Part shown: in pieces, positions 1 to 64,000 of the stretch | How positions within the stretch are numbered: the first letter of the stretch is position 1 | Layout of the letters: every line of letters starts with the position of its first letter | Sequence record: PZ452606.1 | DNA length: 64,000 nucleotides | DNA from: a phage | Reading direction: 5' to 3' (one strand) | Position numbers and translations under genes: made by a program | Notes under the pieces: generated by a model | The model's input: only the letters and a program-made list of their open reading frames with translations | What the model was told of the DNA's origin: nothing | Database searches by the model: none

Positions 1-172
1 CAGTAAAGAAATTATGAACTTGAATTGTAAAGGTGAAATCTGTTCCCATACCTTCTGTTGTTTCTACTTCAATAATATCACCTTCAACTGCCATTAAGAA
101 CCACATAGTTTCATCATATTTACCATTGAAGCATTTAGTTTTAACTGCAGCGTTCAGATTAATCGTTTTCAT
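1..172 (-). CDS. hypothetical protein, partial (3' end beyond window edge)
   Basis: ATG at 170-172 preceded by AAGGAG; frame open to position 1. Confidence 0.5.
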   Translation of the reverse strand, partial: MKTINLNAAVKTKCFNGKYDETMWFLMAVEGDIIEVETTEGMGTDFTFTIQVHNFFT

Positions 173-199
173 TTTATTCTCCTTTGTTTGTGTAAGATA

Positions 200-228
200 A
201 TACTATCACAAAGGAGCTATACTGTAAA
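200..228 (-). promoter_or_regulatory. early (sigma70) promoter
   Basis: TTTACA, 17-bp spacer, TAGTAT on minus strand. Confidence 0.4.
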
Positions 229-252
229 CAACTTTGTGCAATCTTTGGAAAA

Positions 253-277
253 TAAAAAAGGACTCCCGAAGGAGTCC
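253..277 (-). terminator. rho-independent terminator
   Basis: GGACTCC-TTCG-GGAGTCC hairpin then U-tract on minus strand. Confidence 0.6.
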
Positions 278-282
278 TCAAC

Positions 283-459
283 TTATGCTTTCTGCTTACC
301 AAAACGAGAAGCATCATCTCGAAGAACCGCACGTGCTCGGCGCATGATCTTCTCAACAGTTTGATTGATACGAGAGTTCGACCCACGCTTGTAACCAGCG
401 CGTTTAGAATCACCAACTTTCTTTTCAACTGCTTTCTTTGCTTTAACTTGTTTTGCCAT
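283..459 (-). CDS. small basic hypothetical protein
   Basis: Track ORF 283-501; internal ATG at 459 gives a Lys/Arg-rich 58 aa product; terminator follows. Confidence 0.45.
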   Translation of the reverse strand: MAKQVKAKKAVEKKVGDSKRAGYKRGSNSRINQTVEKIMRRARAVLRDDASRFGKQKA

Positions 460-747
460 TATAAATTCTCTTTTAAACGAAAATGCAGGACTTATTGGCA
501 TTGCCTGCGAAAGCCCTCAAAGGGGTACTTAGGTTTTGAATATTTACCGACAGGATAACCATAAACCCGTCATCATACCACCAAGACTTACACAGATAAC
601 ACTTTTCTGACGCATGATAGTAACATTCAAGAGGTACACCGTAAAACTGCCGGGGTCTTAAAACTATAATGATTCGCAAATCATTAATCAGACAGTTCGA
701 CGGCTCCTCGATTTTAGCTCACACTAAGGCAGTGAATCTCCAATAAA

Positions 748-996
748 TTACTTCAGTGTTACCACAAAGTGACGAACTGCTTTTCGTGCAGCAGAAGCCA
801 GAGGCTTAGCATATTTAAGTTCATCTTTTTCCTGAAGCTCAGCAGCTAATGCAGTTTGAGCAGGATTCAGATGTTTGAAATAACGCAGGATTTCAAGAGC
901 TTCGGCTTCAACATCAATAGATGCGCCATAGTTTTCGTGACCATTATTCCATGCGTTTCGTTGCAGTTCAAGAGCGTGTTGTAATTGTTTAATCAT
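748..996 (-). CDS. rIII: rIII lysis inhibition accessory protein
   Basis: 82 aa, size and position next to gene 31 as in T4. Confidence 0.8.
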   Translation of the reverse strand: MIKQLQHALELQRNAWNNGHENYGASIDVEAEALEILRYFKHLNPAQTALAAELQEKDELKYAKPLASAARKAVRHFVVTLK

Positions 997-1135
997 TTAA
1001 AAATTCTCGTTAGAGATTAAAACTCGGTAGTCACGTTCTTCTGAATTTCATCTTCTTTCGACAGATCTCTCAGTTGTAGACTACCACATAGAATTGTTCG
1101 GTTAACTTATTATTCCGACACCCAATTCATATTAT

Positions 1136-1143
1136 TATTTATA
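1136..1143 (-). promoter_or_regulatory. late promoter-like TATAAATA box
   Basis: exact TATAAATA on minus strand just after gene 31 stop, upstream of rIII. Confidence 0.35.
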
Positions 1144-1479
1144 TCACTTATAAAGACACGGAATAGCTTTATAATGACAGGTAACGAATTTTTGTTTAAT
1201 TTCTTTTGGCTGCTTAAGACCCAGAGCTACAAAAGGATGCGGAACATTTCGAATTTGACCAACTGGAAGAGAAGTCAAATCACCAACTTCGCAGAAACCT
1301 TCAGGAACATCAGGACCGACAGAGTGAACTACACACAGTTCAGGAACTTCACCTTGAACACGTTTACCGATGATAAGTCCTGATTCTGTAACTTCTTCAT
1401 CACCGGCTTGTGCAGGTTCAGAAACTAAAATAACATATTCACCGACAGCACGAATTGGTAGCTGTTGTACTTCAGACAT
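1144..1479 (-). CDS. 31: gp31 co-chaperonin (GroES-like)
   Basis: 111 aa; sequence matches T4 gp31 from memory. Confidence 0.9.
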
Positions 1480-1509
1480 CGTTTTTCCTTTTTGTTAACA
1501 GATGAATTA

Positions 1510-1534
1510 ATAATAACAAATAATTCTTAAAGCA
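1510..1534 (-). promoter_or_regulatory. MotA-dependent middle promoter upstream of gene 31
   Basis: TGCTTTA MotA box, 12-nt spacer, TATTAT. Confidence 0.45.
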
Positions 1535-1535
1535 T

Positions 1536-1844
1536 TTATTTACCAATAAATTGGAGTAAATGCTCAACTTTCATACCATTAACAGAAATCAATTTGTCAA
1601 TAGAAAAACCTCGCCATGCACCAAGCTCAACATCAAATACTGGAATCATGTCAGTAGATTCTTTCCGAGTAGATTCAGTCAATTTACCAGTTTGCATGGT
1701 TGGCATAAAGTCTGCATCACGAGTACCTTTCATAGTACGAATAGTACCATCAGACTTTTCAAAAACTACGTTTGAAACACCCATGGACAATTTAGTTTTC
1801 AAAATTTCACGAATTGCTACTTTCTGCTCAGTTGTCAGTTTCAT
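1536..1844 (-). CDS. hypothetical protein
   Basis: ORF tightly packed after gene 31; no recognised family. Confidence 0.55.
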   Translation of the reverse strand: MKLTTEQKVAIREILKTKLSMGVSNVVFEKSDGTIRTMKGTRDADFMPTMQTGKLTESTRKESTDMIPVFDVELGAWRGFSIDKLISVNGMKVEHLLQFIGK

Positions 1845-2081
1845 TTATTTACCTATTACAGTTTTAATATGAGTTGTTCCACGTTCTTTAAGGGTGGAAA
1901 GTAATTTTTGGCATTTTTCTAAATCAGATTTCCAACTATATGGTCTATCAATACTAGTCCAATCAGTTTTATAATACTGTTTCCATTTAGAGAAAAAATA
2001 TTTCTTATACTCTACAGCAAATGAGATGTTCTCGTTAGAATAAGAACTAATTGCTGTGAGCTTTACCAAACGAAATTTCAT
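1845..2081 (-). CDS. hypothetical protein
   Basis: ORF abutting cd; no recognised family. Confidence 0.5.
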   Translation of the reverse strand: MKFRLVKLTAISSYSNENISFAVEYKKYFFSKWKQYYKTDWTSIDRPYSWKSDLEKCQKLLSTLKERGTTHIKTVIGK

Positions 2082-2662
2082 TATTCACCACAGAATTCGT
2101 TGATATTTTCCCAGTTTAACTTATTCAAGTTTTTCTTAGGAACATTAAACACTTCAATACCTGCATTTCGCAGAATATCATCCCAGCCAGGTTTATTTTT
2201 ATCGTATGTTTCACAATAAACCAGCTTTTTAATACCAGATTGAGCTATCGCTTTTGCACAATCTGGGCAAGGAGAAAGTGTTACATACATAGTAGCACCT
2301 TCAATAGAAGAACCATTTCGTGCAGCAAACAAAATTGCATTTAGTTCAGCATGAATTTCATTTTTAGACGACCATTCAGAGTGAGCGCTACGGTGTTCTT
2401 TCGCCAAAACAAAACGATCAGTTGAACCAAATGATACGCATTCAGGCTTATGGCCTTGAATGATAGTATGTTTAGGCTTATTCAGCAACCAACCTTGCTC
2501 AGCAGCATAATCACAACAGTTCACACCACCTGCGGGTGAACCATTATACCCAGTAGAAATAATACGTCCATTCTTTTCAATTACTGCTCCTACCTTCCAG
2601 GAGCAACATTTTGATTCCTGCGATACTAAATATGCAATTTGAAGTACTGTACTCGCTTTCAT
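2081..2662 (-). CDS. cd: dCMP deaminase
   Basis: 193 aa; cytidine/dCMP deaminase zinc motifs (HAE, PCxxC); T4 Cd length. Confidence 0.9.
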   Translation of the reverse strand: MKASTVLQIAYLVSQESKCCSWKVGAVIEKNGRIISTGYNGSPAGGVNCCDYAAEQGWLLNKPKHTIIQGHKPECVSFGSTDRFVLAKEHRSAHSEWSSKNEIHAELNAILFAARNGSSIEGATMYVTLSPCPDCAKAIAQSGIKKLVYCETYDKNKPGWDDILRNAGIEVFNVPKKNLNKLNWENINEFCGE

Positions 2663-2997
2663 TTCATAATCACCAGATAAGCAGATTTAGCAGTTTCAAC
2701 ACGATAAATTTCGTGACGAAGTTTAGTTATACTTTTAATAACAGAACTAATTATATTCTGCCCATCTTTAAAGCGGTTTTTCTTATCAATAAAAACTGCG
2801 CCAACCATCTTTTTGTGAAGCTCAACTGGATACTTCGTCACAATAATAGCATCATACACAGAAGGATGAATACTATTCACCAGAGTATCATTCATTAAAG
2901 TTATTCTAATGAACTGTGTTGTTTCAGAATCAAGCGCTCTATGATCGCCAGTATCATTTTCAAGACAATTATCAATTATATCAGTTAAATTCATCAT
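2659..2997 (-). CDS. hypothetical protein
   Basis: 4-nt overlap with cd; T4 cd.x position. Confidence 0.5.
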   Translation of the reverse strand: MMNLTDIIDNCLENDTGDHRALDSETTQFIRITLMNDTLVNSIHPSVYDAIIVTKYPVELHKKMVGAVFIDKKNRFKDGQNIISSVIKSITKLRHEIYRVETAKSAYLVIMK

Positions 2998-3233
2998 AGT
3001 ACGCCATACACCCTTTGTGCTTCAACTAATCCATCAAAATCCAGTTTAAGATGCGATATTTGATCGCCATCACCTGGATTCACAATTACTAATACTGAAC
3101 GAGGAGTTTCGGTAATAACACGAACCGATGTTTCAGGAAATCGTTCAGAAACCTTATTTACCAATTCCTGCGCAAATAGCTTAACTTTTTCTTGGAATTC
3201 TTTAACAGTAATCGGTTTTTCACTTAGCAGCAT
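2994..3233 (-). CDS. hypothetical protein
   Basis: ORF with GAGGAAAA SD; early promoter upstream. Confidence 0.5.
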   Translation of the reverse strand: MLLSEKPITVKEFQEKVKLFAQELVNKVSERFPETSVRVITETPRSVLVIVNPGDGDQISHLKLDFDGLVEAQRVYGVL

Positions 3234-3262
3234 TTTGTTTTCCTCATTTGTTTGGTAGAGCT

Positions 3263-3291
3263 ATAATATCACAACTCTACCGTAAAGTAAA
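3263..3291 (-). promoter_or_regulatory. early (sigma70) promoter
   Basis: TTTACT-17-TATTAT. Confidence 0.5.
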
Positions 3292-3294
3292 CTA

Positions 3295-3570
3295 TTAAAT
3301 TGCTTTGAATTCTGCTGTCTGCGATTCAAAACGAATATCGCCTTTGATAACTAGCTCAGCATCAAGACCGAATACAACAATGATATGCGCGGAACCTGGA
3401 TACAGCGTAATGGCAACAGAATCCACCTGGTCTGGAAGCAAAGTATTCAATACATGAGTCACTTGAGCATGAATTCGAAGCTCAGCTGCGTTATCAAGTT
3501 TTTCAAACATATTATTAGCGATAATTTGGCTAAACACTACTTCTACGATTTTAGAGTAAGTCGGAAACAT
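3295..3570 (-). CDS. hypothetical protein
   Basis: six-frame ORF in cd-pseT interval. Confidence 0.5.
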   Translation of the reverse strand: MFPTYSKIVEVVFSQIIANNMFEKLDNAAELRIHAQVTHVLNTLLPDQVDSVAITLYPGSAHIIVVFGLDAELVIKGDIRFESQTAEFKAI

Positions 3571-3572
3571 AT

Positions 3573-3773
3573 TTACCTCGCATAATTTTCTTCAAGCCAA
3601 TCAATAACATCCAACGCATTATCAAAAGTTGAACCATCTACTCTGTCTTCTGTTTCATAATCAAGAACATCTAAGCCTACTCTTCCGTCAACAATAGGCC
3701 ATAGACAGAATAGGTATTTCTTTTCTTTTTCAATTTTATCACAAAGACGATAAATCTTTTCTATGTTATTCAT
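3573..3773 (-). CDS. hypothetical protein
   Basis: six-frame ORF in cd-pseT interval. Confidence 0.45.
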   Translation of the reverse strand: MNNIEKIYRLCDKIEKEKKYLFCLWPIVDGRVGLDVLDYETEDRVDGSTFDNALDVIDWLEENYAR

Positions 3774-3962
3774 AAGTTTTCCATGGTAAAGGCAGTTTAG
3801 TTTTCTTTACTGTTAGTTCAACATCAGGATTCTTTTCTCTTAATTTAAGGCATTCCTCCCAAGCTCTGATTTCACTAGCGAATACACAAAATTGCCCATT
3901 ACTAGTACCGACTAAACCGCTATTTACAATAATAATAGCCCAAGTTTCATGATGCCACGCCA

Positions 3963-3963
<1 letters not shown>
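3766..3963 (-). CDS. hypothetical protein
   Basis: six-frame ORF abutting pseT. Confidence 0.45.
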
Positions 3964-5166
<1,203 letters not shown>

Positions 5167-5170
<4 letters not shown>

Positions 5171-5397
5171 TTATTTTTCTCAACCAATGATTGAATATAA
5201 TCATGCAGGTCTTTAGATGCTTTACCCCACTTATTTTGATATTCATTTTTAAGATTAGCCCGAGATTGAGCTAATAAAACATCATTAGTTGGAGGTAAAG
5301 ATTCTAATCGTTGAATCTGACGTCCATAAATCATTGCAGCCATCTCAGATTCATAAATCAATCCTTTGAGATGTTCAAATTGATGCCATGAAATCAT
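5167..5397 (-). CDS. hypothetical protein
   Basis: ORF with 4-nt overlaps to both neighbours. Confidence 0.5.
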
Positions 5398-5693
5398 TTA
5401 CATTTATCCTCTTTTAGCTCTTGACGATAATAGCATATCATAGTTTTTTGGTCATGTACATATCGTTTTACATCATTAAGCCAAATACGAAATTCCTGGG
5501 AATCTTCAAATGGCATACCGACCCAAGCTTTACCATCAATAACTTTAACTTGCCAAGATAGTTTAGCTTCATCATATGACTTTATTTGTACAGGCCAATT
5601 AGGATGAACTGTTTCTTTCTTTACTTCTAGAGGCTTTGTAGAACAACCAACTAGAAGACCAATAGATAATATTACTGCTGATAGTTTAATCAT
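5394..5693 (-). CDS. putative o-spanin (outer membrane lipoprotein)
   Basis: Signal peptide with lipobox LVGC; 4-nt overlap with the upstream i-spanin candidate; position of T4 pseT.2. Confidence 0.6.
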   Translation of the reverse strand: MIKLSAVILSIGLLVGCSTKPLEVKKETVHPNWPVQIKSYDEAKLSWQVKVIDGKAWVGMPFEDSQEFRIWLNDVKRYVHDQKTMICYYRQELKEDKCK

Positions 5694-6043
5694 TTAGAAA
5701 GGTCCTGGATGTCTTCTGCGAACTTGTTGAAGGAGTTGTTGATTTGTTTTTCAACCAATCCTGGCTTATGAGCCACCACATCCGCCTTCTTTGCGTCTTT
5801 GCGCAGTTTTTCATTTTCACGCTCAATAGCAGCAATTGCCTCACGATTTTTATTATTCATCGCATCAATATAATTATACTGAATTCGCAAATTATTTAAT
5901 GCTAAGGCGTTTTCATTGGCCGTTTTTGTAATTTCTACAACAGACGTTTCTAATCTTTCAATTTTATTTTTTAAAATTAAAGAAGTTCCGCCTAATGCAA
6001 TTACAATTAATAGCAAACCTGCTGTCGTATTACTTAATTGCAT
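5690..6043 (-). CDS. putative i-spanin
   Basis: N-terminal transmembrane helix followed by charged helical region; position of T4 pseT.3. Confidence 0.6.
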   Translation of the reverse strand: MQLSNTTAGLLLIVIALGGTSLILKNKIERLETSVVEITKTANENALALNNLRIQYNYIDAMNNKNREAIAAIERENEKLRKDAKKADVVAHKPGLVEKQINNSFNKFAEDIQDLSK

Positions 6044-6540
6044 AAAGTTTTAATAACCTCTATAATATCGTCTTGAGAAAGACCGTTAATTAAAATATGA
6101 TGTTCAGCTGGAGATTTAGAAATTTTAAAGCATGCCTCAACATCTTCTGCCATATCCGATGCACTACGATTTGGATTACTAATACCAAGGCGGTGTTTTC
6201 CCGTCAAAGGATTAACGATGATATAGCATTTGCAGCTATTGATATGAACATTGGGTTGAGTCTGATTAATGAACACTTCACAATCATACTTAGCGAGTTG
6301 ATTTTCTAAAAAGACTTTCATCTCTTCAACCGCATCAGGAAGCATATCACGGGCTTGCTCAAGACGACGATTTCGATATTCTTTAATGGTCGTTTTCCGC
6401 TTGACTTGCTTAGCTAAATCTTTCTTAAGATCGGTGATATATCCAACTCGACGATTTCCTTTGAATACAGAAATCCCATCTGTAGTATCACCGTATGCTT
6501 CAACGACCATTTCAGTAGTAATAAGTTGTAAATCCATCAT
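6034..6540 (-). CDS. alc: Alc, inhibitor of transcription on cytosine DNA
   Basis: 168 aa ORF between pseT cluster and gene 63, as T4 alc (167 aa). Confidence 0.7.
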   Translation of the reverse strand: MMDLQLITTEMVVEAYGDTTDGISVFKGNRRVGYITDLKKDLAKQVKRKTTIKEYRNRRLEQARDMLPDAVEEMKVFLENQLAKYDCEVFINQTQPNVHINSCKCYIIVNPLTGKHRLGISNPNRSASDMAEDVEACFKISKSPAEHHILINGLSQDDIIEVIKTLCN

Positions 6541-6601
6541 AAAGTCCTCATGTTATGTCAGTAAGACTACTGTAACACAACACGAGGGACTTGTAAACAG
6601 C

Positions 6602-8189
<1,588 letters not shown>

Positions 8190-8197
8190 AATAAAAT

Positions 8198-8218
8198 GGG
8201 CCTTGCGGCCCACTCCTT
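8198..8218 (-). promoter_or_regulatory. hairpin splitting the denA Shine-Dalgarno from its start codon
   Basis: GGAG, then GGGCC-GCAA-GGCCC hairpin, then 8 nt, then ATG. Confidence 0.4.
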
Positions 8219-9395
8219 AAAAATATTTTTTAAAACTCATCATAACTTTATCATCAACATCATTATCAATCTGTGCTACAAGGTAAGATGACAGTTCTAC
8301 TTCTTGCGGTGCAGATTGAACATTATCAGAATTAAGATATTCACGAATCCAAGGATATGGATGTTTAACCGGAGCATCGGTAATTGGGCATGGAAGACCG
8401 CACTGTTTCATACGAGATACAGTTAAGTAATCAATAAAGCTCCACATGCTATTTGTATTTAATCCAGGAACATCGCCATCTTTAAATAAATGAACTGCCC
8501 AATCTTTTTCTTGGCGGTTAACTTCCATGAAAATATCAACTGCTTCTTGTTCACACTCTTGAGCAATTTTAACCCATTGATCGCCATCAGTACCAGATTG
8601 AAGTTGACGAATAATATATTGTGTACCTTTAAGATGAAGCTGCTCATCACGTGCAATGAACTTCATAATCTTGGCATTACCTTCCATGATTTCCATGTTC
8701 TTATGGAAGTTAAAGGTACATGCGAAAGATACATAAAAACGAATAGCTTCCAATGCGTTGATTACATGCAAACAGAGGTAAAGAGATTTCATTAGCTCAC
8801 GCTTCCAATATGTCTCATGCTCAATAGCATCTTCAATAACGTCTTCGTCTGCATTAATTTCTTTTTGGTATTCGATATCAGCTTTAGCGTTTTCCCAATA
8901 ACGAGTTTTAATCAGAACATCATCATAATAACGTCCAATGGATTCAGCACGTTTCATAATAGCTTCATCTAATACAATTTCATCAAATACCTTCGATGGA
9001 TCAGTATAAAGATTTCGCATGATATGAGTATATGAACGACTGTGAATAGTTTCACTAAAAGTCCATGTAGCAACCCATGTATCAAGGCTTGGGTCTGAAA
9101 TTAATGACATAAGTACAGCAGATGGCGCGCGACCCTGAATGCTATCTAAAAGTGATTGATACTTCAAGTTGTTAGTAAAAATATTTTGCTGATACTGAGG
9201 AAGCTTATTAAACTGTGCAGCATCCATCATCAAGTTTACTTCTTCAGGACGCCAGAAAAATGATAAAGATTTCTCAATAAGTTCTTCAAATACTCTATGC
9301 CGTTGAATATCATATCGAGCTAAACCCAATCCAGAACCAAAAAACATCGGCTCAGTCAAAATATTAACAGGGGATGTATTAAAAACTGTACTCAT
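8217..9395 (-). CDS. nrdB: ribonucleotide reductase small subunit
   Basis: 392 aa continuous ORF, no intron. Confidence 0.9.
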   Translation of the reverse strand: MSTVFNTSPVNILTEPMFFGSGLGLARYDIQRHRVFEELIEKSLSFFWRPEEVNLMMDAAQFNKLPQYQQNIFTNNLKYQSLLDSIQGRAPSAVLMSLISDPSLDTWVATWTFSETIHSRSYTHIMRNLYTDPSKVFDEIVLDEAIMKRAESIGRYYDDVLIKTRYWENAKADIEYQKEINADEDVIEDAIEHETYWKRELMKSLYLCLHVINALEAIRFYVSFACTFNFHKNMEIMEGNAKIMKFIARDEQLHLKGTQYIIRQLQSGTDGDQWVKIAQECEQEAVDIFMEVNRQEKDWAVHLFKDGDVPGLNTNSMWSFIDYLTVSRMKQCGLPCPITDAPVKHPYPWIREYLNSDNVQSAPQEVELSSYLVAQIDNDVDDKVMMSFKKYF

Positions 9396-10033
9396 TTAGA
9401 ATCCTTAAATTTACATTTATCATAATGCCATCTTAGAGCATTGCCTTTATTAACCTTCTTGCCACAATGCGGACAAGGCGGATACTCTATACTTTGCTTA
9501 GTTCTCAAAGAAATCAAATCACGAGTTTCTTTAGTATGAGGAACATCTCTTGTCGGAGAGATTGTACCATACATCGGATTAAGCACGCCGACTTTAGCAG
9601 CAGCTATATTCTTTTTAGCTTCTTCGGTTTTAGGTTTTCTCATGCGAGCTAAATGCTCTTTGGTAAATTTCCTTCCTTTAAGAGCTCTACTTATCTTTTC
9701 CCTGGTTTCTATAGAAACTTCACGTCCTATAGCAGCTTCAGATAAACGTCGTCTACCTAATTCGTATAGTTGAGAAGAAATTTTATATGAGCGATTTTTA
9801 CCAGTCAAGCACATTAAACCAAAAGCTTTCTTTAATCCTGGGGTGTCATATATTTTGCATAAAAGCCAATGAGCTATAAAATGCTCTCTACCTGTTAATT
9901 CAACTAAATTTTCTTTATCATCAGAACCTCCCATACATCTAGGGATTATATGATGAGTCTCTTTATATTCAGATAAAGGTTCCCGAGCCTGAGCTCGGGA
10001 AATTAGGTCATTATAGATTTTTTGATAATTCAT
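9392..10033 (-). CDS. HNH homing endonuclease (mobE-like)
   Basis: HNH motif HHIIPRCMGGSDDKENLVELTGREHFIAH, NUMOD-like repeats, C-terminal CxxC zinc finger; wedged between nrdA and nrdB. Confidence 0.75.
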   Translation of the reverse strand: MNYQKIYNDLISRAQAREPLSEYKETHHIIPRCMGGSDDKENLVELTGREHFIAHWLLCKIYDTPGLKKAFGLMCLTGKNRSYKISSQLYELGRRRLSEAAIGREVSIETREKISRALKGRKFTKEHLARMRKPKTEEAKKNIAAAKVGVLNPMYGTISPTRDVPHTKETRDLISLRTKQSIEYPPCPHCGKKVNKGNALRWHYDKCKFKDSK

Positions 10034-12297
10034 TACAATTTACACGCTGCACAATCGTCGGCTTTTGGAGTTTCTATTTCATAATCATCAGTACCAGAAC
10101 CATCACGGGTATTATGATAATAGAAATTTTTTCCGCCAAAATACCAAAAATACAAAAGGTCATCAATCATTATTGACATTGGAACCTTTCCTTTTGGAAA
10201 AATCTGTGGGTCATAATATGTATTCGCCGAAGCTGATTGACAAACCCATTTCAGCATAATAGCTACCTGCGTAAGATAAGGTTTATTACCTTTCTTAGCT
10301 AATTTCCATGTATAGTCGTAAAGGTCTATGTTATGCTCAATATTGGGCACGACTTGATTAAAGGAGCCCTCTTTTGATTCTTTAACAGAGACTGGTCCAC
10401 GTGGAGGCTCGATACCGTTTGTACTGTTAGAAACTTGGGAAGATGACTCACATGGCATAAGTGCTGATAATGTGCTATTACGGATGCCAAAGAGCTTAAG
10501 GTCTTCCCGCAGCGACGACCAGTCACAAACGTATTTTGGAGCTGCGATTTGGTCAATCTTTTTATTGTACCAGTCGATAGGTAATTCGCCTCGAGACCAA
10601 CGAGTGTCTGAATAATATTCGCAAGGTCCTTTTTCTTTGGCGAGCTTAATGGATGCTTTAATGAGTCCATACTGTAATCTCTCAAATAGTTCATGTGTTA
10701 AATCGTTAGCATCTTCATAAGAAGCAAAGTTACTTGCCAGCCAAGCTGCATAGTTGGTAACACCCACACCGAGGTTACGGCGCTTTTTAGCTTTTTCTGC
10801 TTCAGGAACTGGATATCCTTGGTAATCCAAAAGATTATCAAGAGCACGAACTTGGACTTCTGCCAATTCATTAATTTTATCTTGGTCTTGCCAATCGAAG
10901 TTATCCAGCACAAATGCAGATAACGTGCACAATCCAATTTCAGCATCGGGGCTATTCACATCATTTGTTGGAATAGCAATTTCACAGCACAAGTTACTCT
11001 GACGAATAGGTGCCTTTTCACGAATAAATGGAGTATAGTTATTCGTATTATCAATGAACTGCACATAAATCCTTGCTGTTCCTGAGCGTTCAGTCATGAG
11101 CAATTCAAATAGTTCACGGGCTTTAATGCGCTTTTTACGAATATTAGGGTCTTTTTCTGCTGCTTCGTATAATTCACGGAAACGGTCTTGGTCTTTAAAA
11201 TAAGAATAATAAAGCTCGCCACCCATTTCATGCGGACTGAACAAAGTAATGTAGTCGTTCTTTCCAAAACGTTCCATCATTAGATCATTCAGTTGAACAC
11301 CATAATCCATATGACGAATGCGGTTTTCTTCTACGCCTTTGTTATTTTTCAAAACGAGAAGATTTTCAACTTCCAAATGCCAAATAGGATAATAAGCAGT
11401 AGCAGCGCCGCCACGAATTCCACCCTGTGAGCATGATTTAACTGCAGTCTGAAAATGTTTCCAAAAAGGAATAACACCGGTATGGCGTACTTCACCCATG
11501 CCAATCTTAGAACCTTCGGCACGAATCATACCAACGTTAATACCAATTCCAGCGCGTTTAGAGATATATTCAACAATTGAAGCGGAAGCCTTATTGATAG
11601 ACTTCAGCGAATCACCTGCCTCAATAACAACACATGAACTAAACTGTCGAGTCGGAGTACGACAACCAGCCATAATAGGAGTTGGCAGTGAAATCTGTCG
11701 AGTAGATACTGCTTCATAAAAACGGATAACATGTTTTAGTCTATCAACAGGTTCATCTTGATGCAGTGCCATTCCAATAGCCATAAATGCAAACTGTGGA
11801 GTTTCATAAATTTGACCAGTGGTTTTATCTTTAACTAGATATTTTTCTTTTAATTGCATCGCCCCGGAATAAGTAAATTCCATATCCCGCTCGTGCTTAA
11901 TTTTTGATTCTAAAAATGTAATTTCTTCTGCTGAATATTTTGACAATAATTCAGGGTCATATTTACCTGCATTTACACAATAAGAAATATGGTCAATAAA
12001 TGAACGCGGTTCATACTGCCCATAAACATGCTTACGAAGAGCAAACATTAAACAACGTGCAGCTACATATTGGTAATCAGGCTCTTCAACCGAAATAGAA
12101 TTCGCAGCGGCCTTAATGACAATAGTCTGAATATCATCAGTTGTCATTCCATCACGGAGATAAGATTTAATATTTTCATATAATTCATAAGGATCTACTG
12201 ATGTTCCTTCAGCTGCCCAAGATAAAACTTTAATAATTTTTTGTGGGTCAAAGCTCTGAGAAACACCACTACTTTTGATAACATTAATTAATTGCAT
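10033..12297 (-). CDS. nrdA: ribonucleotide reductase large subunit
   Basis: 754 aa; ATP-cone N-terminus and class I RNR catalytic residues. Confidence 0.95.
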   Translation of the reverse strand: MQLINVIKSSGVSQSFDPQKIIKVLSWAAEGTSVDPYELYENIKSYLRDGMTTDDIQTIVIKAAANSISVEEPDYQYVAARCLMFALRKHVYGQYEPRSFIDHISYCVNAGKYDPELLSKYSAEEITFLESKIKHERDMEFTYSGAMQLKEKYLVKDKTTGQIYETPQFAFMAIGMALHQDEPVDRLKHVIRFYEAVSTRQISLPTPIMAGCRTPTRQFSSCVVIEAGDSLKSINKASASIVEYISKRAGIGINVGMIRAEGSKIGMGEVRHTGVIPFWKHFQTAVKSCSQGGIRGGAATAYYPIWHLEVENLLVLKNNKGVEENRIRHMDYGVQLNDLMMERFGKNDYITLFSPHEMGGELYYSYFKDQDRFRELYEAAEKDPNIRKKRIKARELFELLMTERSGTARIYVQFIDNTNNYTPFIREKAPIRQSNLCCEIAIPTNDVNSPDAEIGLCTLSAFVLDNFDWQDQDKINELAEVQVRALDNLLDYQGYPVPEAEKAKKRRNLGVGVTNYAAWLASNFASYEDANDLTHELFERLQYGLIKASIKLAKEKGPCEYYSDTRWSRGELPIDWYNKKIDQIAAPKYVCDWSSLREDLKLFGIRNSTLSALMPCESSSQVSNSTNGIEPPRGPVSVKESKEGSFNQVVPNIEHNIDLYDYTWKLAKKGNKPYLTQVAIMLKWVCQSASANTYYDPQIFPKGKVPMSIMIDDLLYFWYFGGKNFYYHNTRDGSGTDDYEIETPKADDCAACKL

Positions 12298-12614
12298 AAG
12301 TCCTCAACTTGAAAATCGTCTTTAAACAATCGGTTAACTATATGAGCTATTATATCACCATGACACGGCTTTGGTTTACATGTGCATCCTAGCCTCATTC
12401 CACGTAAAGGCTCTAAATGTGCTTTAGTTATTTCTCCGGATTTAATTCGACGTATAAAATCTTTTTTGAATAATTCAATGGCAGCCTCCCGGCTGCCAGC
12501 ATCTTTACCGACGTAATTTCCCCAAAATGTACCGCGGTGAATATTAACATCAAAGTCGGATTTATATTTATTCACTACTCGGCATAGACGGCCCACGCTG
12601 GAATAATTCGTCAT
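12288..12614 (-). CDS. conserved hypothetical protein (CxC...CHxD motif)
   Basis: 108 aa with [13 protein letters not shown] motif; position of T4 nrdA.1. Confidence 0.55.
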
Positions 12615-12831
12615 ATTGTTTTTCCGTTAATACAGTAATATCATAGTAACAATCGGAAGAAGTTTTAACTGTGGAAATTTTATTATCAAAATACTCACGA
12701 GTCATTTTATGAGTATAGTATTTTTTACCATAAATGGTAATAGGCTGTTCTGGTCCTGGAACTTCTAACTCGCTTGGGTTAGGAAGTGTAAAAAGAACAA
12801 CGCCAGAAGTATCTTTAAATCGTAAAATCAT
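12568..12831 (-). CDS. hypothetical protein
   Basis: ATG at 12831 (track start is TTG); td-nrdA interval. Confidence 0.45.
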
Positions 12832-12851
12832 ACATCCTCGCAATAATAAAA

Positions 12852-13712
12852 TTACACCGCCATTTTTCCTTTAATTGGCAGATGAGATACATAGTTGTTA
12901 AGAACAAAATTATGAGGCTTTGCAAATTGACTCAACCAAAATACCTGCGATTCTGTGTCCCATTCATCAAATTCATCTGGAAATTTTAATTGTAATTCGC
13001 ATAAATCCATAGGTTCACGACGTAAAATTTCTTTACATTGTTCTACGTGATTCATATAGATATGAGTATTACCACCAGAAAATATCAAATCTCCAGGAAT
13101 AAGATTACACATTTTAGCTACAATATGAACTAACGTAGCATATGATGCAATATTAAATGGAAGACCGAGGAAAACATCTACCGAACGTTGATACCACTGC
13201 AAATCTAAATAGCCATTACGCACATTAAACTGATAGAACATATGACAAGGCGGTAATGCCATATATTTAAGTTCAGCTGGATTCCACGCAGAAACAATTT
13301 GACGCCTATCATTTGGCAGTTTTTTAATACGATCAACAACTTCTATAATTTGGTCTACACCGCCAAAATCACGCCACTGTTTTCCATAAATTGGACCAAG
13401 TTCACCGCTATGATATCCTAAATCTTTTGCCTGATTTTCGTAATTTTCATCCCAGACTGTTTTGCCTTGGATTAACGAATCGTGTTGAATTAATCGTAAA
13501 TCATTGACATTTGTGCTTCCTGATAAAAACCATATTAGCTCAGCAATGCATGCATTCCAGGCGAGCTTTTTAGTTGTTACTGCAGGAAAGCCTTTAGTTA
13601 AATCCCAACGCAATTTAGTACCGAACAGAGCAATTGTTCCTGTGCCTGTGCGATCATCGGTTTCATAGCCATTTTCAAAAATGTCTTTAATTAAATCTTG
13701 GTATTGTTTCAT
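12852..13712 (-). CDS. td: thymidylate synthase
   Basis: 286 aa continuous ORF with TS active-site region PPCH; no intron. Confidence 0.95.
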
Positions 13713-13757
13713 TTAGTACCTTATATAAATTATAATACATTTTATGAAGCTAAATAA

Positions 13758-14105
13758 TCAATACGGTTTAGCATCAAATTTTCTCTCAATTTCAGGTGTG
13801 AAATATAATTCTTTACCGCGTTTGGAAAAGCGACCAATAATATGATAATTATTCTCATCAAACGTAATATTACCAATATCCATAGCTTTCAACCAAATAT
13901 CGATATTTCTATCCAGCTTTATGTCAAAATTCCAATACGGAGAACTATTACCAAAAATACTACAAGCGGATTCAGTGAAACAGCTACTATAAATCTTGTC
14001 TTTAGGAACTACTAATTGATAGACACCTTTAATAAACTGAGGACCTTGCCATTTTGGCTGTTTCGCGTCTTTTTCTAATAGAATAGGATAATAATTAAAA
14101 TTCAT
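13758..14105 (-). CDS. hypothetical protein inserted between frd and td
   Basis: 115 aa from ATG at 14105 (track ORF starts at GTG 14117); no recognised domain. Confidence 0.5.
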   Translation of the reverse strand: MNFNYYPILLEKDAKQPKWQGPQFIKGVYQLVVPKDKIYSSCFTESACSIFGNSSPYWNFDIKLDRNIDIWLKAMDIGNITFDENNYHIIGRFSKRGKELYFTPEIERKFDAKPY

Positions 14106-14125
14106 ATTTTCCGCCACGCGTTATT

Positions 14126-14952
<827 letters not shown>

Positions 14953-14963
14953 ATTATCTCCTA

Positions 14964-15296
14964 TTAAAAAGGATCAGGAACATATCCGCTAGCTTTAATC
15001 ATTTTAATTAACGTTAACATTCCTTTGTTAACTGCTCGTGAGATTTCATCAAAAACTTCATCACTAAAAAGTTCTAACACGCCCTTCTGAACTTTTAATT
15101 TACAGCCAACAATTTCTTCATCGCCTATAGTAAATTCATTACCACCAATTCCACCGAAAAACTTAATTACACCAGTTAACTGTCTTCCACGAGAATATGG
15201 GTCGTGTGATAAAGTAATATGAGTCACCCCGGGTACAGTTTTAAATTGGCAGCGAATATTTACTTGTGAAATTCCAGTTACATGAATGTCAGACAT
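14964..15296 (-). CDS. hypothetical protein
   Basis: six-frame ORF in frd-32 interval. Confidence 0.5.
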   Translation of the reverse strand: MSDIHVTGISQVNIRCQFKTVPGVTHITLSHDPYSRGRQLTGVIKFFGGIGGNEFTIGDEEIVGCKLKVQKGVLELFSDEVFDEISRAVNKGMLTLIKMIKASGYVPDPF

Positions 15297-15306
15297 AATA
15301 TTTTCC

Positions 15307-15549
15307 TCAAATAGACTTTTTCACAATTTTCCAATCAGCTTTAAACTGATCGACGTCAGAGTGATAAATCCAAAATCCTGCGCTTTCACCGTCTTCATAA
15401 AGCGGACACTCATCACATTCATCTTCCCATCCCATGCCACGTAAAAGGTGTTCAGCTTTTTCAACAAGTTCAGGATCTTTACCGATGATATTAAAATACC
15501 ATTTACCTCTAACTTCTGAATCTTTGATGCTCTGGCGTTGTAATCTCAT
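15307..15549 (-). CDS. hypothetical protein
   Basis: six-frame ORF in frd-32 interval. Confidence 0.5.
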   Translation of the reverse strand: MRLQRQSIKDSEVRGKWYFNIIGKDPELVEKAEHLLRGMGWEDECDECPLYEDGESAGFWIYHSDVDQFKADWKIVKKSI

Positions 15550-15658
15550 TTTATTCTCCTTAGCAAGCTTTAATCAAAAGATATAAACAGACCAACATAA
15601 CTGCTGCCATAATATAAGGTGCGAACATTTTCTTTTCTCCATTAGTTTTGATAGGGTA

Positions 15659-15687
15659 ATAGTATCACACTACTACCCTTCTGTAAA
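15659..15687 (-). promoter_or_regulatory. early (sigma70) promoter
   Basis: TTTACA-17-TACTAT. Confidence 0.5.
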
Positions 15688-16068
15688 CTACTTTTTGAAA
15701 GTTTTTCGCAAAAGTTCAATAATTTCGTCTGCATTGTTTTCGTCAACAATGCAGTGAATTTTTGCTACGCCAGAAACCTTGTCTTTGACTTCATCTTTTT
15801 CAGAAGTCGGTTCTTTATACTCACGAAAACAATGAAATTCGTCTTCGCAAATTTCTAAAAGTCTATCTTTGAGGTAAAAATGCTTTCCATTTGCGCATTC
15901 AATGTGTTTTACTGCTTTATATCCATTAGCGACGGAAACTTCTTTAACTTCAAACCATCCGCCATTATCTCGAATCGCTTTAACTATTGATGAATTAGAA
16001 CGTGGGCTATAATTAATAAATGTATCAATAAGTCTTGGAACAAGCTCATACTTTTTACCGGTATACAT
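15688..16068 (-). CDS. hypothetical protein
   Basis: six-frame ORF; GAGGAAAA SD after a hairpin. Confidence 0.5.
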   Translation of the reverse strand: MYTGKKYELVPRLIDTFINYSPRSNSSIVKAIRDNGGWFEVKEVSVANGYKAVKHIECANGKHFYLKDRLLEICEDEFHCFREYKEPTSEKDEVKDKVSGVAKIHCIVDENNADEIIELLRKTFKK

Positions 16069-16113
16069 TACGTTTTCCTCATTTTAATAGGGGCTGTAAT
16101 AGCCCCTCGATAA

Positions 16114-16341
16114 TTATTGTTCAATCAGTCCCATGTAAAATTCTGCGTCTTCAGAATCCATGCCATCACAGTATTCATTAGCCATAAAGCGGGTGAGATC
16201 TTCAAGAGGACCTTCAATAACGATTTGAATACTCCAAAACTTAGAATCTTGCACGCTTGTGATACTAAGTTCAGGATAACGATTACGAATAATCTCTTCA
16301 ATATATTCAAAATCAACGATGTCAATATCAACTTTAGCCAT
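16114..16341 (-). CDS. hypothetical acidic protein
   Basis: ATG at 16341 with AAGAGGAAAA SD; the track N-terminal extension covers an early promoter and the gene 32 terminator. Confidence 0.5.
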
Positions 16342-16384
16342 ATTATTTTCCTCTTTAATCATCAGCAGTATTGCCGATAGTTGT

Positions 16385-16413
16385 ATAGTACCATAGAAGG
16401 ACAAGGATGTAAA
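16385..16413 (-). promoter_or_regulatory. early (sigma70) promoter
   Basis: TTTACA-17-TACTAT. Confidence 0.5.
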
Positions 16414-16434
16414 CCGTTTTGTGAAAAAAATTTT

Positions 16435-16465
16435 TGAAATAAAAAAGGGGACCTCTAGGGTCCCC
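16435..16465 (-). terminator. rho-independent terminator after gene 32
   Basis: GGGGACC-CTAGA-GGTCCCC hairpin then TTTTTTATTT. Confidence 0.65.
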
Positions 16466-16487
16466 AATTAATTAGTAATATAATCTA

Positions 16488-17396
16488 TTAAAGGTCATTC
16501 AAAAGGTCATCCAGGTCCGTGTCATCAGCACTAGATGAACTGCCAGAGCTTGAGCTCATAAAATCATCTTCAGTTTTTGTATTGAAGTCATCAACATTGA
16601 ATGCATCCAAATCATCAGCAACTTTATCAGCTTTCTTAGCAGCAGTTGCAGCGGCACCGCCCATCACAGCAGTTCCCATAACTTGACTGAATTTAGTATT
16701 CAGTTCTTCAAACGATTTGAATTTATCTTTAGAAGTCATTTCAGAAAGGTCAACCATTTGTTCGAACAGTTCTTTCTGGAAAGATTCATCGTCAATGTTT
16801 GGAATCGCAGATTGATTCAGGAATTTAGATTCGTCGTAGTTACTAAATCCAGAAACCTGTTTAACTTTCAGTACAAAGTTAGCACCTTCCCACGGACAAG
16901 TTACATCAACCGGAGTTTCACCCATTTCAACATCAACCGCAATCATCGCGTTGATTTTATCCCAGATTTTCTTACCGAAACGATATTTAAATACTTTACC
17001 TTCGTTTTCTGGAGCAGCTGGGTCTTTTACAACAAGAATGTTAGCCCAGTAAGAAGTTTTACGTTTAACAAGACTGTACTCTTTATTATCAGTGTTGTAC
17101 AGATCATTTTTACTGATGTATTGACATACTGGGCAAGAATCGTAATCACCGTGGGTAGATGAACAGTTTTCAATATACCATTTACCATTTTTCTTGAAAC
17201 CGTGATTTACAAGAATTGCGAATGGTGCTTGTTCATCATTTTTAGACGGAAGAAAACGAATTACTGCTTGACCGTTACCCGCATTGTCGAGTTTCAGTTT
17301 CCACTCGCCTTTATCTTCAGAAGAAAAACCACCTTTATTTCCAGCCAGTTTAGCCATTTGCGCAGCGAGTTCAGCAGTAGATTTACGTTTAAACAT
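16488..17396 (-). CDS. 32: single-stranded DNA-binding protein gp32
   Basis: 302 aa; sequence matches T4 gp32 including acidic C-terminus; known operator upstream. Confidence 0.97.
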
Positions 17397-17462
17397 TTTT
17401 ATTTCCTTTTTAATTTAATTAACAGTTGGTGCTATGACGATGTATGACCTCATAGCTGGTCA
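17397..17462 (-). promoter_or_regulatory. gene 32 translational operator with pseudoknot
   Basis: Leader TGACCAGCTATGAGGTCATACATCGTCATAGCAC then AU-rich TTAATTAAATTAAAAAGGAAATAAAA before ATG, as in T4. Confidence 0.7.
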
Positions 17463-17479
17463 GTGAGATAATTATAATC

Positions 17480-17487
17480 TATTTATA
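17480..17487 (-). promoter_or_regulatory. late promoter TATAAATA upstream of gene 32
   Basis: exact TATAAATA on minus strand. Confidence 0.5.
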
Positions 17488-17495
17488 ATAAGCAA

Positions 17496-18149
17496 TTAAT
17501 ACTTGCAAGATTTCACAGTTTCAATAAAAACACTTTTAGCTTTCTGTGAATCAATATTTAAAATTTTTCTATAAGCCTTTAACTTTATAGAATAATTATT
17601 CCAGACTAAATTATCAGTCTGTTCATCATGTTTATCAATTATATTTAAAAACGAATCAAGCAAGATAAACGTCTCAAACGAAATTATGTTCGATTGCAGA
17701 AGTTTAAAAATATAACTTGACTGAACCTTTGGATTATATTCAAAGATTTCTTTAAAAGCAGAAACTTCAACTTTTTTACTAAAATAGTAAATATTGCGAA
17801 TATCTTCTTCAAACTTAAATTTAATTTGCTTTAAGCGTCCGATATATTCACGATAAAACACAAGTGCATCAGCGTCAGAGATGTCACCAATCCAAGCATC
17901 TTGGTTAGCAACCAAATTGCTTATAAAGATTAAAGCAAGTTCCTTTAATTTATATTTTTCTGATAACTTCTGGAAAAAATACTTATCCCTTCGCTTTTGA
18001 TAAGCGGCATCAGACACCCGCATGCACCAATTATACTTAATAACATCATACTTTCCATTCATATGCTGTTTTATCATTAAGTATAATTTATAAACTGATT
18101 TACCATCAATGTATCTTTCACCACCAGCAGGCATGCGGAGTTTAATCAT
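17496..18149 (-). CDS. 59: helicase loader gp59
   Basis: 217 aa, T4 gp59 length and position. Confidence 0.85.
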   Translation of the reverse strand: MIKLRMPAGGERYIDGKSVYKLYLMIKQHMNGKYDVIKYNWCMRVSDAAYQKRRDKYFFQKLSEKYKLKELALIFISNLVANQDAWIGDISDADALVFYREYIGRLKQIKFKFEEDIRNIYYFSKKVEVSAFKEIFEYNPKVQSSYIFKLLQSNIISFETFILLDSFLNIIDKHDEQTDNLVWNNYSIKLKAYRKILNIDSQKAKSVFIETVKSCKY

Positions 18150-18484
18150 AGCAGAAAATCTAATGTATTAGTTTTTTCACAACGAACAACAGAAGGACGC
18201 AAAAGATTTTCGTCAATAGCTTCTGACTGAATTTTTTCAATTATACCCGAAGGAATAAATTTAGCAAATTGAGTTTCAGGAATAGAGTTTTCTTCCAAGA
18301 ATGCTGTCGTAGCTTCAAGATAACTCATTCCAAACTCTTCTACCATTTTTTCAATGATAAATCCATTTTCTTGACGATCAAGAAGCTTTGCAATTTCATC
18401 CTTTTCTTTCTTAAGGGAAAGTTCTTTTTCTGAAAGACCGGTCTCATCGACCGGACGAATATCATTTAGAGAAAACTGTGTCAT
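18146..18484 (-). CDS. 33: late transcription accessory protein gp33
   Basis: 112 aa from ATG at 18484 (track start is TTG); matches T4 gp33 from memory. Confidence 0.85.
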   Translation of the reverse strand: MTQFSLNDIRPVDETGLSEKELSLKKEKDEIAKLLDRQENGFIIEKMVEEFGMSYLEATTAFLEENSIPETQFAKFIPSGIIEKIQSEAIDENLLRPSVVRCEKTNTLDFLL

Positions 18485-18731
18485 AAAGTTCAACTACCTC
18501 TTCAGTTTCAGCTTCAAACACATCACGGTTATCTTTATGATACAAAGCTAACAGACGATTAAACATCTTGCCATCAACACCAAGTTCATCTTTGGCACGA
18601 ATTCGAATATCTTTAATCAGTTCATTATAACCGGAAATTTTCAGTTTATGATCAGATGCTTCTTTAATAAATTTAGCCAAGTCTTCGCCATGGATAGCTT
18701 CATCAAATTCAACCATTTCTTTTTTAGCCAT
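18462..18731 (-). CDS. dsbA: dsDNA-binding protein DsbA
   Basis: 89 aa between 33 and rnh as in T4. Confidence 0.75.
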   Translation of the reverse strand: MAKKEMVEFDEAIHGEDLAKFIKEASDHKLKISGYNELIKDIRIRAKDELGVDGKMFNRLLALYHKDNRDVFEAETEEVVELYDTVFSK

Positions 18732-18739
18732 TATTCACC

Positions 18740-19657
18740 TCAAAATTCATTAATGCTATTAGTTAATTTAGAAAGACCCGCTTTTACAAAATATGAATAA
18801 ATTTTGCCACGCGGTGGTAATTTATATGAATTATAGTAATTCACAATGTTTGAAGCAATATTATCAGGAATATAATCAAAATCAATTAGAACTAAATTTT
18901 CTTTATAACGATTATATTCAGATTCTGTGAGAAGCACCTTAGCTTGCTCACGGTCATTAGCAATAGCTTCAACGATTGAAGTTTTCATTGAAGGAGTTCG
19001 TTCACCTTCAACTTTGGTAAACCAAAAGTCAGATCGTACTTTAACTGAAGCAACGTTATCCTTTTTGTCGCCTTTAAGGATTTTAGTCATGCAATCAATT
19101 TCAGCAGAACCGCTTTTAATTTTAACCCATTTCTTATGCATCGGTGACCATTGCTTAACATTTGGGTATTTGTGAAGCTGTGTAAAGTCACCATCCGACG
19201 AAATGATTAAAATCTTATGTCCTTCTAAAGAGAACTTTTTAACAAGAACAGCAATATGGTCATCTGCTTCATACTTATCAATATCCATAACAATGTATGG
19301 CATATAAGCTTTCAATTCATCTATAACTTTATGGCTGGATTCAAAATAACCTTCCCAGTCCCAAGTAGATTCTTCTCGTGCTTTTCCACGGTTTTTCTTG
19401 TAATAATACGCAAAATCACGACGCCAGTATCCAGATTTCGCGTTATCAATACACAGTACAATTTTAGTGTATCCAAGCGTTTTTGCTTTTTTGACATTAA
19501 ACTTAATTGAGTTCAATATCAAATGACGAACCATTGATAAATTAATTTTTTCTTTATCTGGGAAGTTTACTAAAGCAGTTGAAAGCGCAATTTGACTAAA
19601 GTCAATAAAGCAAATTCCTTCTTTGTAATCTTCATCCAACATCATTTCTAAATCCAT
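18740..19657 (-). CDS. rnh: RNase H (5'-3' exonuclease)
   Basis: 305 aa from ATG at 19657 (MDLEMMLDEDYKEG); matches T4 RNase H. Confidence 0.9.
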   Translation of the reverse strand: MDLEMMLDEDYKEGICFIDFSQIALSTALVNFPDKEKINLSMVRHLILNSIKFNVKKAKTLGYTKIVLCIDNAKSGYWRRDFAYYYKKNRGKAREESTWDWEGYFESSHKVIDELKAYMPYIVMDIDKYEADDHIAVLVKKFSLEGHKILIISSDGDFTQLHKYPNVKQWSPMHKKWVKIKSGSAEIDCMTKILKGDKKDNVASVKVRSDFWFTKVEGERTPSMKTSIVEAIANDREQAKVLLTESEYNRYKENLVLIDFDYIPDNIASNIVNYYNSYKLPPRGKIYSYFVKAGLSKLTNSINEF

Positions 19658-19719
19658 ATGAACCTCGTTCAATTAGTGAGATTTCTATTATATACCATCC
19701 AAATCTTAAAGTAAACAAG

Positions 19720-19727
19720 TATAAATA
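19720..19727 (+). promoter_or_regulatory. late promoter for gene 34
   Basis: exact TATAAATA about 35 nt before gene 34 ATG. Confidence 0.7.
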
Positions 19728-19761
19728 CTTATTATTGAAAACACAATAGGAGCCCGGGAGA

Positions 19762-22700
19762 ATGGCCGAGATTAAAAGAAAGTTCAGAGCAGAAGATGGT
19801 CTGGACGCAGGTGGTGATAAAATAATCAACGTAGCTTTAGCTGATCGTGCCGTAGGAACTGACGGTGTTAACGTTGATTACTTAATTCAAGAAAACACAG
19901 TTCAACAATACGATCCAACTCGTGGATATTTAAAAGATTTTGTAATCATTTATGATAACCGCTTTTGGGCTGCTATAAATGATATTCCAAAACCGGCAGG
20001 AGCTTTTAATAGCGGACGCTGGAGAGCATTACGTACCGATGCTAACTGGATTACGGTTTCATCTGGTTCATATCAATTAAAATCTGGTGAAGCTATTTCG
20101 GTTAACACCGCAGCTGGTAATGATATTACATTTACTTTACCATCTACCCCAATTGACGGTGATACTATCGTTCTCCAAGATATTGGAGGAAAACCTGGAG
20201 TTAACCAAGTTTTAATTGTAGCTCCAGTGCAAAGTATTGTAAACTTCAGAGGTCAACAAGTACGTTCAGTACTAATGACTCATCCAAAATCGCAGATAGT
20301 TTTAATTTTTAGTAATCGTCTGTGGCAAATGTATGTTGCCGATTATAGTAGAGAAGCTGTCGTTGTAACACCAGCAAGTCTCTATCAGGCGCAATCTAAT
20401 GATTTTATCGTACGTAGATTTACTTCTGCTGCACCAATTAATGTTAAACTTCCAAGATTTGCTAATCATGGCGATATTATTAATTTCGTTGATTTAGATA
20501 AACTGAATCCACTTTATCATACAATTGTTACTACATACGATGAAACGACTTCAGTACAAGAAGTTGGAACTCATTCCATTGAAGGCCGTACATCAATTGA
20601 CGGTTTCTTGATGTTTGATGATAATGAGAAATTGTGGAGATTGTTTGACGGGGATAGTAAAGCACGTTTACGCATTATAACGACTAATTCTAATATTCGT
20701 CCAAACGAAGAAGTCATGGTATTTGGTGCGAATAACGGAACAACTCAAACAATTGAACTTCAGCTTCCAACTAATATTTCTGTTGGTGATACTGTTAAAA
20801 TTTCCATGAATTACATGAGAAAAGGACAAACAGTTAAAATCAAAGCTGCCGGTGAAGATAAAATTGCTTCTTCGGTTCAATTGTTGCAATTCCCAAAACG
20901 CTCAGAATATCCGCCTGAAGCTGAATGGGTTACAGTCCAAGAATTAGTTTTTAACGGTGAAACTAATTATGTTCCAGTTTTGCAACTTGCTTACATAGAA
21001 GATTCTGATGGAAAATATTGGGTTGTACAGCAAAACGTTCCAACTGTAGAAAGAGTAGACTCTTTAAATGATTCCACTAGAGCAAGATTAGGCGTAATTG
21101 CTTTAGCTACACAAGCTCAAGCTAACGTCGATTTAGAAAATTCTCCACAAAAAGAATTAGCAATTACTCCAGAAACATTAGCTAACCGTACTGCTACAGA
21201 AACTCGTAGAGGTATCGCAAGAATAGCAACTACTGCTCAAGTGAATCAGAACACCACATTCTCTTTTGCTGATGATATTATCATCACTCCTAAAAAGCTG
21301 AATGAAAGAACTGCTACAGAAACTCGCAGAGGTGTTGCAGAAATTGCTACTCAGCAAGAAACAAACGCAGGAACAGATGATACTACAATCATTACTCCTA
21401 AAAAGCTTCAAGCTCGTCAAGGTTCTGAATCATTATCCGGTATTGTAACTTTTGTATCTACTGCAAGTGCTACTCCAGCTTCTAGCCGTGAATTAAATGG
21501 TACGAATGTTTATAATAAAAACACTAATAATTTAGTTGTTTCACCTAAAGCTTTGGATCAGTATAAAGCTACTCCAACGCAGCAAGGTGCAGTAATTTTA
21601 GCAGTTGAAAGTGAAGTAATTGCTGGACAAAGTCAGGAAGGATGGGCAAATGCTGTTGTAACGCCAGAAACGTTACATAAAAAGACATCAACTGATGGAA
21701 GAATTGGTTTAATTGAAATTGCTACGCAAAGTGAAGTTAATACAGGAACTGATTATACTCGTGCAGTCACTCCTAAAACTTTAAATGACCGTAGAGCAAC
21801 TGAAAGTTTAAGTGGTATAGCTGAAATTGCTACACAAGTTGAATTCGACGCAGGCGTCGACGATACTCGTATCTCTACACCATTAAAAATTAAAACCAGA
21901 TTTAATAGTACTGATCGTACTTCTGTTGTTGCTCTATCTGGATTAGTTGAATCAGGAACTCTCTGGGACCATTATACCCTTAATATTCTTGAAGCAAATG
22001 AGACACAGCGTGGTACACTTCGTGTAGCTACACAGGTCGAAGCTGCTGCAGGAACATTAGATAATGTTTTAATAACTCCTAAAAAGCTTTTAGGTACTAA
22101 ATCTACCGAAGCACAAGAAGGTGTTATTAAAGTTGCAACCCAGTCTGAAACCGTAGCTGGAACATCAGCAAATACTGCTGTATCTCCAAAAAATTTAAAA
22201 TGGATTGTGCAGAGTGAACCTACTTGGGCAGCTACTACTGCAATAAGAGGTTTTGTTAAAACTTCATCTGGTTCAATTACATTCGTTGGTAATGATACAG
22301 TCGGTTCTACCCAAGATTTAGAACTATATGAGAAAAATAGCTATGCAGTATCACCATATGAATTAAACCGTGTATTAGCAAATTATTTGCCGTTAAAAGC
22401 AAAAGCTGCTGATACAAATTTATTGGATGGTCTAGATTCATCTCAGTTCATTCGTAGGGATATTGCACAGACGGTTAATGGTTCACTAACCTTAACCCAA
22501 CAAACGAATCTGAGTGCCCCTCTTGTATCATCTAGTACTGCTACGTTTGGTGGTTCAGTTTCGGCAAATAGTACATTAACTATTTCTAATACTGGAACGG
22601 CAACTCGTCTGATTTTTGAGAAAGGACCTCAAACTGGAACTAACCCAGCACAGACGATGACTATCAGAGTTTGGGGAAATCAGTTTGGTGGTGGATCAGA

Positions 22701-23631
22701 TACAACACGTTCTACTGTATTTGAAGTTGGTGATGAAACATCTAATCACTTTTATTCTCAACGTAATAAAGCTGGTAATATTACGTTTAGCATTAATGGT
22801 ACTGTGATGCCAATAAATGTTAACGCTTCCGGTTCATTGAATGCGAATGGCGTAGCAACATTTGGTAGTTCAGTTACAGCCAATGGTGAATTCATTAGCA
22901 AGTCTGCAAATGCTTTCAGAGCAATAAACGGTGATTATGGATTCTTTATCAGGAATGATGGCGGCAGCACATATTTTATGCTCACTGCATCCGGTGATCA
23001 GACTGGCGGATTTAATGGATTACGTCCTTTAGCTATTAATAATGCATCTGGCCAAGTAACGATTGGTGAAAGCTTAATCATTGCCAAAGGTGCTACTATA
23101 AATTCAGGTGGTTTGACTGTTAACTCGAGAATTCGTTCTCAGGGTACTAAAACATCTGATTTATATACCCGTGCGCCAACATCTGATACTGTAGGATTCT
23201 GGTCAATCGATATTAACGATTCAGCCACTTATAACCAGTTCCCAGGTTATTTTAAAATGGTTGAAAAAACTAATGAAGTGACTGGACTTCCATACTTAGA
23301 ACGTGGCGAAGAAGTTAAATCTCCTGGTACACTGACACAGTTTGGTAACACACTTGATTCGCTTTACCAAGATTGGATTACTTATCCAACGACACCAGAA
23401 GCGCGTACCACTCGCTGGACACGTACATGGCAGAAAACCAAAAACTCTTGGTCAAGTTTTGTTCAGGTATTTGACGGAGGTAACCCTCCTCAGCCGTCTG
23501 ATATCGGTGCTTTACCGTCTGATAATGCTACAATGGGAAATCTTACTATTCGTGATTTCTTACGAATTGGTAATGTTCGCATTATTCCTGACCCAGCGAA
23601 TAAAACGGTTAAATTTGAATGGGTTGAATAA
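19762..23631 (+). CDS. 34: long tail fibre proximal subunit gp34
   Basis: 1289 aa; N-terminus MAEIKRKFRAEDGLDAGGDKIINVALADR; internal TETRRG repeats; late promoter upstream. Confidence 0.95.
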   Translation: MAEIKRKFRAEDGLDAGGDKIINVALADRAVGTDGVNVDYLIQENTVQQYDPTRGYLKDFVIIYDNRFWAAINDIPKPAGAFNSGRWRALRTDANWITVSSGSYQLKSGEAISVNTAAGNDITFTLPSTPIDGDTIVLQDIGGKPGVNQVLIVAPVQSIVNFRGQQVRSVLMTHPKSQIVLIFSNRLWQMYVADYSREAVVVTPASLYQAQSNDFIVRRFTSAAPINVKLPRFANHGDIINFVDLDKLNPLYHTIVTTYDETTSVQEVGTHSIEGRTSIDGFLMFDDNEKLWRLFDGDSKARLRIITTNSNIRPNEEVMVFGANNGTTQTIELQLPTNISVGDTVKISMNYMRKGQTVKIKAAGEDKIASSVQLLQFPKRSEYPPEAEWVTVQELVFNGETNYVPVLQLAYIEDSDGKYWVVQQNVPTVERVDSLNDSTRARLGVIALATQAQANVDLENSPQKELAITPETLANRTATETRRGIARIATTAQVNQNTTFSFADDIIITPKKLNERTATETRRGVAEIATQQETNAGTDDTTIITPKKLQARQGSESLSGIVTFVSTASATPASSRELNGTNVYNKNTNNLVVSPKALDQYKATPTQQGAVILAVESEVIAGQSQEGWANAVVTPETLHKKTSTDGRIGLIEIATQSEVNTGTDYTRAVTPKTLNDRRATESLSGIAEIATQVEFDAGVDDTRISTPLKIKTRFNSTDRTSVVALSGLVESGTLWDHYTLNILEANETQRGTLRVATQVEAAAGTLDNVLITPKKLLGTKSTEAQEGVIKVATQSETVAGTSANTAVSPKNLKWIVQSEPTWAATTAIRGFVKTSSGSITFVGNDTVGSTQDLELYEKNSYAVSPYELNRVLANYLPLKAKAADTNLLDGLDSSQFIRRDIAQTVNGSLTLTQQTNLSAPLVSSSTATFGGSVSANSTLTISNTGTATRLIFEKGPQTGTNPAQTMTIRVWGNQFGGGSDTTRSTVFEVGDETSNHFYSQRNKAGNITFSINGTVMPINVNASGSLNANGVATFGSSVTANGEFISKSANAFRAINGDYGFFIRNDGGSTYFMLTASGDQTGGFNGLRPLAINNASGQVTIGESLIIAKGATINSGGLTVNSRIRSQGTKTSDLYTRAPTSDTVGFWSIDINDSATYNQFPGYFKMVEKTNEVTGLPYLERGEEVKSPGTLTQFGNTLDSLYQDWITYPTTPEARTTRWTRTWQKTKNSWSSFVQVFDGGNPPQPSDIGALPSDNATMGNLTIRDFLRIGNVRIIPDPANKTVKFEWVE

Positions 23632-23639
23632 GAGGTATT

Positions 23640-24755
23640 ATGGAAAAATTTATGGCAGAGTTTGGACAAGGATATGTCCAAACGCCATTTTTATCGGAAA
23701 GTAATTCAGTAAGATACAAAATAAGTATAGCGGGTTCTTGCCCGCTTTCTACTGCAGGACCATATGTTAAATTTCAAGATAATCCCGTAGGAAGTCAAAC
23801 ATTTAGCGCAGGCCTTCATTTAAGAGTTTTTGACCCTTCCACCGGAGCATTAGTTGATAGTAAGTCATATGCTTTTTCGACTTCAAATGATACTACATCA
23901 GCTGCTTTTGTTAGTTTCATGAATTCTTTGACGAATAATCGAATTGTTGCTATATTAACTAGTGGAAAGGTTAATTTTCCTCCTGAAGTAGTATCTTGGT
24001 TAAGAACCGCCGGAACGTCTGCCTTTCCATCTGACTCTATATTGTCAAGATTTGACGTATCATATGCTGCTTTTTATACTTCTTCTAAAAGAGCTATCGC
24101 ATTAGAGCATGTTAAACTGAGTAATAGAAAAAGCACAGATGATTATCAAACTATTTTAGATGTTGTATTTGACAGTTTAGAAGACGTAGGAGCTACCGGG
24201 TTTCCAAGAAGAACGTATGAAAGTGTTGAGCAATTTATGTCGGCAGTCGGTGGAACTAATAACGAAATTGCGCGTCTACCAACTTCAGCTGCTATAAGTA
24301 AATTATCTGATTATAATTTAATTCCTGGAGATGTTCTTTATCTTAAAGCCCAGTTATATGCTGATGCTGATTTACTTGCTCTTGGAACTACAAATATATC
24401 TATCCGTTTTTATAATGCATCTAATGGATATATTTCCTCGACACAAGCTGAATTTACTGGGCAAGCTGGGTCATGGGAATTAAAGGAAGATTATGTAGTT
24501 GTTCCAGAAAATGCAGTAGGATTTACGATATATGCACAGAGAACTGCTCAAGCGGGACAAGGCGGTATGCGAAATTTAAGCTTTTCTGAAGTATCAAGAA
24601 ACGGCGGCATTTCAAAACCTGCTGAATTTGGCGTCAATGGTATTCGTGTTAATTATATTTGTGAATCTGCTTCACCTCCGGATATAATGGTACTTCCTAC
24701 GCAAGCATCGTCTAAAACTGGTAAAGTGTTTGGGCAAGAATTTAGAGAAGTATAA
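23640..24755 (+). CDS. 35: tail fibre hinge protein gp35
   Basis: 371 aa, immediately after 34. Confidence 0.85.
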   Translation: MEKFMAEFGQGYVQTPFLSESNSVRYKISIAGSCPLSTAGPYVKFQDNPVGSQTFSAGLHLRVFDPSTGALVDSKSYAFSTSNDTTSAAFVSFMNSLTNNRIVAILTSGKVNFPPEVVSWLRTAGTSAFPSDSILSRFDVSYAAFYTSSKRAIALEHVKLSNRKSTDDYQTILDVVFDSLEDVGATGFPRRTYESVEQFMSAVGGTNNEIARLPTSAAISKLSDYNLIPGDVLYLKAQLYADADLLALGTTNISIRFYNASNGYISSTQAEFTGQAGSWELKEDYVVVPENAVGFTIYAQRTAQAGQGGMRNLSFSEVSRNGGISKPAEFGVNGIRVNYICESASPPDIMVLPTQASSKTGKVFGQEFREV

Positions 24756-24760
24756 ATTGA

Positions 24761-24786
24761 GGGAGCCTTCGGGTTCCCTTTTTCTT
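24761..24786 (+). terminator. rho-independent terminator after gene 35
   Basis: GGGAGCC-TTCG-GGTTCCC hairpin then T-tract. Confidence 0.6.
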
Positions 24787-24794
24787 TATAAATA
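24787..24794 (+). promoter_or_regulatory. late promoter for gene 36
   Basis: exact TATAAATA about 24 nt before gene 36 ATG. Confidence 0.7.
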
Positions 24795-24817
24795 CTATTA
24801 AAATAAAGGGGCATACA

Positions 24818-25480
24818 ATGGCTGATTTAAAAGTAGGTTCAACAACCGGAGGCTCTGTCATTTGGCATCAAGGAAATTTTCCATTGAATCCAGCCGGTGA
24901 CGATGTACTCTATAAATCATTTAAAATATATTCAGAATATAATAAACCGCAGGCAGCTGATAACGATTTCGTTTCTAAAGCTAATGGTGGTACTTACGCC
25001 GCGACTGTTCGATTTAATGGAGGAGTACATGTTCCTACTATAGGTAGTAGTCAACAGTGCGGTGTTTATCCAGGTAACGGTGATGCAGCTACCTTTGCTA
25101 TGGCAAATATTGACATCGTTTCGTGGAATGGTATTGGTTTTAAATCATCACAAGGTTCAGCAGACCGAACTGTTGTAATTAATGCACGTAATGGTGATAT
25201 TAGTACAAAAGGCGTTATGACAGCAGTAGGTCAAATAAGAAGTAATGCAGTTGCTCCTGTAGCAGCAAATGACCTTACTCGAAAAGATTATGTTGATGGA
25301 GCAATAAATACTGTTACGGCAAATGCGGATTCTAGAGTTTTCCGTAAAGGAGACACTATGACTGGAAACTTAACCGCACCAAACTTTTTCTCACAGAATC
25401 CCGCATCTCAACCTTCACATGTTCCACGATTTGACCAAATCGTAATTAAGGATTCTGTTCAAGATTTCGGCTATTATTAA
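24818..25480 (+). CDS. 36: long tail fibre distal connector gp36
   Basis: 220 aa; own late promoter. Confidence 0.85.
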   Translation: MADLKVGSTTGGSVIWHQGNFPLNPAGDDVLYKSFKIYSEYNKPQAADNDFVSKANGGTYAATVRFNGGVHVPTIGSSQQCGVYPGNGDAATFAMANIDIVSWNGIGFKSSQGSADRTVVINARNGDISTKGVMTAVGQIRSNAVAPVAANDLTRKDYVDGAINTVTANADSRVFRKGDTMTGNLTAPNFFSQNPASQPSHVPRFDQIVIKDSVQDFGYY

Positions 25481-25488
25481 GAGGACTT

Positions 25489-28400
25489 ATGGCTACTTTA
25501 AAACAAATACAATTTAAAAGAAGCAAAACCGCAGGTGCACGTCCTGCTGCTTCAGTATTAGCCGAAGGTGAATTGGCTATAAACTTAAAAGATAGAACAA
25601 TTTTTACTAAAGATGATTCAGGAAATATCATTGATCTAGGTATTGCTAAAGGCGGTCAAATTGATGGAAATGTAACTATTGATGGAACTTTACGCGTCAA
25701 TGGACCAATAAACAACTTTGGAAATTTTTCTACAAGTGGTACTATTACGGCAAGTAATATTGTTTCTGCTACAGTATTCAGATCAACATCCGGTTCATTT
25801 TATACAAGAGCAATAAATGATACTGCAAATGCCCATCTTTGGTTTGAAAATACAAATGGCTCAGAACGTGGCGTTTTATATTCAAAACCGCAGTCTGAAA
25901 ATGAAGGCGTAATTACAATGCGTGTTCGTCAAGGAACCGCTGCGGGAGCTCAAAATTCAGAATTTCATTTCATTTCTACTGATGGCGGTATCTTCCAGGC
26001 ACGTAAGTTAACTGCTTTAACTTCTATTAGTACACCAACTATTAGTGTTAATTTAATTAATCATGATTCTAAATCATTTGGACAATACGATTCACAATCT
26101 TTGGTTAACTATGTTTATCCTGGAACCGGTGAAACAAATGGTGTAAACTATCTTCGTAAAGTTCGAGCTAAATCAGGTGGAACTATTTACCATGAAATTT
26201 GTACAGCTCAGACTGGGCTAGCTGATGAAGTTTCTTGGTGGACTGGTAATATACCGTTATTTAAACTATACGGTATTCGTAACGACGGTAGAATGATTAT
26301 CCGCAATAGCTTGGCCATTGGTACTGTGACTGAAGGATACCCGTCAAGCGATTATGGAAATACCGGGGTAATGGGAGATAGGTATTTAGCTCTTGGCGAT
26401 AATGCTTCTGGACTTAAATGGGTTCGTACTGGCGTTATTGACTTAATGGCTAACGGTATTTCTGCGGCGACTATTATTAATAATGGTATTAATAGTACTA
26501 AAAAATTGATGGTTGGTTATAGTCGAGATTCTGGTTCTACTTGGGATTTCCCAAATAACAACCAAGCAATGTTTACTGCGCGTACCGATGTTGATGGTAA
26601 TAATAACGGTGATGGTCAAACTCATATCGGTTATAGCAGTAATTCTAAAATGTATCACTATTTCCGTGGTACAGGTCGTATGTCCGTTAGTATGGGCGAT
26701 GGACTTCTTGTTGAGCCTGGCATTTTAGATATTAAAACTGGTTCAAATTCATTAAATTTGCGTGCTGATGGTACTGTTGCATCTACTCAAGAAGTTAAGC
26801 TTAATAATGGGTTATTCTTTAATAGTAGTTCTTCTAACGCCGGTCTTAAATTTGGCGCTTCTTCTTCTATAAATGGAACTAAGACAATACAATGGAACGC
26901 AGGCACCCGCCCGGGTCAGAACAAAAGCTATGTGACCATGAAAGCATGGGGCAATGCATTTGAGGATAACACTAATAAAAACAGAGAAACTGTATTTGAA
27001 TTAGGCGATGGACAGGGTTGGCATTTTTATTCACAACGCGTTGCTCCTGTAGCAGGTTCTACTGTCGGTTCTGTTGAATTTGCGATGGCCGGTAGTTTAT
27101 TAACTTCTGGTTCTATTACAACAAGATCTTCCCTGAATGCTGATAATGGATTGTCTGTAAATGGACAAGCTAAATTTGGTGGAACGGCAGATGCATTAAG
27201 AATTTGGAATGCTGAATACGGTGCTATTTTCCGTCGCTCAGAAAGTAATCTTTATATTATACCGACTCCTAAAGATGCTGGAGAATCGGGCGGTATAAGT
27301 AATCTTAGACCATTGATAATAGAACTGAACACTGGCACAGTTAAAATGTCGCATGATGTTCATTTAGGAGATTCTGGATCTGGTACAGGACTTTTACAAG
27401 TAAGTAATAGTCTTAAAACTATTAAAATGATATGTCCAGTAACTATTAATGAACGCAATGCAGCGCTTACCCTGGATTCTCCTTCATCTTCTTCTGCTAA
27501 TTATTTACAGGGTTCTAAAGCTGGAACTAGATCATGGTACGTTGGTCTTGGCGGCGCTGGAAATGATTTATCTCTTTATAGCCAATCTTATGGACATGGT
27601 CTTGTTATAAGCGATAATTTCGTGTCAATCAGTAAACCTCTTAAAGTTGGAAATGCCCAACTAGGAACTGATGGTAATATTACTAGCGGTTCAGGAAACT
27701 TTGCCAACTTGAACACCACACTAAACCGTAAAGTTAATTCTGGATTTATTACTTATGGAGCAACCGCTGGATGGTATAAGTTTGCAACAGTAACAATGCC
27801 ACAATCCACTTCGACGGTCTTCTTTAAAATAGTTGGAGGTTCTGGATTTAATAGCGGATTATTCACACAATGTAATATTGCTGAAATTGTTTTACGTACT
27901 AGTAATGAAAGACCTGCTGACTTAAATGCTGCATTATACACAAGAACAATTGGAGCTGCATTTAAAGATATTGCAGTTAATAACGTCTCTGGAGATACAT
28001 ATGACATTTATGTTTCTGCTGGAACATATTGTAATCAATTAGCTTGTGAGTGGTCATGTACCGAAAATGCTACTGTTAGTGTTATTGGTATTAACTCATC
28101 TACACAATCACCTGTAGATGCTCTTCCAGATACAGCAGTTAATGGTCAAGTTGCTAATGTTCTTAATAACTTGGTTGATCGCGGTAAAGTTAAGCGTTAT
28201 GAAGCCGATTCTGAAATAGCTATTAATAGCCAAACCGGTATTCGTATCAGAAGCAATGCCGATAAAACTGGTTCTGTGGCTACAATGTTACGAAATGATG
28301 GTGGTAGTTTTTATATTCTGTTTACAGATAAAAATGCCACTGATGGCGCAGCAACTGTTAACGGCGATTGGAATAGTAAACGTCCTTTCGCAATTAACTT

Positions 28401-29169
28401 AACAACCGGCGAAGTGATGATGAATAACGGCATAGCTGTTCGCAGCGCTGCTTTATTCTATAATAGCATAAACGTCAAAGATAATGGTTCTATTAACTTT
28501 GATAAGTCCGGCGCTAACCCGAGAAACATGCGTATATTCCATGCAGGTGATGGCACTCGTGGTAATCGCATTGAAATTGCTGATGAAACAAACTATATTG
28601 CTTACTTCCAAAAATTACCTGGTGGTCAAAATCAGGTTTCATTCAATAGTGCTACACTTTCTGGATTAACACAGTGTAATCAATTTGGTGTTAACACAAC
28701 AAACGCACTTGGTGGAAACAGTATAACATTTGGTGATACTGATACTGGTATTAAGCAAAATGGCGATGGATTATTAGACATATATGCGAACAACGTGCAA
28801 GTGTTCCGTTTCCAAAATGGTGATTTGTACTCATATAAAAATATAAATGCTCCAAACGTTTATATTCGTTCTGATATTCGTTTAAAATCTAACTTCAAAC
28901 CTATCGAAAATGCACTTGATAAAGTTGAAAAACTCAATGGTGTCATTTATGATAAAGCTGAATACATCGGTGGAGAGGCAATTGAAACTGAAGCGGGTAT
29001 TGTAGCTCAAACGTTACAAGACGTTTTACCAGAAGCCGTCCGTGAAACAGAAGACAGCAAGGGTAATAAAATACTCACTGTTTCTTCTCAAGCCCAGATT
29101 GCTCTTCTGGTTGAAGCTGTGAAAACACTTTCTGCTCGTGTAAAAGAACTTGAATCTAAACTTTTGTAA
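25489..29169 (+). CDS. 37: long tail fibre distal subunit gp37 with C-terminal intramolecular chaperone domain
   Basis: 1226 aa; the last ~99 aa from SDIRLK (nt 28870) resemble the self-cleaving S74-type chaperone domain. Confidence 0.9.
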   Translation: MATLKQIQFKRSKTAGARPAASVLAEGELAINLKDRTIFTKDDSGNIIDLGIAKGGQIDGNVTIDGTLRVNGPINNFGNFSTSGTITASNIVSATVFRSTSGSFYTRAINDTANAHLWFENTNGSERGVLYSKPQSENEGVITMRVRQGTAAGAQNSEFHFISTDGGIFQARKLTALTSISTPTISVNLINHDSKSFGQYDSQSLVNYVYPGTGETNGVNYLRKVRAKSGGTIYHEICTAQTGLADEVSWWTGNIPLFKLYGIRNDGRMIIRNSLAIGTVTEGYPSSDYGNTGVMGDRYLALGDNASGLKWVRTGVIDLMANGISAATIINNGINSTKKLMVGYSRDSGSTWDFPNNNQAMFTARTDVDGNNNGDGQTHIGYSSNSKMYHYFRGTGRMSVSMGDGLLVEPGILDIKTGSNSLNLRADGTVASTQEVKLNNGLFFNSSSSNAGLKFGASSSINGTKTIQWNAGTRPGQNKSYVTMKAWGNAFEDNTNKNRETVFELGDGQGWHFYSQRVAPVAGSTVGSVEFAMAGSLLTSGSITTRSSLNADNGLSVNGQAKFGGTADALRIWNAEYGAIFRRSESNLYIIPTPKDAGESGGISNLRPLIIELNTGTVKMSHDVHLGDSGSGTGLLQVSNSLKTIKMICPVTINERNAALTLDSPSSSSANYLQGSKAGTRSWYVGLGGAGNDLSLYSQSYGHGLVISDNFVSISKPLKVGNAQLGTDGNITSGSGNFANLNTTLNRKVNSGFITYGATAGWYKFATVTMPQSTSTVFFKIVGGSGFNSGLFTQCNIAEIVLRTSNERPADLNAALYTRTIGAAFKDIAVNNVSGDTYDIYVSAGTYCNQLACEWSCTENATVSVIGINSSTQSPVDALPDTAVNGQVANVLNNLVDRGKVKRYEADSEIAINSQTGIRIRSNADKTGSVATMLRNDGGSFYILFTDKNATDGAATVNGDWNSKRPFAINLTTGEVMMNNGIAVRSAALFYNSINVKDNGSINFDKSGANPRNMRIFHAGDGTRGNRIEIADETNYIAYFQKLPGGQNQVSFNSATLSGLTQCNQFGVNTTNALGGNSITFGDTDTGIKQNGDGLLDIYANNVQVFRFQNGDLYSYKNINAPNVYIRSDIRLKSNFKPIENALDKVEKLNGVIYDKAEYIGGEAIETEAGIVAQTLQDVLPEAVRETEDSKGNKILTVSSQAQIALLVEAVKTLSARVKELESKLL

Positions 29170-29170
29170 A

Positions 29171-29188
29171 AGAGGGCTTCGGCCCTCT
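29171..29188 (+). other. UUCG-tetraloop hairpin between genes 37 and 38
   Basis: AGAGGGC-TTCG-GCCCTCT, followed by the gene 38 SD. Confidence 0.45.
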
Positions 29189-29199
29189 AAGGATTTTTA

Positions 29200-29985
29200 A
29201 TGGCAATTGTAGGTGTTCCTGGCTGGATTGGTGAATCTGCCGTGAATGAAACTGGACAACGCTGGATGGATGCTGCGATGAGAGCAGTTCGTGTTTCAGT
29301 TCCTGGTTGGATGAGTTCAATGGCTGGGCAATCTAAAGAAGTATATTATAGCATTGGTGCTAGCAATTCTTACAATAAAGACACACTAATAAATTGGATA
29401 AAAGCCCAAGGAAGTACTCCTGTTGTTATTACAATTACAGGCAATATCGTTTCTTCATCGACAGGTCAACCATGCTTAGATTTTCCTAGCTCATTAACTA
29501 ATGCATACGTGACACTTAATATCAATTCAGGCGTGCATGTTTGGGGGCGCGGCGGGAATGGCGGAAATAACTCTGCTGGCGGAGCAGGAGGAACTGCAAT
29601 AAATAACGGAATTGGAACTAGATTACGTATTAACAACAATGGTGTTATCGCAGGCGGCGGTGGCGGCGGTGGCGGCGGGTATTATTCTCCTTTTTCACAA
29701 ATGAGATTAACCTTTGGCGGTGGTGGTGGGCGTCCGTTTGGTGCTGCCGGTGGGTCTGCTAATATGGAACAGGGTGCTACTGCTGGTACTATTTCTGCGC
29801 CAGGTAAAGGGTCTGTCAACGGTATCTATAATGGCGGGAATGGTGGTGATGCCGGAGCCGCAGGAGGTAAATGTAATATTCGCGGTCAAGGATCAGAATA
29901 TAACGGCGGTGCTGCGGGTAAAGCTGTTACTGGTAATGCTCCAACTTGGACTAAAGTTGGTACAATATACGGTTCAAGAGTATAA
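29200..29985 (+). CDS. 38: tail fibre adhesin gp38 (T2-type, glycine-rich)
   Basis: 261 aa; conserved N-terminus then poly-Gly islands separating variable segments. Confidence 0.85.
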   Translation: MAIVGVPGWIGESAVNETGQRWMDAAMRAVRVSVPGWMSSMAGQSKEVYYSIGASNSYNKDTLINWIKAQGSTPVVITITGNIVSSSTGQPCLDFPSSLTNAYVTLNINSGVHVWGRGGNGGNNSAGGAGGTAINNGIGTRLRINNNGVIAGGGGGGGGGYYSPFSQMRLTFGGGGGRPFGAAGGSANMEQGATAGTISAPGKGSVNGIYNGGNGGDAGAAGGKCNIRGQGSEYNGGAAGKAVTGNAPTWTKVGTIYGSRV

Positions 29986-30015
29986 TTTGAATAAATATCC
30001 TTAAAAGGAGGGTCT

Positions 30016-30672
30016 ATGGCAGCACCTAGAATATCATTTTCGCCCTCTGATATTCTGTTTGGTGTTCTAGATCGCTTGTTCAAAGATAACGCTACCGGGA
30101 AAGTTCTTGCTTCCCGGGTAGCTGTCGTAATTCTTTTATTTATGATGGCGATTGTTTGGTATAGGGGAGATAGTTTCTTTGAGTACTATAAGCAATCAAA
30201 GTATGAAACATACAGTGAAATTATTGAAAAGGAAAGAAATGCACGCTTTGAATCTGTCGCCCTGGAACAACTCCAGATAGTTCATATATCATCTGAGGCA
30301 GACTTTAGTGCGGTGTATTCTTTCCGCCCTAAAAACTTAAACTATTTTGTTGATATTATAGCATACGAAGGAAAATTACCTTCAACAATAAGTGAAAAAT
30401 CACTTGGAGGATATCCTGTTGATAAAACTATGGATGAATATACAGTTCATTTAAATGGACGTCATTATTATTCCAACTCAAAATTTGCTTTTTTACCAAC
30501 TAAAAAGCCTACTCCCGAAATAAACTACATGTACAGTTGTCCATATTTTAATTTGGATAATATCTATGCTGGAACGATAACCATGTACTGGTATAGAAAT
30601 GATCATATAAGTAATGACCGCCTTGAATCAATATGTGCTCAGGCGGCCAGAATATTAGGAAGGGCTAAATAA
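30016..30672 (+). CDS. t: holin T
   Basis: 218 aa; N-terminal TM helix and large periplasmic domain; matches T4 holin. Confidence 0.9.
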   Translation: MAAPRISFSPSDILFGVLDRLFKDNATGKVLASRVAVVILLFMMAIVWYRGDSFFEYYKQSKYETYSEIIEKERNARFESVALEQLQIVHISSEADFSAVYSFRPKNLNYFVDIIAYEGKLPSTISEKSLGGYPVDKTMDEYTVHLNGRHYYSNSKFAFLPTKKPTPEINYMYSCPYFNLDNIYAGTITMYWYRNDHISNDRLESICAQAARILGRAK

Positions 30673-30945
30673 TTATTTGTTCGTATACATCTCTAGATAT
30701 CGATATACACCCTCAAAACCCTCGTTGAATTCGTTGATGAGGGTTTTCTTATCTTCTTGAGTTAATTCAGAAACAATTTTACGGAATGAATTCTGATTTA
30801 ATTTTCTACCTTCATGCGTTACTCCAATCTCATTCAGAAATGCAATAAAATTAGCACGATTCTCAACAATATCTTCTCTGGAAAATTTAATCAAAATAGA
30901 CGCAACAGTAATAATTTCACGAACTGTATCAATGTTTTTATTCAT
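30673..30945 (-). CDS. asiA: anti-sigma70 factor AsiA
   Basis: 90 aa; matches T4 AsiA from memory. Confidence 0.95.
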   Translation of the reverse strand: MNKNIDTVREIITVASILIKFSREDIVENRANFIAFLNEIGVTHEGRKLNQNSFRKIVSELTQEDKKTLINEFNEGFEGVYRYLEMYTNK

Positions 30946-30957
30946 TAACTATACCAC

Positions 30958-31110
30958 TCAATTAGTTGACTTTATTATAATATCATCAGACGCTTGATTT
31001 GTAAACTGGTCTGTGTTATTTTCTTCAAAAATTTTTTCTACGAATTCCTTGAACGACTCACGTTCCTGAGCTACATTATGCTCGATTACCTTTTCAAGAT
31101 TATGACTCAT
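30958..31110 (-). CDS. small acidic hypothetical protein
   Basis: 50 aa ORF read by eye; ATG overlaps arn stop (ATGA). Confidence 0.35.
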   Translation of the reverse strand: MSHNLEKVIEHNVAQERESFKEFVEKIFEENNTDQFTNQASDDIIIKSTN

Positions 31111-31385
31111 TCGAAATAATCTTCAATTTCGTAATCATGGACATAAAACATTATAGTTTTTAATACATCATCAATACTTTTTCCTGGAGCTGGAATTACG
31201 TAGAAATATCCTGCTTTTGAGAGGTCTTTATAAGTTCCAATCAAGAAATCATTGTTTTCAAGATGCAGTTCTTCAACTAATTCATTAACAATTGAGTGGT
31301 ATAAATTTGGTAGAAACTTATATAGCTTTTCTAGAATATCAATTTTGATTGTGTATTGAACCACAGACTGAGAATCAATAATCAT
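31107..31385 (-). CDS. arn: anti-restriction nuclease Arn (McrBC inhibitor)
   Basis: 92 aa acidic protein adjacent to asiA as in T4. Confidence 0.65.
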   Translation of the reverse strand: MIIDSQSVVQYTIKIDILEKLYKFLPNLYHSIVNELVEELHLENNDFLIGTYKDLSKAGYFYVIPAPGKSIDDVLKTIMFYVHDYEIEDYFE

Positions 31386-31468
31386 AGACCTTCCCCTTAT
31401 GTTTCTGTTTGCGATTAGATTCTTTAAACGCTTTCTTCTTATCTTTATGAACAGAAGCTTTATTAAAA

Positions 31469-31687
31469 TTATGCTTTGCGACTAAATTGTTCATAGTGCT
31501 GAATTACCTCTCTCAAACATTTGCATGTGAATGAAAACTTTTTAGCTACACCACATTCAAATATGTGTTCTCTTAAATCACATGTATCGGTATATCCCAT
31601 CTCAACAATAAAATGCCGTATTAGATTTTTATCTTTATCATTGAGAGAATTAAAATAATCAGATTTTGAATTAATTTCCCTGGCCAA
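31469..31687 (-). CDS. hypothetical Cys-containing protein
   Basis: 72 aa with C..C/CxC arrangement. Confidence 0.45.
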   Translation of the reverse strand: MAREINSKSDYFNSLNDKDKNLIRHFIVEMGYTDTCDLREHIFECGVAKKFSFTCKCLREVIQHYEQFSRKA

Positions 31688-31967
31688 ATTGAATCACCTT
31701 CAGTTGACGTTTTAATTCTTTTATCATTTCTTCGTTCATCGCAATATAAAGATCGCGTAAAGCAGGTTTTAGCATGTCATTTATTATAGAACTAAATGGA
31801 CATACATAATCTTTTCCTACGAGCTTTTTGGTGAATTCCATATCACAGAACTTAAATCCCGGCTCATTGGTATAAATTCCCCAATTAGTTGACATCATTT
31901 TATTGGCATATTCTAGTGCCTGGATTTGATTCATAATTCCATCAATTTGAAACTTTTTAATATTCAT
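31671..31967 (-). CDS. hypothetical protein
   Basis: six-frame ORF in arn-motA interval. Confidence 0.5.
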   Translation of the reverse strand: MNIKKFQIDGIMNQIQALEYANKMMSTNWGIYTNEPGFKFCDMEFTKKLVGKDYVCPFSSIINDMLKPALRDLYIAMNEEMIKELKRQLKVIQFGQGN

Positions 31968-32428
31968 TAGTAAAGGTCCTCAGAGTAAAGTTCTTTTTCA
32001 CTACCACCACGTTCAATACGTACTTGTCCAGCGTAAGTTGCAATAATCATTGCTTCTTCACGAGTCCAATAATTACTATATTGGTCAATAAATCCTTGGT
32101 CATCATCACAAACTTGTTGAGTAACTAATTGAGGTTTAACTACATCTAAAACTTCGGCCATATCTTTAGAATAATGACGAGCACCTGGAATAATAAGAGT
32201 TCGTCCATCTTTTAATTTAAACCGATTAGCAGCACATACAATTCGTCGTTGATACTTTTGGTTTTCATCCCAATATGCAGTCTGCCAACAGATTTCAGGA
32301 ACTTCTTTCAGAATATCTTCTTCTGTGCATTTATAACCGTGTGCTTTAAATTTTTGAACAAGACTTTCTGGAGTCTCGCGAGATAAAGGAACATTCAGCA
32401 TTTTTAAACGATTAACAAACGGGTTCAT
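31967..32428 (-). CDS. hypothetical protein
   Basis: 153 aa, 1-nt overlap with neighbour. Confidence 0.5.
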
Positions 32429-32754
32429 TTAAACCATCCTTTAATACGTTGCCACAAAGTTTTCTGTTGAGCTTTGTTAACACCAATTGAACGAATAACT
32501 GGTTGAGATTCCTGGAATTCTTTATAATCAGCAAGGTAAATTTCATAAGCCGCTTGAACAAAAGTACTAATCGCTGCCATAAAGTTCTTGCGAATTCCCA
32601 TAGAGGCTTCAGAACCACCACGGATGATTAAATATTTACCAGTCTTAATCTTTACGATACTTCCAAGATAAGCTCCATGATACCAGATATCCCAACCTTC
32701 TTGAGTAGGTTCTGCACAACGACGAAGTTCATTGATAATTTCTAACTTGTTCAT
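32425..32754 (-). CDS. hypothetical protein
   Basis: 109 aa, 4-nt overlap. Confidence 0.5.
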
Positions 32755-32764
32755 TATTTATTCC

Positions 32765-33400
32765 TCACAGTTCAGATGCTACAGTGATTACTGCTTCAAT
32801 GTTTTCTTCCGAGCGTTTAATGTCAAGATACACATTACCGTTTTTAGCGATTTTACATGACATTCCGATATCAGTAAATTTCTGAATATGATGTTCCATC
32901 ATTTTGTATCCAAAAATTCGCATATTTCCATTGTTGTTAATTTCAAAATTACGAATTCCATGAGTGCGTTTTTCTAAAATAGCGAGATAGTTACTGCGAT
33001 AAGTTTCAACCTTTTTAAGAACAAATCCATTTTCATCTAAAAGTTTTAACATGAGGTCTTTATCTTCTTCCATATCGGAAGTAATCTCGCGAGCTTTACG
33101 AGTTGCTCGTTTTTTCAGTAGTTCCGGAGCATTTTCCTGTGCGTATAAAGTTGCTGCGTTTGAAATAATATCTTGAGCTTCACCTGTAATGATTAATCCA
33201 TCACCAGATTTCTCCACCAGGCCTTTTTTAATCAATACCCCAATATTACTATTAACTACTGCGTTACCTAAATCTGGATGCACCTCACGAACTTCTGCAG
33301 CTGTAATGAAATCTTTCTTAGCAATAGTAATTAAAATCGCAGCAGTTTTTTCATTCAGAACATCGTTAGAAGCTTTGATGATGTAAGTTACTTTAGACAT
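32765..33400 (-). CDS. motA: middle transcription activator MotA
   Basis: 211 aa; matches T4 MotA; early promoter upstream. Confidence 0.95.
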   Translation of the reverse strand: MSKVTYIIKASNDVLNEKTAAILITIAKKDFITAAEVREVHPDLGNAVVNSNIGVLIKKGLVEKSGDGLIITGEAQDIISNAATLYAQENAPELLKKRATRKAREITSDMEEDKDLMLKLLDENGFVLKKVETYRSNYLAILEKRTHGIRNFEINNNGNMRIFGYKMMEHHIQKFTDIGMSCKIAKNGNVYLDIKRSEENIEAVITVASEL

Positions 33401-33420
33401 TTTCTAATCTCCGTAATTCT

Positions 33421-33451
33421 GTATCAGTAGTTGATAGTTGTATAGTACCAC
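33421..33451. repeat. 31-nt early promoter/leader cassette, copy 1
   Basis: gtatcagtagttgatagttgtatagtaccac identical to 37063-37093. Confidence 0.8.
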
Positions 33452-33470
33452 AGTATGCTTTGGTTGTAAA
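33442..33470 (-). promoter_or_regulatory. early promoter for motA
   Basis: TTTACA-17-TACTAT. Confidence 0.6.
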
Positions 33471-33494
33471 CCGTTTTGTGAAAAAATTTTTGAA

Positions 33495-33521
33495 ATAAAA
33501 AAGGGAGAGCCGAGGCTCTCC
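33495..33521 (-). terminator. rho-independent terminator
   Basis: GGGAGAGCC-GA-GGCTCTCCC hairpin then TTTTTTATTT. Confidence 0.6.
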
Positions 33522-33527
33522 CTAAAA

Positions 33528-33677
33528 TTACTGCATGACTGTGATAACTGTCATGATAACACGTTGAATGCCGAACGCAAGAAGACCTCCTGCTACGGCT
33601 GGAACAACACCTAAACCCGCCAGTAAAATGCTACCGGATACTAATGCAGCGCTTGTAATACCTATGAATGGACTCAT
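33528..33677 (-). CDS. small hydrophobic membrane protein
   Basis: 49 aa ORF read by eye (MSPFIGITSAALVSG...); ATG overlaps gene 52 stop. Confidence 0.4.
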   Translation of the reverse strand: MSPFIGITSAALVSGSILLAGLGVVPAVAGGLLAFGIQRVIMTVITVMQ

Positions 33678-35002
33678 TTGATTTCCTCTAAATCTTTGGT
33701 GTATTCTGTAACTACATCAGTAGTTTTCCAATATTCGTTTTCTTCTTTTTTAGCTTTAGCTTCTTCAGCAAGTTTCTTTGCTTCATCAGAAGTCATATGA
33801 AAAATATTCATTCCAACTAGTTTATCAACATAAGAAGAATACATCTCAATTTTAGAAAGTTCTTCGGTCAGTTCTTTACGAGTTTTACCCTGTACAACAA
33901 TTTCACCTGAAATTACTTTCTTAATGAAATGCGCCTTGGCAAAGGCTAAACGAAAAGCTGATTCAGTTTCTTTGATTTTGTTATCAATTCGTTTTTGGAC
34001 ATAAGTTTTACGAACTTCAACAAAGTCTTTAATTAAATCGACTACGTTATCGTAAACTTGTAGTTTTCCTTTCTCATTAATAACCGTAATATTCTGAGAA
34101 CGACGCTCAATCAACCCGAAGTCTTTCATAATTTTTGCATGGCGTTCTTCTTCATTATCGCTCAAAGAATATTCTTTACGGAATTTAACTTTAAAGCCAA
34201 AACCATGCTCACCACAAGCATCATCCCATGTAATGAAGCCTTTATCTTCAAGTGGGTCTAAGATTTTACTCACATAAGTTTCACGATCATACTTATACGG
34301 AATCTCAGTGATATGCATTTGAGTTCGTGAAGTAAACTTATATGTTCCACGAATTTCATATTGCCCATCAATTTCAACGACTTCACCACGAAATTCTGGG
34401 AATTCTACCTTCGGTTTAGTTACTTTCTTTCCTTGAAGAGCTTGCAGTACAGCTTTCTTGACAGAAGAAACACTATGAGGAAGAATGTAAGTTGCATAAC
34501 CAGTTGCAATACCGGAAACGCCATTAAGAAGAACAGTAGGAATAATAGGCAAATAGAAAGCAGGCGGAATGTGTTCTTTATCTTGATGTACCGGAGCATA
34601 TTCAGTATCTTTATATACGTTATAGAAATTTTTACTTACACGAGCAAAAATATAACGACTTGCTGCTGCTTTTTGGACGGTACGAGAACCAAAGTTTCCT
34701 TGACCATCTAACAGAGGAAAATTATTATTCCAAGTGTTAGCCATCAAAGCACCTGCATCTTGTGCAGAGTTTTCACCATGATGATATCCAAGGTCAGCTA
34801 CACCACCTGCAATAGAAGCAAGTTTGTGAAACTTATCTTTATTTCCTCGTGCCAAATCAAGAGCTCGAGCAATAACAAATCGTTGGACTGGCTTAAATCC
34901 GTCAATCATATTTGGGATAGCACGATTTTCAACCGTGTACATAGCATAAGCCAATGCTTCATTATCAATGATACTTTTTAAATCGCGATTATTCAGTTGC
35001 AT
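33674..35002 (-). CDS. 52: topoisomerase II medium subunit gp52
   Basis: 442 aa; GyrA-like; T4 gp52 length. Confidence 0.9.
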   Translation of the reverse strand: MQLNNRDLKSIIDNEALAYAMYTVENRAIPNMIDGFKPVQRFVIARALDLARGNKDKFHKLASIAGGVADLGYHHGENSAQDAGALMANTWNNNFPLLDGQGNFGSRTVQKAAASRYIFARVSKNFYNVYKDTEYAPVHQDKEHIPPAFYLPIIPTVLLNGVSGIATGYATYILPHSVSSVKKAVLQALQGKKVTKPKVEFPEFRGEVVEIDGQYEIRGTYKFTSRTQMHITEIPYKYDRETYVSKILDPLEDKGFITWDDACGEHGFGFKVKFRKEYSLSDNEEERHAKIMKDFGLIERRSQNITVINEKGKLQVYDNVVDLIKDFVEVRKTYVQKRIDNKIKETESAFRLAFAKAHFIKKVISGEIVVQGKTRKELTEELSKIEMYSSYVDKLVGMNIFHMTSDEAKKLAEEAKAKKEENEYWKTTDVVTEYTKDLEEIK

Positions 35003-35006
35003 AAAT

Positions 35007-35147
35007 TTACCATACTAGTGAATGTAGTGCCATAATAACATCAGAAATGAAAAGCACGACTTGAATTAATCCGAACATTATTCCGTAATATAACGCTACC
35101 AATAAAGTAGCAAGGGCTAGTGAATAGCCCAAGATTTTCTTAATCAT
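35007..35147 (-). CDS. small hydrophobic membrane protein
   Basis: 46 aa ORF read by eye; ATG overlaps ac stop. Confidence 0.4.
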   Translation of the reverse strand: MIKKILGYSLALATLLVALYYGIMFGLIQVVLFISDVIMALHSLVW

Positions 35148-35298
35148 TAGTAGATAACAACACAAATGTTAAATATGCACACATACCCTGGGCTAAAGCT
35201 TGTGAAAACACACTGCTGGCATCAATACAGATAGTTAAAACACATGCTACTATCCAACAAATAAATGAAATAACTCCTAATAATTTTGCGATATTCAT
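35140..35298 (-). CDS. ac: small membrane protein, Ac-like (acridine sensitivity)
   Basis: 52 aa hydrophobic ORF between 52 and stp as in T4. Confidence 0.5.
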   Translation of the reverse strand: MNIAKLLGVISFICWIVACVLTICIDASSVFSQALAQGMCAYLTFVLLSTND

Positions 35299-35305
35299 AT
35301 TTTCC

Positions 35306-35386
35306 TCACTGGCGTCCGAAGACGCCTTTAGTTTTAAGATTGTTACGATAAAACTGCATCACATGTTCGTTATGGAAATTACTCAT
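35306..35386 (-). CDS. stp: Stp peptide (activator of host PrrC anticodon nuclease)
   Basis: 26 aa [26 protein letters not shown], matches T4 Stp from memory; ATG overlaps ndd stop. Confidence 0.8.
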
Positions 35387-35829
35387 TAATATGCCTGCAA
35401 AACAAATTTAAAGTTATCAGCCAACATACGGTTCATTTCTTCAAGTGTTTGATACTCAGAATGATGATTACGAGTAAACGCTAAAGCTAACTGACCTTTT
35501 CCAAATCCCGTCGTCAGAGGTTTCATCTTAGAAGCAGGCAGATAAAACACCGTGTATACCATATTGTTATTTGCAATAGTACGCGCAAGTTGAGACCGTC
35601 GTTGACGAATATGACTTAAAACCGCGCTGAATCCTTGCTTAGAACGCTGATTACCTACATAAAATCGTGCAGATACACATGAACCATCGAATTCACTTAC
35701 TAAAAAGTAAAATCCAGGTTTAGACAAAATGTCTTTGTGCGGAGTTCCCAAAAACCACTCACCGCCCTTGATTGTACCAATAACAGTAGCGCCTGCGTTG
35801 TTCAGATCAGTAACAGCCATATATTTCAT
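35386..35829 (-). CDS. ndd: nucleoid disruption protein Ndd
   Basis: ATG at 35829 ([13 protein letters not shown]) with GAGGAAA SD. Confidence 0.85.
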
Positions 35830-35889
35830 TTTAATTTCCTCTAAATTATTTTCTACTCCAAGGCCGCATGAATACATACGGCCGATAAA

Positions 35890-36105
35890 TTAATCGTCGC
35901 AGTCGACGCTCAATTCCCAAAACTCTTCTACAGTATAAGTTTCAGTATCATTTTCAATACAGAAACGTTCATTACTATTATTTGCTAAAGTAGCATTAAC
36001 TGTCGGTTTCTCGCTAGTGCTCTTAAGAGGTGAAATACGAATTAACTGATCACCATTATCTAAACAGAAAATTTCACCAACTTTTACATCTTTAAAACTT
36101 TTCAT
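35890..36105 (-). CDS. hypothetical protein
   Basis: 71 aa acidic ORF. Confidence 0.5.
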   Translation of the reverse strand: MKSFKDVKVGEIFCLDNGDQLIRISPLKSTSEKPTVNATLANNSNERFCIENDTETYTVEEFWELSVDCDD

Positions 36106-36220
36106 AATTCACCTCAAGGAGTATAAAATCCAAATGCAGTTGTTGACCATCCCATCCAATATGGGAAATTTGCACCAATGTAAAACATGAGAATATAAAA
36201 CCAACCACTCAGCAAATTCA

Positions 36221-36439
36221 TCATTTTACACCATTCCAAATTGTTTCAACCACAGATTTTAAACCATTTTGATGAATATCCATTCCGACTACCGCCATCA
36301 AATAGATTCCAACTACAACTGAACCTAAAGCAAAAATCAGCATGAAAATGAATAAAGCCGGAAAAATATTATCGAAAAACCATTCAATAAATGTAAAAGC
36401 ACTGCGTTTACGCTTCATATTTTCCTCACATAAATCCAA
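36221..36439 (-). CDS. hypothetical membrane protein
   Basis: 72 aa with hydrophobic stretch; start uncertain. Confidence 0.4.
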   Translation of the reverse strand: MDLCEENMKRKRSAFTFIEWFFDNIFPALFIFMLIFALGSVVVGIYLMAVVGMDIHQNGLKSVVETIWNGVK

Positions 36440-36539
36440 AGTAAACGTTTAATACATCAATCATTAAAACGATTGGGAATATACTCAAAACTATTAGTAT
36501 TATAACTACATTCCATATAGCTTTAATAATCTTTTTCAT
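36426..36539 (-). CDS. small hydrophobic peptide
   Basis: ATG at 36539 with GGAGGAA SD downstream of an early promoter. Confidence 0.4.
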   Translation of the reverse strand: MKKIIKAIWNVVIILIVLSIFPIVLMIDVLNVYFGFM

Positions 36540-36567
36540 TTTCTGTTCCTCCGTAGTTGATAGGGTA

Positions 36568-36596
36568 ATAGTACCACGGAAGAACAGTCTTGTAAA
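36568..36596 (-). promoter_or_regulatory. early (sigma70) promoter
   Basis: TTTACA-17-TACTAT. Confidence 0.5.
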
Positions 36597-36782
36597 CAAC
36601 TTTTTTAAAAATATTCGTAATAAATGTGAATACCAACTACTACCGCTGAAACCTGTGCAACCCACCACGCACAAGCAATAAGTACAGAATTCAAAATTTT
36701 CATAATAACCTCATCACAAAAGTAAATGTTAAACAAATTACTGGAATACTAATTAACCAAACAAAACACCACCATAATGAAC

Positions 36783-37046
36783 TCATAGTTCAATCTCAGC
36801 GATTTTCATTTTATTACTATTAATAGCCTCTTTAAGACTATCTGAAAGAATTACATTCCAGTGGTCATTCATATGACCATTAACTAAGCGTGTAATTTCT
36901 TCAGGAGTTGAAAAATAAGGCTGATCAGACTCCCAATGCGATAATCCTAAGCGAGTATAAATCATGCCTTCATCATCGCTAGAATATTCAACTGACACAA
37001 ACTCATCAGTTATTTTATGTTTAGCGTAATAAAATTTAAATTTCAT
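36783..37046 (-). CDS. hypothetical protein
   Basis: ATG at 37046 with GGAGAA SD downstream of an early promoter. Confidence 0.5.
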   Translation of the reverse strand: MKFKFYYAKHKITDEFVSVEYSSDDEGMIYTRLGLSHWESDQPYFSTPEEITRLVNGHMNDHWNVILSDSLKEAINSNKMKIAEIEL

Positions 37047-37062
37047 TTTATTCTCCAAATCC

Positions 37063-37093
37063 GTATCAGTAGTTGATAGTTGTATAGTACCAC
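37063..37093. repeat. 31-nt early promoter/leader cassette, copy 2
   Basis: identical to 33421-33451. Confidence 0.8.
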
Positions 37094-37112
37094 GGTCCTT
37101 GTGGTACGTAAA
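37084..37112 (-). promoter_or_regulatory. early (sigma70) promoter
   Basis: TTTACG-17-TACTAT. Confidence 0.5.
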
Positions 37113-37129
37113 CTGTTTTGTGAAATTTT

Positions 37130-37687
37130 TTAAATGGAAAGATACCATCCGTTGTAGTTGCTTTTTCTTACAACCCTACGAAGGTCTTCTCTGTCACCGA
37201 TGAACTTCGGAGTGTACTGGATGACACCTGGATGAATTTCTTTAGTGTTGAATATAATTATACAGTCAGCGACTTGATGATTTAGAATGGGCCCTAGATT
37301 TATTCCAGAACCATATGGATACTCTCCGCTGCATCCTGTTGTTACCGAAATCCAACGTGAGTCAGTTTGATGTGTCTTAACTTCTACGCGAAGCCCACAG
37401 TATTTTGGATGCGCCAATACATCCCATGCATATGTGTACGGATCATCGACATCTTCTTGACCTTTATTAACATACCCGCTTAGCCAATCTGCCACAAAAA
37501 ACTCTGCGTACACAGCGATACGGCATCTTTCGATAACTTCTGCCTTATCCTGATTTGGGTTCTGTTTTAAAGAGTATCTTGCAGTATCAGCAATTTTGAC
37601 CTTCATTTCATTGGTTAAATCGCTGTTCGATAGAGTAAATGTTGGAATCTGAAATAGTCTCTGCAAACCCGGATTCGTTTTCTGCAT
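37130..37687 (-). CDS. denB: endonuclease IV
   Basis: 185 aa ORF next to rIIB, T4 DenB length and position. Confidence 0.7.
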   Translation of the reverse strand: MQKTNPGLQRLFQIPTFTLSNSDLTNEMKVKIADTARYSLKQNPNQDKAEVIERCRIAVYAEFFVADWLSGYVNKGQEDVDDPYTYAWDVLAHPKYCGLRVEVKTHQTDSRWISVTTGCSGEYPYGSGINLGPILNHQVADCIIIFNTKEIHPGVIQYTPKFIGDREDLRRVVRKSNYNGWYLSI

Positions 37688-37724
37688 TTAAACTTTCCTT
37701 TATGTCGGAATCATAATTTCTCTT

Positions 37725-37745
37725 AAAACAAAAGGGCCGAAGCCC
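37725..37745 (-). terminator. terminator-like hairpin
   Basis: GGGC-TTCG-GCCC then TTTTGTTTT. Confidence 0.45.
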
Positions 37746-37750
37746 TTATT

Positions 37751-37945
37751 TTATTTGAATTGTGCGATTCTTTTCTCTAGACACTCAGCATAAGATTTCA
37801 TTGAGATGAACTGTGAAAGTAGAAGTTCTTGCTCAACTGCACTAACTGTTAGAAACTTTGTGCTTTCTAAAAATTTGCTCAGTGCATTAATTTTGAGCAT
37901 TAATTGATCGTATTCTTCTTTTACTCGTGCTTGATAACCTAACAT
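37751..37945 (-). CDS. hypothetical protein
   Basis: 64 aa ORF flanked by GC hairpins. Confidence 0.5.
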   Translation of the reverse strand: MLGYQARVKEEYDQLMLKINALSKFLESTKFLTVSAVEQELLLSQFISMKSYAECLEKRIAQFK

Positions 37946-37973
37946 AATTTTCCTTAGTTAAGGGCCAAAGCCC

Positions 37974-38912
37974 TTATTTAAATTGTTCAGTAACGTCTTC
38001 AACTACTTCGTATTGGCAGGTACGCATTTTAGCATCGTTGTAATCAATCGGAATTGATACTACATCACGTGGATGTACTTTAACTTTTACAACTCGGCTG
38101 GTTGAACTGCCAAAGTGACGAATATAAGATTTAGAACACACATGCAGACCACGAGAACAAGTTTGTGTATCATCGTCATTCACACGAGTACGCGGCATTT
38201 TAACTACTTTACCAGGACTGTTATCAAAGGTGTTTGAGTGACAGTCAAAGTAGTTGTCACGAACTACTTTCCAAGCATAGAAGTAACCATCTTCTGTAAT
38301 TTCAATATCGTTTGCTACCAAGAAATCAAAGAGTCGAGATACCGCTTTCTGGCTTGGGTTTTCCAGCAGATTTTCCAAGAACGGAAAATAAAATTCAAAG
38401 TTTTCACCTTTTTCCATCGAATCGAGAATACGATCAACTAAACCAGACCGTAATTCGATATTTTGATAGAACAAGCTTCCGCCTTCAATTCGAACATCGC
38501 CGGAAATATATTTTTCAACAGCGCGACGAACATTAATTTTTTGTGCCGCTTCTTCCAACTTATCTGCTACGAGCAGATTAAGAATTTCCTGGAAGTTTGA
38601 ATGAGTATTAGGAGTTGCGTTATAAGTTACACCGTCAACAGTAATCGAAATGAATTTTTTAGATGCATTCCAAATAATGTCAGATTTAGCAACTGGAGCA
38701 ATAACTGCATCGCTATTAACTTTAACTGTAATATCACCGCTAATAGTAACTTTAGAGCGTTTAGCTTCTTCAGCATTTTTCAAAACACGACGAATTGTGT
38801 CAACCGATACACCTTGCCAATCAGCCAATTCCTGTTGGGTGTAATTACCACTTGAATACAGTTTAACAATTTCAGCTTGTTCGTTTTTGGTCAGGCATTT
38901 AATATTGTACAT
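37974..38912 (-). CDS. rIIB: rIIB protein
   Basis: 312 aa; matches T4 rIIB from memory. Confidence 0.95.
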   Translation of the reverse strand: MYNIKCLTKNEQAEIVKLYSSGNYTQQELADWQGVSVDTIRRVLKNAEEAKRSKVTISGDITVKVNSDAVIAPVAKSDIIWNASKKFISITVDGVTYNATPNTHSNFQEILNLLVADKLEEAAQKINVRRAVEKYISGDVRIEGGSLFYQNIELRSGLVDRILDSMEKGENFEFYFPFLENLLENPSQKAVSRLFDFLVANDIEITEDGYFYAWKVVRDNYFDCHSNTFDNSPGKVVKMPRTRVNDDDTQTCSRGLHVCSKSYIRHFGSSTSRVVKVKVHPRDVVSIPIDYNDAKMRTCQYEVVEDVTEQFK

Positions 38913-38923
38913 AATTTTCCTTA

Positions 38924-41101
38924 TTAAGCCGCAAGGGCCTTCATAGTTTTAGCGATTTGGGAAACTTCATCATCACTTAAAGAGTTGCGATAACCGATGA
39001 AGTCGGAAACAATACGGAATTTCTTGGTAAACTCAGCAACCATTTTATCACTGTTTTTTGAAGCATTATTTGATAATACATCAAAAAGATTAGTTACTGT
39101 CCAGATGTCATGACCGATGGTATCTTTTCCACCATTAAAATATACACCGCGCAATGAACTAACTATATTAGCGAGTCGTGTATATTCTTCAGAAACTTCA
39201 TCTGTACTGAAGTACTTCATCATAAAATCTAGTTCAGGATACTTGATAATTTTATCAATATATCGTTGAGCTGAACTTGAATAACCTACATACTTATCAT
39301 AATCTACATCATCAAAAGCATCTACATATAAATCACGCAAAGCTTCAAAAATACATTGGCACTGACCGAGTTCTTTTACCTTTTTCTGTAAAAGCGGACG
39401 AATAACATAAAATTCATTAATGCCAATAAGATTAGCCATACGAATCAAAATATTCATAGATGGATGACAAAGTGATGTAGTACCATCCATAGAGAAAATA
39501 TCAGAACGATGCATATACGCTACATAACCAGTAATTTCATCTGCTTCTGACGTAAGTGTAAATAGTTCCTCTTTTTCCCAGCGCCCGTCTTTAATTTCAA
39601 ACTTAAATGCTGTAGCAGCTTTAGGACGAGGAGCTTTACTTTTAACTACCTTTGGAATATAACTTTTTACTAAAGCTTCAATTTCTGACAAATAATGAAT
39701 GTTAACTTCATCACTTTCAAACATCGCCATAATATCAGGAAGTAAATCAATCTGCGATTCTATTTCTGGGTTAATAAACAAAAGGCGTTCGTTATGATGA
39801 ATATTCAAAGTGTTATTAAATTCACTATCATCTAACGCACGTGCTAATCCACGAACAATATTAACACGATTTTTAATATTATCAATAACGATATTAATTT
39901 TTGTTGTATTAATACCAAACAGACGATAACTTGATGCAACGGCTGAAGTTTCATGACTTTGCTTAATGCGTTTCAGTCGAGGGTCAAGATTTACTTCATA
40001 CACAACTCCTGCATTGCATAACTTACTATCAGGTTCAAACATGCTTTGCATCTTCTTATATGACAGATTTTTAGTCGTAAATTTAACTGAATTACTAATC
40101 ATATAATCTCGAGCAGAATACCCCATCTTCATCAATTCACGATATGTATGACGGGGAGATGTAGATTCTTTAAATCGTTTTACATCTTCATTAAATGCTT
40201 TCTCACTGAGTTCTTTAACTCGTTCAATAATATTTTTACGAGTACGATCATCCAGTGAAAGAGCCTCGCGAGATGGAGCAATATCAAGTGAACCCATTGG
40301 AAACTTAATGTAATTCACTTCATTGCGAATGCTTAGCCAGTTACGGTCTCTAATAACACCATCGATAGGATAAACAATACCGCCATAGATAGCATATAAT
40401 CCACCACGATCAGGCCAGTATCTTTCTGGATTTACACCATAATAATCATCAAAATCAGGAAAATAATCAATTTCGCGGTCAAGACCATTAATGATAGCCA
40501 AATCTTTGAACGGTCGCATGATATAAGAAACTTCATAAGCAAAGTTTCTAAAGTCTTTTTCTTCAACTGGAACTACGATTTCAATACCAGTTTTATCATC
40601 TGGACCCATTTCTTTTACGAATGTAGGTTTAATCTGTGGGCCATCACCATCCATGTAAGCTACATAACCACGAATTTCACCTTTATGATACGAAGTAATA
40701 CTAAACGTATCAGTATAACTAAACGGAGATTTAGAACCTAAACCAAATCCGCCAATAAAGTCATTAGATTCAGCCTTAGATGAACTGAAGTATGAATTAT
40801 ACAGCCCAGGAGAATTATCATCACCCTGAATATCAAAATCACTCATACCCGGACCAAAATCTCGACAAACAAATCGTGGATCTAATCGTCCTGGAACTTG
40901 AATGATAAATTTTTCAGGATTTCCATTAAGTGCATGAGCATCAATCATGTTAGTAATCAATTCACGGACTACTGCGCGAATCTTGTTTGTATACAAATCA
41001 GATGACAGAATTTTAAATACTTTAGGATTTGCTGCGATGCTAAATGCTTTTGATTTAGAACCATTGCCAAGAATTGTTTCTTTTTCAGTGGTGATAATCA
41101 T
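38924..41101 (-). CDS. rIIA: rIIA protein
   Basis: 725 aa; GHKL-ATPase-like N-terminus; T4 rIIA length. Confidence 0.9.
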
Positions 41102-41111
41102 AATTTCCTCA

Positions 41112-41315
41112 TTAATTCATATTACGCTTAATAACTTCAGCAACTTCTAGTAGTTCATCTTTAGTTGCAGTGTCGGATTGAATTTTATCTCTAATATCTT
41201 TAAAGCGGTTTTTAAATTCTTCGGCTTCTCCCATATCGAAAAAGCGTTGAATGATTCTATATTCTCGATGAACTGCTTTATCAAAAAGTTCTAAATTTAC
41301 TCTATATGATTTCAT
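41112..41315 (-). CDS. hypothetical protein (rIIA.1 position)
   Basis: 67 aa; early promoter upstream. Confidence 0.55.
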
Positions 41316-41340
41316 TTCAATATCCTCATTTGCCCAATTA

Positions 41341-41369
41341 ATTATACCACATCCTTGTGGTAAAGTAAA
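41341..41369 (-). promoter_or_regulatory. early (sigma70) promoter
   Basis: TTTACT-17-TATAAT. Confidence 0.55.
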
Positions 41370-43187
41370 CTACTGGCTCATCCATTCTTTACGAAGGTCA
41401 GCATTATCTCCCATGAGCATTTCAAAAAGCTCTTTCCAATTCTCAGGAAGTTTAACAACATCATATACTGGATTTTGAATCATCTCACGATATTCAGATT
41501 TTTCCAAAGAGCCAAGTCCCTTAATATAACGGATGCTATGTTTAGGTAGAGCATCTTTGGCACTCTCATATTCAGCGACTGTATAAAACCATTCTTGTTT
41601 TTTACCGACCTGAGCGATGATTACAGGAGTTTTGACAAAGCGAATTCGTCCTTGCTCAAACAATTCTGGCCAATTACTAAAAAATCCGAGCAGAGAAGGA
41701 TAAATGCTTCCTAGACCATCATGGTCAGCATCAGTCATAATAGCAATATTGCGATAATTCAAGTTTTCAGCTTTTTCACCAAGAACTAGACCAGTGATTG
41801 CGCAAATATCAAATAGTTCTTTGTTTTTAAGCATATCGGCATATGACATACCCCAGCTATTAAGAACTTTACCGCGCAATGGATAACCACCATGAAGTTC
41901 TTTATCGCGAACATCAATAAGATATCCGATAGCTGAATCACCCTCAGTCAAGAACAATGTAGTGTCAGCATCTTTACCGCAAAGATTCGCTTTAATATGT
42001 TTATGAACCTTAGCTTTAGAAGCCTTTTTAGCTGCTTTAGTTTCTGCTGCTTTTTCTGCCGCCAATTTACGAGCCAAAGCAGCTTCAATAATCGGCATTA
42101 GAATTGCTTCATTATTTAGAATAGCACGTGAAATCTTTTTAGCATCAAGTTGAATATGACTACGGATTTCACCAAATGGAGAAGTCAAACGCTCTTTAGT
42201 TTGAGAATCAAATCGCATGTTTTTCATATCACGAACAAACATAACGATAGTCAAACATTCTTTGACACGCGCTTTGGTTACATCAATTTTGAACTTACGT
42301 TTGATTTGTGGAATAAGGTCTTCACAAATATCATCCATAACACAGTCAATGTGATGGCCACCATTCTTAGTGTGAATGTTATTCACGTAAGTTAATTGAC
42401 GAAATCCATCCGGCGAACGACCAACCGCAATAGAACAATTTTCTTGTTCTTGAACAATAGCATGTTCATCATACTGTCGTGCATATTTCTTAAAATTGCC
42501 CTGAACCTTTTTACCATTAAAGGTAAATTGAATATCAGGATAAACAACAGCAAGTGTCTGGAGACGATCCAGTGTAATGTCAAGATAAACTTGGGACAGC
42601 TCATTAGTTTCAAATGACATAAAATCAGGAATGAAAGTAACACGAGTTCCTTTCCATTTTCCAGGAATATCTTCCCATGATTTATTTTCCATGCCATTTG
42701 AGCAACGAACTACAATATTATTTTGACCATCGCCAGTTTCACCGACAAACATCACAGAAAAAATGTTTGTCAAACTAGAACCAACACCGTTCATACCGCC
42801 AGTGACGCGTTCTTTATCATCACCGAAGTTACCACCTGCTTTTGGAATAGTCCACGCAGCAACTGGACCAGGAATTTCTTCACCGGTAGGTGTTTTAACC
42901 ATCGCCTGTGGAATACCACGACCGTTATCTTCAACTGTTACTTGATTGTTTTTAATAGTAACATTAATTTTATTTGCGAATTTAAACTTAGTACGAATAC
43001 CTTCATCGACTGAGTTATCGATAATTTCATCAATAAGCTTAACAAGACCAGGTACATACTGAACACTTTCCCATTTACCAAACAGAAAGCGCTCATGCAT
43101 TTCATTAGCAGAAGAGCCAATATACATGCCGCTACGCTTTTTGATATGTTCAATATCGCTCAGAATTTTAATTTCATTCTTAATCAT
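41370..43187 (-). CDS. 39: topoisomerase II large subunit gp39, uninterrupted
   Basis: 605 aa from ATG at 43187 (track starts at GTG 43190); GHKL ATPase plus Toprim in one ORF; GAGGA SD. Confidence 0.9.
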   Translation of the reverse strand: MIKNEIKILSDIEHIKKRSGMYIGSSANEMHERFLFGKWESVQYVPGLVKLIDEIIDNSVDEGIRTKFKFANKINVTIKNNQVTVEDNGRGIPQAMVKTPTGEEIPGPVAAWTIPKAGGNFGDDKERVTGGMNGVGSSLTNIFSVMFVGETGDGQNNIVVRCSNGMENKSWEDIPGKWKGTRVTFIPDFMSFETNELSQVYLDITLDRLQTLAVVYPDIQFTFNGKKVQGNFKKYARQYDEHAIVQEQENCSIAVGRSPDGFRQLTYVNNIHTKNGGHHIDCVMDDICEDLIPQIKRKFKIDVTKARVKECLTIVMFVRDMKNMRFDSQTKERLTSPFGEIRSHIQLDAKKISRAILNNEAILMPIIEAALARKLAAEKAAETKAAKKASKAKVHKHIKANLCGKDADTTLFLTEGDSAIGYLIDVRDKELHGGYPLRGKVLNSWGMSYADMLKNKELFDICAITGLVLGEKAENLNYRNIAIMTDADHDGLGSIYPSLLGFFSNWPELFEQGRIRFVKTPVIIAQVGKKQEWFYTVAEYESAKDALPKHSIRYIKGLGSLEKSEYREMIQNPVYDVVKLPENWKELFEMLMGDNADLRKEWMSQ

Positions 43188-43214
43188 CACTTATCCTCGT
43201 TTGGTTTCGGGAAT

Positions 43215-43239
43215 ATTATACTCCGGTAATCATAAAGCT
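43215..43239 (-). promoter_or_regulatory. candidate middle promoter upstream of gene 39
   Basis: AGCTTTA (MotA-box-like, one mismatch), 12 nt, TATAAT. Confidence 0.35.
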
Positions 43240-43240
43240 A

Positions 43241-43256
43241 AAGGCCCGAAGGCCTT
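43241..43256 (-). terminator. UUCG hairpin after the lipoprotein gene
   Basis: AAGGCC-TTCG-GGCCTT then T-rich. Confidence 0.45.
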
Positions 43257-43526
43257 TTATTTAAAACGAATAGTTGAATCCTTAAAGAACAGCCCAGAAC
43301 ATACTGTTCCTTCTACTTTCTGCCCAGTAGGTCCAATAGCACGAAATCCAGTATGTTGGAAATCATTTTCAGAACAACCAAACCAATTATATCCAGTGAT
43401 TTCAATATTAGTAAAACCACTTGAAGATAAAACTTTGGTTGCATTATCAGCATCAGTACATCCTGCTAAAGACACTGCTAATACTAATGCCGCGATAGAA
43501 CGATTAATATATTTCATAATTTTCAC
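43257..43526 (-). CDS. putative lipoprotein
   Basis: Signal peptide with lipobox LAGC. Confidence 0.55.
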   Translation of the reverse strand: MKIMKYINRSIAALVLAVSLAGCTDADNATKVLSSSGFTNIEITGYNWFGCSENDFQHTGFRAIGPTGQKVEGTVCSGLFFKDSTIRFK

Positions 43527-43894
43527 TCAAATTTAATGGCTTGAAGAAGACTAATAATTCTCAAGCGACTTCTTTCATCTTTAACTGTAAAAGAAAGAGG
43601 GTCACCAGATTTCATAGTAATAGTACATTCAAAATCAAAATCTTCTGTGACTTCTTCGAAGAAGTCAAATTCTTCATCATAAATTAGAACATTACTCTGA
43701 CAACTATGAAGAATTTTTCCATCATTTCCAGATGCTGTACTAATCATTGTAACATTATGACCTTTCATATCTTCAACGATAAATTCACTAGTCAATATTA
43801 CGGCATTAATAGAACTATTCCTATTACTAGCAGAAAGTAGATATTTCTGTTCTTCACCTTCACGAATACGATATTTCTTACCGATTTTAAACAT
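43523..43894 (-). CDS. hypothetical protein
   Basis: 123 aa; 4-nt overlap with lipoprotein gene. Confidence 0.5.
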   Translation of the reverse strand: MFKIGKKYRIREGEEQKYLLSASNRNSSINAVILTSEFIVEDMKGHNVTMISTASGNDGKILHSCQSNVLIYDEEFDFFEEVTEDFDFECTITMKSGDPLSFTVKDERSRLRIISLLQAIKFE

Positions 43895-43896
43895 AA

Positions 43897-44073
43897 TTAC
43901 CCTTTAAGTAAGTCGTAAAATCCACCATTCACATGCTTAGGAGCAGAAGGCCGACGAATAGACAGACGATGACATTTAGGGCAAACATCATTTTCTCGTT
44001 CAGAAATCTTTTTAATTTTTTCATATTCATGCCCGCAATCTTCGGATTGGCATTTATAATCATACATTGGCAT
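43897..44073 (-). CDS. small zinc-ribbon protein (FmdB-like)
   Basis: 58 aa read by eye: MPMYDYKCQSEDCGH...CPKCH; AAGGA SD inside goF 3' end. Confidence 0.45.
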   Translation of the reverse strand: MPMYDYKCQSEDCGHEYEKIKKISERENDVCPKCHRLSIRRPSAPKHVNGGFYDLLKG

Positions 44074-44075
44074 AA

Positions 44076-44501
44076 TTATTCCTTAAAGTGAGCTTTCAAC
44101 ATCTGATACAAGGACCATGCATGTTCATTATTTTCAATAGTAACTTTCATGACTGGGAATTCTGTGAAATCTTCTATTTGTTCTTGCTCTTTCTCTTCCT
44201 GCTCTTGCTCTTCAACTGCCTGATATGGATTTTCCACTTCATCAAAGAACCCAGCTTCGTTAGTAGAAAGCCAAATAAAGTTTTCGTCAAGGATATCACC
44301 ATGTGTTGCATATCCAACTGTGCCAGTAGATGTCACAATTTTAGTAGGACGACCAAGATGGTCAACATCTAAAATTTTAAAAGGATGCATACCTAAACGG
44401 CGTGCATAGATTCCGTTATCAGTATGATCTTTAATAAAATTTTCTTGAGCTTGTTTATTTTTAAATTGATACCATTTATTAACTTCAAATCTAATAGCCA
44501 T
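44076..44501 (-). CDS. goF: GoF (comC-alpha) protein
   Basis: 141 aa ORF downstream of gene 39 region as in T4. Confidence 0.65.
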
Positions 44502-44716
44502 TAATAAATTTCCTTCCAGTAAGTTGTACCGTCTTCAGTGATTTCACGGAATACACCATAAATCGGTTGTTTATCACCAACCTTTTCATACACATAAACC
44601 GAAGTCAAGTGAGTAAACTTAACGGTATGTTCCTTTTGAACTACTACCAAATCTGGATCGAATAATACATCTTCAAATTCGTCATTAGTGCAATTCTGAA
44701 CAATTTTACGTTTCAT
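44501..44716 (-). CDS. cef: Cef, modifier of suppressor tRNAs
   Basis: 71 aa ORF adjacent to goF as in T4. Confidence 0.55.
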
Positions 44717-44729
44717 TACAATTTCCTCA

Positions 44730-44999
44730 TTAATTGAACAGTGGAGCGATGCGTTTCAGAAGAGTAGCAGCACCTTTGGCAAATTTTACATCATGAAAAA
44801 CAGTTTCTTCTTCCGTTACAACACGAGCTTTAATGTTTTCACAATCCCAATTTTTGCGAACAATCTTCAAAAGCTGCAGTAAATCTTTACATTCAGCAAT
44901 ATCGATAACACATCCACGAGAATCTTCCATTATCGCACGATAACCATAAGCCATACCATAATCATTGAAAGATTGCTCGATGATAATTAAGTTTTCCAT
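44730..44999 (-). CDS. hypothetical protein
   Basis: ATG at 44999 with GGAGAA SD downstream of an early promoter. Confidence 0.5.
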   Translation of the reverse strand: MENLIIIEQSFNDYGMAYGYRAIMEDSRGCVIDIAECKDLLQLLKIVRKNWDCENIKARVVTEEETVFHDVKFAKGAATLLKRIAPLFN

Positions 45000-45023
45000 T
45001 TTATTCTCCAAGTTGTTTTCTGT

Positions 45024-45066
45024 ATCAGTAGTTGATATTGATATAATACCATAATCAACTACTGAT
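45024..45066. repeat. 13-bp perfect inverted repeat bracketing a -10 element
   Basis: atcagtagttgat ... atcaactactgat with 17-nt spacer containing TATTAT on minus strand. Confidence 0.7.
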
Positions 45067-45096
45067 GTATATAGTTTTATGAAAAAATTTTAAACT

Positions 45097-45588
45097 TTAT
45101 GCATAGCGAGCTTTGCTATAGTGTTTAATCCAACTTTCAGGAATGACTTTGTATGTTCCTAAAAATACCGCGTTGTATAACTTAACGCCATCTTCTACCC
45201 ATTGATCAGTAATGTATGCACACATAGCGCGAGTACGGTTAACAACACCTTCCTCACCTTCAGTAAATTCAAACTCATAAGGAGCAACGAACTTGATAGC
45301 TTGACCGAGTTTCCACTTAAAGTCTACACCTACATGCGAAGTATCAATCGTTTCAATTCCTTTAGCAGGAACAGCTTTCAAAAACGCAGATTCAAGAAAT
45401 TTCGCACGAACATAGCCAAACTGAGGTTTAGACTTTCCATCTTTAGGAATGATACGCACTTTTACTTCAGAATCTTCATCTTTAACACCGTGTTTAAGCT
45501 GAATGCTTACAACTTCGACCAATTTTCCTGCTGCTTTAGAGCGGGATTTATCAGATACACGAGCTAATTCACCAATATTAATAATCAT
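45097..45588 (-). CDS. motB: MotB-like protein
   Basis: 163 aa ORF at the T4 motB position; identity not verified. Confidence 0.5.
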   Translation of the reverse strand: MIINIGELARVSDKSRSKAAGKLVEVVSIQLKHGVKDEDSEVKVRIIPKDGKSKPQFGYVRAKFLESAFLKAVPAKGIETIDTSHVGVDFKWKLGQAIKFVAPYEFEFTEGEEGVVNRTRAMCAYITDQWVEDGVKLYNAVFLGTYKVIPESWIKHYSKARYA

Positions 45589-45632
45589 AGTTATCTCTCA
45601 CTTGTTAAAAAGATTTTATACTCCACGGGACC

Positions 45633-45661
45633 ATTATACTCTGGTCCCAAGAGTTTGTAAA
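45633..45661 (-). promoter_or_regulatory. early promoter upstream of motB-like gene
   Basis: TTTACA-17-TATAAT; -10 flanked by GGGACC/GGTCCC inverted repeat. Confidence 0.55.
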
Positions 45662-46099
45662 CTAGCTTACACGAACATTAATCACTGCGCTACGAGGAAC
45701 TACAGAGTATTCTCCAGCATGAACTACGTTCAGAAGTTCAACACCATCTTCAATCCACTGATCAGTCACCCATCCACCCACAGGATTCGCGAATGGACGA
45801 CGAATATAAACTGCCTTACACAGCAGATCAGTTGGATCTTCAGGTTTTTCAATTTCTGTCAATAGACTAAAATCTTTTTCATAAATAATAAGCGATGATA
45901 CCATTCCATAATAGTTTCTAATTTCAATATACATCATACCGATAAGAATTCCGCTATTAACACTAATAACAGTAAAAGGATATCCGCCAGTTAAACCAAG
46001 AAGTTCACAAAACTTATTATGAGCTGTATTAGACAGTACCGAAAAATTCTTAATTTCATCAAATTTTTTCAATTGATAAACAGCATTATTTTTAATCAT
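45662..46099 (-). CDS. hypothetical protein sharing a C-terminal module with the MotB-like protein
   Basis: C-terminus VTDQWIEDGVELLNVVHAGEYSVVPRS resembles ITDQWVEDGVKLYNAVFLGTYKVIPES of the neighbour. Confidence 0.5.
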   Translation of the reverse strand: MIKNNAVYQLKKFDEIKNFSVLSNTAHNKFCELLGLTGGYPFTVISVNSGILIGMMYIEIRNYYGMVSSLIIYEKDFSLLTEIEKPEDPTDLLCKAVYIRRPFANPVGGWVTDQWIEDGVELLNVVHAGEYSVVPRSAVINVRVS

Positions 46100-46109
46100 G
46101 ATTTTCTCT

Positions 46110-46613
46110 TTAATCTAAAGTAATAAAGCCTTTTAATTCGGCATGGGATTTACGGAACATTACTTGGTGCCCGCCAATGATAACTTGATCATCTGGAACT
46201 TCGTATACAGCGAGATAAAATCCTTTAGAAGATAATTCTTCACGCTCTTCTCGTGTGAACCATCTCATCATATCATATTCGCTAGCGAAAGCAAAATGAT
46301 AAAGAGCTATAAACCATCCTGGAATATAGTGATCTACGCCTACATATTCTTCTTTCTCAAAATTAGTATTAATTGCTATATTAGCATTTTTAACTAATAA
46401 TTTGTCTTCGTGTGGAAGAGGAATTCTTTTATTATCATTACTATGATGCATAAAATTAGGTCTGTCATAACCTACGTATAATAACCACTCTTCGCTCCAT
46501 GAATCTATTATACTCCTGTATGGCGTTATTTGAACACAAAGATCTCGACGTATTGTTATAGCATCTTCATAATTAAGAATACTAAACGATGATTCAACAC
46601 GATAAATTTTCAT
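46110..46613 (-). CDS. hypothetical protein
   Basis: ATG at 46613 with GAGGA SD downstream of an early promoter. Confidence 0.5.
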   Translation of the reverse strand: MKIYRVESSFSILNYEDAITIRRDLCVQITPYRSIIDSWSEEWLLYVGYDRPNFMHHSNDNKRIPLPHEDKLLVKNANIAINTNFEKEEYVGVDHYIPGWFIALYHFAFASEYDMMRWFTREEREELSSKGFYLAVYEVPDDQVIIGGHQVMFRKSHAELKGFITLD

Positions 46614-46639
46614 TTTATTATCCTCAGTAGCTATGGTGT

Positions 46640-46668
46640 TATAATACCACAACTAACCGAGGAAGTAA
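46640..46668 (-). promoter_or_regulatory. early (sigma70) promoter
   Basis: TTTACT-17-TATTAT. Confidence 0.5.
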
Positions 46669-46676
46669 ACAACTTT

Positions 46677-47360
46677 TTATCGTTTAGTTGGAAGAGATAG
46701 AGGATCGCATTCTTCCTCTGACGGAGCATCTTCAAGACCCATAGCATATCGCAAAGCATACTTCATCATCAGGATGTCTTTCGCACAGTCATGAATAGAA
46801 TCATGTGCAACGAATCCATCTAAAGTTCCTTTTGGAAGAGGACACGTGGTCATATCACGAACAAGCAGAAGTGCTTCAATTCTGGTACGAATATCACGCT
46901 GATTCCAGAATTTACATGGTTCTAACTTAAATGTATCAAGCTCATTCTCGGAAACGCCATTAAGACGTTGAATATCGCGAATGAGATCGACTAAAATTGG
47001 AAAATCAAACGACATTCCACGGCACCAGCCTTGAGATTTCCAAGGATCGATATTATGTGCATTGATGTAATCGTTGAATTTTGCAATACCATCAATGGTG
47101 CTTACATCTTCATCGGATGGTGCAATATTTTTTCGAGCTTCAGGAGACTGATTTTTCCACCATTCGATAGTGCTTTTAGTAAAAAGACGATGTCCTTTTT
47201 GGCTTTTTAAATCAAATTTGATTTTAATGCCACGTGAAACTAGTTCATCGAATGATTCAACTACTTCTGGGTTAGGGTCAAAAGCAATTACAGCCAAATC
47301 AATAACAGCTGCTTTTTCACCGCTTCCCATTGTTTCAAAATCTATAATAAAATCAAACAT
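46677..47360 (-). CDS. dexA: exonuclease A
   Basis: 227 aa; DEDD-type exonuclease; matches T4 DexA start MFDFIIDFETMGSGEKAAVIDLAVIAFD. Confidence 0.9.
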   Translation of the reverse strand: MFDFIIDFETMGSGEKAAVIDLAVIAFDPNPEVVESFDELVSRGIKIKFDLKSQKGHRLFTKSTIEWWKNQSPEARKNIAPSDEDVSTIDGIAKFNDYINAHNIDPWKSQGWCRGMSFDFPILVDLIRDIQRLNGVSENELDTFKLEPCKFWNQRDIRTRIEALLLVRDMTTCPLPKGTLDGFVAHDSIHDCAKDILMMKYALRYAMGLEDAPSEEECDPLSLPTKR

Positions 47361-47635
47361 TAAATTTTCCTCGCTAAATCACGAATTTGGCCTACAGTAT
47401 AGTCTTGAATATAAACTTTATTAATAGGCTCATCAATAAATTTTGCCATAGATTCAATATCTTTTTGTATCTCTTCAAGACTGTATACTATCTTTAAAGC
47501 TTTTTCGCGAATAGTAATATTTTCAGGACTAGAATTTTCCTCAATGACAGCTTTAACATTTGTCATAAGAGATTTAAACTGATGCAAACTTAATTCAATC
47601 ATTAATAACCGCCTTATAAAGATGGCTAATTTCAC
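47360..47635 (-). CDS. hypothetical protein (paralog of next ORF)
   Basis: shares ...LEEI..D.....F.......V.I.DY..G.I..L pattern with 47595-47855. Confidence 0.5.
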   Translation of the reverse strand: MKLAIFIRRLLMIELSLHQFKSLMTNVKAVIEENSSPENITIREKALKIVYSLEEIQKDIESMAKFIDEPINKVYIQDYTVGQIRDLARKI

Positions 47636-47855
47636 CTAAAACATAATCACTGATTGTGACAGTTTTCACTTCACCACAAAAGAATTCTAACGCAATCAAA
47701 TCTCGTTCAATTTCTTCTAATTGAAGCATTAACTTGCCAGATTCAATTTTTACATTTCTACGATTTTTACTATAAGCTATTTCATAAATTTCGCTCACTT
47801 TATCTTGAAGCAGATAAAACTGGTCTTTAGTTATTTCCACGAATAGCTTCCTCAA
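47595..47855 (-). CDS. hypothetical protein (paralog of previous ORF)
   Basis: six-frame ORF; tandem similarity. Confidence 0.5.
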   Translation of the reverse strand: MRKLFVEITKDQFYLLQDKVSEIYEIAYSKNRRNVKIESGKLMLQLEEIERDLIALEFFCGEVKTVTISDYVLGEISHLYKAVIND

Positions 47856-48087
47856 ATTTAATTAGTAATTTACAGACACTTTCATCTAGTGTAATTACCG
47901 TATCTGTATTACTGTGATATGATTGTTTTTCAATTCGTTTAATTGCTAATATAGTATCACTTATAAGATAAAGCTTATGAAGGAGCTCAGCTCCTGTTAC
48001 CATAACATCGAGATTATCTTGCTTATTAGTATGCTTCCTTATACCATCTATTAGACGATTTAAATATTTTGAATTGATGTTAATCAT
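47827..48087 (-). CDS. hypothetical protein
   Basis: six-frame ORF between dexA and dda. Confidence 0.45.
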   Translation of the reverse strand: MININSKYLNRLIDGIRKHTNKQDNLDVMVTGAELLHKLYLISDTILAIKRIEKQSYHSNTDTVITLDESVCKLLIKFEEAIRGNN

Positions 48088-48093
48088 ATAGCC

Positions 48094-49413
48094 TCACACA
48101 TAAAACACATCATAACGACCACGTGTTACACCAACATAAAGAAGTTGTTGAGCTAATTCAGCATCTGCATAATGAATACAAGGCGTATAAATGAAAGCAC
48201 GGTCTACAGACATACCCTGAGCTTTATGGAATGTTGATGCAGGAAGTGCTTTCACTTTACTGAACTGTGATTTAGCATCCCAAAAATCACTCCATGGAGC
48301 TTTTCCGCCTTTGTTCCAATTTTTATAAGTTTCTGCCGTTTTACCTAAAAATAGGTTAAACTTATATAGCTCTTCATCAGATGAAATTATTTTAATCTTT
48401 TCACGATAATATTCATCATCGCCGTAAGTTTCTACTGTTAAATCCCAATGACGAATTAAGTATTCTCCAGGAACACCACGAGCTTTAACAAACGTTGATG
48501 TATACTCTGCTTCTATAATACGAACTAATTGTCCATTATTAAAAATAATTTCTGATACAGGCTTTCCATCAATTTTATATGTTTTAATTAATGGTTCCTG
48601 CATTACAATAATTTCACCGACAATAAAATCTTTATCAGTTTCAAAAATCTTTTTACGAATAATGCTATTTAACTTGTCAACAGATTTATTCGTAAATGCC
48701 ATTACGCGATTTTCAAACAAATCATCTAGAGATTTGACGATTGAAAAATAATTTACCATAAAATCGCGTAAAGCGGTATCACCAGTAAATCCACGTACTC
48801 CATGCCCGTCAACAACTTTATCATAAATCCACTTACCGTTGCGAACATCAGTAGCTACATCAATAATAGGAGCATTACTGCGTTTAACTTCAGTGAGTTC
48901 ACACTGATAAAAATCTTTATGTGTAAAGAATGGACTGATATAAGCAGTGTTTTCTCCTGGGTCAACAGGTCTAATTTGCTTATTATCGCCTATTCCAATT
49001 ATAGTACACCACGGTGGGATAGTTGAAAGCAAAATTTTGAAGAGCTTTCTATCATACATTGACACTTCGTCGCAGATTAATACCCTGCATTTAGCTAAAT
49101 CTGGTACTTCTTTTTGTTCAAAAAGAACGTTTTCTTCATACGTAACTGGGTTAATTTTAAGAATACTGTGAATAGTACTCGCTTCTTTCCCCGACAGTTT
49201 TGAAAGAATCTTTTTAGCTGCATGAGTAGGAGCTGCTAAAATAATACCAGTTTCACCCGTAGATATTAAAGCTTCAATGATGAATTTTGTAAGAGTAGTC
49301 TTACCAGTACCAGCAGGTCCATTAATAGTTACATGATGTTTCTTTTCTTTAATAGCCCTCATAACGATGTTAAAGGCATTTTTTTGGCCTTCTGTCAAAT
49401 CATCAAATGTCAT
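48094..49413 (-). CDS. dda: Dda DNA helicase (SF1B)
   Basis: 439 aa; Walker A GPAGTGKT; matches T4 Dda N-terminus. Confidence 0.95.
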   Translation of the reverse strand: MTFDDLTEGQKNAFNIVMRAIKEKKHHVTINGPAGTGKTTLTKFIIEALISTGETGIILAAPTHAAKKILSKLSGKEASTIHSILKINPVTYEENVLFEQKEVPDLAKCRVLICDEVSMYDRKLFKILLSTIPPWCTIIGIGDNKQIRPVDPGENTAYISPFFTHKDFYQCELTEVKRSNAPIIDVATDVRNGKWIYDKVVDGHGVRGFTGDTALRDFMVNYFSIVKSLDDLFENRVMAFTNKSVDKLNSIIRKKIFETDKDFIVGEIIVMQEPLIKTYKIDGKPVSEIIFNNGQLVRIIEAEYTSTFVKARGVPGEYLIRHWDLTVETYGDDEYYREKIKIISSDEELYKFNLFLGKTAETYKNWNKGGKAPWSDFWDAKSQFSKVKALPASTFHKAQGMSVDRAFIYTPCIHYADAELAQQLLYVGVTRGRYDVFYV

Positions 49414-49721
49414 CGGAAAGTCCCTGCAATTGGAATACTAACAATACGCCCAGTATCTAGAATTCGTTGATATAATCTTTGTGTATCTACATCAGGCTTA
49501 ACATGTTTAACTTCTATTTTATTAAACCAAAACTTGCGTGGAGTCTCAACTAATCTTGGAATTCCTTTACCTAAAGCTAATCGATACTGCTCTTTAAGAG
49601 TAGTAAATACTTTATCAGCAATATTCCATTCAAAAAATACAGCAGGACGATGTTCATCAAGCGGAACTGGCGCCGTAAATCCGTCTTTGTCTCGGTAAAC
49701 TATCGCATATACATAAACCAT
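49410..49721 (-). CDS. hypothetical protein
   Basis: 103 aa; 4-nt overlap with dda. Confidence 0.5.
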   Translation of the reverse strand: MVYVYAIVYRDKDGFTAPVPLDEHRPAVFFEWNIADKVFTTLKEQYRLALGKGIPRLVETPRKFWFNKIEVKHVKPDVDTQRLYQRILDTGRIVSIPIAGTFR

Positions 49722-49722
49722 A

Positions 49723-50469
49723 TTATCCTCGGATAAGTTTAAAAATTGAACAATTCAGCGGATATCCTCTTTTCAGTTTAAGTTTATCAATAAAAGACAA
49801 GTTTTGATACCGCTCTACACCTTGAATAATTTTATCACACATATCATATTGCATTTCTGCTTCTGACAACTTTTTCACAATTTTCCAATCCGAGCCTTTA
49901 AGAAGAACGTTCAGTTTAACAACTTCAGCGCCTTCTGCTATGCGAGAACCATCAATACGAGCTTTAAGTGCTATAATCCTTAGCTTAATGTCAGAGGTCT
50001 GTTTTGATTTAGAAAGCTGAGAAATGTGTTCAATTCGATTTTCACGTTTTTTCTGTATAGCTTTAATTTGATTATAAGTCTTTTTGATTTTAGCCCATTT
50101 CTTTTCATCTAAATTTAGTTTATGAACTTTTTTCGCAGATGAACGACCAATTCGCAAAGCAAATAAATCACGCTTTTCAATTAACTCTTCTAAAGTATAA
50201 TCAGAACGAAATGTATTATACTTTTTCTTTACTGCAATAACATTTCCTTTAATGTATCCAACGTTATTATCAAAACGTTCTAATGATAATTTCTCTCCTT
50301 CAATACGATTATCAAAAGGTTCTCCCGAGTAAGCACAAACTTTTTGATCTAAAATGTTCTTAATGTAATTGAAGTCTAAGTTAAAATCTTTAGAACGTCT
50401 TTTTGCAGATGCCTGAGTATGCTCTAAACGACGTTTAATTTTACGAATTTGGTTATTAGACAGCTTCAT
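49723..50469 (-). CDS. srd: Srd-like protein
   Basis: 248 aa basic protein at the T4 srd position; early promoter upstream. Confidence 0.5.
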   Translation of the reverse strand: MKLSNNQIRKIKRRLEHTQASAKRRSKDFNLDFNYIKNILDQKVCAYSGEPFDNRIEGEKLSLERFDNNVGYIKGNVIAVKKKYNTFRSDYTLEELIEKRDLFALRIGRSSAKKVHKLNLDEKKWAKIKKTYNQIKAIQKKRENRIEHISQLSKSKQTSDIKLRIIALKARIDGSRIAEGAEVVKLNVLLKGSDWKIVKKLSEAEMQYDMCDKIIQGVERYQNLSFIDKLKLKRGYPLNCSIFKLIRG

Positions 50470-50505
50470 ATTTTTCTCACATCTTACGGACGGTTAACTA
50501 CTTGT

Positions 50506-50534
50506 ACTATAACATTTTTACTTTAACTTGTAAA
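50506..50534 (-). promoter_or_regulatory. early promoter upstream of srd-like gene
   Basis: TTTACA-17-TATAGT. Confidence 0.5.
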
Positions 50535-50547
50535 CAACTTTATGTAA

Positions 50548-50575
50548 AAATGCTTTAAAAATTTCATGGTATAAT
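50548..50575 (+). promoter_or_regulatory. MotA-type middle promoter consensus in antisense orientation
   Basis: aaaTGCTTTA, 12 nt, TATAAT on plus strand, pointing into modA antisense. Confidence 0.3.
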
Positions 50576-50592
50576 GAATCTAAGTCCTTCCA

Positions 50593-51195
50593 TTATAGAT
50601 TAAATCCTTCAAAATCAAGAGTATAGATAGTGTATGTTGAATACTTTTTGTACTCATATCTATCTGCAATTCTAAATACACTTCCAGCTGGTATCATTAC
50701 TTCTTGTTCATCTGAAACTAATTCCATATTACGATAACGATGGCTATCCGGAAACTTAAAGTTTGGATTGTATTCTTTACAGCGTAGAGCTTTTATAGCA
50801 TACTCCTGGAAATTGAATACCATAGGAGCTTTGAATTCAAAAATAACTTGTGTGTTATACTCTAAACCGGAAGCAAAATGTAGAGCTATATTTTTATCAT
50901 ATGAAGCTGATACTACTTTATCAAATGTAATAATATCAATTCCTTGATTTAACACTTGCTTAGTCTCGACTGGAACACCTCTCCAAAGAGGTTTATCGTT
51001 TGGAACCAAACGAGATTTGATTATTTCATTTAACCAAGTATGGTCATCTGGTTTGTTGGTAATACAATGAATTAAAAGTTCAATTTCAGATAAATTAAAC
51101 CCTTCAGAAAGTAATTCTTCACGAATAGAAGCACGCACCGATGCATCCATTGATTTTATTTTAAAATCTTTTAGTTGCATTACTGAGTATTTCAT
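50593..51195 (-). CDS. modA: ADP-ribosyltransferase ModA
   Basis: 200 aa, T4 ModA length; tandem with ModB paralog. Confidence 0.7.
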   Translation of the reverse strand: MKYSVMQLKDFKIKSMDASVRASIREELLSEGFNLSEIELLIHCITNKPDDHTWLNEIIKSRLVPNDKPLWRGVPVETKQVLNQGIDIITFDKVVSASYDKNIALHFASGLEYNTQVIFEFKAPMVFNFQEYAIKALRCKEYNPNFKFPDSHRYRNMELVSDEQEVMIPAGSVFRIADRYEYKKYSTYTIYTLDFEGFNL

Positions 51196-51815
51196 TCAAC
51201 TACCTCAATATCATAAACTTTAAATGTTCCAAATGAATCGTGTAATTTTTCTTTTGAAATAGAAGTTATTTTATACTTTCCAATTGGAATCATCCATTCT
51301 TGTTCATGTACAATCATCATTAAGTTATCAGTACGCTCTGAATCTAATCCATCAGTGTCTTCATACGTGTACTTAAACTCAGTATTAGGAGAAGAAAGTA
51401 TAATATCGCTGATATGGTCAGAGTAATTAAAAGCTTTATCAGTTTTTAAACGAAGTATTGTTTCAGTGAAATATTCAGCATAAGAAAAAGAACACGCTGT
51501 ATGCAAACTAGTAGTAAATGAATCTACCCTGTTCGTTGAAAACACTTCTCCAACTTGTAAATCTTTAATAAGTTCTTTTGTCGATTTTGATATACCACGA
51601 TATAGCTGATAAGGTGATTTAGTTAAATGCTTTTTAACGATTTTATTCAACTGCCGATGAAGAGCTTCATTCTTTTTTGCTTCCATACATTGCCAAAGAA
51701 CAGACTGCTCAAAGTCAGTAAATTTTTCACAGACTTTTTTATACATATCATATTGAAAATCAACGCTTTCAGCTTTTATAGATAACTGTTCAACATCTGC
51801 AGGATTAATAATCAT
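51192..51815 (-). CDS. modB: ADP-ribosyltransferase ModB
   Basis: 207 aa, T4 ModB length; 4-nt overlap with modA. Confidence 0.7.
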   Translation of the reverse strand: MIINPADVEQLSIKAESVDFQYDMYKKVCEKFTDFEQSVLWQCMEAKKNEALHRQLNKIVKKHLTKSPYQLYRGISKSTKELIKDLQVGEVFSTNRVDSFTTSLHTACSFSYAEYFTETILRLKTDKAFNYSDHISDIILSSPNTEFKYTYEDTDGLDSERTDNLMMIVHEQEWMIPIGKYKITSISKEKLHDSFGTFKVYDIEVVE

Positions 51816-51841
51816 GATAGCCTCCGTATACTTCAGAAGCT

Positions 51842-51870
51842 ATCATATCATCGTTAGAAAGGAAAGTAAA
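51842..51870 (-). promoter_or_regulatory. early promoter upstream of modB
   Basis: TTTACT-17-TATGAT. Confidence 0.5.
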
Positions 51871-51882
51871 CAACTTTTTGAA

Positions 51883-52065
51883 TTATTTTGCCCAGGGAGC
51901 CCAAGGCGGAGGGTCAAGATGGTATGAAGCTAGTTCTTCTAGAAGAGCATCTGGGGCTTTAATTCCATAATTCTGTAATACTATACGGTACTCTTTCTTA
52001 TAATCACTAGAATCATTCTGGATATTCGTAGAATGATTATCTTCTAACATCTCAAATAAATCCAT
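51883..52065 (-). CDS. hypothetical protein
   Basis: 60 aa ORF. Confidence 0.4.
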   Translation of the reverse strand: MDLFEMLEDNHSTNIQNDSSDYKKEYRIVLQNYGIKAPDALLEELASYHLDPPPWAPWAK

Positions 52066-52073
52066 ATTAATTC

Positions 52074-52544
52074 CTAGCGATAAAAACCAAATTTACGATT
52101 AGTTTCAATGATCTTTCTTTCTTCTTCGGACATTCTCCATCGTAGTCCAACATCAAAATGAGCCCAGACCATCTTAACAAATGCATTTATATCTTTAATA
52201 TCTTCAATAATGAATGTTTTACTTTTAGAAGGTTGACTCGCTAATTTAACTTTATCGTCTTCAAACATGTCAAAAAGACCATATTCATGAGCTCTTTTAT
52301 AGCCTTTAATAGTTAAAGCTTCAGAAGAAGAAAATGGTGAATCTGTATTCTGCAAAATATCTTCAGTATGCTTTATAATTAGAATAACATTTTCTGGATA
52401 TTTTCTTTCTTTTATATCTTTAATTAAAATATCCGGATTTTCTGCTAAAGGAATAATTAACGAGCATTTTTTATCAAGTGTATTTACTGATTTACCTTCT
52501 TTAGACATAAATTCTATTGAATATAATTTTGCTACTTCAATCAT
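52074..52544 (-). CDS. hypothetical protein
   Basis: 156 aa ORF. Confidence 0.5.
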
Positions 52545-52701
52545 GTGATTTCCTTTTGCCTACTAATGGACCGTCAGGAATTTTGTTTTCCTGAATGTAT
52601 TTCTCATTTTCTTCCATCATTTTACTACCGATTTTAAGAAGCAAATCTAAGGCTTCATTTGCTTTAGCTTTAGCCTCTTCTAACGTCATGTTCTTGTTCA
52701 T
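52537..52701 (-). CDS. small hypothetical protein
   Basis: 54 aa read by eye; ATGA overlaps at both ends. Confidence 0.35.
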
Positions 52702-52901
52702 GATTTATCCCCATAGATATCTCTCATCAATTTAAGTGCTGAGCGTTCTAATTTCTTTTCTTTCTCAGCACTAATCATTGATTTCATCCATTCTTCCGAT
52801 TCGTTCTGCATTTCTTTATTTGCCTGTTCAACCCAACCATCGTCAATATACATTGAGTTTGGTCTACTGAACCATTCAAGTATCTTCTTCAGAACTTTCA
52901 T
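52698..52901 (-). CDS. hypothetical protein
   Basis: 67 aa ORF. Confidence 0.45.
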
Positions 52902-53373
52902 TTGTTTTACCTAAAACAATAGTAGGAGCATCGTCAAATTCATGAATTTTTAGCAATTTTGGATTTAAATTATTCCATACATAATAAATAAAGTATGATA
53001 AAGCATCTTCACTCGCAATTATAAATTTATTTCCTTCATTTATTTTCCAGTCATATACTGAATCGTACGAATAAAAAGATAAAGGATTACCATTATATTG
53101 TTCTGCGCTAACATTAATGTATTCGGATTTAGTAAATGCTTCAATTGCTCTAAACGGACTATTTGGCACAGTTTCAATAATTCCGATCTTTTTAAGTTTT
53201 ATTTCAACATCTTCTGGAACTGGCATTGAAACGAAATTTTCTACGAGATACATAGGGTTACAATAACCCTTATCAATCACTACGGCTACAGTAATTGGAA
53301 CATCTTTAGCAAACGACATGCTATTACTGCTAATATACATTTCAAACAAAATCGCTTCCATAATTTTCCTCAA
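52876..53373 (-). CDS. hypothetical protein
   Basis: 165 aa; 4-nt overlap with upstream gene. Confidence 0.5.
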
Positions 53374-53864
53374 TCACAAGATGTAGATGAACAACCAGAA
53401 TCACAAGAACTTCCACATGAATCACCAGTCCAAGAACTAACAGCCGTGACTGTTATAATAGGAGCGGTATCGATATAGCTTTCTGAACGTCTTGAATCTA
53501 AATGTTCTTTTAACTTTTTAGAATTCAATGGAAGCGCACCTGCACCAACATTACCAGCTTTTTCTGGTTGACGAATAATTTCTTCCATCGTATCGTCGCT
53601 CGCATAAACATTAGTATCATATGAATCAGAACTAGACTGTGTATTAGATGATGTAGTAGGTGTTGACCAGCGCCAAGGATTTTTATAATATTCTTGGGCT
53701 TCTTCATAAGTCATAGTAACTGCTTCTACTGTTCCATCTCCCATATAAACATACTCAACTACAGTTAAAGGAAGGTAGTCATTTGAAATAGGAACTACAC
53801 CTTCCCCAGGAGTCGTAGAGAAAAAATCTGTAAAGAAACTTTTAAACCAATTAAAGATAAACAT
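53370..53864 (-). CDS. hypothetical Ser/Thr- and Cys-rich protein
   Basis: 164 aa; hydrophobic N-terminus, S/T-rich centre, C-terminal [15 protein letters not shown]. Confidence 0.5.
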
Positions 53865-54070
53865 TACAAAAAGCCTCTCTTAAATTCGACTTGCTTCTCG
53901 CCATAATCATATCGAATCTCTGCATTAAATTCGACAGAACCATCTGCGTACATCATAAATGAATGCACAACAACTTCTGTAGACCATGGCTGTAGTTCAT
54001 ATTTCTTCATTACATGTCGTGAAATGATAATATCTAAATCTTCATTTGGTTTAATCCAGCGATTTAACAT
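53864..54070 (-). CDS. hypothetical protein
   Basis: 68 aa; early promoter upstream. Confidence 0.5.
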   Translation of the reverse strand: MLNRWIKPNEDLDIIISRHVMKKYELQPWSTEVVVHSFMMYADGSVEFNAEIRYDYGEKQVEFKRGFL

Positions 54071-54096
54071 AGTGCTCTCCTCTATAAGATAATTCT

Positions 54097-54125
54097 ATTA
54101 TACCATACTCATTTTGGAAAGTAAA
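54097..54125 (-). promoter_or_regulatory. early (sigma70) promoter
   Basis: TTTACT-17-TATAAT. Confidence 0.55.
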
Positions 54126-54136
54126 CCATTTAAATG

Positions 54137-54160
54137 AAAAAAGGACTCCCGAAGGAGTCC
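54137..54160 (-). terminator. rho-independent terminator after soc
   Basis: GGACTCC-TTCG-GGAGTCC then U-tract; identical to the hairpin at 253-277. Confidence 0.65.
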
Positions 54161-54166
54161 TTGAAT

Positions 54167-54412
54167 TTATTCACCAGTTACTTTCCACAAATCTTCATTT
54201 GCAGCAATCCATTCAGTACGTTGATTTTCTTCATATACTGTAGAATATGCTGCTTTTTCTGAAGGGAATGTCTGATAATGAGCACCAGAAATTTTGTGAA
54301 CGTCAGAATAAAGAGGGAAAGCTACAGAAATTTCCTTTCCTTCAATTTTCTTATTTCCATCTAATTTCTGCTCAAATGTTTTGATATTAACATAACCGCG
54401 AGTACTAGCCAT
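54167..54412 (-). CDS. soc: small outer capsid protein Soc
   Basis: 81 aa; matches T4 Soc from memory; terminator downstream. Confidence 0.95.
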   Translation of the reverse strand: MASTRGYVNIKTFEQKLDGNKKIEGKEISVAFPLYSDVHKISGAHYQTFPSEKAAYSTVYEENQRTEWIAANEDLWKVTGE

Positions 54413-54428
54413 GTAATTCTCCTTTTAT

Positions 54429-54638
54429 TTAAATTACATGATTATTTATAATAAATTCTCGCGGAACGTTAAAATACCCAATTTTAGTTAATATAACAAT
54501 ATCGCCGTTAATAATTACCGGAGAATAATCGGCTGGAGCATTAAATTTCCAATGGGCTCTAATATTATATCCATCAGAACCAAATGCTCGAATAGCCGGT
54601 CTCCCGGCTTTTTGCCATGCATAAAAATCAAATTTCAT
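54429..54638 (-). CDS. hypothetical protein
   Basis: 69 aa ORF between soc and 56. Confidence 0.45.
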   Translation of the reverse strand: MKFDFYAWQKAGRPAIRAFGSDGYNIRAHWKFNAPADYSPVIINGDIVILTKIGYFNVPREFIINNHVI

Positions 54639-54687
54639 TTTGAATGCTCTATAATTAATTTTAAGGCTTCTTCACACACCAACTTGT

Positions 54688-54840
54688 CTAATGGTATATG
54701 CCCACAGTTTTAATTGTGTAAGCTTTGTGGAGCTGATTAGATAAGAGCTCGTATGTGAGCTCTTTGTCATAATCTTTAAATAGCTGGTCAATACGTTTCT
54801 TGCGGGCTTTCTTAAGCTGGCGTTTATTTAAACGAGCCAT
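54688..54840 (-). CDS. small basic hypothetical protein
   Basis: 50 aa read by eye (MARLNKRQLKKARKKR...); AGAGG SD; ATG overlaps gene 56 stop. Confidence 0.4.
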   Translation of the reverse strand: MARLNKRQLKKARKKRIDQLFKDYDKELTYELLSNQLHKAYTIKTVGIYH

Positions 54841-55358
54841 TAATAGCCTCTGTCTTGACGAGCGAAGTTTTCAGCATTTTTCAGATAATAAAGTTTAAAT
54901 ATTTCTTCAGCTGACATTCCAAGAGCAATGAATTTATTCATGAAAAAGTGAAATTGATCAATCAGTTCAAATTTAATTTCAAGTTGATCTTCAGGAGATA
55001 AATCTTGAATTTTCTTGGATTGCATTTCAGAATAACGTTTCTTCCAAGGTTTCCATACAGCAGAAGCTTCTTTTTCACCATTACTCATACCACCAAGAGA
55101 AGTATATAGCTCGCGAGTTTCGTCTGCGATATAATCGTCTTGGTTTCGCAGCCAAGCAAGAACTTCTCCTGCAGTTTCAAGTGAATCAGGATGACGATTT
55201 GTTTCTGGTTTATCATTAGCCAAACGAATCTGTAAATGCCGCTGCATATCAAGCATAACCTGCAGTGGGTCAATATTGTGCATAATATTCTCAGCATATG
55301 CACGATTTGCTTTATCAACACCTTCGATCAAATGAGCACATTCATTAAAGTAAGCCAT
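54840..55358 (-). CDS. 56: dCTP pyrophosphatase gp56 (MazG-like)
   Basis: ATG at 55358 (MAYFNECAHLIEG) with AAGGAAA SD; the track extension is upstream of the likely start. Confidence 0.85.
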   Translation of the reverse strand: MAYFNECAHLIEGVDKANRAYAENIMHNIDPLQVMLDMQRHLQIRLANDKPETNRHPDSLETAGEVLAWLRNQDDYIADETRELYTSLGGMSNGEKEASAVWKPWKKRYSEMQSKKIQDLSPEDQLEIKFELIDQFHFFMNKFIALGMSAEEIFKLYYLKNAENFARQDRGY

Positions 55359-55429
55359 TATTTTTCCTTTCAATTCATGGGTTAGTAGATTAATTATACA
55401 ATAAATATATAAAGCAATAAGGAGGACAT

Positions 55430-55630
55430 ATGATACAAAAATTAATGGCACTTGTTAATGCCATAAAAGGTAATAAGAAACGTATAGCTTTTACTATTTC
55501 TGCTATGGTAGGAATTTTACTCTGGAACTTTATTTTATCACCTGTTGCAATTGCACATGGTATTAATATTCCAGTAGTTACTCTTGATACATTCGTAGAT
55601 TTAGCATTTGCTTTAGTTGGGTTAATTTAA
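55430..55630 (+). CDS. small hydrophobic protein, convergent with flanking genes
   Basis: 66 aa with AAGGAGG SD 4 nt before ATG; only plus-strand ORF in this minus-strand block. Confidence 0.35.
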   Translation: MIQKLMALVNAIKGNKKRIAFTISAMVGILLWNFILSPVAIAHGINIPVVTLDTFVDLAFALVGLI

Positions 55631-56655
55631 ATCTTAGCATATTTAGATAACCTCATTTTAGCCATCAACCCCTGGGCAATATTATTTTTCATATATTCCA
55701 TAATTTGTTCAGGGGTTGCACCTTCCTTTCTAATCATATCATTAACATCTTTTGATTTCCAGGGAGATTTATCCCAAAACATAACCCTTTCTCCTGCATC
55801 AACTAATTTAGTCATTCGTTTGATAGTGTCAGGGTGACGAGGTTCATTATCTAAAACCCACACTCGTCTATCTTTAAATGGAACAACTTCTAGGTCTAAT
55901 TGACCACCCGTAATAGCTATACCATTTTCAATAAAAAGTGAATCTATAGGTCCTTCTAGAACATATACATCACCATCTTTAACTCGTTCGACTCCATAGA
56001 TTTTTGTTGCTTTAGGATAAGCTTTGATGGTGATATATTTTTGGGGAGCATCTTTCTTTAATGCACGTCCTTGAAAAGACTCAGCTTTTCCATTAGCATT
56101 ATAAATTGGAATAACAAGACGAGGCTCAGGTATTTCCTTTTTATATGTTCCCGGTGCTATGCTATTAACTAATTTAGGCCATTCAGTTGTAAACCAAAGA
56201 TATTTCCATTTATCCTTTGGAATACAACGAGCTTTTACATATTTTATAATTGCATGGTCTTCCGCCAGTTTATCTAATCGAACACATGACGGAAGAGATT
56301 TAATTATTTTCTTCTCAGGTTGTTTAGGAAGTTCTTTAGGTTTTTCTACTGGACGACTTTTACCTTTTTCTTTTCTTATTTCAAAGATATACTCACGATA
56401 TAAATCAGGTTCAAACTCCTTTAAATATATTCCGATTGGTGCATGATAGTTACAGTTATAACAATGAATATTTCCTTCATTATTATCACCATAATACCAT
56501 CCACGAGCTTTATTCTGGTCGGTTTTTGAATCTCCACAAACAGGACATCTAAACCGTAATTTAAAAGTTGAACTATTATTTACTTGTGTGAATTTAGGTA
56601 AATGAGCTAATGCACGGTATGCAAACTCATTATCAATCCAAGGTATTGATGACAT
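55627..56655 (-). CDS. 61: DNA primase gp61
   Basis: 342 aa; zinc ribbon CPVCG...CYNC and Toprim core; T4 gp61 length. Confidence 0.9.
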   Translation of the reverse strand: MSSIPWIDNEFAYRALAHLPKFTQVNNSSTFKLRFRCPVCGDSKTDQNKARGWYYGDNNEGNIHCYNCNYHAPIGIYLKEFEPDLYREYIFEIRKEKGKSRPVEKPKELPKQPEKKIIKSLPSCVRLDKLAEDHAIIKYVKARCIPKDKWKYLWFTTEWPKLVNSIAPGTYKKEIPEPRLVIPIYNANGKAESFQGRALKKDAPQKYITIKAYPKATKIYGVERVKDGDVYVLEGPIDSLFIENGIAITGGQLDLEVVPFKDRRVWVLDNEPRHPDTIKRMTKLVDAGERVMFWDKSPWKSKDVNDMIRKEGATPEQIMEYMKNNIAQGLMAKMRLSKYAKI

Positions 56656-56657
56656 TT

Positions 56658-56822
56658 TTACTCTTCTTTTTCTTTAGATTCCTCTTTTTTCTTTTTAGGA
56701 ATCTGTTCAGGGCCTTTATTTACTACAGCGCCTGACGTTGTTCCAGTAGAGATATTTTCAGGATTACCACCTGAATCTCCAGCGACCATATCTTCTTTGA
56801 TAAATTCTTTATATGTTTTCAT
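56658..56822 (-). CDS. small hypothetical protein
   Basis: 54 aa read by eye (MKTYKEFIKEDMVAGDSGG...) between the 118-aa ORF and gene 61. Confidence 0.35.
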   Translation of the reverse strand: MKTYKEFIKEDMVAGDSGGNPENISTGTTSGAVVNKGPEQIPKKKKEESKEKEE

Positions 56823-56868
56823 ATTAACCTCTATTCATAAAAGCATTAAAAATTTGGTCATCAATAGA
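56820..56868. repeat. 49-nt direct repeat, copy A
   Basis: 48/49 identical to 57178-57226. Confidence 0.8.
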
Positions 56869-57180
56869 TGGAATAGCAACCTTTTCGGCATCATTTAGCA
56901 AATCATTAATTTCATCAGATAGCATAACACATGTGCCTTTATTTCCTGTAATTGTTACTGCGCAATTACGAACGTTTTCTTTATCAAATTTTAGGTTAAT
57001 ATTTTCGTAGTGAAAATCCTTTAATGCCGAATATATCTTTAAAATGAAATTGTCTTTTACTACAATAAACCCAACTTCACTATTAAAACGTGGTTCATGG
57101 AAACTGTAATAAACCTTTTCATCTATGAAATCGTATGAAATTTTTTCCATTTTTAAATATGAAAATTCAGAACTATACAT
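56824..57180 (-). CDS. hypothetical protein, truncated paralog of the 208-aa neighbour
   Basis: 118 aa; last 14 residues SIDDQIFNAFMNR identical to neighbour via a 49-nt repeat. Confidence 0.55.
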   Translation of the reverse strand: MYSSEFSYLKMEKISYDFIDEKVYYSFHEPRFNSEVGFIVVKDNFILKIYSALKDFHYENINLKFDKENVRNCAVTITGNKGTCVMLSDEINDLLNDAEKVAIPSIDDQIFNAFMNRG

Positions 57181-57226
57181 ATTAATCTCTATTCATAAAA
57201 GCATTAAAAATTTGGTCATCAATAGA
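57178..57226. repeat. 49-nt direct repeat, copy B
   Basis: 48/49 identical to 56820-56868. Confidence 0.8.
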
Positions 57227-57808
57227 AACATTTACTTTAGACTGTTTTTCAGATGGCAATTCATATCCACATATTACAATTTTATGATCAATATCAAAAT
57301 ACACAGAAGCAATATGATTAATGATATTTTCAGTGAAGTCTAAATCGACATCAATATCTTTTTGACCACAGCCCAAAGGATAAATAATGCGAGTAATTCG
57401 ATTATCTTTAACAAATATTCCACCGACATACTCTGTACTGCGTTTAAAGTCTACACGCCGACGAAATGAAAAATATTCAGGCTCTTTATGAGCTCGGCTC
57501 ATAGGACACAACGAATAACTAGAATAAGAGATGTCAAATCCTACGCCTTCGATATGAGCCAAAGTGTCATGATTAAACCAATTATAATCGTACGCCAAAT
57601 CCATTAGATTATAATATGTAAAAGGCACCGGATTAACATCATTAGTCACAAGCATGTAATTAGCAACTGCTATAATTTCATTGTTTTTAACGAATACAAA
57701 CCGTGATTGATGCGAATGACCTGGACCCGCGTTTTCACGATTAATGATATAACACTGGGCACCTTTATATTTGTATGTATCTTTGCACTTGTGCATTTGA
57801 TAGAGCAT
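57182..57808 (-). CDS. hypothetical protein
   Basis: 208 aa; C-terminal half similar to the 118-aa ORF. Confidence 0.55.
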   Translation of the reverse strand: MLYQMHKCKDTYKYKGAQCYIINRENAGPGHSHQSRFVFVKNNEIIAVANYMLVTNDVNPVPFTYYNLMDLAYDYNWFNHDTLAHIEGVGFDISYSSYSLCPMSRAHKEPEYFSFRRRVDFKRSTEYVGGIFVKDNRITRIIYPLGCGQKDIDVDLDFTENIINHIASVYFDIDHKIVICGYELPSEKQSKVNVSIDDQIFNAFMNRD

Positions 57809-58101
57809 TATTCACCTACCACTTCAGCGATGATATTTTTGTTATTAAAGTTTTTATCGCAATACAGAACATAATTATACTGCATTACACCACCAGACTT
57901 AAGTTGTTTTTGCACTTCAGCTTTCATTTCAGGACGATCACGCTCAACGATATTCATAATATCCGCTTCAATTTGAGTTTCAACTTCAGTCTGATCCGCA
58001 GTCATAGACCATTCGCACAAATCTTTATCATAACCTGCCATAGCAGGCTGAGCAGCGCAAGAAGCTAAAGCAAAAATTGTAGCAAAGATAAATTTTTTCA
58101 T
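57808..58101 (-). CDS. sp: Spackle periplasmic protein (superinfection exclusion)
   Basis: 97 aa with signal peptide; matches T4 Sp from memory. Confidence 0.9.
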   Translation of the reverse strand: MKKFIFATIFALASCAAQPAMAGYDKDLCEWSMTADQTEVETQIEADIMNIVERDRPEMKAEVQKQLKSGGVMQYNYVLYCDKNFNNKNIIAEVVGE

Positions 58102-58129
58102 GATAATCTCCTCAGTAGTTTATGTTTAT

Positions 58130-58158
58130 ATAGTATCTCAATTTCCAACAAAAGTAAA
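58130..58158 (-). promoter_or_regulatory. early promoter upstream of sp
   Basis: TTTACT-17-TACTAT. Confidence 0.5.
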
Positions 58159-58161
58159 CAG

Positions 58162-58461
58162 TTATTTTAAAATTTCTGCGTAATCACATGTTACAAACTG
58201 TTTCTCTAGCTTGACGATTTTACGAAAGTATCTTTTGCATTGGCGAATCTGCCTCTTCGTAGGGCGAACAGCAAACTTAATAAATTCCACTCGACCAAAT
58301 GGAGGACTTTCTTCTGCTGGAATATCTAACACCAATTCCCACGTATCTGCAATAAGTGCTTTGAATTGCGTATTTTTCCTGACGTTATACGGAGTAGGTT
58401 TAAATAAAACAATATGCATATTATCCTCGGCAATCCACTTCACATACTTTCTTGTCATCAA
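58162..58461 (-). CDS. hypothetical protein
   Basis: 99 aa ORF between sp and dmd. Confidence 0.5.
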   Translation of the reverse strand: MMTRKYVKWIAEDNMHIVLFKPTPYNVRKNTQFKALIADTWELVLDIPAEESPPFGRVEFIKFAVRPTKRQIRQCKRYFRKIVKLEKQFVTCDYAEILK

Positions 58462-58603
58462 TGAAAGCTTTAACTAATGCTTTATTAACTTCAGCATATT
58501 GAGTAGTAGCCCATTGAACGTCATCTTTCATCATTGTGATTTCTTTAGTAAACATACTTTCGTTCTTAAACCACCCCATAAAAACTACTTTTACCAATTC
58601 CAT
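58421..58603 (-). CDS. dmd: Dmd antitoxin (inhibitor of host RnlA/LsoA)
   Basis: 60 aa; matches T4 Dmd from memory. Confidence 0.9.
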   Translation of the reverse strand: MELVKVVFMGWFKNESMFTKEITMMKDDVQWATTQYAEVNKALVKAFIDDKKVCEVDCRG

Positions 58604-58632
58604 AACAATCTCCTCATTTAACCAACAAGACT

Positions 58633-58661
58633 ACTATACCATAGTCTTGTCAGCTTGTAAA
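58633..58661 (-). promoter_or_regulatory. early promoter upstream of dmd
   Basis: TTTACA-17-TATAGT; -10 flanked by 9-bp inverted repeat. Confidence 0.5.
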
Positions 58662-60089
58662 CTAAAATTTTAATTCATTTGCCAAAGCATCTAACTGAGC
58701 TCGAGTGGATTCATTTCTTTGATAGCGATTCTGCTCAGCTTGTATCTGTTGTGAACCTGCTACCTCACTCACTTCAGTTGGAGTAGAATCTTGTTCAATT
58801 TCTACCCATTTCTGATTTCCTTTTTGAACACCCATCAAAAACTTATTCCATTTGTTCTTATCGCCATATCGTGATTTGATTTGCTTAATGAGTTGTTGTT
58901 CAGCAGCTGCTAGCTCCTCGGTTTCAATGACCGCAAGCATAAAATCGGCTGTTGCTGGAAGACCGGCAGATTCTGCAATATCGCTCATGTTAACATCAGA
59001 AGAATCCCAAGCTTGTTTACCAACCTGTGCTGCAGTCCAAAGAACAGTTTCGGTTTCAACAGCCAGAGCACGCAATTCCTCTGCGATAGCTTTAACAGTT
59101 GTGTAACTATTTTCTGAATAAACTCTAATGCGGCAAGATTTACAAATACCTAGATAGTCGACAATAATGATTGTTGGAACAAAATTCTTCTTGAGCTTCA
59201 ATTCGTTTAAAAGTGATCGAAATGTATTAGCGTCTGCTCCACCAGTAGGATACTGTTTAACGATTAAACGACCAAGAGTAGATTTCTCACGCCATTTTTC
59301 CATTTTTCCTTTATACTCAGCATAAGAAATATGCCCATCATCAATGTCATCAAGAGAAACATCAAGCATATTAGCATCAATACGCTTAGCACAGACTTCT
59401 TCTGCCATTTCCATGGAGATATAAAGAACGTTATGACCAAGCTGCAAATAATCTGCTGCTAATGAACAAAGTCCTAATGATTTACCAACGTTAACGCCAG
59501 CCATTAAAACGTTCAGTGTTCCAGTCTCAGCTCCGCCTTTAGTAATTTTGTTTAGAATTCTGAGTTTAAATGGAACCTTACGAGCTTTATTCATATAAGA
59601 TAGCCAACGCGCTTCGTAGTCATCCATCCAATCATGACCAACGTAGCTATCAAATGAAATTGATAATGCTTGGCGCATGATGTCAGGAATAGCACCAACA
59701 TCCGGCATTTTCTTATTTCGTTTTTCCGGAGGAAGCTCAGCATTAGTTTGAATTTCGATTATTTTAGACGTAGCATTAAACATCGCCCTTTGCTGAACAT
59801 ATTTTTCTGTTTCTTTTATTAACCAGCTGTGGTCTTCCGGAGAATCAGCTAGTTTTGAAATAAGTGTTTTTACACCAGAATATTCTGTTTCAGTAAATGA
59901 ACTATTTTCTAATGCAACATTTAACGCATTAATAGATGGAACGCTATGATACTCATTAACATGAGATTTAATTAATTTGAACGTATTTTTAGCTGGACCA
60001 CTTTCAAAATATTCTGAATCCATATATGGCCAAACTTTTGAAAAATAAGCTTGATCAAATATAAGATGAGAAAGAATAATTTCTACCAC
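58662..60089 (-). CDS. 41: replicative DNA helicase gp41
   Basis: 475 aa; DnaB-like; GTG start preceded by AAGGAG. Confidence 0.95.
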   Translation of the reverse strand: MVEIILSHLIFDQAYFSKVWPYMDSEYFESGPAKNTFKLIKSHVNEYHSVPSINALNVALENSSFTETEYSGVKTLISKLADSPEDHSWLIKETEKYVQQRAMFNATSKIIEIQTNAELPPEKRNKKMPDVGAIPDIMRQALSISFDSYVGHDWMDDYEARWLSYMNKARKVPFKLRILNKITKGGAETGTLNVLMAGVNVGKSLGLCSLAADYLQLGHNVLYISMEMAEEVCAKRIDANMLDVSLDDIDDGHISYAEYKGKMEKWREKSTLGRLIVKQYPTGGADANTFRSLLNELKLKKNFVPTIIIVDYLGICKSCRIRVYSENSYTTVKAIAEELRALAVETETVLWTAAQVGKQAWDSSDVNMSDIAESAGLPATADFMLAVIETEELAAAEQQLIKQIKSRYGDKNKWNKFLMGVQKGNQKWVEIEQDSTPTEVSEVAGSQQIQAEQNRYQRNESTRAQLDALANELKF

Positions 60090-60098
60090 ACTTACTCC

Positions 60099-60461
60099 TT
60101 AAAAGAATTTAAACTTTTTCTTTGACCTTTTATTAAATGCATCTTGTAGTTGCATTGTAATACATTTTTCTACATGAGGAGCTAACTCAGCTTTTCTTTC
60201 TTGGTCAAGAACAGCAAAGTCCATTACAACCTTTCCATCAACCCAATCCAGTTTAGTTACATACACTATATGTGTAGAACCATCTTCTAGTTTAATGACA
60301 ATCTCCTGGATAACATTTTCCATGGCAGATTTAATTATCTTAAGAGATTCATTAAAAAGACGTTCTTTTCTTTCTTCTTCCCCCTCCGAAGAGGGGGATT
60401 CATCGATAATTTCTAGATCTAAATCTAAATCATCTTTATTCATTAAATTCTTCCATATCAC
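60099..60461 (-). CDS. 40: gp40 head assembly protein
   Basis: 120 aa between uvsX and 41; alternative ATG at about 60443. Confidence 0.6.
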   Translation of the reverse strand: MIWKNLMNKDDLDLDLEIIDESPSSEGEEERKERLFNESLKIIKSAMENVIQEIVIKLEDGSTHIVYVTKLDWVDGKVVMDFAVLDQERKAELAPHVEKCITMQLQDAFNKRSKKKFKFF

Positions 60462-61617
60462 TTAACTGCTCGAGGTCAGTTTCTAAATCAGCTGCTGATT
60501 TACTTTTACTTTCTGAGGATTTAAATTTTTCAACCTTTGAGTTAATTAATTCATCAACTTCCGCTTCAACAATTTCATTACTATCAATAGCACCTAACTG
60601 ATAAGCACGCTTAATAGCATCTCGGAATGGTTGATGCTTAAATAAAGGACCCCAGAATGTAGTGCAGTTAGTATCTTTTGCACGCCAAGATTTTTCTTCG
60701 CGAATCATCTCGCCGGTTTCTTCGTCAAGAAATTCACGAGCATACCAACCATTTTTAGGTTTTACTACAAATCCTAATTCTAGAGCCATATCTAACAATC
60801 CAGAATAAGGATCGATACCACCGTCAAATTTAACATCAATAAAGAATTTACTTTTTTCTTTAACGGTACGAGATTTTTCTACATTTAGAACAAATTGATA
60901 CCCCTGAAGATCAGAACCATCTTTAATCTGACGCTTACCGATAATGAATACAGTATCAGCCGAATACATTACGCCTGTACCACCTGTCATCACGGTTTTA
61001 CTAAACATTTCAATTGTTTCAATTGTATGGTTAACCGCAACACATGGAATATTTTTAATGCTAAAGTAAGGAGTAACAATACGGAATAATGACTTCAGCG
61101 ATTTAGCACGAGTCATATCTGCCACAGATTTTTCATTCAAGGCATCTTCAGTTTCTTTCTTAGAAGCCATATTACCGATTGAGTCGATGAATACAATAAC
61201 TTTTTCACCGCGCTCAATAGCTTCAAGCTGATTCACCATATCAATTTTCAGCTGTTCAACTGACTGGATTGGCGTATGAATTACTCGTTCCGGGTCAACT
61301 CCCATGGATCGCAAATAAGCTGGAGTAATACCAAATTCGCTATCATAGAATAGACAAACCGCGTCAGGATATTTGTTCAAATACGCCGCAACCATAGTCA
61401 AAGACATATTTGATTTAAAGTGTTTAGAAGGCCCTGCGAAAATAGTTAAACCAGACTGCATGCCGCCATCAATCGCACCAGAAATAGCAATATTAAGCAT
61501 TGGAATTTTTGTACGAATTACATCCTTTTCATTAAAGAATTTAGATGTAGTCAGTTCAGCAGTCATTTTAGAAGTGGAAGCTTTAATCAAACGGGATTTT
61601 AAATCTGCAATAGACAT
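60436..61617 (-). CDS. uvsX: recombinase UvsX (RecA-like)
   Basis: 393 aa; Walker A GPSKHFKS. Confidence 0.9.
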   Translation of the reverse strand: MSIADLKSRLIKASTSKMTAELTTSKFFNEKDVIRTKIPMLNIAISGAIDGGMQSGLTIFAGPSKHFKSNMSLTMVAAYLNKYPDAVCLFYDSEFGITPAYLRSMGVDPERVIHTPIQSVEQLKIDMVNQLEAIERGEKVIVFIDSIGNMASKKETEDALNEKSVADMTRAKSLKSLFRIVTPYFSIKNIPCVAVNHTIETIEMFSKTVMTGGTGVMYSADTVFIIGKRQIKDGSDLQGYQFVLNVEKSRTVKEKSKFFIDVKFDGGIDPYSGLLDMALELGFVVKPKNGWYAREFLDEETGEMIREEKSWRAKDTNCTTFWGPLFKHQPFRDAIKRAYQLGAIDSNEIVEAEVDELINSKVEKFKSSESKSKSAADLETDLEQLSDMEEFNE

Positions 61618-61670
61618 TCATTTTTTCCATAGGCATCATTATATTTTCCTCACTGGTTAAAGATAGAGTA

Positions 61671-61694
61671 ATTATAACACAATAAATTTAGGCA
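61671..61694 (-). promoter_or_regulatory. candidate middle promoter upstream of uvsX
   Basis: TGCCTA (MotA-box-like, one mismatch), 12 nt, TATAAT. Confidence 0.35.
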
Positions 61695-62543
61695 TTAATC
61701 AACTGCTATTGGATGAATAGCATTAAACTTATGAAATGCTTCTGATTTTTCTTTACGCGAAACACACATGCGAAGAACCTTTAATGGCTCGTCTTCTTCA
61801 CCCAACGATTTTCGTTTTTCAATATTCGATGTTTTCCAACGAGCTTGCTCTGGAAACTCTCTATTAATCTGCTCAAGCGCTCTATTATGTTTAGAATTAC
61901 TACGAATTGAACTGCACCCGCCAGGAGCTTGTGCTTTTCCAGATACAACTAGATATTTGAACAAGGCCAAATGCGGATAACCTTGATTAATTAAATTGAG
62001 AAATGCATACATATCTTCGCATAAATCAATTTTTCCATACCCAATTTGTTCTGTCGTAAGTTTTCCGAGGTCATACCATGTATTCGTGAATCCATATGAA
62101 TTTTCACGATAATTACCCCAAGATGAAGTAATTTTAAAAATAGGTAGACGAGCATGGCCATGATAATACCCGCAATCCATGGCATCCTCAACATATTGAA
62201 TCAATTCATAGAACTGTTCACGAGTCAATTGATTGACTTTATCTACGCAACGACGATCATCTCTTTTTCGCATTGAACTCATACGAATAGTAGTATCATC
62301 GTCAATCATCCAGATTCGTTGACCTGCATACATATCGGTAATTGCTTTACGAGTACCGGCAATTCCGTTTACATCATCAGGAATAGTTATAATTTTAGCT
62401 CTAGACCCATAAGCGTCATGATAAGCTTTTTCTTCATGTTCACGCACTACAATATGCGGTTCATAATCAGTCGGAAACATATCAAGGGCAGAAACTGCCC
62501 TGACACGCTGATAACTTGGAATTACGAATTGAATCATTTCCAC
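61695..62543 (-). CDS. putative glycosyltransferase (DxD motif), candidate HMC-DNA glucosyltransferase
   Basis: 282 aa with IWMIDDDTT; sits where T4 has beta-gt but does not resemble it. Confidence 0.5.
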   Translation of the reverse strand: MEMIQFVIPSYQRVRAVSALDMFPTDYEPHIVVREHEEKAYHDAYGSRAKIITIPDDVNGIAGTRKAITDMYAGQRIWMIDDDTTIRMSSMRKRDDRRCVDKVNQLTREQFYELIQYVEDAMDCGYYHGHARLPIFKITSSWGNYRENSYGFTNTWYDLGKLTTEQIGYGKIDLCEDMYAFLNLINQGYPHLALFKYLVVSGKAQAPGGCSSIRSNSKHNRALEQINREFPEQARWKTSNIEKRKSLGEEDEPLKVLRMCVSRKEKSEAFHKFNAIHPIAVD

Positions 62544-63274
62544 TCACCTTTATAGTCTTTTTTCACAATATGAGTTTCGCCAGTATTCCACCAATGATCA
62601 ACCAAGTAAAAATGACGAGAATATACATGAAGACTTCCGACATTCCATATAATAGAACCTGCTTTATACTGACGAGATGAATCGCCGGCATTCAAATCAG
62701 ATACTAATTTATCTAATACGTATTTTTGCCATGCATAATCATTACGGAATCCGAAGACCACGTCATTTGAGCGCATGCTTACTACTGCATTGACTTTCTT
62801 ATCACGAATCAGGTACTGTACTGTATTAGTACACATGAAATCTGACATACCATCTTTATTGTAGTCAAATTGCATGGATGGACGAGTATAAATCATGATA
62901 CCACGTCGAGAATCAGGATTTTGACCAAGTTCAGCTAAACACATATCATACTGGGCATAGTTATCTTCTGACCAAATAGCCCAACCATAATTCGAGTTAA
63001 TTTCGCCTTTAGAAGATGCTACCTGCTGCCAAATCTTTGGTGTTTCACCTGGAATATCTTTAACAAACAAGCTCTTAGATTTATACCATTCAAGTTCACG
63101 TTGAATGTATTCATCATTAAGAGCGCCAAAAATAAACGGTTCATCTGCTACAAATGATGCGCCAATAATTTCAATAGTTTTAACACCAGTTTTATCAACT
63201 ACGAAATCTTTTTCTTTTAATGCAAGCCCCAAATGAAGACGGATTTCTTCAACTGTCATAGAGTCACTAATCAT
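62534..63274 (-). CDS. 42: dCMP hydroxymethylase gp42
   Basis: 246 aa; matches T4 gp42 from memory. Confidence 0.95.
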   Translation of the reverse strand: MISDSMTVEEIRLHLGLALKEKDFVVDKTGVKTIEIIGASFVADEPFIFGALNDEYIQRELEWYKSKSLFVKDIPGETPKIWQQVASSKGEINSNYGWAIWSEDNYAQYDMCLAELGQNPDSRRGIMIYTRPSMQFDYNKDGMSDFMCTNTVQYLIRDKKVNAVVSMRSNDVVFGFRNDYAWQKYVLDKLVSDLNAGDSSRQYKAGSIIWNVGSLHVYSRHFYLVDHWWNTGETHIVKKDYKGEWK

Positions 63275-63281
63275 TTAAACC

Positions 63282-63431
63282 TCAATTGATACATTCATAT
63301 TTAACTTGTAACAGTAATAAACCCCAACCTAAAATAATAGTTGGAATCATAAGAGGAACCGTTACACTATAGTATATACTTATTATAATCATCAAGATTA
63401 AAAGCAACACTGCTATAATTTTGCTTTTCAT
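63282..63431 (-). CDS. small hydrophobic membrane peptide
   Basis: 49 aa read by eye (MKSKIIAVLLLILMIII...); ATGA overlap with imm stop. Confidence 0.35.
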   Translation of the reverse strand: MKSKIIAVLLLILMIIISIYYSVTVPLMIPTIILGWGLLLLQVKYECIN

Positions 63432-63679
63432 TCCTTCTCTCTGATGATAATTACTTGATTTGGCTGTGCAGACTTTTTAGTTTCACCTGCAATTGACCAA
63501 ATAAATGTAATAAACCAACCAATAATTGACCAGTTAAACAGCAAAGACGTGAAAAAGATTCCTACTGTCGATTTTGACCCACGCATCAAGGCGATAAACC
63601 ATGGAAGCATGTATATAATAATAGCCAACACACCTGAAACTAAAACCATAAAAATTGAACCTGCTACTAAAGTTTCCAT
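63428..63679 (-). CDS. imm: immunity to superinfection protein Imm
   Basis: 83 aa, two TM helices; matches T4 Imm. Confidence 0.9.
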   Translation of the reverse strand: METLVAGSIFMVLVSGVLAIIIYMLPWFIALMRGSKSTVGIFFTSLLFNWSIIGWFITFIWSIAGETKKSAQPNQVIIIREKE

Positions 63680-63686
63680 GTTTTCC

Positions 63687-64000
63687 TCACTTAGTCAAAT
63701 TTTTTACACATGAATTATAAGAATTCACTACATACTCCATCGGAGCATTTTTACCGGTACGCCATTGGTAATTATTAGCCCAATTAGCCCAAATTTCGGC
63801 GCAGTAGTTTTCAATTTTTTCTTCGCGTGTAATTACATCAGAATTACGATATGCTTGAGCAGATTCATCTGGACGAATAGCTTCGTCAAAATTCGCCTGC
63901 ATTTGTTCTACTGTTTGCTTTGGAGCTTCTTTATAACACTTGACATTAGGATTATAAAATTTGCTTGAACAGTTTACAATTTTTCCTACATCAGACTGAT
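63687..64000 (-). CDS. hypothetical protein, possibly partial
   Basis: Frame open from 63687 to the window edge; ATG at 63902 lacks a clear SD, so the start may lie beyond 64000. Confidence 0.4.
   Translation of the reverse strand, partial: QSDVGKIVNCSSKFYNPNVKCYKEAPKQTVEQMQANFDEAIRPDESAQAYRNSDVITREEKIENYCAEIWANWANNYQWRTGKNAPMEYVVNSYNSCVKNLTK

Follow-up and report, generated by a model that had tools for sequence, protein, structure and literature searches.

On sequence comparison, and with moderate confidence, we read the 31-nt junction between nrdB and denA as a split ("accommodated") ribosome-binding site into which a terminator-type hairpin has been inserted. The junction lies on the minus strand of the window, by which we mean the whole 64,000-nt stretch of phage DNA that was analysed (record PZ452606.1). 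It is probably the third member of the known split Shine-Dalgarno (SD) class, with a hairpin that would also serve as a terminator. The proven members of this class are T4 gene 38, at the 37-38 junction, and T4 gene 25, in which folding shortens the spacing from 22 to 5 nt and from 27 to 11 nt, respectively (PMC3014915). A full-text literature search, whose coverage was incomplete, returned no published account of a split site or of the translation initiation region of denA, and an earlier description is possible.

All the elements of the junction are on the minus strand. The upstream gene, nrdB (8217..9395), encodes the ribonucleotide reductase small subunit in an uninterrupted ORF of 392 aa, its DNA is 98.8% identical to Tequatrovirus records annotated as RNR beta subunit, and it ends in a TAA stop codon at 8219-8217. 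The two A's of this stop codon belong to the SD element AAGGAG (8213..8218), whose core GGAG occupies 8216-8213. Directly behind it lies the RNA hairpin U-GGGCC-GCAA-GGCCC-A (8197..8212), in which the 5' arm (8212-8207) and the 3' arm (8202-8197) form 6 bp around a GNRA tetraloop (8206-8203); the stem of GGGCC (8211-8207) and GGCCC (8202-8198) is closed by an extra U8212-A8197 pair, and five of the six pairs are GC. The nrdB stop codon is only 4 nt 5' of this stem. A U-rich spacer, UUUUAUU (8190..8196), which lacks a purine run, connects the hairpin to the ATG (8189-8187) of denA (7779..8189), and the 136-aa product, the GIY-YIG enzyme endonuclease II, matches phrog_1111 with E = 1.8e-65. The ORF listing also contains an in-frame GTG (8211..8213), 24 nt 5' of the denA ATG and within the 5' side of the hairpin.

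The sequence-only reading had placed a GGAG 23 nt from the denA AUG, at the nrdB stop codon, and these coordinates were confirmed: the linear gap from GGAG to the A of the AUG is exactly 23 nt, 16 of which are filled by the hairpin, and the A's are shared with the stop codon through the longer AAGGAG. The effective spacing of about 9 nt also held, since the folded gap is 9 nt with the 5-bp stem or 7 nt when the U-A pair is included. The same reading took GGAG as the only SD-like element, which is correct in that no accessible or conserved SD motif lies closer to the denA AUG than AAGGAG, with the qualification that there is an AAGG at 8204-8201 (loop and 3' arm), 11 nt 5' of the AUG, which is buried in the stem and missing from relatives with UUCG loops. 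The junction has the anatomy of a split SD: the SD is beyond the limit of about 15 nt for direct use, none is usable at conventional spacing, the hairpin lies wholly between the SD and the AUG, and the folded gap falls within the functional 5-11 nt.

The stable GGGCC-GCAA-GGCCC hairpin proposed between the SD and the AUG was reproduced in an RNA folding run, in which the 16-nt hairpin folds at -11.6 kcal/mol and all stem bases pair with a probability near 1.0 in context. The 91-nt context has a z-score of -2.39, and 6 of 200 shuffles fold equally well. On the minus strand of the window, there are 11 GC-rich tetraloop hairpins of this class versus 0.48 expected from dinucleotide shuffles; because of this enrichment and the covariation of the stem (described below), a chance palindrome was ruled out. 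The region of the denA AUG is predicted to be open (unpaired probability of 0.55-0.8). The SD, on the other hand, is predicted to be mostly paired because ViennaRNA pairs GGAG with UUUU, which lengthens the stem and adds -4.2 kcal/mol: its predicted unpaired probability at equilibrium is 0.01-0.29 in this phage (mean, 0.15), 0.0-0.7 in many relatives, 0.52 at T4 gene 38 and 0.46 at T4 gene 25. We infer that the anti-SD could displace the weak G-U lower stem.

To examine the conservation of the hairpin module, we used a junction sample of IMG/VR viral-contig loci and named phages, which yielded 25 distinct split nrdB-denA junctions. These span at least six genera, namely Tequatrovirus, Gelderlandvirus (S16), Winklervirus (Vettismorki), Tegunavirus (phiR1-RT), Bragavirus (SJ_PmiM) and, as the sixth, Karamvirus, to which one locus is tentatively assigned as a presumed match to phage CC31. 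The order of stop codon, (A)AGG(A), stem, 4-10 nt and AUG is found in all 25 split junctions, as is a GG-containing purine motif 0-3 nt 5' of the stem, with the GG of the SD being nearly invariant, and an SD core motif between the stem and the AUG is found in none of the 25. Most relatives carry a UUCG loop that contains no purine run. In the relatives measured, the linear gap between the SD and the AUG is 22-27 nt and the folded gap is about 6-9 nt; growth of the stem from 5 to 7 bp leaves the folded spacing at ~6-9 nt, as in locus L012 and Vettismorki, where a 7-bp stem and a 27-nt linear gap accompany a folded gap of 9 nt. In these comparisons, the spacing tracks the fold rather than the linear distance.

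The stem itself covaries. In an alignment of 23 junctions, 94.9% of the cells are paired and four of the six pairs show compensatory double changes; the compensated cells number 23 versus 6.6 expected, the covariation score was reached by none of 500 shuffles, and the pairing collapses when the 3' partner columns are slid by 1-3 positions. By this comparative evidence, the order of the elements, the short flanks and the base-pairing are shown to be kept by selection across the sampled diverged T4-type phages. Five distant GIY-YIG loci (L041-L045), with 40-42% identity and a different genomic context, were set aside. In the lineages of phages MIZ4 and CkP1, a purine-rich motif precedes the hairpin although a conventional GAGG comes after it, and because these lineages keep both, the upstream purine motif cannot be taken as strict proof that it serves as an SD. 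A plain terminator or an mRNA stabiliser would be just as likely to covary and to lie close to the following gene.

Taken together with its U-tract, the hairpin could plausibly act as a Rho-independent terminator for nrdB, and it has the layout of an intrinsic terminator: a GC-rich stem-loop, an immediate U-tract and a position 3' of the stop codon. The d'Aubenton-Carafa d-score of the hairpin plus UUUUAUU, calculated with our own implementation, is +24.7, compared with 24-45 for the clear terminators in the window (278-259, 33523-33502 and 24760-24779), and the ARNOLD-based annotation of a deposited genome, NC_054926.1, calls the junction hairpin a terminator. Its absence from our first terminator scan was an artefact of that scan, which let the stem run on through G-U pairs into the U-tract and so missed the hairpin. 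The spacers of the relatives are mostly U-rich (5 of 8 on average), loci L031 and L032 lack a U-tract (GUAAAGCU), and 12 of 18 relatives have a d-score below zero; this score does not settle the matter, because the experimentally verified weak mobE terminator is also negative (-25.9). Between the nrdB interior and denA, we found no late (TATAAATA), MotA-box or early-type promoter motif, and therefore denA must be read through from upstream. The literature searched contained no mapped T4 transcript 3' ends (Term-seq, 3'-RACE) at this junction.

These features could be explained if the hairpin were only a Rho-independent terminator or 3' stabiliser of nrdB with no positive role in initiation, and if a low level of denA were made by termination-reinitiation, with ribosomes or 30S subunits sliding the 27 nt from the UAA to the AUG and AAGGAG at most retaining the post-termination 30S. 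We consider this explanation rather unlikely, though it deserves serious attention. The terminator-like score, the annotated terminator in deposited genomes and the U-rich spacers of the relatives all agree with it. However, the 12 relatives with a negative d-score, as well as L031 and L032, retain the hairpin, the GG 5' of it and the short spacer, the GG is nearly invariant though an A-tract would do as well (the flanks of the other terminators in the window are A-rich), and in Krischvirus JSE and Acinetobacter phage Acj9 no hairpin follows nrdB. As to reinitiation, the start codon of denA and the stop codon of the gene before it overlap (AUGA) in Yersinia phage fHe-Yen9-01 and in the Aeromonas phages Aes508 and Aeh1, with neither a hairpin nor a clear SD at the denA start. 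Because these three hairpin-less lineages use the overlap, denA is expressible by coupling alone, and translational coupling is a live rival; termination-reinitiation could have a share in denA initiation or even be its main route. The stop codon is also contiguous with the SD in most junctions, as it is here, which would suit reinitiation; in locus L040, however, the stop codon is shifted 3 nt away and AGGAG is still against the stem, so that the SD goes with the hairpin and not with the stop codon. Coupling further calls for a start codon that overlaps or adjoins the stop codon, yet the denA AUG of the window phage is 27 nt past the nrdB UAA, with the stable hairpin intervening.

It is very unlikely that the hairpin instead represses denA, and that the AAGG at 8204-8201 or an SD-independent A/U-rich leader is used once ribosomes terminating on nrdB melt the hairpin. 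The AAGG does have a usable 11-nt spacing, the folding prediction leaves the region of the AUG open, as noted above, and, given the ribosome footprint, a ribosome at a stop codon 4 nt from the stem must unwind it. But this AAGG occurs only with the GCAA loop found in the close T4 relatives, whereas most relatives have the UUCG loop, and the conserved GG 5' of the stem would be left unexplained.

The proposal of a split site depends on the ATG being the start codon of denA, a point that the sequence-only reading had itself raised. The T4 reference records AF158101.6 and NC_000866.4 annotate denA at 137517..137951 with a GTG start and 144 aa. If denA started at the corresponding GTG (8213-8211), 3 nt past the nrdB stop codon, the hairpin would simply be coding sequence for GRKAHFI; the GTG is in frame with denA with no stop codon between, and its closeness to the nrdB stop makes reinitiation possible. 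Nevertheless, we find this start improbable. AAGGA abuts the GTG with zero spacing, and therefore the GTG has no usable SD. Among 28 distinct junctions, an in-frame start at -24 is limited to the T4-type (three near-identical variants), the L009 type and L039, and in most relatives there is no upstream in-frame start or an in-frame stop codon blocks it. Indels in the stem shift the frame, and the changes in the stem are compensatory in the manner of RNA. All the homologues align from MK(E/D)I, with the N-terminus M-K-x-I-A-x-E-Y-S-F common to 16 diverged denA homologues. Published constructs of EndoII, like its crystal structure, also begin at MKEI (the chain of PDB 2WSH is a His tag followed by MKEIATEY...), and the E118 numbering assumes 136 aa. 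The comparative data thus favour the 136-aa ATG start over the 144-aa GTG start. Finally, RegB processing may occur at GGAG in T4-type phages, and such a site cannot account for the conservation because the relatives carry GGAA, GGAC, GGAU or GGU.

We also asked whether the split arrangement at denA is specific within the window. A window-wide scan, by a method that also detects the positive controls, T4 genes 25 and 38, found no other start codon with its SD 5' of a hairpin, and the ordinary order of hairpin, SD and AUG occurs at at least five hairpins in the window. The 37-38 junction of the window phage has this ordinary order (hairpin, AAGGA, AUG). The 5' flanks of the other hairpins and terminators in the window are rich in A and contain no GG. 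A covariance model built from the denA junction matches the T4 37-38 junction with 28 bits (E = 0.009); another match, at 43228-43270, was rejected as a second split site, being an ordinary terminator after an 89-aa ORF, with the following gene's SD lying farther downstream. A comparison with Rfam gave sub-threshold chance matches only, the best of which was L20_leader, which reached 23 bits where the gathering score is 58.7, and by this comparison no known RNA family appears to be involved at the junction.

Of the proven split sites, T4 gene 38 is closest in layout. Its junction reads TAAGGAG-AGGGGC-UUCG-GCCCUUCU-AAAU-AUG, and, like the denA junction, it has an upstream TAA whose A's are also part of AAGGAG, a tetraloop hairpin rich in GC, a short A/U spacer and AUG AAA, with a linear spacing (22 nt, versus 23 nt for denA) that is shortened by folding. 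The two differ in that the gene 38 hairpin is not terminator-like because it has no U-tract (d-score of -34, versus +25 for denA), and in that folding predicts a more open SD for gene 38 (0.52) than for denA (0.15). Expression is late for gene 38 but early or middle for denA. The effect at gene 38 is backed by mutations, and the case for denA comes from sequence. T4 gene 25 also resembles denA in that its SD (GAGG, 27 nt upstream) lies between two cistrons, immediately past the stop codons of the first, but its stem is A/U-rich and longer (CUCAAAG/CUUUGAG) and has no U-tract, and it is supported by lacZ fusions and DMS probing, evidence of a kind different from that for denA. The split site of gene 25 is kept in the close T-even phages with other arrangements in the distant ones (PMC3014915), and denA follows the same pattern. 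When compared with the T4-type Rho-independent terminators (UUCG/GNRA), the denA hairpin shares the GC-rich stem of 5-9 bp, the stable tetraloop, the U-tract, the position just past a stop codon and a comparable d-score. Unlike them, it has a start codon 7 nt after the stem with no SD between, its 5' flank is AAGGAG and not an A-tract, and its U-tract seems to have degraded in many relatives that keep the remainder of the module. The sequence-only reading had equated the mechanism with that of T4 genes 38 and 25, and this comparison is favoured by the anatomy, the covariation, the steady folded spacing, the nearly invariant GG and the near-identical 37-38 layout; it was incomplete, as it missed the terminator role, the GTG annotation and the rival of coupling.

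If the nrdB-denA junction is a split site, we propose the following mechanism. On read-through transcripts, the hairpin would remain intact while AAGGAG is bound by 16S rRNA, which displaces the weak GGAG:UUUU lower stem, and the folded hairpin would put the SD effectively 7-9 nt from the denA AUG, from which the 30S subunit would initiate. The translation of denA would depend in this way on RNA folding. In its other role, the hairpin with UUUUAUU would end or attenuate the nrdB transcripts and protect their 3' ends; because of this attenuation, denA, a nuclease gene whose product is assumed to be needed only in small amounts, would get fewer transcripts than nrdB. Ribosomes finishing nrdB would melt the hairpin, as they must with the stop codon so close before the stem, and they may suppress the termination of transcription and pass 30S subunits to the adjacent SD. 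It is possible, and we suggest it only tentatively, that a single hairpin of 16 nt serves nrdB as its intrinsic terminator and denA as a spacer-shortener, with ribosome occupancy at the nrdB stop codon deciding both polymerase read-through and 30S handover. Such a junction would be a compact device coupling transcription and translation across many T4-type genera, and would set the ratio of the nrdB and denA products.

The assignment bears on the T4 reference annotation, in which the GTG start within the hairpin (144 aa) stands against the 136-aa ATG start of the structural work, and gene-prediction programs that demand an SD no farther than about 15 nt away will place the starts of such genes wrongly or score them too low. 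If the split-site reading is true, denA would be the third natural split SD in T4, found in at least six genera compared with mainly the close T-even phages for gene 25, and it would offer a further test case for the way in which the 30S subunit makes room for a hairpin that separates the SD from the P site. It would also unite a terminator and part of a ribosome-binding site in one element. Such a dual element would explain the low output of a potentially harmful nuclease gene that has no promoter of its own and lies directly 3' of a gene presumably needed in larger amounts.

The window is a segment of a Tequatrovirus (T4-type) genome, and its nrdB-denA stretch is 98.8% identical to that of Escherichia phage VEc74. 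On the minus strand, the nrdB ORF (392 aa) ends with the UAA at 8219-8217 and denA, a GIY-YIG endonuclease gene (136 aa; phrog_1111 match, E = 1.8e-65), begins at the AUG at 8189-8187, the junction reading 5' to 3' AAAAAAUAUUUU UAA GGAG U GGGCC GCAA GGCCC A UUUUAUU AUG AAA GAA. The denA product differs from the EndoII chain of PDB 2WSH, past its His tag, by one substitution and the engineered E118A. The sequence-only reading had described an SD-like GGAG 23 nt before the AUG, a stable GGGCC-GCAA-GGCCC hairpin between them and an effective spacing of about 9 nt upon folding, and all of these factual elements are correct: the linear distance counted on the minus strand is 23 nt, the 16-nt hairpin has a folding energy of -11.6 kcal/mol, and 9 nt (5-bp stem) or 7 unpaired nt (6-bp stem) remain once it is folded. 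RNA folding, the check suggested at the time, forms the hairpin with a pairing probability of ~1 for each stem base in context. The nrdB gene itself is a single unbroken ORF (8217-9395, minus), whereas T4 nrdB is joined from two pieces; neither a group I intron nor I-TevIII is therefore present in nrdB here, unlike in T4.

We lean towards reading the nrdB-denA junction as a split ribosome-binding site with an inserted terminator-type hairpin, on the basis of its anatomy, conservation and covariation, the conserved AUG and the fact that no second SD is conserved. Two scans of IMG/VR viral contigs with DenA, together with targeted GenBank phage sequences, yielded 25 distinct nrdB-denA junctions that share one element order, from Tequatrovirus, Gelderlandvirus (S16), Winklervirus (Vettismorki), Tegunavirus (phiR1-RT), Bragavirus (SJ_PmiM) and probably Karamvirus (one locus, taken to be phage CC31), with DenA identities down to ~58%. 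In all 25, a stop codon is followed by (A)AGG(A/U/G), a GC stem capped by UUCG, GCAA or a similar loop, 4-10 nt of spacer without any SD core motif, and the AUG. The base-pairing is conserved with covariation: in an alignment of 23 junctions, 94.9% of the cells across the six pairs of the stem are paired, changes on both sides (GC/AU/CG/UA) occur at four of these pairs, compensated cells number 23 against 6.6 expected, and the covariation score was reached by none of 500 shuffles; the pairing breaks down when the 3' partner columns are shifted by 1-3 positions. What stays constant is the flanks, not the linear distance, which rises to 27 nt in locus L012 and in Vettismorki (7-bp stem) while the folded gap is still 9 nt. 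Within the SD, the GG hardly varies, and this is not explained by mere pairing with a U-tract because the 5' flanks of the other terminator-type hairpins in the window are A-rich and lack GG. The SD of this phage (8213-8216, minus) is GGAG, where relatives mostly have GGAA, GGAC or GGAU; GGAG is also what the T4 RegB endoribonuclease cleaves in the SDs of early genes (PMC9409239), and a cut here would part the SD from the hairpin and the AUG.

The sequence-only reading had equated the mechanism with that of T4 genes 38 and 25, which the layout and conservation fit, although it overlooked the terminator character of the hairpin, an annotated GTG start and hairpin-less lineages. The intervening structure shortens an SD spacing of 22 nt to 5 nt in gene 38 and one of 27 nt to 11 nt in gene 25, and destabilizing mutations lower initiation (PMC3014915); denA is not mentioned in that review. 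The T4 37-38 junction, GCA UAA GGAG AGGGGC UUCG GCCCUUCU AAAU AUG AAA, has practically the denA layout, and a covariance model built from denA junctions only matches it with 28 bits (E = 0.009). We scanned the whole window for hairpins with a start codon 3-11 nt downstream opening an ORF of ≥50 aa, a scan that recovers genes 25 and 38, both established by experiment, in T4 loci; only denA had the SD 5' of the hairpin, while the usual hairpin-SD-AUG order occurred at least five times (37976, 37747, 35326 and 3281, minus; 29171, plus). At the 37-38 junction of this phage (29167-29202, plus), whose gp38 is a T2-type adhesin (phrog_2056), the UAA is followed by the hairpin AGAGGGC-UUCG-GCCCUCU, AAGGA, 6 nt and the AUG, a conventional order in contrast to the classic split SD of T4; the two arrangements are interchangeable at this locus. 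GC-rich tetraloop hairpins, mostly UUCG, are ~20-fold enriched on the minus strand (11 against 0.48 expected from shuffles), which excludes chance as the origin of the denA hairpin; they include 37976-37959, 37747-37732, 35326-35311, 3281-3254, 278-259, 33523-33502 and 54162-54141. Several lack a U-tract and lie directly 5' of a conventional SD, suggesting a general intercistronic role in mRNA stabilization or processing rather than termination.

The denA hairpin is also terminator-like, a point missed before. With UUUUAUU, its d'Aubenton-Carafa d-score is +24.7 (our implementation), within the range of the clearest terminators of the window (24-45); three deposited genomes have a terminator annotated in the region matching nrdB-denA, and in NC_054926.1 the annotation, an ARNOLD prediction, falls on this hairpin. 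No promoter-like motif was found between the nrdB interior and denA, and denA expression must therefore rely on read-through transcripts. The terminator quality is not conserved, the d-score being negative in 12 of 18 relatives and loci L031/L032 having GUAAAGCU where the U-tract would be, but the score is only a guide because it is also negative for the weak, experimentally confirmed mobE terminator mapped by Wilson and Edgell (PMC2790892). The counterpart of that terminator is a 9-bp hairpin (10001-9980) inside a 213-aa HNH homing-endonuclease ORF between nrdA and nrdB (9392-10033, minus); since the N-terminal part of this ORF resembles T4 MobE (65% over 119 aa) and the 83 aa at its C-terminus match T4 NrdB.1 (98%), the separate mobE and nrdB.1 of T4 look as if this gene had been split. 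No hairpin lies 3' of nrdB in Krischvirus JSE or Acinetobacter phage Acj9, indicating that the denA hairpin is not simply an nrdB terminator but travels with the nrdB-denA junction.

The reading that survives next best, though we consider it rather unlikely, is that the hairpin only terminates and denA is translated by reinitiation, with no split-SD role. The terminator score is in its favor, as are lineages with an AUGA overlap: in Yersinia phage fHe-Yen9-01 (locus L026, 1440-1505), a recombinant nrdB abuts denA as AUGA without a hairpin, while its sisters TG1 and phiR1-RT (locus L061, 116-158) keep the split module. Similarity to these sisters begins only at the denA start, nrdB being of different origin, which suggests a recombination breakpoint right at the junction. 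The Aeromonas phages Aes508 and Aeh1 have a denA AUG that overlaps the stop codon of nrdA.1, and in Krischvirus MIZ4 (locus L047, 1445-1500) and the Karamvirus/Citrobacter phage CkP1 (locus L055, 78-123; with a 2-codon N-terminal extension) a hairpin precedes a conventional GAGG and AUG, a purine-rich motif still lying before or within the 5' arm. As the hairpin-less lineages illustrate, denA can be expressed without the hairpin, which had also been missed. Termination with reinitiation is made less likely by a GG that does not vary, by U-tracts that have decayed in relatives, and by locus L040, where the stop codon lies 3 nt further upstream and AGGAG still adjoins the stem.

In both T4 references (AF158101.6 and NC_000866.4), denA is annotated from an in-frame GTG (144 aa) that lies 24 nt before the ATG (8211-8213, minus, in the window; T4 137949-137951), within the hairpin and 3 nt past the nrdB stop. 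The sequence-only reading had named a different start with a conventional SD as the contrary case; another start is indeed annotated, but AAGGA directly adjoins it, with zero spacing. At this position, in-frame starts occur only in T4-type sequences, the type of locus L009 and locus L039, most other junctions having none or an intervening in-frame stop; indels in the stem shift the frame, and the homologues all align from M-K-x-I-A. These observations make the ATG the conserved start, and the comparative data and the PDB 2WSH construct favor the 136-aa product. Initiation at the GTG, annotated but neither conserved nor SD-compatible, is thus very improbable as the denA start, and a minor GTG isoform in T4-type phages is conceivable. 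We give equally little credence to the hairpin as a repressor, with initiation via the loop AAGG or without an SD once it melts, since relatives with UUCG loops lack that AAGG.

In ViennaRNA predictions, GGAG:UUUU pairing lengthens the stem and takes the energy from -12.2 to -16.4 kcal/mol, leaving the denA SD an unpaired probability of only 0.01-0.29 at equilibrium, compared with ~0.5 for genes 38 and 25; many relatives have similar predicted weak pairing between a purine-rich SD and a U-rich spacer (mean unpaired 0.0-0.7). The 16S anti-SD can form six Watson-Crick pairs with AAGGAG and would presumably displace the G-U-rich lower stem, leaving the GC hairpin intact. In a split ribosome-binding site, the folded hairpin on read-through transcripts would put AAGGAG 7-9 nt from the AUG for 30S initiation, and the same hairpin would terminate or attenuate nrdB transcripts and stabilize their 3' ends, leaving fewer transcripts for the nuclease gene. 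Given the footprint of a ribosome, one standing at the nrdB stop, only 4 nt before the stem, would have to melt the hairpin, which could both counteract termination and supply the neighboring SD with a 30S subunit.

The split-SD mechanism is already known, and denA would join the class as a new member; no description of it was found in the literature searched. Conservation of the denA module extends further than that of the gene 25 case, the junction would merge a terminator with a ribosome-binding site, and the denA start of the T4 reference annotation is called into question.

Follow-up and report, generated by a model that had tools for sequence, protein, structure and literature searches.

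The window analysed here, a stretch of 64,000 nucleotides of phage DNA (sequence record PZ452606.1), carries between the genes for dihydrofolate reductase (frd) and thymidylate synthase (td) a real gene encoding a 115-aa soluble protein, and this gene is the common state of the frd-td junction in T-even phages, with T4 as the outlier. The gene, called slot gene A in the following, is already known: its annotation in T-even phages goes back to the sequencing of the RB-phage genomes, and T4 is simply exceptional. The overall reading to which slightly more than even weight is given is that of a T2-type slot allele with a history as a cassette, which would encode a dispensable, early, non-catalytic binding protein with a host factor as its preferred target.

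Slot gene A in the window and among T-even phages

Slot gene A, a member of the RB32ORF229c family (PHROG 1928), was located from the ORF listing and the sequence at positions 13758..14105 on the minus strand, with its ATG at 14105 and its stop codon at 13758-13760. A GTG lying four codons upstream of this ATG (14117) offers an alternative start that would give 119 aa, and the homolog P0002 uses it. The upstream neighbour is frd (14126..14707, minus strand; Pfam DHFR_1, 3.4e-19) and the downstream neighbour is td (12852..13712, minus strand; Pfam Thymidylat_synt, 1.2e-92, full length), which in the window encodes 286 aa uninterrupted by a group I intron. From the frd stop to the td ATG the interval measures 413 bp, leaving gaps of 20 nt between slot gene A and frd and of 45 nt between slot gene A and td, so that the initial annotation, which had described from the sequence a 115-aa ORF in an interval of about 400 bp, was accurate in this respect. 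No second copy or paralog of the gene was found in the 64-kb window.

That frd and td are adjacent or overlapping in T4, as the same annotation had stated, is confirmed by the T4 genome (NC_000866), where frd occupies 145109-145690 and td starts at 145112, giving a 4-base ATGA overlap with no ORF between the two genes. The T4 sequence published by Purohit and Mathews in 1984 reportedly agrees with this overlap. A search of the T4 genome for the slot gene A family found no member anywhere (best E 0.26 over 2,414 six-frame segments).

Among other T-even phages the gene is abundant. The slot gene A protein is 100% identical to copies in T2 (AY310907, PV648363), T6, RB14, AR1, PP01 and RB3, and its relatives were found in 581 phage records, 363 of them at 90% identity or more and 266 at 99% or more; the entire frd-ORF-td stretch is present in 353 records at a coverage of at least 80%. 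In the RB51 record the protein is named RB32ORF229c, and the PHROG profile phrog_1928 matches it with E=8.4e-36, aligning its residues 4-111 with positions 2-125 of the 126 in the profile, so that RB32ORF229c/PHROG 1928 and the slot gene A product are the same protein at the same frd-td position, with no difference between them. Placement between frd and td on the same strand of a T4-like genome was found in the window, T6, RB51, the BASEL phage TadeuszReichstein and at least six further lineages.

The frequency of the gene was estimated with a 200-bp probe over the T4 frd/td junction, which matched 515 records; an evenly spaced sample of 60 of these was taken, and 58 were scored after two uninformative fragments had been excluded. 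The T2-type junction, split by about 417 bp, was seen in 40 of the 58 sampled records, the direct T4-type junction in five (~9%; T4 itself, vB_EcoM_112, G28 and FN), and in the other 13 (~22%) only the frd half of the probe was matched. Roughly 70% of Tequatrovirus records thus carry slot gene A, as judged both from this sample and from the 363 records at 90% identity or more set against the 515 flank matches, and the carriers include T2, T6, RB14, RB51 and RB3. The expectation that the ORF would be unusual relative to related phages does not hold, since the same ORF is found at the same position in most of them (T2, T6, RB phages), with T4 excepted. The proposal of inserted accessory cargo survives in part: the gene is extra relative to T4, sits at the exact frd/td overlap and is bordered by what resembles an insertion scar, but it is not unusual, since about 70% of Tequatrovirus carry it. 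Over the frd-td region the closest record to the window is vB_EcoM-BECP11 (98.2%), and identity to the T2 reference fragment is about 95.5%; the window therefore comes from a T2-like phage and not from T2 itself.

Two other features of this region are also variable. The td group I intron with I-TevI is present in T4, T6 and the phages with the 68-aa slot allele described below and absent from the window, and the combinations of slot allele and td intron include ORF without intron (window), ORF with intron (T6) and intron without ORF (T4). Between frd.1 and frd (14707-15296, minus strand), the window carries two small ORFs, of 81 aa (14707-14952) and 110 aa (14964-15296), where the gap in T4 is only 71 bp; the region of the 110-aa ORF (~14963-15303) is also absent from the T2 reference fragment AY310907, and RB51 and T6 have a 119-aa ORF (RB51ncORF237c) at that site. 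The frd.1-frd interval is thus a further polymorphic slot adjoining the frd-td slot.

Junction sequences and the history of the slot

Comparison of the sequence and its repeat positions with T4, T6 and RB51 by alignment shows the slot gene A unit flanked on either side by a 9-bp direct repeat, TAAATGAAA. The left copy (14124..14132, minus strand) contains the frd stop TGA (14126-14128) and begins a vestigial td start in the form of the mini-ORF ATG AAA TAA, and the right copy (13707..13715, minus strand) contains the real td start codon (13710-13712). The two copies lie 417 bp apart and are identical at 11 of 12 positions when extended; the RB51 record carries the remark 'flanked by 9 bp repeat' for RB32ORF229c. 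Across the frd/td junction T4 reads ...TATATAAATGAAACAATACC..., and the window reads ...TATATAAATGAAA up to the first border, then TAACGCGTGGCGGAAAAT leading into the ATG, the ORF, its TGA, the spacer and GGTAC, and after the second border TAAATGAAACAATACC... The repeat and the vestigial ATG AAA TAA together give the junction in the window what looks like the appearance of an insertion scar.

The short leader TAACGCGTGGCGGAAAAT (14106..14123, minus strand), which runs from the repeat to the slot gene A ATG, contains a GG-rich motif like a ribosome-binding site. About 15 bases upstream of the ATG in the window are similar to the 3' end of frd in Edwardsiella phage PEi26 and in the metagenomic contig L013, the similarity being short (~12 of 19 bases), and we infer from it that the leader resembles the frd 3' end of phages in which slot gene A overlaps frd.

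On the other side, the spacer from the ORF stop to the right repeat (13716..13757, minus strand) contains a promoter-like sequence, TTGATT-N18-TATTAT, which matches the consensus at 9 of 12 positions (13761..13732), the count of such matches being not above shuffle expectation. Some 10-12 nt ahead of a TATAAT, the spacer also has a GCTTCA motif that resembles the MotA box of T4 middle promoters. The same spacer is kept in T6 and RB51, with its promoter-like sequence conserved, and that sequence, at most a putative promoter upstream of td, is absent from the T4 junction. The promoter and terminator scan found no stem-loop terminator in the spacer, where counts were again not above shuffle expectation, and the only Rfam match to an RNA element in the region was sub-threshold (E 0.12). 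The suggestion that the spacer, as the 45 nt downstream of the ORF, is a remnant of the 68-aa gene C described below was dropped, as just about 5 nt (ACTAA) are in common.

These borders suggest a cassette history in which a unit consisting of gene A and a sliver of donor flank would have recombined into a T4-like ATGA junction, duplicating 9 bp in the process. The same TAAATGAAA repeat would also allow the 417-bp cassette to be lost precisely, and because of this T4 could represent either the ancestral empty state in the genus or a revertant; the repeat is compatible with both directions, so that it could be either that the T2-type arose by insertion or that the T4-type arose by deletion.

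Cassettes that move small genes between T4-type genomes have been described before. PeSLs are promoter/stem-loop cassettes that shuffle small non-essential genes in these genomes (Arbiol et al. 2010, PMC2839356). As with them, slot gene A is a small gene of the ORFan type that close relatives have acquired or lost as a whole, and a promoter-like sequence lies at one border of the unit. The slot gene A unit differs in that its borders are a 9-bp repeat derived from the frd/td stop/start overlap, as opposed to PeSL motifs (PMC2839356): the strong sigma-70-like promoter and stem-loop terminator that mark a PeSL border were not found there, where the promoter-like match reaches 9 of 12 positions and no terminator-like stem-loop was detected.

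Homologs of slot gene A occupy the same frd-td interval in several other genera, including Klebsiella phage Mineola (Jiaodavirus), Edwardsiella phage PEi26 (Kanagawavirus), Erwinia phage Cronus (Roskildevirus) and Salmonella phage STML-198 (Gelderlandvirus), as well as in Klebsiella phage Biddle_MM4 and in L013, a 32-kb metagenomic T4-like contig whose copy is 63% identical. Outside Tequatrovirus, gene A and frd overlap without an intervening leader. PEi26, STML-198, Cronus, Biddle and L013 have as a second gene in the slot a longer paralog, gene B, with an insertion of about 20 residues straight after the invariant Trp of the family; its membership of the family is indicated by hmmsearch (1e-7 to 2e-15) and by PHROG 1928 matches at 4e-16 to 2.5e-39. 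Gene B also adjoins frd in other Erwinia, Serratia and Kosakonia phages and in EcS1.

A third gene found in the slot, gene C (68 aa, PHROG 9550), is very basic (pI about 10), and its ends overlap frd and td. Two of the 13 records in which only the frd half of the probe matched were inspected, Escherichia phage UTI-E4 (L008:3099-3305) and Yersinia phage PYPS2T (L009:3096-3302), and each carries gene C, which has no counterpart in the window; the 'flagellar biosynthesis protein' label on the PYPS2T gene is unsupported. No relationship between gene C and the slot gene A protein was detected with hhalign (probability 0.3%). Gene C is bordered by AATGA on either side and the adjacent 5' end of td is divergent, which suggests that this allele may have been acquired by recombinational exchange with a more distant phage.

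All three genes occur together in a frd-td array, in the order A (short), B (long) and C (68-69 aa), in L013 (4001-4879; SRR23814683_3322) and in Biddle_MM4 (L012:1501-2354). Every junction of the array in L013 is an overlap, and gene C of L013 is 81% identical to the Tequatrovirus 68-aa allele, the Biddle gene C being closely similar. The arrays suggest that the Tequatrovirus alleles (A only, C only or none) may be reduced versions of one module. As read from these sequences, the frd-td slot is a site for 0 to 3 genes from three families, of which the A/B family is an old resident, and the family of slot gene A is confined to T4-like phages.

Gene boundaries in the slot, as seen in L013, L008, L005 and the window (13707-13715/14124-14132), are all stop/start overlaps of the ATGA or TAATG type, and the borders of the indels between slot alleles coincide exactly with these motifs. 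The ATGA/TAATG overlaps may serve as microhomology for the precise gain or loss of whole small genes.

Conservation and predicted structure

The slot gene A sequences of the window and T6 differ at 10 synonymous and 0 non-synonymous positions, and their translations are identical. With about 82% of sites non-synonymous, the chance of finding 0 of 10 differences non-synonymous is about 4e-8. For the six pairs formed by four close alleles (window, T6, RB51 and BASEL phage TadeuszReichstein), pN/pS is 0.00-0.17, showing that slot gene A is under strong purifying selection. Among 1.84 billion cluster representatives searched exhaustively with HMMER, 16 proved to be true relatives, 99-119 aa long and 26-48% identical. 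Six residues are the same in all of them (Q16, W19, G27, G91, K95 and G97); once the long paralogs are included, five of these (W19, G27, G91, K95 and G97) stay invariant, and Q16 and F93 are near-invariant. An 838-aa HMMER match (P0019) was rejected as a TPR-repeat artefact.

The statement that the protein has no recognisable domain was upheld, as no Pfam or NCBIfam match was found at E<=1, and a PADLOC scan of the protein gave no match. When 19 family members were scanned, scattered matches to single members only were returned (best E 0.048), none of them to homing endonuclease families (GIY-YIG, HNH, LAGLIDADG, PD-(D/E)xK, EDxHD), and a sequence-profile search of the PDB gave noise only (dynein, E 0.01) and no nuclease. 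A well-characterised homolog was also looked for and none was found, PHROG 1928 being a family of unknown function. A profile search of 5.8 billion proteins that included the long paralogs gave 32 relatives of 113-148 aa, all single-domain, unnamed and from T4-like phage contigs; no domain fusions were found among these 32, and all relatives taken together are single-domain proteins of 99-148 aa.

The AlphaFold2 model of the slot gene A protein is confident (pLDDT 90.9, pTM 0.84) and consists mainly of beta strands with one helix at residues 68-76. Comparison of the model with solved structures gave no significant match, and neither a nuclease fold nor a structural match to a nuclease was found; matches in BFVD are to uncharacterised proteins of T4-like phages only. 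No similarity in sequence or structure was found to the characterised anti-defence proteins of solved structure that were compared (Ocr, Arn, Tad1/2, Acb1/2, Gad1, anti-CRISPRs and others).

Candidate functions of the slot gene A protein

The favoured reading begins with slot gene A being co-transcribed with frd and td before replication, which is put forward tentatively, as is the proposal that its product would be a small non-catalytic binding protein. The gene is taken to be dispensable, at least in laboratory hosts, because T4 is entirely without the family. A non-catalytic binder is favoured because the conserved residues look non-catalytic: W, K and three G are invariant and Q and F nearly so, which is not a catalytic set, and no enzyme family was found for the protein in Pfam, NCBIfam or PADLOC. 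The binding face might be formed by the loop that follows strand 1 (Q16-x-K-W19) together with a hairpin (G91-R-F-x-K95-x-G97), a placement held with low confidence.

As to what the protein would bind, a host factor, in the service of host modulation or counter-defence, is the preferred class, with single-stranded nucleic acid as second choice. A host factor, defence included, is a possible target that still falls well short of an even chance; single-stranded nucleic acid is a less probable target, a nucleotide-precursor enzyme complex a less probable one again, and the remaining weight goes to something else. An anti-defence or host-takeover role, as the initial annotation had proposed for a gene in this position, is no more than a reasonable guess. 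An interaction with the host is favoured by the patchy presence of the gene and by its tandem paralogs; three interchangeable alleles in one genus (A, C or nothing) and the diversification of paralogs in tandem have an arms-race flavour. Other features speak against it: counter-defence genes evolve fast and are less typically so highly conserved or so anciently syntenic, and the coupling to frd/td translation seen in other genera could point to a role with those enzymes instead. This host-factor reading has a parallel in gp55.2, a small T4 ORFan host modulator reported to inhibit topoisomerase I (PMC4396842). Modulators of the gp55.2 class are like slot gene A in being encoded by small non-essential early T-even genes with no homologs outside the group, but they show no homology to it, and the likeness is by analogy alone. 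Nothing on slot gene A was found in the literature searched, which included Petrov et al. 2010, Arbiol et al. 2010 and a 2025 accessory-gene screen with its supplements.

The alternative that survives best, although it is on the unlikely side, is that the protein binds single-stranded nucleic acid through a divergent barrel of the OB-like type and serves, for instance, as a regulator of translation or as one associated with replication. The weak structural matches obtained with two methods are mostly to OB and S1 domains (HIN, Teb1, S1, RecO, Cdc13, TPP1, SSB, RPA, RuvA domain I and Stn1-Ten1). In size, in its mostly beta composition and in having one helix, placed after strand 3 and before strand 4, the model is compatible with OB folds such as those of SSB, RPA, S1 and HIN. 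Also compatible are the conserved aromatic and basic residues W19, F93, K95 and R92, placed in two loops that correspond to L12 and L45 of the OB fold, and the mildly basic character of the family, whose pI is mostly 7.7-9.4. However, the model scores equally well against kinase N-lobes and against the ATP-binding domains of histidine kinases, and because of this the OB-fold resemblance is only a lead.

Somewhat less probable still is that the protein acts as an accessory subunit or adaptor of the nucleotide-precursor machinery, which would bind dihydrofolate reductase, thymidylate synthase or the dNTP synthetase complex and tune folate/thymidylate flux. Such a role would suit the frd-td position to which the family strictly keeps in all lineages examined, the position of the long paralog, which is likewise always beside frd, and the start/stop overlaps with neighbouring genes in Mineola, PEi26, Cronus, STML-198 and L013, which imply coupled translation. 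T4, however, operates the same pathway without a family member, and the Tequatrovirus slot holds gene A, an unrelated 68-aa gene or nothing, which is a poor fit to a stoichiometric partner. Synteny is moreover weak evidence where gene order is broadly conserved among T4-like phages, and in the window gene A is uncoupled from its neighbours by the 20-nt and 45-nt gaps.

The same 115-aa protein is labelled in public records as hypothetical protein, putative homing endonuclease, putative dihydrofolate reductase or putative glucose-1-phosphate adenylyltransferase, the records with inconsistent labels including MZ501106, MW749001, OK272476, NC_054937 and OR125554. The labels as dihydrofolate reductase and glucose-1-phosphate adenylyltransferase are supported by no search made here. 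That the gene is a free-standing homing endonuclease or the remnant of one, as labelled in BASEL phage records ('putative homing endonuclease' in MZ501106, MZ501052, MZ501089 and others), is very improbable. Homing endonuclease genes are abundant in T-even genomes, and slot gene A shares with the T-even seg/mob genes its small size, its location between conserved genes, its patchy presence among close relatives and a short flanking direct repeat. It differs from them in having no nuclease domain or fold, in being much smaller and in keeping a fixed position across genera, as opposed to their sporadic occurrence. No GIY-YIG, HNH, LAGLIDADG or other nuclease domain was found at E<=1 with Pfam and NCBIfam in the protein and 18 relatives, nucleases are absent from the structural matches, and at 115 aa the protein is shorter than the intact Seg/Mob enzymes of T4 (genes of 423-795 bp, ~140-264 aa). 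Purifying selection and stable synteny across genera are likewise unlike a decaying mobile endonuclease, and on these grounds (no nuclease domain or fold, a short protein, a stable position under selection) the label was rejected.

The weakest alternative, that slot gene A is non-functional, being either an ORF that arose by chance or the decaying remainder of something in the spacer between two genes, could draw on the absence of a known domain and on T4 managing without the gene, but it is refuted by the substitution pattern (10 synonymous against 0 non-synonymous differences to T6, pN/pS of 0.17 or less for every pair), and invariant residues that persist at 26-48% identity in at least 16 diverged representatives, a confident predicted fold and an existing PHROG family also stand against it.

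A broader and rather speculative possibility is that A, B and C form a three-gene accessory module exclusive to T4-like phages, in which the A/B fold would be without a relative among solved structures. Such a module would act either on the flanking folate/thymidylate enzymes or as a new family of host or defence modulators, and A, C or neither would be kept according to the hosts that a Tequatrovirus phage meets.

The wrong public labels (homing endonuclease, dihydrofolate reductase and glucose-1-phosphate adenylyltransferase) should not be propagated. The frd-td junction is a clean example of stop/start overlaps (ATGA, TAATG) serving, it would appear, as microhomology and leaving the neighbouring genes undisturbed. 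The value of slot gene A lies in its being a very widespread and strongly conserved T-even gene with a confidently predicted fold that has no solved relative, and T4 without slot gene A as against T2 or T6 with it provides a natural contrast for genetics.

Follow-up and report, generated by a model that had tools for sequence, protein, structure and literature searches.

A T2/T6-type long-tail-fibre tip module with a predicted self-cleaving gp37 chaperone domain and a gp38 adhesin carrying T6-type receptor loops

In phage T2 (AP018813), which uses FadL/OmpF, the proteolytic processing of gp37 and the role of gp38 as the tip adhesin are established (PMC3157838), and gp37 processing has been reported for both T2 and T6 (PMC3157838). 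The structural model of such a tip is that of Salmonella phage S16 (PDB 6F45), with an autocleaved intramolecular chaperone (IMC), Trp-prong docking and a polyglycine-II (PGII) sandwich with loops (PMC6851490, PMC7917993). S16 gp37 autocleaves at S^SDRRIKK and exposes the gp38 docking surface (PMC7917993), into which the three N-terminal Trp residues of gp38 plug in 6F45 (PMC6851490, PMC7917993). In the gp38 family the variable loops set receptor choice (PMC3157838, PMC12032242, bioRxiv 10.64898/2026.04.02.716166), and T6-like sets of hypervariable segments (HVS) recognise Tsx, the receptor of T6 (PMC3157838). The ICA domains of K1F endoNF and MyRF, of the same Pfam family as the chaperone domain described here, have an S-x4-K dyad at their start and a C-terminal trimerising helix, and are released after the upstream triple beta-helix folds (PMC8326128).

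The window, a 64,000-nt stretch of phage DNA (PZ452606.1), contains the locus 34-35-36-37-38-holin t, which is a Tequatrovirus long-tail-fibre operon (Table 1). In the ORF map, gene 38 stands directly after the IMC-bearing gene 37 and ahead of holin t, an order common to T2, T6, Sf22, NR1, S16, Ox2 and M1; gene 36 is syntenic with gene 36 of T2, T6, T4, Sf22 and NR1. From knowledge of T4, the late promoter box upstream of gene 36 probably drives a 36-37-38-t late transcript, and a second T4-type box was found at 19720, upstream of gene 34. The argument for these boxes is their position, not enrichment, because the window has no more copies of the motif than chance predicts (6 seen vs. 10 expected). 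The hairpin between genes 37 and 38 has a 7-bp stem with five GC pairs, and is directly followed by the AAGGA Shine-Dalgarno of gene 38 (29189–29193). The equivalent hairpin is annotated as stem-loop/potential terminator in K3 (X04747) and as terminator in NR1.

Table 1. Features of the tail-fibre tip locus (nt, window positions; aa, residues of the respective protein)
Feature	nt	aa	Strand	Basis
T4-type late promoter box TATAAATA	24787..24794		+	exact match, 24 nt upstream of gene 36 ATG (24818)
gp36, distal hinge connector, gp37 trimer attachment point	24818..25480		+	Pfam Phage_T4_gp36, E 3.1e-37
gp37 precursor ORF, 1226 aa	25489..29169		+	ORF list
Mature gp37 part, trimeric distal half-fibre shaft (predicted)	25489..28869	1-1127	+	ORF and Pfam
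Predicted autocleavage site Arg1127/Ser1128	28867..28872		+	alignment with S16 and fPS sites
IMC/autoprotease domain, 99 aa	28870..29166	1128-1226	+	Pfam Peptidase_S74
UUCG-tetraloop hairpin AGAGGGC-TTCG-GCCCTCT, genes 37/38 intergenic	29171..29188		+	terminator-like scan
gp38 ORF, 261 aa	29200..29985		+	ORF list
gp38 N-terminal attachment domain	29200..29337	1-46	+	Pfam Gp38_N
gp38 linker and beta-helix domain	29338..29544	47-115	+	aligned to 6F45_D
gp38 predicted PGII sandwich and receptor-binding region	29545..29919		+	aligned to 6F45_D, 9V85
gp38 glycine-rich motifs		116-122, 127-131, 152-160, 173-185, 212-223, 236-240		
gp38 HVS1		123-126		
gp38 HVS2	29680-29715	161-172	+	
gp38 HVS3	29755-29832	186-211	+	
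gp38 HVS4	29869-29904	224-235	+	
gp38 conserved C-terminal strand and stop codon	29920..29985	241-261	+	
holin t, closes conserved 34-38-t block	30016..30672		+	Pfam Phage_holin_T, E 2.1e-117

The sequence-only reading had proposed that gp37 ends with a ~99-aa segment, from SDIRLK at nt 28870, that resembles self-cleaving chaperones. The position was exact (aa 1128, with 99 aa remaining), and Peptidase_S74 (PF13884) matched aa 1128–1185 over its full profile (1–58/58, E 3.4e-15) with 56.5 bits (cut-off 22), a resemblance far above chance. The Ser/Lys dyad, whose alignment had been suggested as a check, is present. The predicted catalytic residues, Ser1128 (nt 28870–28872) and Lys1133 (nt 28885–28887), lie five residues apart at the domain start (S-D-I-R-L-K), and both were invariant in nine of nine aligned T-even gp37 C-termini, with the intervening Arg also conserved. 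They align with S587/K592 of MyRF in 7DC3 (ADLRAK; S587A crystal construct), the catalytic dyad by mutagenesis and the equivalent of endoNF S911/K916 (PMC8326128). The profile alignments with the MyRF ICA (7DC3, E 2.6e-9) and with a tail fibre (8JOV, E 1.2e-6) reach through the C-terminal helix (...IALLVEAVKTLSARVKELESKLL), which is predicted to be trimerising, as in Peptidase_S74 IMC domains.

Alignment with the S16 (DLNVS^SDRRIKK) and fPS (DVYIR^SDGRLKI) sites (PMC7917993) predicts cleavage of gp37 between NVYIR and SDIRLK. Upstream of this site the shaft contains a Gp34_trimer (aa 495–611) and a gp37_trimer domain (aa 660–732), and its terminal ...NAPNVYIR strand, the predicted gp38 docking tip, aligns with S16 gp37 in 6F45_A. 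Cleavage in this phage is deduced from homology, and the domain could instead be a degenerate, non-cleaving remnant kept on the fibre. The full-length Peptidase_S74 match well over the Pfam threshold and the joint conservation of dyad, Arg and C-terminal helix argue against a remnant. So does purifying selection, which is indicated by the DNA identity of 28870–29166 to Sf22 (100%) and T2 (91–100%); the last 167 aa of gp37 are 94.6% identical to T2 gp37. An exposed tip is, moreover, required for gp38 docking (PMC7917993), and we consider a non-cleaving remnant very improbable.

The T2-type gp38 adhesin family is defined by PF05268 and PF21721. In the window, gp38 matched Pfam GP38 at aa 47–261 (E 2e-71, profile 1–218/218) and Gp38_N at aa 1–42 (E 8.2e-18), as well as the adhesin structures 6F45_D of S16 (E 4.6e-49 over aa 8–259) and 9V85 (E 2.4e-32). 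As had been proposed for checking, gp38 was aligned with the T2, T6 and Ox2 adhesins; it aligns end to end with these and with those of M1 and S16. BLASTP against the T4 gp38 chaperone (183 aa) returned E 19 and no meaningful alignment. These results bear out the proposal of a T2/Ox2-type adhesin rather than the T4 chaperone. If gp38 were nonetheless a T4-type assembly chaperone, it would be missing from virions and the gp37 C-terminus would bind the receptor. The gene does occupy the position of T4 gene 38, and several near-identical database proteins are labelled 'distal long tail fiber assembly catalyst' or 'tail assembly protein', but these labels represent annotation transfer by gene number, and the T4 RefSeq note calls the T2-subfamily 'gp38' unrelated, the adhesin. 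Homology of gp37 with T4 gp37 ends at aa 798, and therefore the T4 receptor-binding needle is absent here. Together with the adhesin matches, this leaves the chaperone hardly any probability, and gp38 is predicted to be present in virions.

The adhesin architecture was resolved by domain. Residues W9, W22 and W37 of the attachment domain are invariant across the window, NR1, Sf22, T2, T6, Ox2, M1 and S16, and identity over aa 1–46 is 100% with Sf22 and NR1, 97.8% with T2 and 65% with T6, Ox2 and M1. Gly content rises to 37% in aa 116–240 vs. 9.6% in aa 1–115. The poly-Gly islands between variable segments that had been described in the 261-aa protein were located with exact coordinates, and in the family alignment invariant Gly blocks alternate with variable segments. 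By homology to solved structures, the C-terminal half would take the PGII-sandwich fold. The C-terminal strand is 100, 84 and 72% identical to that of Sf22, T2 and T6, respectively.

That the variable loops set receptor and host range, as the first reading had it, is established for the family; in related phages, exchange of the gp38 HVS cassette alone alters host range. HVS2, HVS3 and HVS4 are 93, 75 and 86% identical to those of T6, but 0–19% identical to T2 and Sf22 (0–18% for T2) and 0–27% to the T2 and Ox2 (OmpA) loops. The label 'T2-type' thus holds for the scaffold (gp37 tip and gp38 N-terminus, of T2/K3 type), but not for HVS2–4, which are T6-type; the predicted receptor is therefore Tsx, and the phage likely uses it rather than the FadL/OmpF of T2. 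The whole 261-aa gp38 matches its counterpart in Escherichia phage vB_Eco_NR1 (LR990704) at every residue (100% identity) and is 98.9% identical to those of Bas39 FriedrichMiescher (MZ501066) and Shigella phage JK38 (MK962755), all of 261 aa and with the same 37-38-t order. Both Bas39 and JK38 are Tsx-dependent by experiment (Bas39, receptor Tsx, BASEL S5 table; JK38, Tsx/Kdo dependence by RB-TnSeq). Only three residues separate them from the window gp38: S86Q and Q90V in the linker/beta-helix and R169K in HVS2.

The module may be as described but bind another receptor (OmpA, OmpF, FadL, OmpC, LPS, or with dual specificity). One or a few HVS substitutions switch or extend specificity, as in PST vs. 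T6 (PMC3157838) and RB68 Q206L (bioRxiv 10.64898/2026.04.02.716166), and R169 in HVS2 leaves a small receptor uncertainty for this reason; HVS3 is also just 75% identical to T6. However, HVS3 and HVS4 are the same as in the two phages with measured Tsx dependence, HVS2 differs solely at position 169, where the window has the T6 residue, and the PST-specific 167R/168I are absent (Q167 and M168, as in T6). The low identity to the T2 and Ox2 loops likewise argues for Tsx, and we judge a different receptor unlikely.

These data suggest with high confidence that the module encodes the distal tip of the long tail fibre in a T2/T6-type Tequatrovirus, a tip made of cleaved gp37 and a Tsx-binding gp38 adhesin; no evidence contradicts this model. 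In the mechanism that we propose by homology, (i) gp37 would be synthesised as a 1226-aa precursor, whose Peptidase_S74 chaperone (the last 99 residues) would trimerise and nucleate folding of the trimeric beta-helical shaft; (ii) the IMC domain would then remove itself, Ser1128/Lys1133 presumably cutting the Arg1127–Ser1128 bond, and expose the ...NVYIR tip; (iii) a single gp38 monomer would dock on that tip via an N-terminal helical bundle with Trp9, Trp22 and Trp37; and (iv) the C-terminal half of gp38 would form the PGII sandwich, whose hypervariable loops would bind an outer-membrane protein, most probably the nucleoside channel Tsx.

Such a tip module is textbook, well-described T-even biology and already known, and its importance is confined to annotation and practical use, with no open question advanced. 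Gene 38 should be annotated as a receptor-binding adhesin, predicted to use Tsx, instead of as an 'assembly catalyst', and a C-terminal autocleaving chaperone domain should be added to the gp37 annotation. The Tsx prediction is useful for the design of phage-therapy cocktails and for foreseeing resistance via tsx mutants.

Compared with known systems, the module is a typical mosaic of an Sf22-type fibre and a T6-type loop cassette. Shigella phage Sf22 (MF158045), the closest relative of this shaft, has a gp37 with 97.9% aa identity over the full length; its IMC domain and the N-terminus of its gp38 are identical to those in the window, but its gp38 loop cassette is unrelated and resembles that of OmpC-binding PP01 gp38 (9V85, E 5.6e-56), and its PP01-like adhesin is probably OmpC-type. 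The DNA switches from Sf22-like to NR1-like at ~29362, inside the gp38 beta-helix domain and not in a glycine-rich motif. The mosaic junctions are one more case of the documented exchange of gp38 cassettes. The gp37 shafts of Bas39 and JK38 are ~72% identical to that of the window; that the Sf22-type shaft with an NR1/Bas39-type Tsx cassette is a previously unsampled recombinant is a doubtful proposition. If the shaft also aids surface recognition, such a recombinant could have a host range unlike that of either parental type. T2 shares the gp37/gp38 architecture, but its gp37 shaft, of 1341 aa, is ~50% identical to the window's. T6 gp38 (AP018814) shares the loops but has a scaffold of the other (T6/Ox2/M1) type, with a beta-helix of 33% identity and a gp37 tip and IMC of ~41%. 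The S16 tip is homologous over the whole of gp38 and in the gp37 tip and IMC (E 7e-13; profile E 6e-65), but its gp38 is ~49% identical and binds Salmonella OmpC, and its IMC has 113 aa vs. 99 aa here. The endoNF and MyRF domains are distant in sequence; here a T-even fibre shaft serves as the upstream passenger, and the predicted cleavage would also make the docking site for a separate adhesin.

The window is a portion of a T-even (Tequatrovirus) genome, with its first 25 kb 96% identical to phages slur02/04 and their relatives. The same gene order is annotated in T2, T6, T4, Sf22, NR1, S16, Ox2 and M1.

Genes of the long-tail-fibre block and its surroundings in the window
Gene	Coordinates	Strand	Remark
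gp34	19762-23631		long-tail-fibre block
gp35	23640-24755		long-tail-fibre block
gp36	24818-25480		long-tail-fibre block
gp37	25489-29169		1226 aa
gp38	29200-29985		261 aa
holin t	30016-30672		downstream of gp38
asiA		minus	listed in the same gene block

Late-promoter boxes (TATAAATA) were found directly upstream of gene 34 and gene 36, and only these were considered because the motif count across the window, 6 vs. 10 expected, shows no enrichment. A scan of the window for sigma-70-like promoters was uninformative (16 matches vs. 20.1 expected from shuffling). Genes 37 and 38 are separated by a GC-rich UUCG-tetraloop hairpin (29171-29188), 1 nt 3′ of the gp37 stop, and then by the AAGGA Shine-Dalgarno of gene 38. 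K3 and NR1 keep the same hairpin, annotated there as a potential terminator. The gp37:gp38 ratio in the fibre is 3:1, and the hairpin may set the expression ratio of the two proteins or stabilise the mRNA.

Elsewhere in the block, the Pfam ILEI family (PF15711, FAM3/ILEI-like domain) matched aa 58-126 of gp35, the proximal hinge connector (E 1e-8; 36 bits vs. a cut-off of 27). Between arn and arn.2, a 72-aa ORF (31469-31687, minus strand) takes the place that arn.1 has in T4; at the counterpart position in NR1 the hypothetical protein NR1_117 is annotated. No tRNA genes were detected by ARAGORN in the entire 64-kb window (1-64000). Minus-strand ORFs of 60-84 aa within genes 37 and 38 were unsupported and were taken as chance.

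The sequence-only reading had proposed that gp37 ends in a segment resembling self-cleaving intramolecular chaperone domains, and its placement was exact: the segment begins with SDIRLK at residue 1128 (nt 28870) and runs for 99 residues to the C-terminus. Pfam assigned residues 1128-1185 to Peptidase_S74 ("chaperone of endosialidase") over the whole 58-position profile (E 3.4e-15; 56.5 bits vs. a cut-off of 22). The catalytic Ser/Lys dyad was found on alignment, and Ser1128, Asp1129, Arg1131 and Lys1133 are invariant across nine T-even gp37 C-termini (window, Sf22, NR1, T2, T6, K3, Ox2, M1 and S16). The profile of this alignment matched the tip of Salmonella phage S16 gp37 (6F45_A, E 6e-65), the MyRF ICA domain (7DC3, E 2.6e-9) and a phage tail fibre (8JOV, E 1.2e-6), with each alignment starting at the SDxRxK motif and reaching the C-terminal helix. 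When the gp37 C-terminus was searched against the PDB as a single sequence, it matched 6F45_A and MyRF, besides a long tail of influenza HA2 matches (E 0.05-1) that were gone in the profile search and were discarded as coiled-coil/compositional noise. In the MyRF alignment, Ser1128 stands opposite the alanine introduced in the crystallised S587A construct, and Lys1133 opposite K592. The Ser-Lys dyad of MyRF (S587/K592) has been proven by mutation, and its equivalent in endoNF is S911/K916 (PMC8326128).

In S16 gp37, autocleavage at DLNVS^SDRRIKK removes the last 113 residues, exposing the gp38 docking surface, and the homologous site in T6-type fibres is DVYIR^SDGRLKI (PMC7917993). Since the window gp37 reads NVYIR|SDIRLKS, cleavage is predicted at the Arg1127-Ser1128 bond. 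Over its last 167 residues, this gp37 shares 94.6% identity with T2 gp37.

The 261-aa gp38 had been read as an adhesin with glycine islands between variable segments, and this architecture was recovered. Residues 116-240 contain 37% glycine, compared with 9.6% in residues 1-115, and this glycine-rich region accounts for a local rise in GC content to a peak of 0.486 and for a GC skew of +0.29 at 29500-29999. Alignment with T2, T6, Ox2, M1, S16, Sf22 and NR1 revealed invariant glycine blocks and invariant W9, W22 and W37; Ox2 and M1 represent the OmpA-type adhesins in this set, in place of K3 gp38, whose record (X04747) ends at the gene 38 start codon. In S16 gp38, three tryptophans plug into the gp37 tip (PMC6851490). 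The protein matched Pfam GP38 (E 2e-71, full profile) and Gp38_N (E 8.2e-18). Its residues 39-261 aligned with 9V85 (E 2.4e-32), the PP01 gp38 receptor-binding domain (PMC12892980), and residues 8-259 with the S16 adhesin in its crystal structure (6F45_D, E 4.6e-49); the latter match, together with that of the gp37 profile at E 6e-65, settles family membership.

A role for gp38 as a T4-type assembly chaperone, which the sequence-only reading had also set aside, was rejected because there is no similarity to T4 gp38 (E 19) and because homology to T4 gp37 ends at gp37 residue 798, leaving the protein without a T4-type receptor needle. In public records (teqsoen, teqhal, RB18, SA20RB and others), many near-identical gp38 adhesins wrongly bear the name "distal long tail fiber assembly catalyst" or "tail assembly protein", because annotation was transferred from the unrelated T4 gp38.

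At the sequence level, segment-wise identities show gp38 to be a chimera. The N-terminal domain (aa 1-46) is 98-100% identical to T2/Sf22 and 65% to T6/Ox2/M1, whereas hypervariable loops HVS2, HVS3 and HVS4 are 93, 75 and 86% identical to T6, respectively, and 0-19% to T2 and Sf22. Over the whole protein, NR1 gp38 is identical to that of the window, and a 98.9% identical gp38 occurs in ∼20 deposited phages, Bas39 FriedrichMiescher and JK38 among them. Bas39 and JK38 differ only by S86Q and Q90V (beta-helix) and R169K (HVS2); at position 169, T6 has the same residue as the window. Tsx is the measured primary receptor of Bas39 (BASEL S5 table), and RB-TnSeq assigned Tsx/Kdo to JK38 (bioRxiv 10.64898/2026.04.02.716166). 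T6-like HVS sets lead to Tsx recognition (PMC3157838), and the receptor is predictable from gp38 phylogeny (PMC12032242). Tsx is therefore the predicted receptor, with the caveat that single loop substitutions can alter specificity.

The window gp37 is 97.9% identical to that of Sf22, but only 72-77% to those of NR1, Bas39 and K3. In 45-nt windows, the DNA is ∼100% Sf22-like from the chaperone domain through ∼29361; from ∼29362, inside the gp38 beta-helix domain, it is NR1/Bas39-like to the end of gene 38. At 29671-29931 (HVS2-4), identity to Sf22 drops to 36-58% and identity to T6 climbs to 69-93%. The loop cassette (receptor-binding region) of Sf22 resembles instead that of PP01 gp38 (9V85, E 5.6e-56), which binds OmpC (PMC12892980), and is probably of the OmpC type. 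Of the 26 aa differences from Sf22 gp37, 10 fall in a 50-residue shaft stretch (aa 800-849, ∼27886-28035), which may represent either a small patch of recombination or a surface that varies locally. In the JK38 record (L012, 1478-5969), two overlapping CDS make up gp37, and a 480-nt stretch with homology to 27633-28112 of the window is present twice, reflecting either an internal shaft duplication or an assembly/annotation problem.

The gp37-tip and gp38 N-terminal types co-vary (T2/K3/Sf22/NR1 vs. T6/Ox2/M1), and the loop cassette moves independently of them; modular shuffling of this kind has been described for the family (PMC3157838). The observation made from sequence is confirmed and its interpretation supported. 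The module is a receptor-recognition tip of the T2 type, standard for such phages and well characterised. An identical gp38 protein and a 98% identical gp37 protein are already deposited and annotated, and the sole additions to prior knowledge are (i) the exact predicted cleavage site; (ii) the Tsx prediction; and (iii) the recombination map.

What the first reader, a model, noticed from the sequence alone, without database searches (positions are those of the whole stretch)
45097..46099. Shared C-terminal module between MotB-like protein and its neighbour
The 163-aa MotB-like protein and the adjacent 145-aa ORF end in a similar ~30-residue segment (ITDQWVEDGVKLYNAVFLGTYKVIPES versus VTDQWIEDGVELLNVVHAGEYSVVPRS) while their N-terminal parts differ. 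This points to domain shuffling or duplication, possibly a shared interaction domain.
Basis: seen in the sequence. Interest (0 to 1): 0.45.

Follow-up and report, generated by a model that had tools for sequence, protein, structure and literature searches.

The report
Shared C-terminal barrel of MotB and MotB.1
Two neighbouring early genes of a T4-like phage, motB and motB.1, really do end in the same small protein domain behind unrelated front halves, but this was already published for phage T4 in 2021, so the finding is correct and ordinary.

The parts
45097..45588 (-). motB, 163 aa: basic KOW-like N-terminal barrel, disordered linker, then the shared C-terminal barrel
   Evidence: Pfam PF17613 at 334.8 bits over the full length. 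PHROG 1671 E 3.5e-76. Annotated MotB in Kha5h and T4. AF2 pLDDT 79.7, with linker residues 70-83 below 50.
45391..45588 (-). MotB N-terminal domain (residues 1-66), KOW/SH3-like and basic (pI 9.75)
45118..45312 (-). MotB copy of the shared module (residues 93-157, 65 aa), including a 13-residue insertion in the loop between strands 1 and 2
   Evidence: hhalign. AF2 strands 97-110, 115-132, 135-142 and 145-150, a helical turn at 151-153, then strand 154-157.
45133..45219 (-). MotB core of the module (residues 124-152, AYITDQWVEDGVKLYNAVFLGTYKVIPES)
   Evidence: BLASTP. Translation check.
45633..45661 (-). Early-type promoter for motB in the 73-bp spacer between motB.1 and motB (TTTACA, 17 nt, TATAAT)
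   Evidence: 11 of 12 consensus matches. Kha5h annotates a host-consensus promoter at the same place. The spacer is identical to T4.
45662..46099 (-). motB.1, 145 aa: LSm/SH3-like N-terminal barrel plus the shared C-terminal barrel
   Evidence: 100% identical to the RB27 product. PHROG 2333 E 6.7e-68. Sits in the position of T4 motB.1, T4p012. AF2 pLDDT 81.8.
45848..46099 (-). MotB.1 N-terminal domain (residues 1-84), the LSm-like fold shared with GoF and Frd.2
   Evidence: Kim et al. 2025, PMC12152347. AF2 strands 7-10, 42-49, 55-61, 67-73 and 80-83, with helices 19-22, 26-37 and 74-79. BFVD hit to GoF, E 8e-3.
45674..45826 (-). MotB.1 copy of the shared module (residues 92-142, 51 aa)
   Evidence: hhalign. 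AF2 strands 96-99, 107-117, 120-127 and 130-135, a helical turn at 136-138, then strand 139-143.
45689..45775 (-). MotB.1 core of the module (residues 109-137, GWVTDQWIEDGVELLNVVHAGEYSVVPRS)
   Evidence: BLASTP. 92% mean pairwise identity across the family. 8 synonymous and 0 non-synonymous codon differences from T4T.

Best explanation
motB and motB.1 are tandem paralogues in the dispensable early region of a T4-like phage. Each encodes a two-domain protein. They share one homologous C-terminal domain: a 50-65-residue, five-stranded small beta-barrel of the SH3/Tudor/KOW kind with the signature [ST]-D-Q-W-[VI]-E-[DE]-G-x-x-L-x-N-x-V. Their N-terminal domains are unrelated. MotB has a basic KOW-like barrel, the likely DNA-binding part. 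MotB.1 has an acidic LSm-like barrel related to GoF. The pair arose by an old duplication of a KOW + C-terminal-domain gene, followed by replacement of the N-terminal domain in one copy; this is inferred from domain architectures in relatives. It did not arise by recent recombination. For function, my best inference is that the acidic, extremely conserved module is a docking or oligomerisation surface, not the nucleic-acid-binding surface. It would bring two different nucleic-acid-binding heads to the same partner or assembly. H-NS/StpA nucleoprotein, with which MotB copurifies, is the leading candidate. Homology, extent, predicted fold, charge, conservation and distribution are shown here. 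The evolutionary direction, the binding role and the partner are inferred.
Confidence: 0.9

Rival explanations
1. The similarity is chance or a composition effect in an AT-rich genome.
For: Only about 29 residues align in a plain BLASTP.
Against: z = 15.3 with 0 of 5000 shuffles. E 3e-8 against all window ORFs, with no other hit. Profile-profile probability 98-99%. Independent Pfam and PHROG profiles cross-match.
Confidence: 0.01
2. The shared segment reflects recent gene conversion or recombination between adjacent genes, or a conserved DNA element, and not an old protein-domain duplication.
For: The genes are adjacent and in the same orientation. The motif GAAGATG inside the module is a deletion junction in some phages.
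Against: DNA identity in the core is only 60%. Third codon positions match in 14 of 29, against 18 and 20 of 29 at positions 1 and 2, and only 10 of 16 identical residues use the same codon. The two subfamilies are distinct across many phages, with VKLYN.VF in MotB and VELLNVVH in MotB.1.
Confidence: 0.04
3. The shared module is an OB-fold (cold-shock-like) nucleic-acid-binding domain, as proposed from HHpred in 2021. It is what makes both proteins bind DNA or RNA.
For: HHpred hits of the MotB C-terminal domain to the eIF5A C-terminal OB domain (PMC7827196). MotB binds DNA tightly. Small barrels often bind nucleic acids.
Confidence: 0.15
4. The module is chiefly a homo- or hetero-oligomerisation domain. 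It would support MotB spreading on DNA and possibly MotB-MotB.1 heteromers, without any host partner.
For: MotB appears to spread cooperatively along DNA. MotB.1 and GoF run partly as dimers on non-reducing gels. Cysteines recur at two positions of the module.
Against: The dimer bands were seen with the 13.8-kDa MotB.1 form, which lacks most of the module, and with GoF, which lacks it entirely.
Confidence: 0.25

Closest known systems
T4 MotB / MotB.1 shared C-terminal domain (Patterson-West et al. 2021, Viruses 13:84, PMC7827196); Pfam PF17613 'motB'
   Same: Same genes, same gene order (motB.1 immediately upstream of motB), same shared C-terminal domain with different N-terminal domains, and the same suggestion of duplication. 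MotB here is about 89% identical to P0124, a 162-aa T4-type MotB cluster representative, and MotB.1 about 81% identical to the intact T4 form.
   Different: This phage's MotB.1 is the intact 145-aa form, whereas the T4 reference product is a 119-aa frameshifted form. Here the domain is read as an SH3/Tudor-like barrel, not an OB-fold, and its extent is defined as 51 aligned columns with a 13-residue insertion in MotB.
GoF / MotB.1 / Frd.2 LSm-like fold family (Kim et al. 2025, PMC12152347)
   Same: The MotB.1 N-terminal domain (residues 1-84) has the predicted five-stranded bent sheet with inserted helices. The window also carries goF (44076-44501) and a second GoF paralogue (43523-43894).
   Different: That family is defined by the N-terminal domain, which MotB lacks. 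It says nothing about the shared C-terminal module, which GoF and Frd.2 do not have.
Tandem small-barrel readers and adaptors: 53BP1 tandem Tudor, Spt5/NusG KOW domains

Membership tests
Pfam PF17613 (motB, modifier of transcription) | Score at or above the gathering threshold (25 bits) against the family HMM | tested here: met
   MotB scores 334.8 bits over profile positions 1-162. MotB.1 scores 32.7 bits, but only over profile positions 118-153, which is the shared core.
Pfam PF17613 (motB, modifier of transcription) | Full-length architecture: KOW-like N-terminus + linker + C-terminal domain | tested here: not met
   This row applies to MotB.1 only. Its N-terminal 84 residues show no relation to the MotB N-terminus (hhalign probability 0.3%). 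MotB itself meets this feature.
MotB.1 family (PHROG 2333; category 2 of Patterson-West 2021) | LSm-like N-terminal domain followed by a MotB.1-type C-terminal domain (DPTDLLCK...GWVTDQWIEDGVELLNVVH...PRS), encoded directly upstream of motB | tested here: met
   PHROG 2333 E 6.7e-68 over residues 1-144. Alignment A2. Gene order as in T4.
LSm-like fold family GoF / MotB.1 / Frd.2 (Kim 2025) | N-terminal bent five-stranded antiparallel sheet | tested here: met
   The AF2 model of MotB.1 has strands 7-10, 42-49, 55-61, 67-73 and 80-83 at pLDDT about 80-88. BFVD Foldseek hit to GoF, E 8e-3. This is a predicted structure only.
OB-fold, cold-shock DNA-binding-like (SCOPe b.40.4.5), as proposed for the MotB C-terminal domain | Five-stranded barrel with order b1-b2-b3-helix-b4-b5 and structural similarity to OB proteins | tested here: not met
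SH3-like small beta-barrel (Tudor / KOW / chromo 'royal' superfold) | About 50-65 residues, five strands, a variable RT-like loop between strands 1 and 2, and a 3-10 turn between strands 4 and 5 | tested here: met
Tudor / chromo methyl-lysine readers | Aromatic cage that binds a methylated Lys or Arg | not testable with these tools
Conserved aromatics exist (invariant F and W) but their geometry was not examined.

The most novel reading that the evidence does not exclude
The shared acidic Tudor/SH3-like barrel is a dedicated adaptor. It would dock two different nucleic-acid-binding heads, the DNA-binding KOW of MotB and the LSm-like and possibly RNA-binding head of MotB.1, onto one basic host target such as the H-NS/StpA filament, or onto each other. 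motB.1 and motB would then form a two-component anti-nucleoid module. On this reading, the published negative results for MotB.1 were obtained with a frameshift-truncated protein lacking the adaptor.
Probability: 0.15. Interest if true: 0.45.

Novelty: already known. Interest (0 to 1): 0.15.

Why it matters
In itself it matters little, because the shared C-terminal domain of MotB and MotB.1 is published. The useful residue is practical. First, the domain looks like an acidic SH3/Tudor-like docking barrel and not an OB-type DNA binder, which changes which domain one would mutate to separate DNA binding from H-NS-related effects. Second, the T4 reference sequence truncates MotB.1 inside this domain, while T4T and another T4 clone, like this phage, encode the intact protein. 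Experiments built on the 13.8-kDa reference product may therefore have tested a broken protein. Third, the module is confined to a very small set of T4-like phage proteins and is under strong purifying selection, which argues for a specific conserved target worth looking for.

Tried and rejected
I looked for a third copy or remnant of the module in the window with a six-frame HMM scan and found none.

I tested whether the C-terminal module is related at sequence level to either N-terminal barrel, using hhalign on sub-alignments. It is not; all probabilities are below 4%.

A profile search of PDB sequences with the C-terminal-domain alignment gave no hit even at E 10.

A Pfam scan of 19 C-terminal-domain sequences at E 10 returned only PF17613.

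An Rfam scan of the whole window found nothing at gathering score.

Three long proteins in the representative search (P0248-P0250, 600-840 aa, 4-7 stretches) were rejected as relatives. P0250, the only one whose sequence was retrieved and read, carries a repeated motif 'SGYATEQWV.DK', and all three match only part of the profile (positions 18-51 or less) at 38.7-45 bits.

The ungapped codon comparisons 'MotB module' and 'MotB.1 NTD' are thrown off by indels and were not used.

Full report
**Identity of the locus**

The window is a T4-like myovirus of the genus Tequatrovirus. Bases 44700-46700 are 98.5% identical to phages ESh33 and teqdroes. The 145-aa product is 100% identical to that of RB27.

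All genes around the finding lie on the minus strand, in the T4 order:
- gene 39: 41370-43190
- 39.1
- an extra 123-aa ORF
- 39.2
- goF: 44076-44501
- cef: 44501-44716
- an extra 93-aa ORF
- motB: 45097-45588
- motB.1: 45662-46099
- motB.2: 46110-46613 from its ATG
- dexA: 46677-47360
- dda: 48094-49413

Its 'neighbour' is MotB.1.

**Check of the observation**

The quoted segments are present at MotB 126-152 and MotB.1 111-137. The evidence that they are homologous is as follows.
- BLASTP aligns MotB 124-152 with MotB.1 109-137: 16/29 identical, no gaps, E 5e-10.
- Against all 266 ORFs of the window the match keeps E 3e-8 and is the only one.
- The Smith-Waterman score is 98 against 28.1 +/- 4.6 for 5000 shuffles (z 15.3, none reaching it).
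- Independent curated profiles agree. PF17613 hits MotB.1 only at residues 104-139, at 32.7 bits against a threshold of 25. PHROG 1671 (MotB) hits the last 60 residues of MotB.1 at E 2.9e-15.

**Extent of the shared module**

I aligned 23 MotB-family and 17 MotB.1-family proteins retrieved from the large protein collection.

Profile-profile comparison extends the homology to 51 columns, MotB 93-157 against MotB.1 92-142. The probability is 98.35% and E is 1.1e-14. MotB carries a 13-residue insertion between the first and second strands.

With sub-alignments, C-terminal domain against C-terminal domain gives 99% probability (E 5.8e-18). Every comparison involving an N-terminal domain gives below 4%.

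Columns invariant across both families are L, F, D, W, E, G, L, N, V, V. They form the signature DQW-x-E-x-G-x-x-L-x-N-x-V. A six-frame profile scan finds only these two copies in the 64 kb.

**Predicted structure**

The AlphaFold2 model of MotB.1 has pLDDT 81.8 and that of MotB 79.7, with a disordered linker at MotB 70-83. Each protein is predicted as two small barrels.

In both C-terminal domains the order is strand 1, loop, strand 2, strand 3, strand 4, a three-residue helical turn, strand 5. This is the SH3-like small-barrel order. An OB-fold has its helix between strands 3 and 4. The insertion in MotB lengthens the loop between strands 1 and 2 into a hairpin.

- No cold-shock-type OB protein is named in either top 60.

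The OB-fold assignment made from HHpred in 2021 is therefore not supported by these models. Two caveats apply. The models are predictions, and the tables do not show which barrel produced each match.

**Evolution**

At DNA level the two cores are 60% identical. Only 14 of 29 third positions match, so the duplication is old and there is no recent gene conversion.

The module is under strong purifying selection. Between this phage and T4T, the MotB.1 module has 13 synonymous and 1 non-synonymous codon differences, and the core has 8 and 0. Across the MotB.1 family the C-terminal domain averages 80% identity (core 92%), while the N-terminal domain averages 40% with a minimum of 14%.

A profile of the module, searched exhaustively against 1.84 billion representative proteins, finds only 31 clusters at E <= 0.001. 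Three of these are long repeat proteins that I rejected as relatives. P0250, the only one of them I retrieved and read, carries a repeated motif SGYATEQWV.DK. The rest are small proteins.

In 250 retrieved proteins the module is always C-terminal. It sits behind a MotB-type KOW domain (109 proteins), behind one or more LSm-like barrels (about 120), or alone (10).

Distant members P0246 and P0252 reach the Pfam KOW gathering score and also carry the module. Hybrids such as P0234, P0236 and P0239-P0241 join a KOW head to a MotB.1-type C-terminal domain. The most economical reading is an ancestral KOW + C-terminal-domain gene that was duplicated in tandem, with the upstream copy acquiring a GoF-like LSm head. 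The direction of this history is inferred, not shown.

**Likely mechanism**

The MotB N-terminal domain is basic: pI 9.75, family mean net charge +4.5. The shared module is acidic in every member examined: core mean -2.3 in MotB and -4.0 in MotB.1. MotB.1 overall has pI 5.35.

MotB is known to bind DNA tightly and without sequence specificity, and apparently to spread along it. [quoted passage not shown]

From the charge, the fold class and the extreme conservation, I infer that the KOW head binds DNA. I also infer that the shared barrel is a docking or self-association surface common to both proteins. H-NS/StpA nucleoprotein is the leading candidate partner.

This is inference. No domain-level experiment exists. 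The rival readings, a nucleic-acid-binding OB-like domain or a pure oligomerisation domain, are not excluded.

**Comparison with the literature**

The finding is already published. Patterson-West et al. [quoted passage not shown] They also describe MotB.1-like categories with other N-terminal domains and a 29-aa stand-alone peptide in RB69.

Kim et al. 2025 show that the MotB.1 N-terminal domain belongs with GoF and Frd.2 to an LSm-like fold family. Only these two papers in the searchable library mention MotB.1.

The present analysis adds four things: the extent of the domain, the SH3-like fold assignment in place of the OB-fold, the charge argument, and the narrow distribution.

**Side observation: a frameshift in the T4 reference**

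In the T4 reference record NC_000866.4, motB.1 encodes a 119-aa, 13.8-kDa product ending ...GGWVTDQWIGRWR. An extra G (GGATTGGAAGATGG against GGATT-GAAGATGG here) shifts the frame inside the shared module. The +1 frame continues with the intact EDGVELLNVVHAGEYSVVPRSAVVAILN.

T4T (HM137666) and a T4 clone (MZ375356) both annotate an intact 432-nt gene. The intact 143-aa protein carries several further T4-labelled accessions and was seen on 256 contigs.

Kim et al. describe MotB.1 as a 13.8-kDa monomer made from synthesised genes, with only a trace of soluble protein. They may therefore have studied a form cut after strand 2 of the barrel. This is an inference from the stated mass, not a demonstrated fact.

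**Verdict**

The feature is already known and interest is low. The side observations above are the only parts that go beyond the published work.

Noticed in passing
L002 (NC_000866.4) locus 2292-2651, corresponding to window 45689-45775: The T4 reference motB.1 (119 aa, 13.8 kDa) has an extra G inside the shared module (GGATTGGAAGATGG) that truncates the protein after ...WVTDQWI. The +1 frame continues intact. T4T (HM137666) and T4 clone MZ375356 encode the intact 143-aa (16.2 kDa) protein. Published MotB.1 experiments quote 13.8 kDa and poor solubility, so they may have used the truncated form.
   Followed up: yes
window 43523-43894 (- strand): A 123-aa ORF between 39.1 and 39.2, absent from T4 at this position, is a second GoF paralogue. 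It hits PHROG 622 at E 3.6e-30, the same family as goF at 44076-44501, and weakly hits the MotB.1 family PHROG 2333 at E 1.3e-3 through the LSm-like domain.
   Followed up: partly
P0247 (43 aa); junction corresponds to window motB.2 nt 45-51 (about 46563-46569) and motB.1 nt 348-354 (about 45746-45752): Some phages carry a 43-aa ORF, MKIYRVESSFSILDYEDGVELLNVVHAGDFSVVPRSAVVAILN. It joins the first 17 residues of MotB.2 to the last 26 of MotB.1. This is consistent with a deletion between two copies of the 7-nt microhomology GAAGATG. It probably explains stand-alone 'core motif' peptides such as the 29-aa ORF reported in RB69.
   Followed up: partly
MotB.1 relatives P0004, P0020, P0027, P0028, P0030, P0031, P0040, P0236, P0239-P0241 (no copy in the window protein): A short motif, about [IF]-D-x-D-[ILV]-x-[SC]-x-Y-x-x-[PL]-[VI], occurs at varying positions. 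It can lie N-terminal of the LSm barrel, in a 22-aa insert between the two domains (P0004 is otherwise 97% identical to the window protein), or after a KOW head. Its role is unknown.
   Followed up: no
window 45589-45670 (- strand): The motB.1-motB spacer is identical to T4. It contains a stable hairpin (GGGACC...GGTCCC, whole stretch -25.6 kcal/mol, z -4.06) whose loop holds the TATAAT of the predicted early promoter of motB.
   Followed up: partly
window 44730-45011 (- strand): A 93-aa ORF between cef and motB (PHROG 3720, unknown function) has no annotated counterpart in T4, where this interval is a 170-bp gap.
   Followed up: no
window 41370-43190 (- strand): Gene 39 (topoisomerase II large subunit) is a single 606-aa ORF here. 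It is not split into genes 39 and 60 as in T4.
   Followed up: no
L004 (MZ375356.1, mutant T4 clone 583L): In this T4 deletion clone dexA lies directly next to motB.1, and motB.2 is missing.
   Followed up: no

Follow-up and report, generated by a model that had tools for sequence, protein, structure and literature searches.

A candidate MotA-dependent promoter beside srd, directed back into modA and modB, in Tequatrovirus and related phage genera

The spacer between srd and modA of a Tequatrovirus phage was found to carry, on the plus strand, a MotA box and an extended -10 element at the spacing of a T4 middle promoter, directed back into modA and modB and antisense to both genes. The analysis was carried out on a stretch of 64,000 nucleotides (sequence record PZ452606.1), referred to here as the window, which belongs to Tequatrovirus and is 98.8% identical to T4 over positions 50300-50800. 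Judged from its sequence, the site is very probably a genuine, working MotA-dependent promoter. The full reading, in which a working MotA/AsiA-dependent promoter also counteracts early expression of the mod and srd genes, was assigned a probability of roughly 0.6. Taken by itself, the suggestion that the promoter down-regulates mod and/or srd falls a little short of an even bet. Firing, the start position and every downstream effect, including the early-to-middle timing, are predictions.

The site and its match to known middle promoters

The local genes dda, dda.1, srd, modA and modB are all located on the minus strand. The gene names srd, modA and modB in the initial annotation were correct, as shown by the identity to T4 in this region, and the ModA protein of the window is 100% identical to RB14 ModA. 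The promoter lies inside the 123-nt srd-modA spacer and points toward the 3' end of modA. The features of the locus, and the genes for the two trans-acting factors, are as follows.

30676-30945, minus strand: asiA, identified by tblastn with T4 AsiA (98.9% identity over 90 aa)
32768-33400, minus strand: motA, identified by tblastn with T4 MotA (97.6% identity over 211 aa)
49723-50469, minus strand: srd, from the open reading frame and the T4 annotation; its early promoter adjoins the candidate
50506-50535, minus strand: early-type promoter of srd, with GTTTACA at 50535-50529, 17 nt, and TATAGT at 50511-50506 (10/12 matches, TG before the -10)
50548-50557, plus strand: MotA box AAATGCTTTA, by direct reading, centred near -30
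50558-50569, plus strand: promoter spacer of 12 nt between the MotA box and the -10
50567-50575, plus strand: extended -10 TGGTATAAT, with TATAAT at 50570-50575 and TGG in front
50582, plus strand: predicted start A, equal to T4 position 11897, placed from the mapped PuvsY start
50582-50595, plus strand: start region AAGTCCTTCCATTA, common to the uvsY/oriF promoter and the T4 76000(+) site
50593-51195, minus strand: modA, from the open reading frame and the T4 annotation; first gene on the antisense path
51192-51815, minus strand: modB, from the open reading frame and the T4 annotation; second gene on the antisense path
51870-51842, minus strand: promoter of the modB-modA early unit, from a promoter scan

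Direct reading of the plus strand confirmed the MotA box, the 12-nt spacing, the -10 element and the direction into modA that had been described in the initial annotation. The box agrees with the published MotA box consensus, (a/t)(a/t)TGCTT(t/c)a (PMC2988021), and the spacer, at 12 nt, is of the commonest length (29/50) among published middle promoters, in which it ranges from 11 to 13 nt. The extended -10 is exactly that of PuvsY and PnrdC.7. At the usual -35 distance, 17 nt ahead of the -10, the hexamer AAAATG (50547-50552) matched TTGACA at one of six positions, and a scan for sigma70 promoters reported no plus-strand promoter at the site. Both of the trans-acting factors of this promoter class, MotA and AsiA, are encoded in the window. 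The same MotA box and -10 are present in T4 itself.

The strength of the match was measured with a position matrix. The 58 start sites listed in Table 1 of PMC2988021 were extracted from the T4 sequence (AF158101), and the 50 that aligned cleanly were used to build a matrix with ten positions for the box, a term for the spacer and nine positions for the extended -10. All 58 listed T4 middle promoters are on the minus strand. When both strands of T4 were scanned (approximately 338,000 positions), the candidate ranked first, with a score of 23.9 bits, and was followed by a second unlisted plus-strand site, at about position 76000, with 23.1 bits. Ranks 3 to 20 were occupied exclusively by published, experimentally identified promoters, PuvsY, PmobB, P31 and P1 among them. 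The candidate was also the top match in the window, where a single other plus-strand match exceeded 13 bits (13.7 bits).

A loose form of the pattern (TGCTTNA-N11-13-TANNNT) occurred ten times in the window, twice on the plus strand and eight times on the minus strand, against 4.8 expected; this enrichment of only about twofold leaves room for a chance match in A+T-rich DNA and on its own is weak evidence against one. The matrix scores, however, were far more discriminating. No site of at least 22.8 bits occurred in 100 simulated genomes with the dinucleotide statistics of T4 (60 + 40); the maximum of the first 60 was 22.5 bits, and in those 60 genomes sites of at least 20 bits occurred at a rate of 0.13 per genome. 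Apart from the candidate and the 76000 site, the T4 plus strand was at the simulated, or chance, level. With a score above all 100 simulated genomes, the candidate is not a chance match.

The 58 identified T4 middle promoters tabulated in the 2010 review (PMC2988021, Table 1) include no entry near T4 position 11897. The site could have been left out of the table after being tested and found silent, and some sequences that look like good middle promoters are known to be inactive in vivo (PMC2988021). A T4 dRNA-seq preprint (bioRxiv 10.1101/2024.04.04.588121) reports 150 start sites, 22 of them antisense.

Conservation within Tequatrovirus and in other genera

Eighteen Tequatrovirus sequences were compared, comprising the window, T4, T2, RB6, wV7, Shfl2, UFV-AREG1 and others, with six IMG/VR contigs included; the IMG/VR search for relatives returned only six loci, all near-identical. 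All 18 sequences agreed throughout the box, -10 and start region except for one substitution, at about +9 of the start region, in one IMG/VR sequence. The other two variable columns of the promoter were both in the spacer (50561 and 50566), and more variable columns were located directly 5' of the box. From the box through +14, 3 of 48 columns varied, compared to 18 of 71 in the remaining intergenic sequence, which consists of the srd leader and early promoter (Fisher p = 0.007). In the flanking coding sequence 75 of 575 columns were variable, a proportion not significantly different from that in the promoter (p = 0.25).

In the other genera ModA is 25-36% identical to the ModA of the window, and the gene order mod-srd-dda.1-dda is retained; srd itself occurs in approximately 1,100 Straboviridae genomes. 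Every mod-srd spacer examined in the six further genera contained a MotA-type site directed back into mod, with scores of 12.8-22.8 bits; box, spacing and -10 are given below, and all six lines refer to the antisense orientation.

Dhakavirus (AnYang, MX01, NC-G, ABTNLS3), antisense: TTTTGCTTTA-12-CGGTATAAT, 14.6-16.8 bits
Mosigvirus (JK42, RB69), antisense: AAATGCTTTA-13-TGTTATAAT, 22.8 bits
Karamvirus, antisense: ATATGCTTTT-13-CGGTATAAT, 13.8 bits
Jiaodavirus (Mineola), antisense: AAATGCTTTC-13-CGGTATAAT, 14.6 bits
Gelderlandvirus, antisense: ATTTGCTTTT-13-TGGTATAAT, 20.0 bits
Mosugukvirus (PM2), antisense: AAATGCTTTT-12-CTGTATAAT, 12.8 bits

The probability of such a score arising by chance, on that strand and in a spacer of that length, was between approximately 1e-5 and 4e-3 for each spacer. 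In the five 5.6-kb loci that were first examined, no second match above 11 bits was present on the antisense strand of any locus. When the spacers of six genera were aligned, TGCTTT and G-TATAATG were the sole invariant blocks; the seventh genus also has the site. Homologs of MotA were identified in phages of the hosts concerned, with identities of 66-67% (Klebsiella), 53-59% (Enterobacter) and 50.7% (Dhakavirus AnYang).

Krischvirus JSE, a close relative of RB49, provided a negative control. The gene order modB-srd-dda is kept in JSE, with a spacer of 61 nt, and scores did not exceed 6 bits in or near this spacer or 7.6 bits over the entire locus of 4.3 kb. Two studies found neither a motA ortholog nor middle promoters in RB49 (PMC1524935). 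The retention of the site in the further genera, together with its absence from JSE, whose relative RB49 has no detected motA, supports a functional MotA-dependent promoter. Conservation across the T-even phages, which the initial annotation had put forward as a check, thus held, with an invariant motif in the 18 Tequatrovirus sequences, the site kept in six further genera, and its absence from JSE.

One of the orthologous sites has appeared in print. The predicted middle promoters of RB69 in Additional file 4 of Nolan et al. 2006 (PMC1524935) include 'Pm:12081 (+)', with an HMM score of 7.9 and the remark '1 bp ins'. Positions 12081-12122 of RB69 lie within its srd-modA spacer (11996-12148), and the sequence AAATGCTTTA-13-TGTTATAAT, directed toward modA, identifies this entry as the orthologous site. 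The entry differs from the present description in being a bare coordinate in a supplementary list, given without comment or cross-phage comparison (PMC1524935). In the middle-promoter section of that paper, strand and orientation are not mentioned. The same file also contains Pm:79256 (+), the RB69 site nearest to the position of the JK42 gene 3/gene 2 site (PMC1524935). A literature search on T4 antisense promoters and promoters of the mod region found no report, and a mention in subscription papers is possible. The promoter is therefore best regarded as new, or at least uncharacterised: its class is known, its orientation is unusual and its context is conserved.

Similarity to the uvsY promoter

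Window positions 50567-50595 (TGGTATAATGAATCTAAGTCCTTCCATTA) were identical to the -15 to +14 region of T4 PuvsY at 27 of 29 positions, with 21 nt exact. The mapped PuvsY start (T4 115371) is the A that follows the slash in GAATCT/AAGTCC, and the identical context at the candidate makes A50582 the candidate start by analogy. The initial annotation had expected a start near 50582, and the comparison with PuvsY arrived at the same position. This A is located 11 nt ahead of the modA stop codon, and transcription from it would run antisense into modA and then into modB.

The two promoters are of the same class, PuvsY being TAATGCTTCA-13-TGGTATAAT and the candidate AAATGCTTTA-12-TGGTATAAT. They differ in their setting. 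PuvsY is on the minus strand, ahead of the gene uvsY that is expressed from it, and forms part of a mapped origin, whereas the candidate, on the plus strand, has no gene downstream and is directed antisense into early genes, and no annotated origin lies closer to it than 4.9 kb. A core, tGGTATAATGrnTCT/AAGyCC, was common to four T4 sites, namely the candidate, PuvsY, PnrdC.7 and the 76000(+) site; in this start-region core the remaining published middle promoters had background similarity only. The 76000(+) site is located in the spacer between gene 3 and gene 2 and is antisense to the late genes 2 and 4. Within JK42 the promoters that correspond to these sites were more alike than each was to its T4 counterpart, which suggested concerted evolution.

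A second known promoter of relevance is P34i, the oriG middle promoter, which is located inside the late gene 34. It is MotA-type and its RNA is opposite to its host gene, so that antisense-oriented middle promoters are in use by T4; its counterpart in the window is at 21964 (-), with 21.3 bits. The two differ in their surroundings: P34i, which serves replication priming, is embedded in a late gene and belongs to the strand usual for early and middle transcription, whereas the candidate occupies a spacer, belongs to the opposite strand and is directed toward early genes.

The near-identity to PuvsY, the promoter of oriF, raises the alternative that the candidate is an origin-type primer promoter, like those of oriF and oriG, at which an R-loop primes rightward leading-strand synthesis and the antisense orientation is incidental. 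Both oriF and oriG consist of a middle promoter and an A+T-rich unwinding element, the oriG primer RNA is opposite to its gene, and T4 has multiple origins, the use of which is only partly defined (PMC3016281). The candidate has no downstream gene to express and, as far as its sequence goes, carries the middle-mode promoter element of an origin of this type. Nevertheless, this alternative is unlikely. Comparison of the candidate (T4 11897) with the annotated origins oriA (16763), oriE (79355), oriF (115321) and oriG (152947) revealed no coincidence. The nearest of these, oriA, is 4.9 kb away and involves the minus-strand gene 56 transcript; identity with the oriA promoter was ruled out by this distance and by the opposite strand. 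PnrdC.7 has the same core yet is not at the position of oriC near rI.-1 (T4 58.8-59.2 kb), which indicates that the common core is no marker of origins. The A+T content downstream of the candidate is no higher than in typical T4 DNA. Between genera, moreover, it is the position next to mod and srd that is conserved and not the start region.

The shared core is also the basis for the suggestion that the site is a promoter cassette that was copied into the spacer and does little in its own right, the core having been spread or homogenised by recombination among PuvsY, PnrdC.7, the gene 3/gene 2 spacer and the srd-modA spacer. Its occurrence at four T4 sites and the concerted evolution suggested by the JK42 promoters are in keeping with such copying. 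A neutral copy, however, would not be expected to hold its position and orientation at 25-36% ModA identity, in a spacer otherwise without an invariant block, nor to be missing from exactly the phage, JSE, in whose relative RB49 motA could not be detected. A neutral cassette is accordingly improbable, more so than an origin, and in the light of the cross-genus data it is disfavoured, as is a chance match.

The srd early promoter, the predicted RNA and the proposed role

The initial annotation had placed the candidate back-to-back with a minus-strand early promoter of srd, and this arrangement was borne out by the presence of GTTTACA, 17 nt and TATAGT on that strand. The predicted start of the srd early promoter, at about 50499, is divergent from 50582 and 83 bp from it, and in T4-like phages the MotA box falls at -52 to -58 of the srd early promoter. 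The antisense site and the srd early promoter are back-to-back in Tequatrovirus, Dhakavirus and Mosigvirus. In Karamvirus and Gelderlandvirus an early-type sense promoter (GTTTACA or GTTTACT, 17 nt, TAGAAT) is located on the opposite side, and the two promoters are interlocked face-to-face: both predicted starts fall on one base pair (position 3112 of locus L026 and position 1872 of locus L032), and each -10 occupies +7 to +12 of the opposing promoter. Interlocked promoters with a common start base pair cannot be occupied simultaneously in these two genera. The sense promoter of Mineola was a weak match only, so the pairing of promoters is not certain in every genus.

These two architectures bear on the suggestion that it is a feature of the minus strand, such as an UP element of srd or a hairpin in an mRNA, that is conserved. 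There is an overlap between the MotA box and the sequence just upstream of the srd early promoter, and an imperfect 24-nt palindrome extends across 50508-50557. The motif persists, however, in genomes that have the early promoter on its other side, and conservation of the box as an srd UP element was ruled out by its location in Karamvirus and Gelderlandvirus. The palindrome, as a modA mRNA hairpin or terminator, folds no better than shuffled sequence (z = -0.97). A single role in a minus-strand RNA was also ruled out, since the motif is upstream of the srd start in T4-like phages and inside the srd leader in Karamvirus and Gelderlandvirus, and no one such role suits all genera. A conserved minus-strand feature or a chance match is, taken together, the least probable of the alternatives and very improbable.

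A different possibility is that the site acts by binding protein, with MotA or a MotA/AsiA-polymerase complex blocking the srd early promoter or read-through from modA, and with RNA as a by-product. In T4-like phages the polymerase footprints at the candidate and at the srd early promoter would overlap, the Karamvirus and Gelderlandvirus promoters that have a common start are mutually exclusive, and no defined RNA product is visible. On the other hand, conservation of the -10 and of the 12-13 nt spacing equals that of the box, a sign of open-complex formation in addition to MotA binding; MotA alone is described as a weak DNA binder (PMC2988021); the orientation is toward mod in all cases; and pairing with a sense promoter is not certain in Mineola, with its weak match. 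A pure binding-site role is hard to separate from the main model and is somewhat disfavoured; its probability is low, about the same as that of an origin.

With regard to the RNA that a promoter at this site would make, the annotation has no plus-strand gene downstream of 50582 until far past the relevant region, and a small plus-strand protein was ruled out, as no open reading frame with a ribosome-binding site was conserved between genera. No convincing intrinsic terminator for the antisense RNA was found within 1.5 kb in five genera; in the window, two weak plus-strand terminator matches at 50977-51013 had poor T tracts. A structured small RNA was likewise rejected, since the first 139 nt had no more structure than shuffled controls (z = +0.25), and no Rfam family matched 49500-52500 at E≤1. 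The region of the antisense transcript has a mild C-over-G bias. The first 100 nt downstream of the start are 72% A+T, compared to 65% for the window, which is not distinctive. The product, if made, would be an unstructured, untranslated antisense transcript over modA and modB without a defined length. The direction of the promoter guarantees complementarity to modA and modB if the promoter fires.

According to the preferred reading, that of a MotA/AsiA-dependent promoter opposing the early genes, MotA and AsiA would build up approximately 1-2 min after infection, and host sigma70 polymerase would then start at about A50582 and run convergently into modA and modB. It would produce a non-coding, unstructured antisense RNA that lacks an intrinsic terminator, and the result would be a local shut-off of toxic early genes on both sides of the promoter. 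Three routes, which are compatible with one another, may lead to this outcome. Polymerases from A50582 may collide with those of the modB-modA early unit; the antisense RNA may pair with the mod mRNA; and the adjacent srd early promoter may be outcompeted or occluded, an effect that would be obligatory in the genera with face-to-face promoters. The proposal that an antisense RNA times the expression of ModA and ModB is compatible with the geometry of the site; RNA pairing is no more plausible a route than occlusion of a promoter or collision.

ModA is highly toxic to Escherichia coli (PMC2988021), and modA and srd each impair the growth of E. coli when expressed alone (PMC6070864). The mechanism of the abrupt shut-off of T4 early genes has been described as not understood (PMC3014915, PMC2988021). 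The proposed opposition to mod and srd agrees with the published toxicity of ModA and with this unexplained shut-off. A genome-wide mechanism of early shut-off was ruled out, because only two plus-strand sites in T4 exceed chance.

The arrangement also has a likeness, as a working analogy, to systems in other phages in which a promoter just downstream of a gene fires back and lowers expression by pairing or collision. The OOP antisense RNA of lambda acts against the 3' end of cII, and coliphage 186 has interference between face-to-face promoters. Those systems differ in having host sigma70 promoters and either defined RNAs or measured interference. The candidate, in contrast, would need a phage activator, which would tie it to a developmental stage, and its description here comes from sequence.

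T4 middle promoters are a model for sigma appropriation, and the best match in the genome is unlisted, faces in the reverse direction and is conserved beside two toxic host-takeover genes. The locus offers a simple test of early shut-off, as the promoter should be separable from its neighbours by changing a small number of intergenic bases. If the site were silent in vivo, no stronger case would be known of a middle promoter that is perfect in sequence yet fails to fire. The promoter is also relevant to how ModA and ModB, which are of interest for RNAylation, may be limited to the first minutes of infection.

A more speculative extension, offered tentatively, is that this 'reverse' MotA-triggered promoter of the Tevenvirinae constitutes a stage switch, by which, at the onset of the middle mode, polymerase is redirected from the srd early promoter back into the mod genes and two toxic effectors are silenced. 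If that were true, the candidate and the T4 76000(+) site would make up a small antisense group among the middle promoters, marked by a common start-region motif, and the switch would be the first concrete, sequence-defined mechanism for a part of the unexplained early shut-off of T4. The candidate suggests that MotA may be used by these phages for turning genes off as well as on.

Sequences around the srd and modB starts

The leader of srd was compared across genera, and the annotated start of this gene was compared among phages related to T4. Two features were recorded.

Window 50482-50492: 11-mer in the srd 5' leader, TCTTACGGACG on the plus strand and CGTCCGTAAGA on the minus strand, identified by cross-genus sequence identity.
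Equivalent of window about 50465, plus strand: 9-nt insertion CATATTATG at the srd start in T2 (locus L013) and UFV-AREG1 (L016).

The 11-mer was unchanged across Tequatro-, Dhaka-, Mosig- and Jiaodavirus, whereas the remainder of the leader around it was variable and contained indels. This 11-mer may fold into a tiny hairpin and, in the Jiaodavirus Mineola, it falls within the spacer of the antisense promoter. As a result of the 9-nt insertion, the annotated srd gene of T2 and UFV-AREG1 is 756 nt rather than 747 nt in length.

Two minus-strand features lie at modB.

Window 51870-51842, minus strand: early-type promoter TTTACT-17-TATGAT, ahead of modB.
Window 51847-51813, minus strand: 14-bp stem-loop, spanning the modB start region.

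The promoter is followed immediately by the stem-loop, which was a match in the terminator scan, yet is positioned at the 5' end of modB.

The JSE locus

In the Krischvirus JSE, a close relative of RB49, the gene 56-modB order is interrupted by a gene on the opposite strand.

L033:176-1096 (JSE), strand opposite to the neighbours: homing endonuclease gene, between gene 56 and modB.

The matrix scan of this locus revealed no MotA-type site above 7.6 bits on either strand, a result in line with the lack of middle promoters reported for the RB49 group (PMC1524935).

Other MotA-type sites and a shared start region

Matrix scans of the window and of the whole T4 genome identified two further high-scoring sites.

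Predicted start window 21964 (site about 21965-22010), minus strand: counterpart of T4 P34i, ATTTGCTTCA-13-GGGTATAAT, 21.3 bits.
L004:25955-26020 (T4 AF158101 about 75955-76020, outside the window), plus strand: MotA-type site, TAATGCTTTA-13-TGGTATAAT, predicted start about 76000, 23.1 bits.

The first, third-highest in the window, corresponds to the oriG middle promoter, within late gene 34. The second ranked second genome-wide among MotA-type sites; like the main candidate, it is on the plus strand and absent from the published middle-promoter listing. Lying between genes 3 and 2, it faces gene 53 and is oriented antisense to late genes 2 and 4. In JK42 (Mosigvirus) this position is occupied by a 13.3-bit counterpart whose start region is similar (AGGTCTCTTCCATTAAT), and the RB69 entry 'Pm:79256 +' of Nolan et al. 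2006 has about the same genome position (PMC1524935).

This site belongs to a subfamily of strong middle promoters in which the box, -10, discriminator and first transcribed bases are all common to the members (consensus tGGTATAATGrnTCT|A(A/G)GTyC..TCCATT). The members were window 50567-50595, T4 115371(-) (PuvsY), 76000(+) and 53325(-) (PnrdC.7), and the JK42 sites in L028 and L029. Copies were closer to one another inside one genome than to their counterparts in another genus; this within-genome likeness hints that the subfamily may be subject to concerted evolution or that its start region may have a function.
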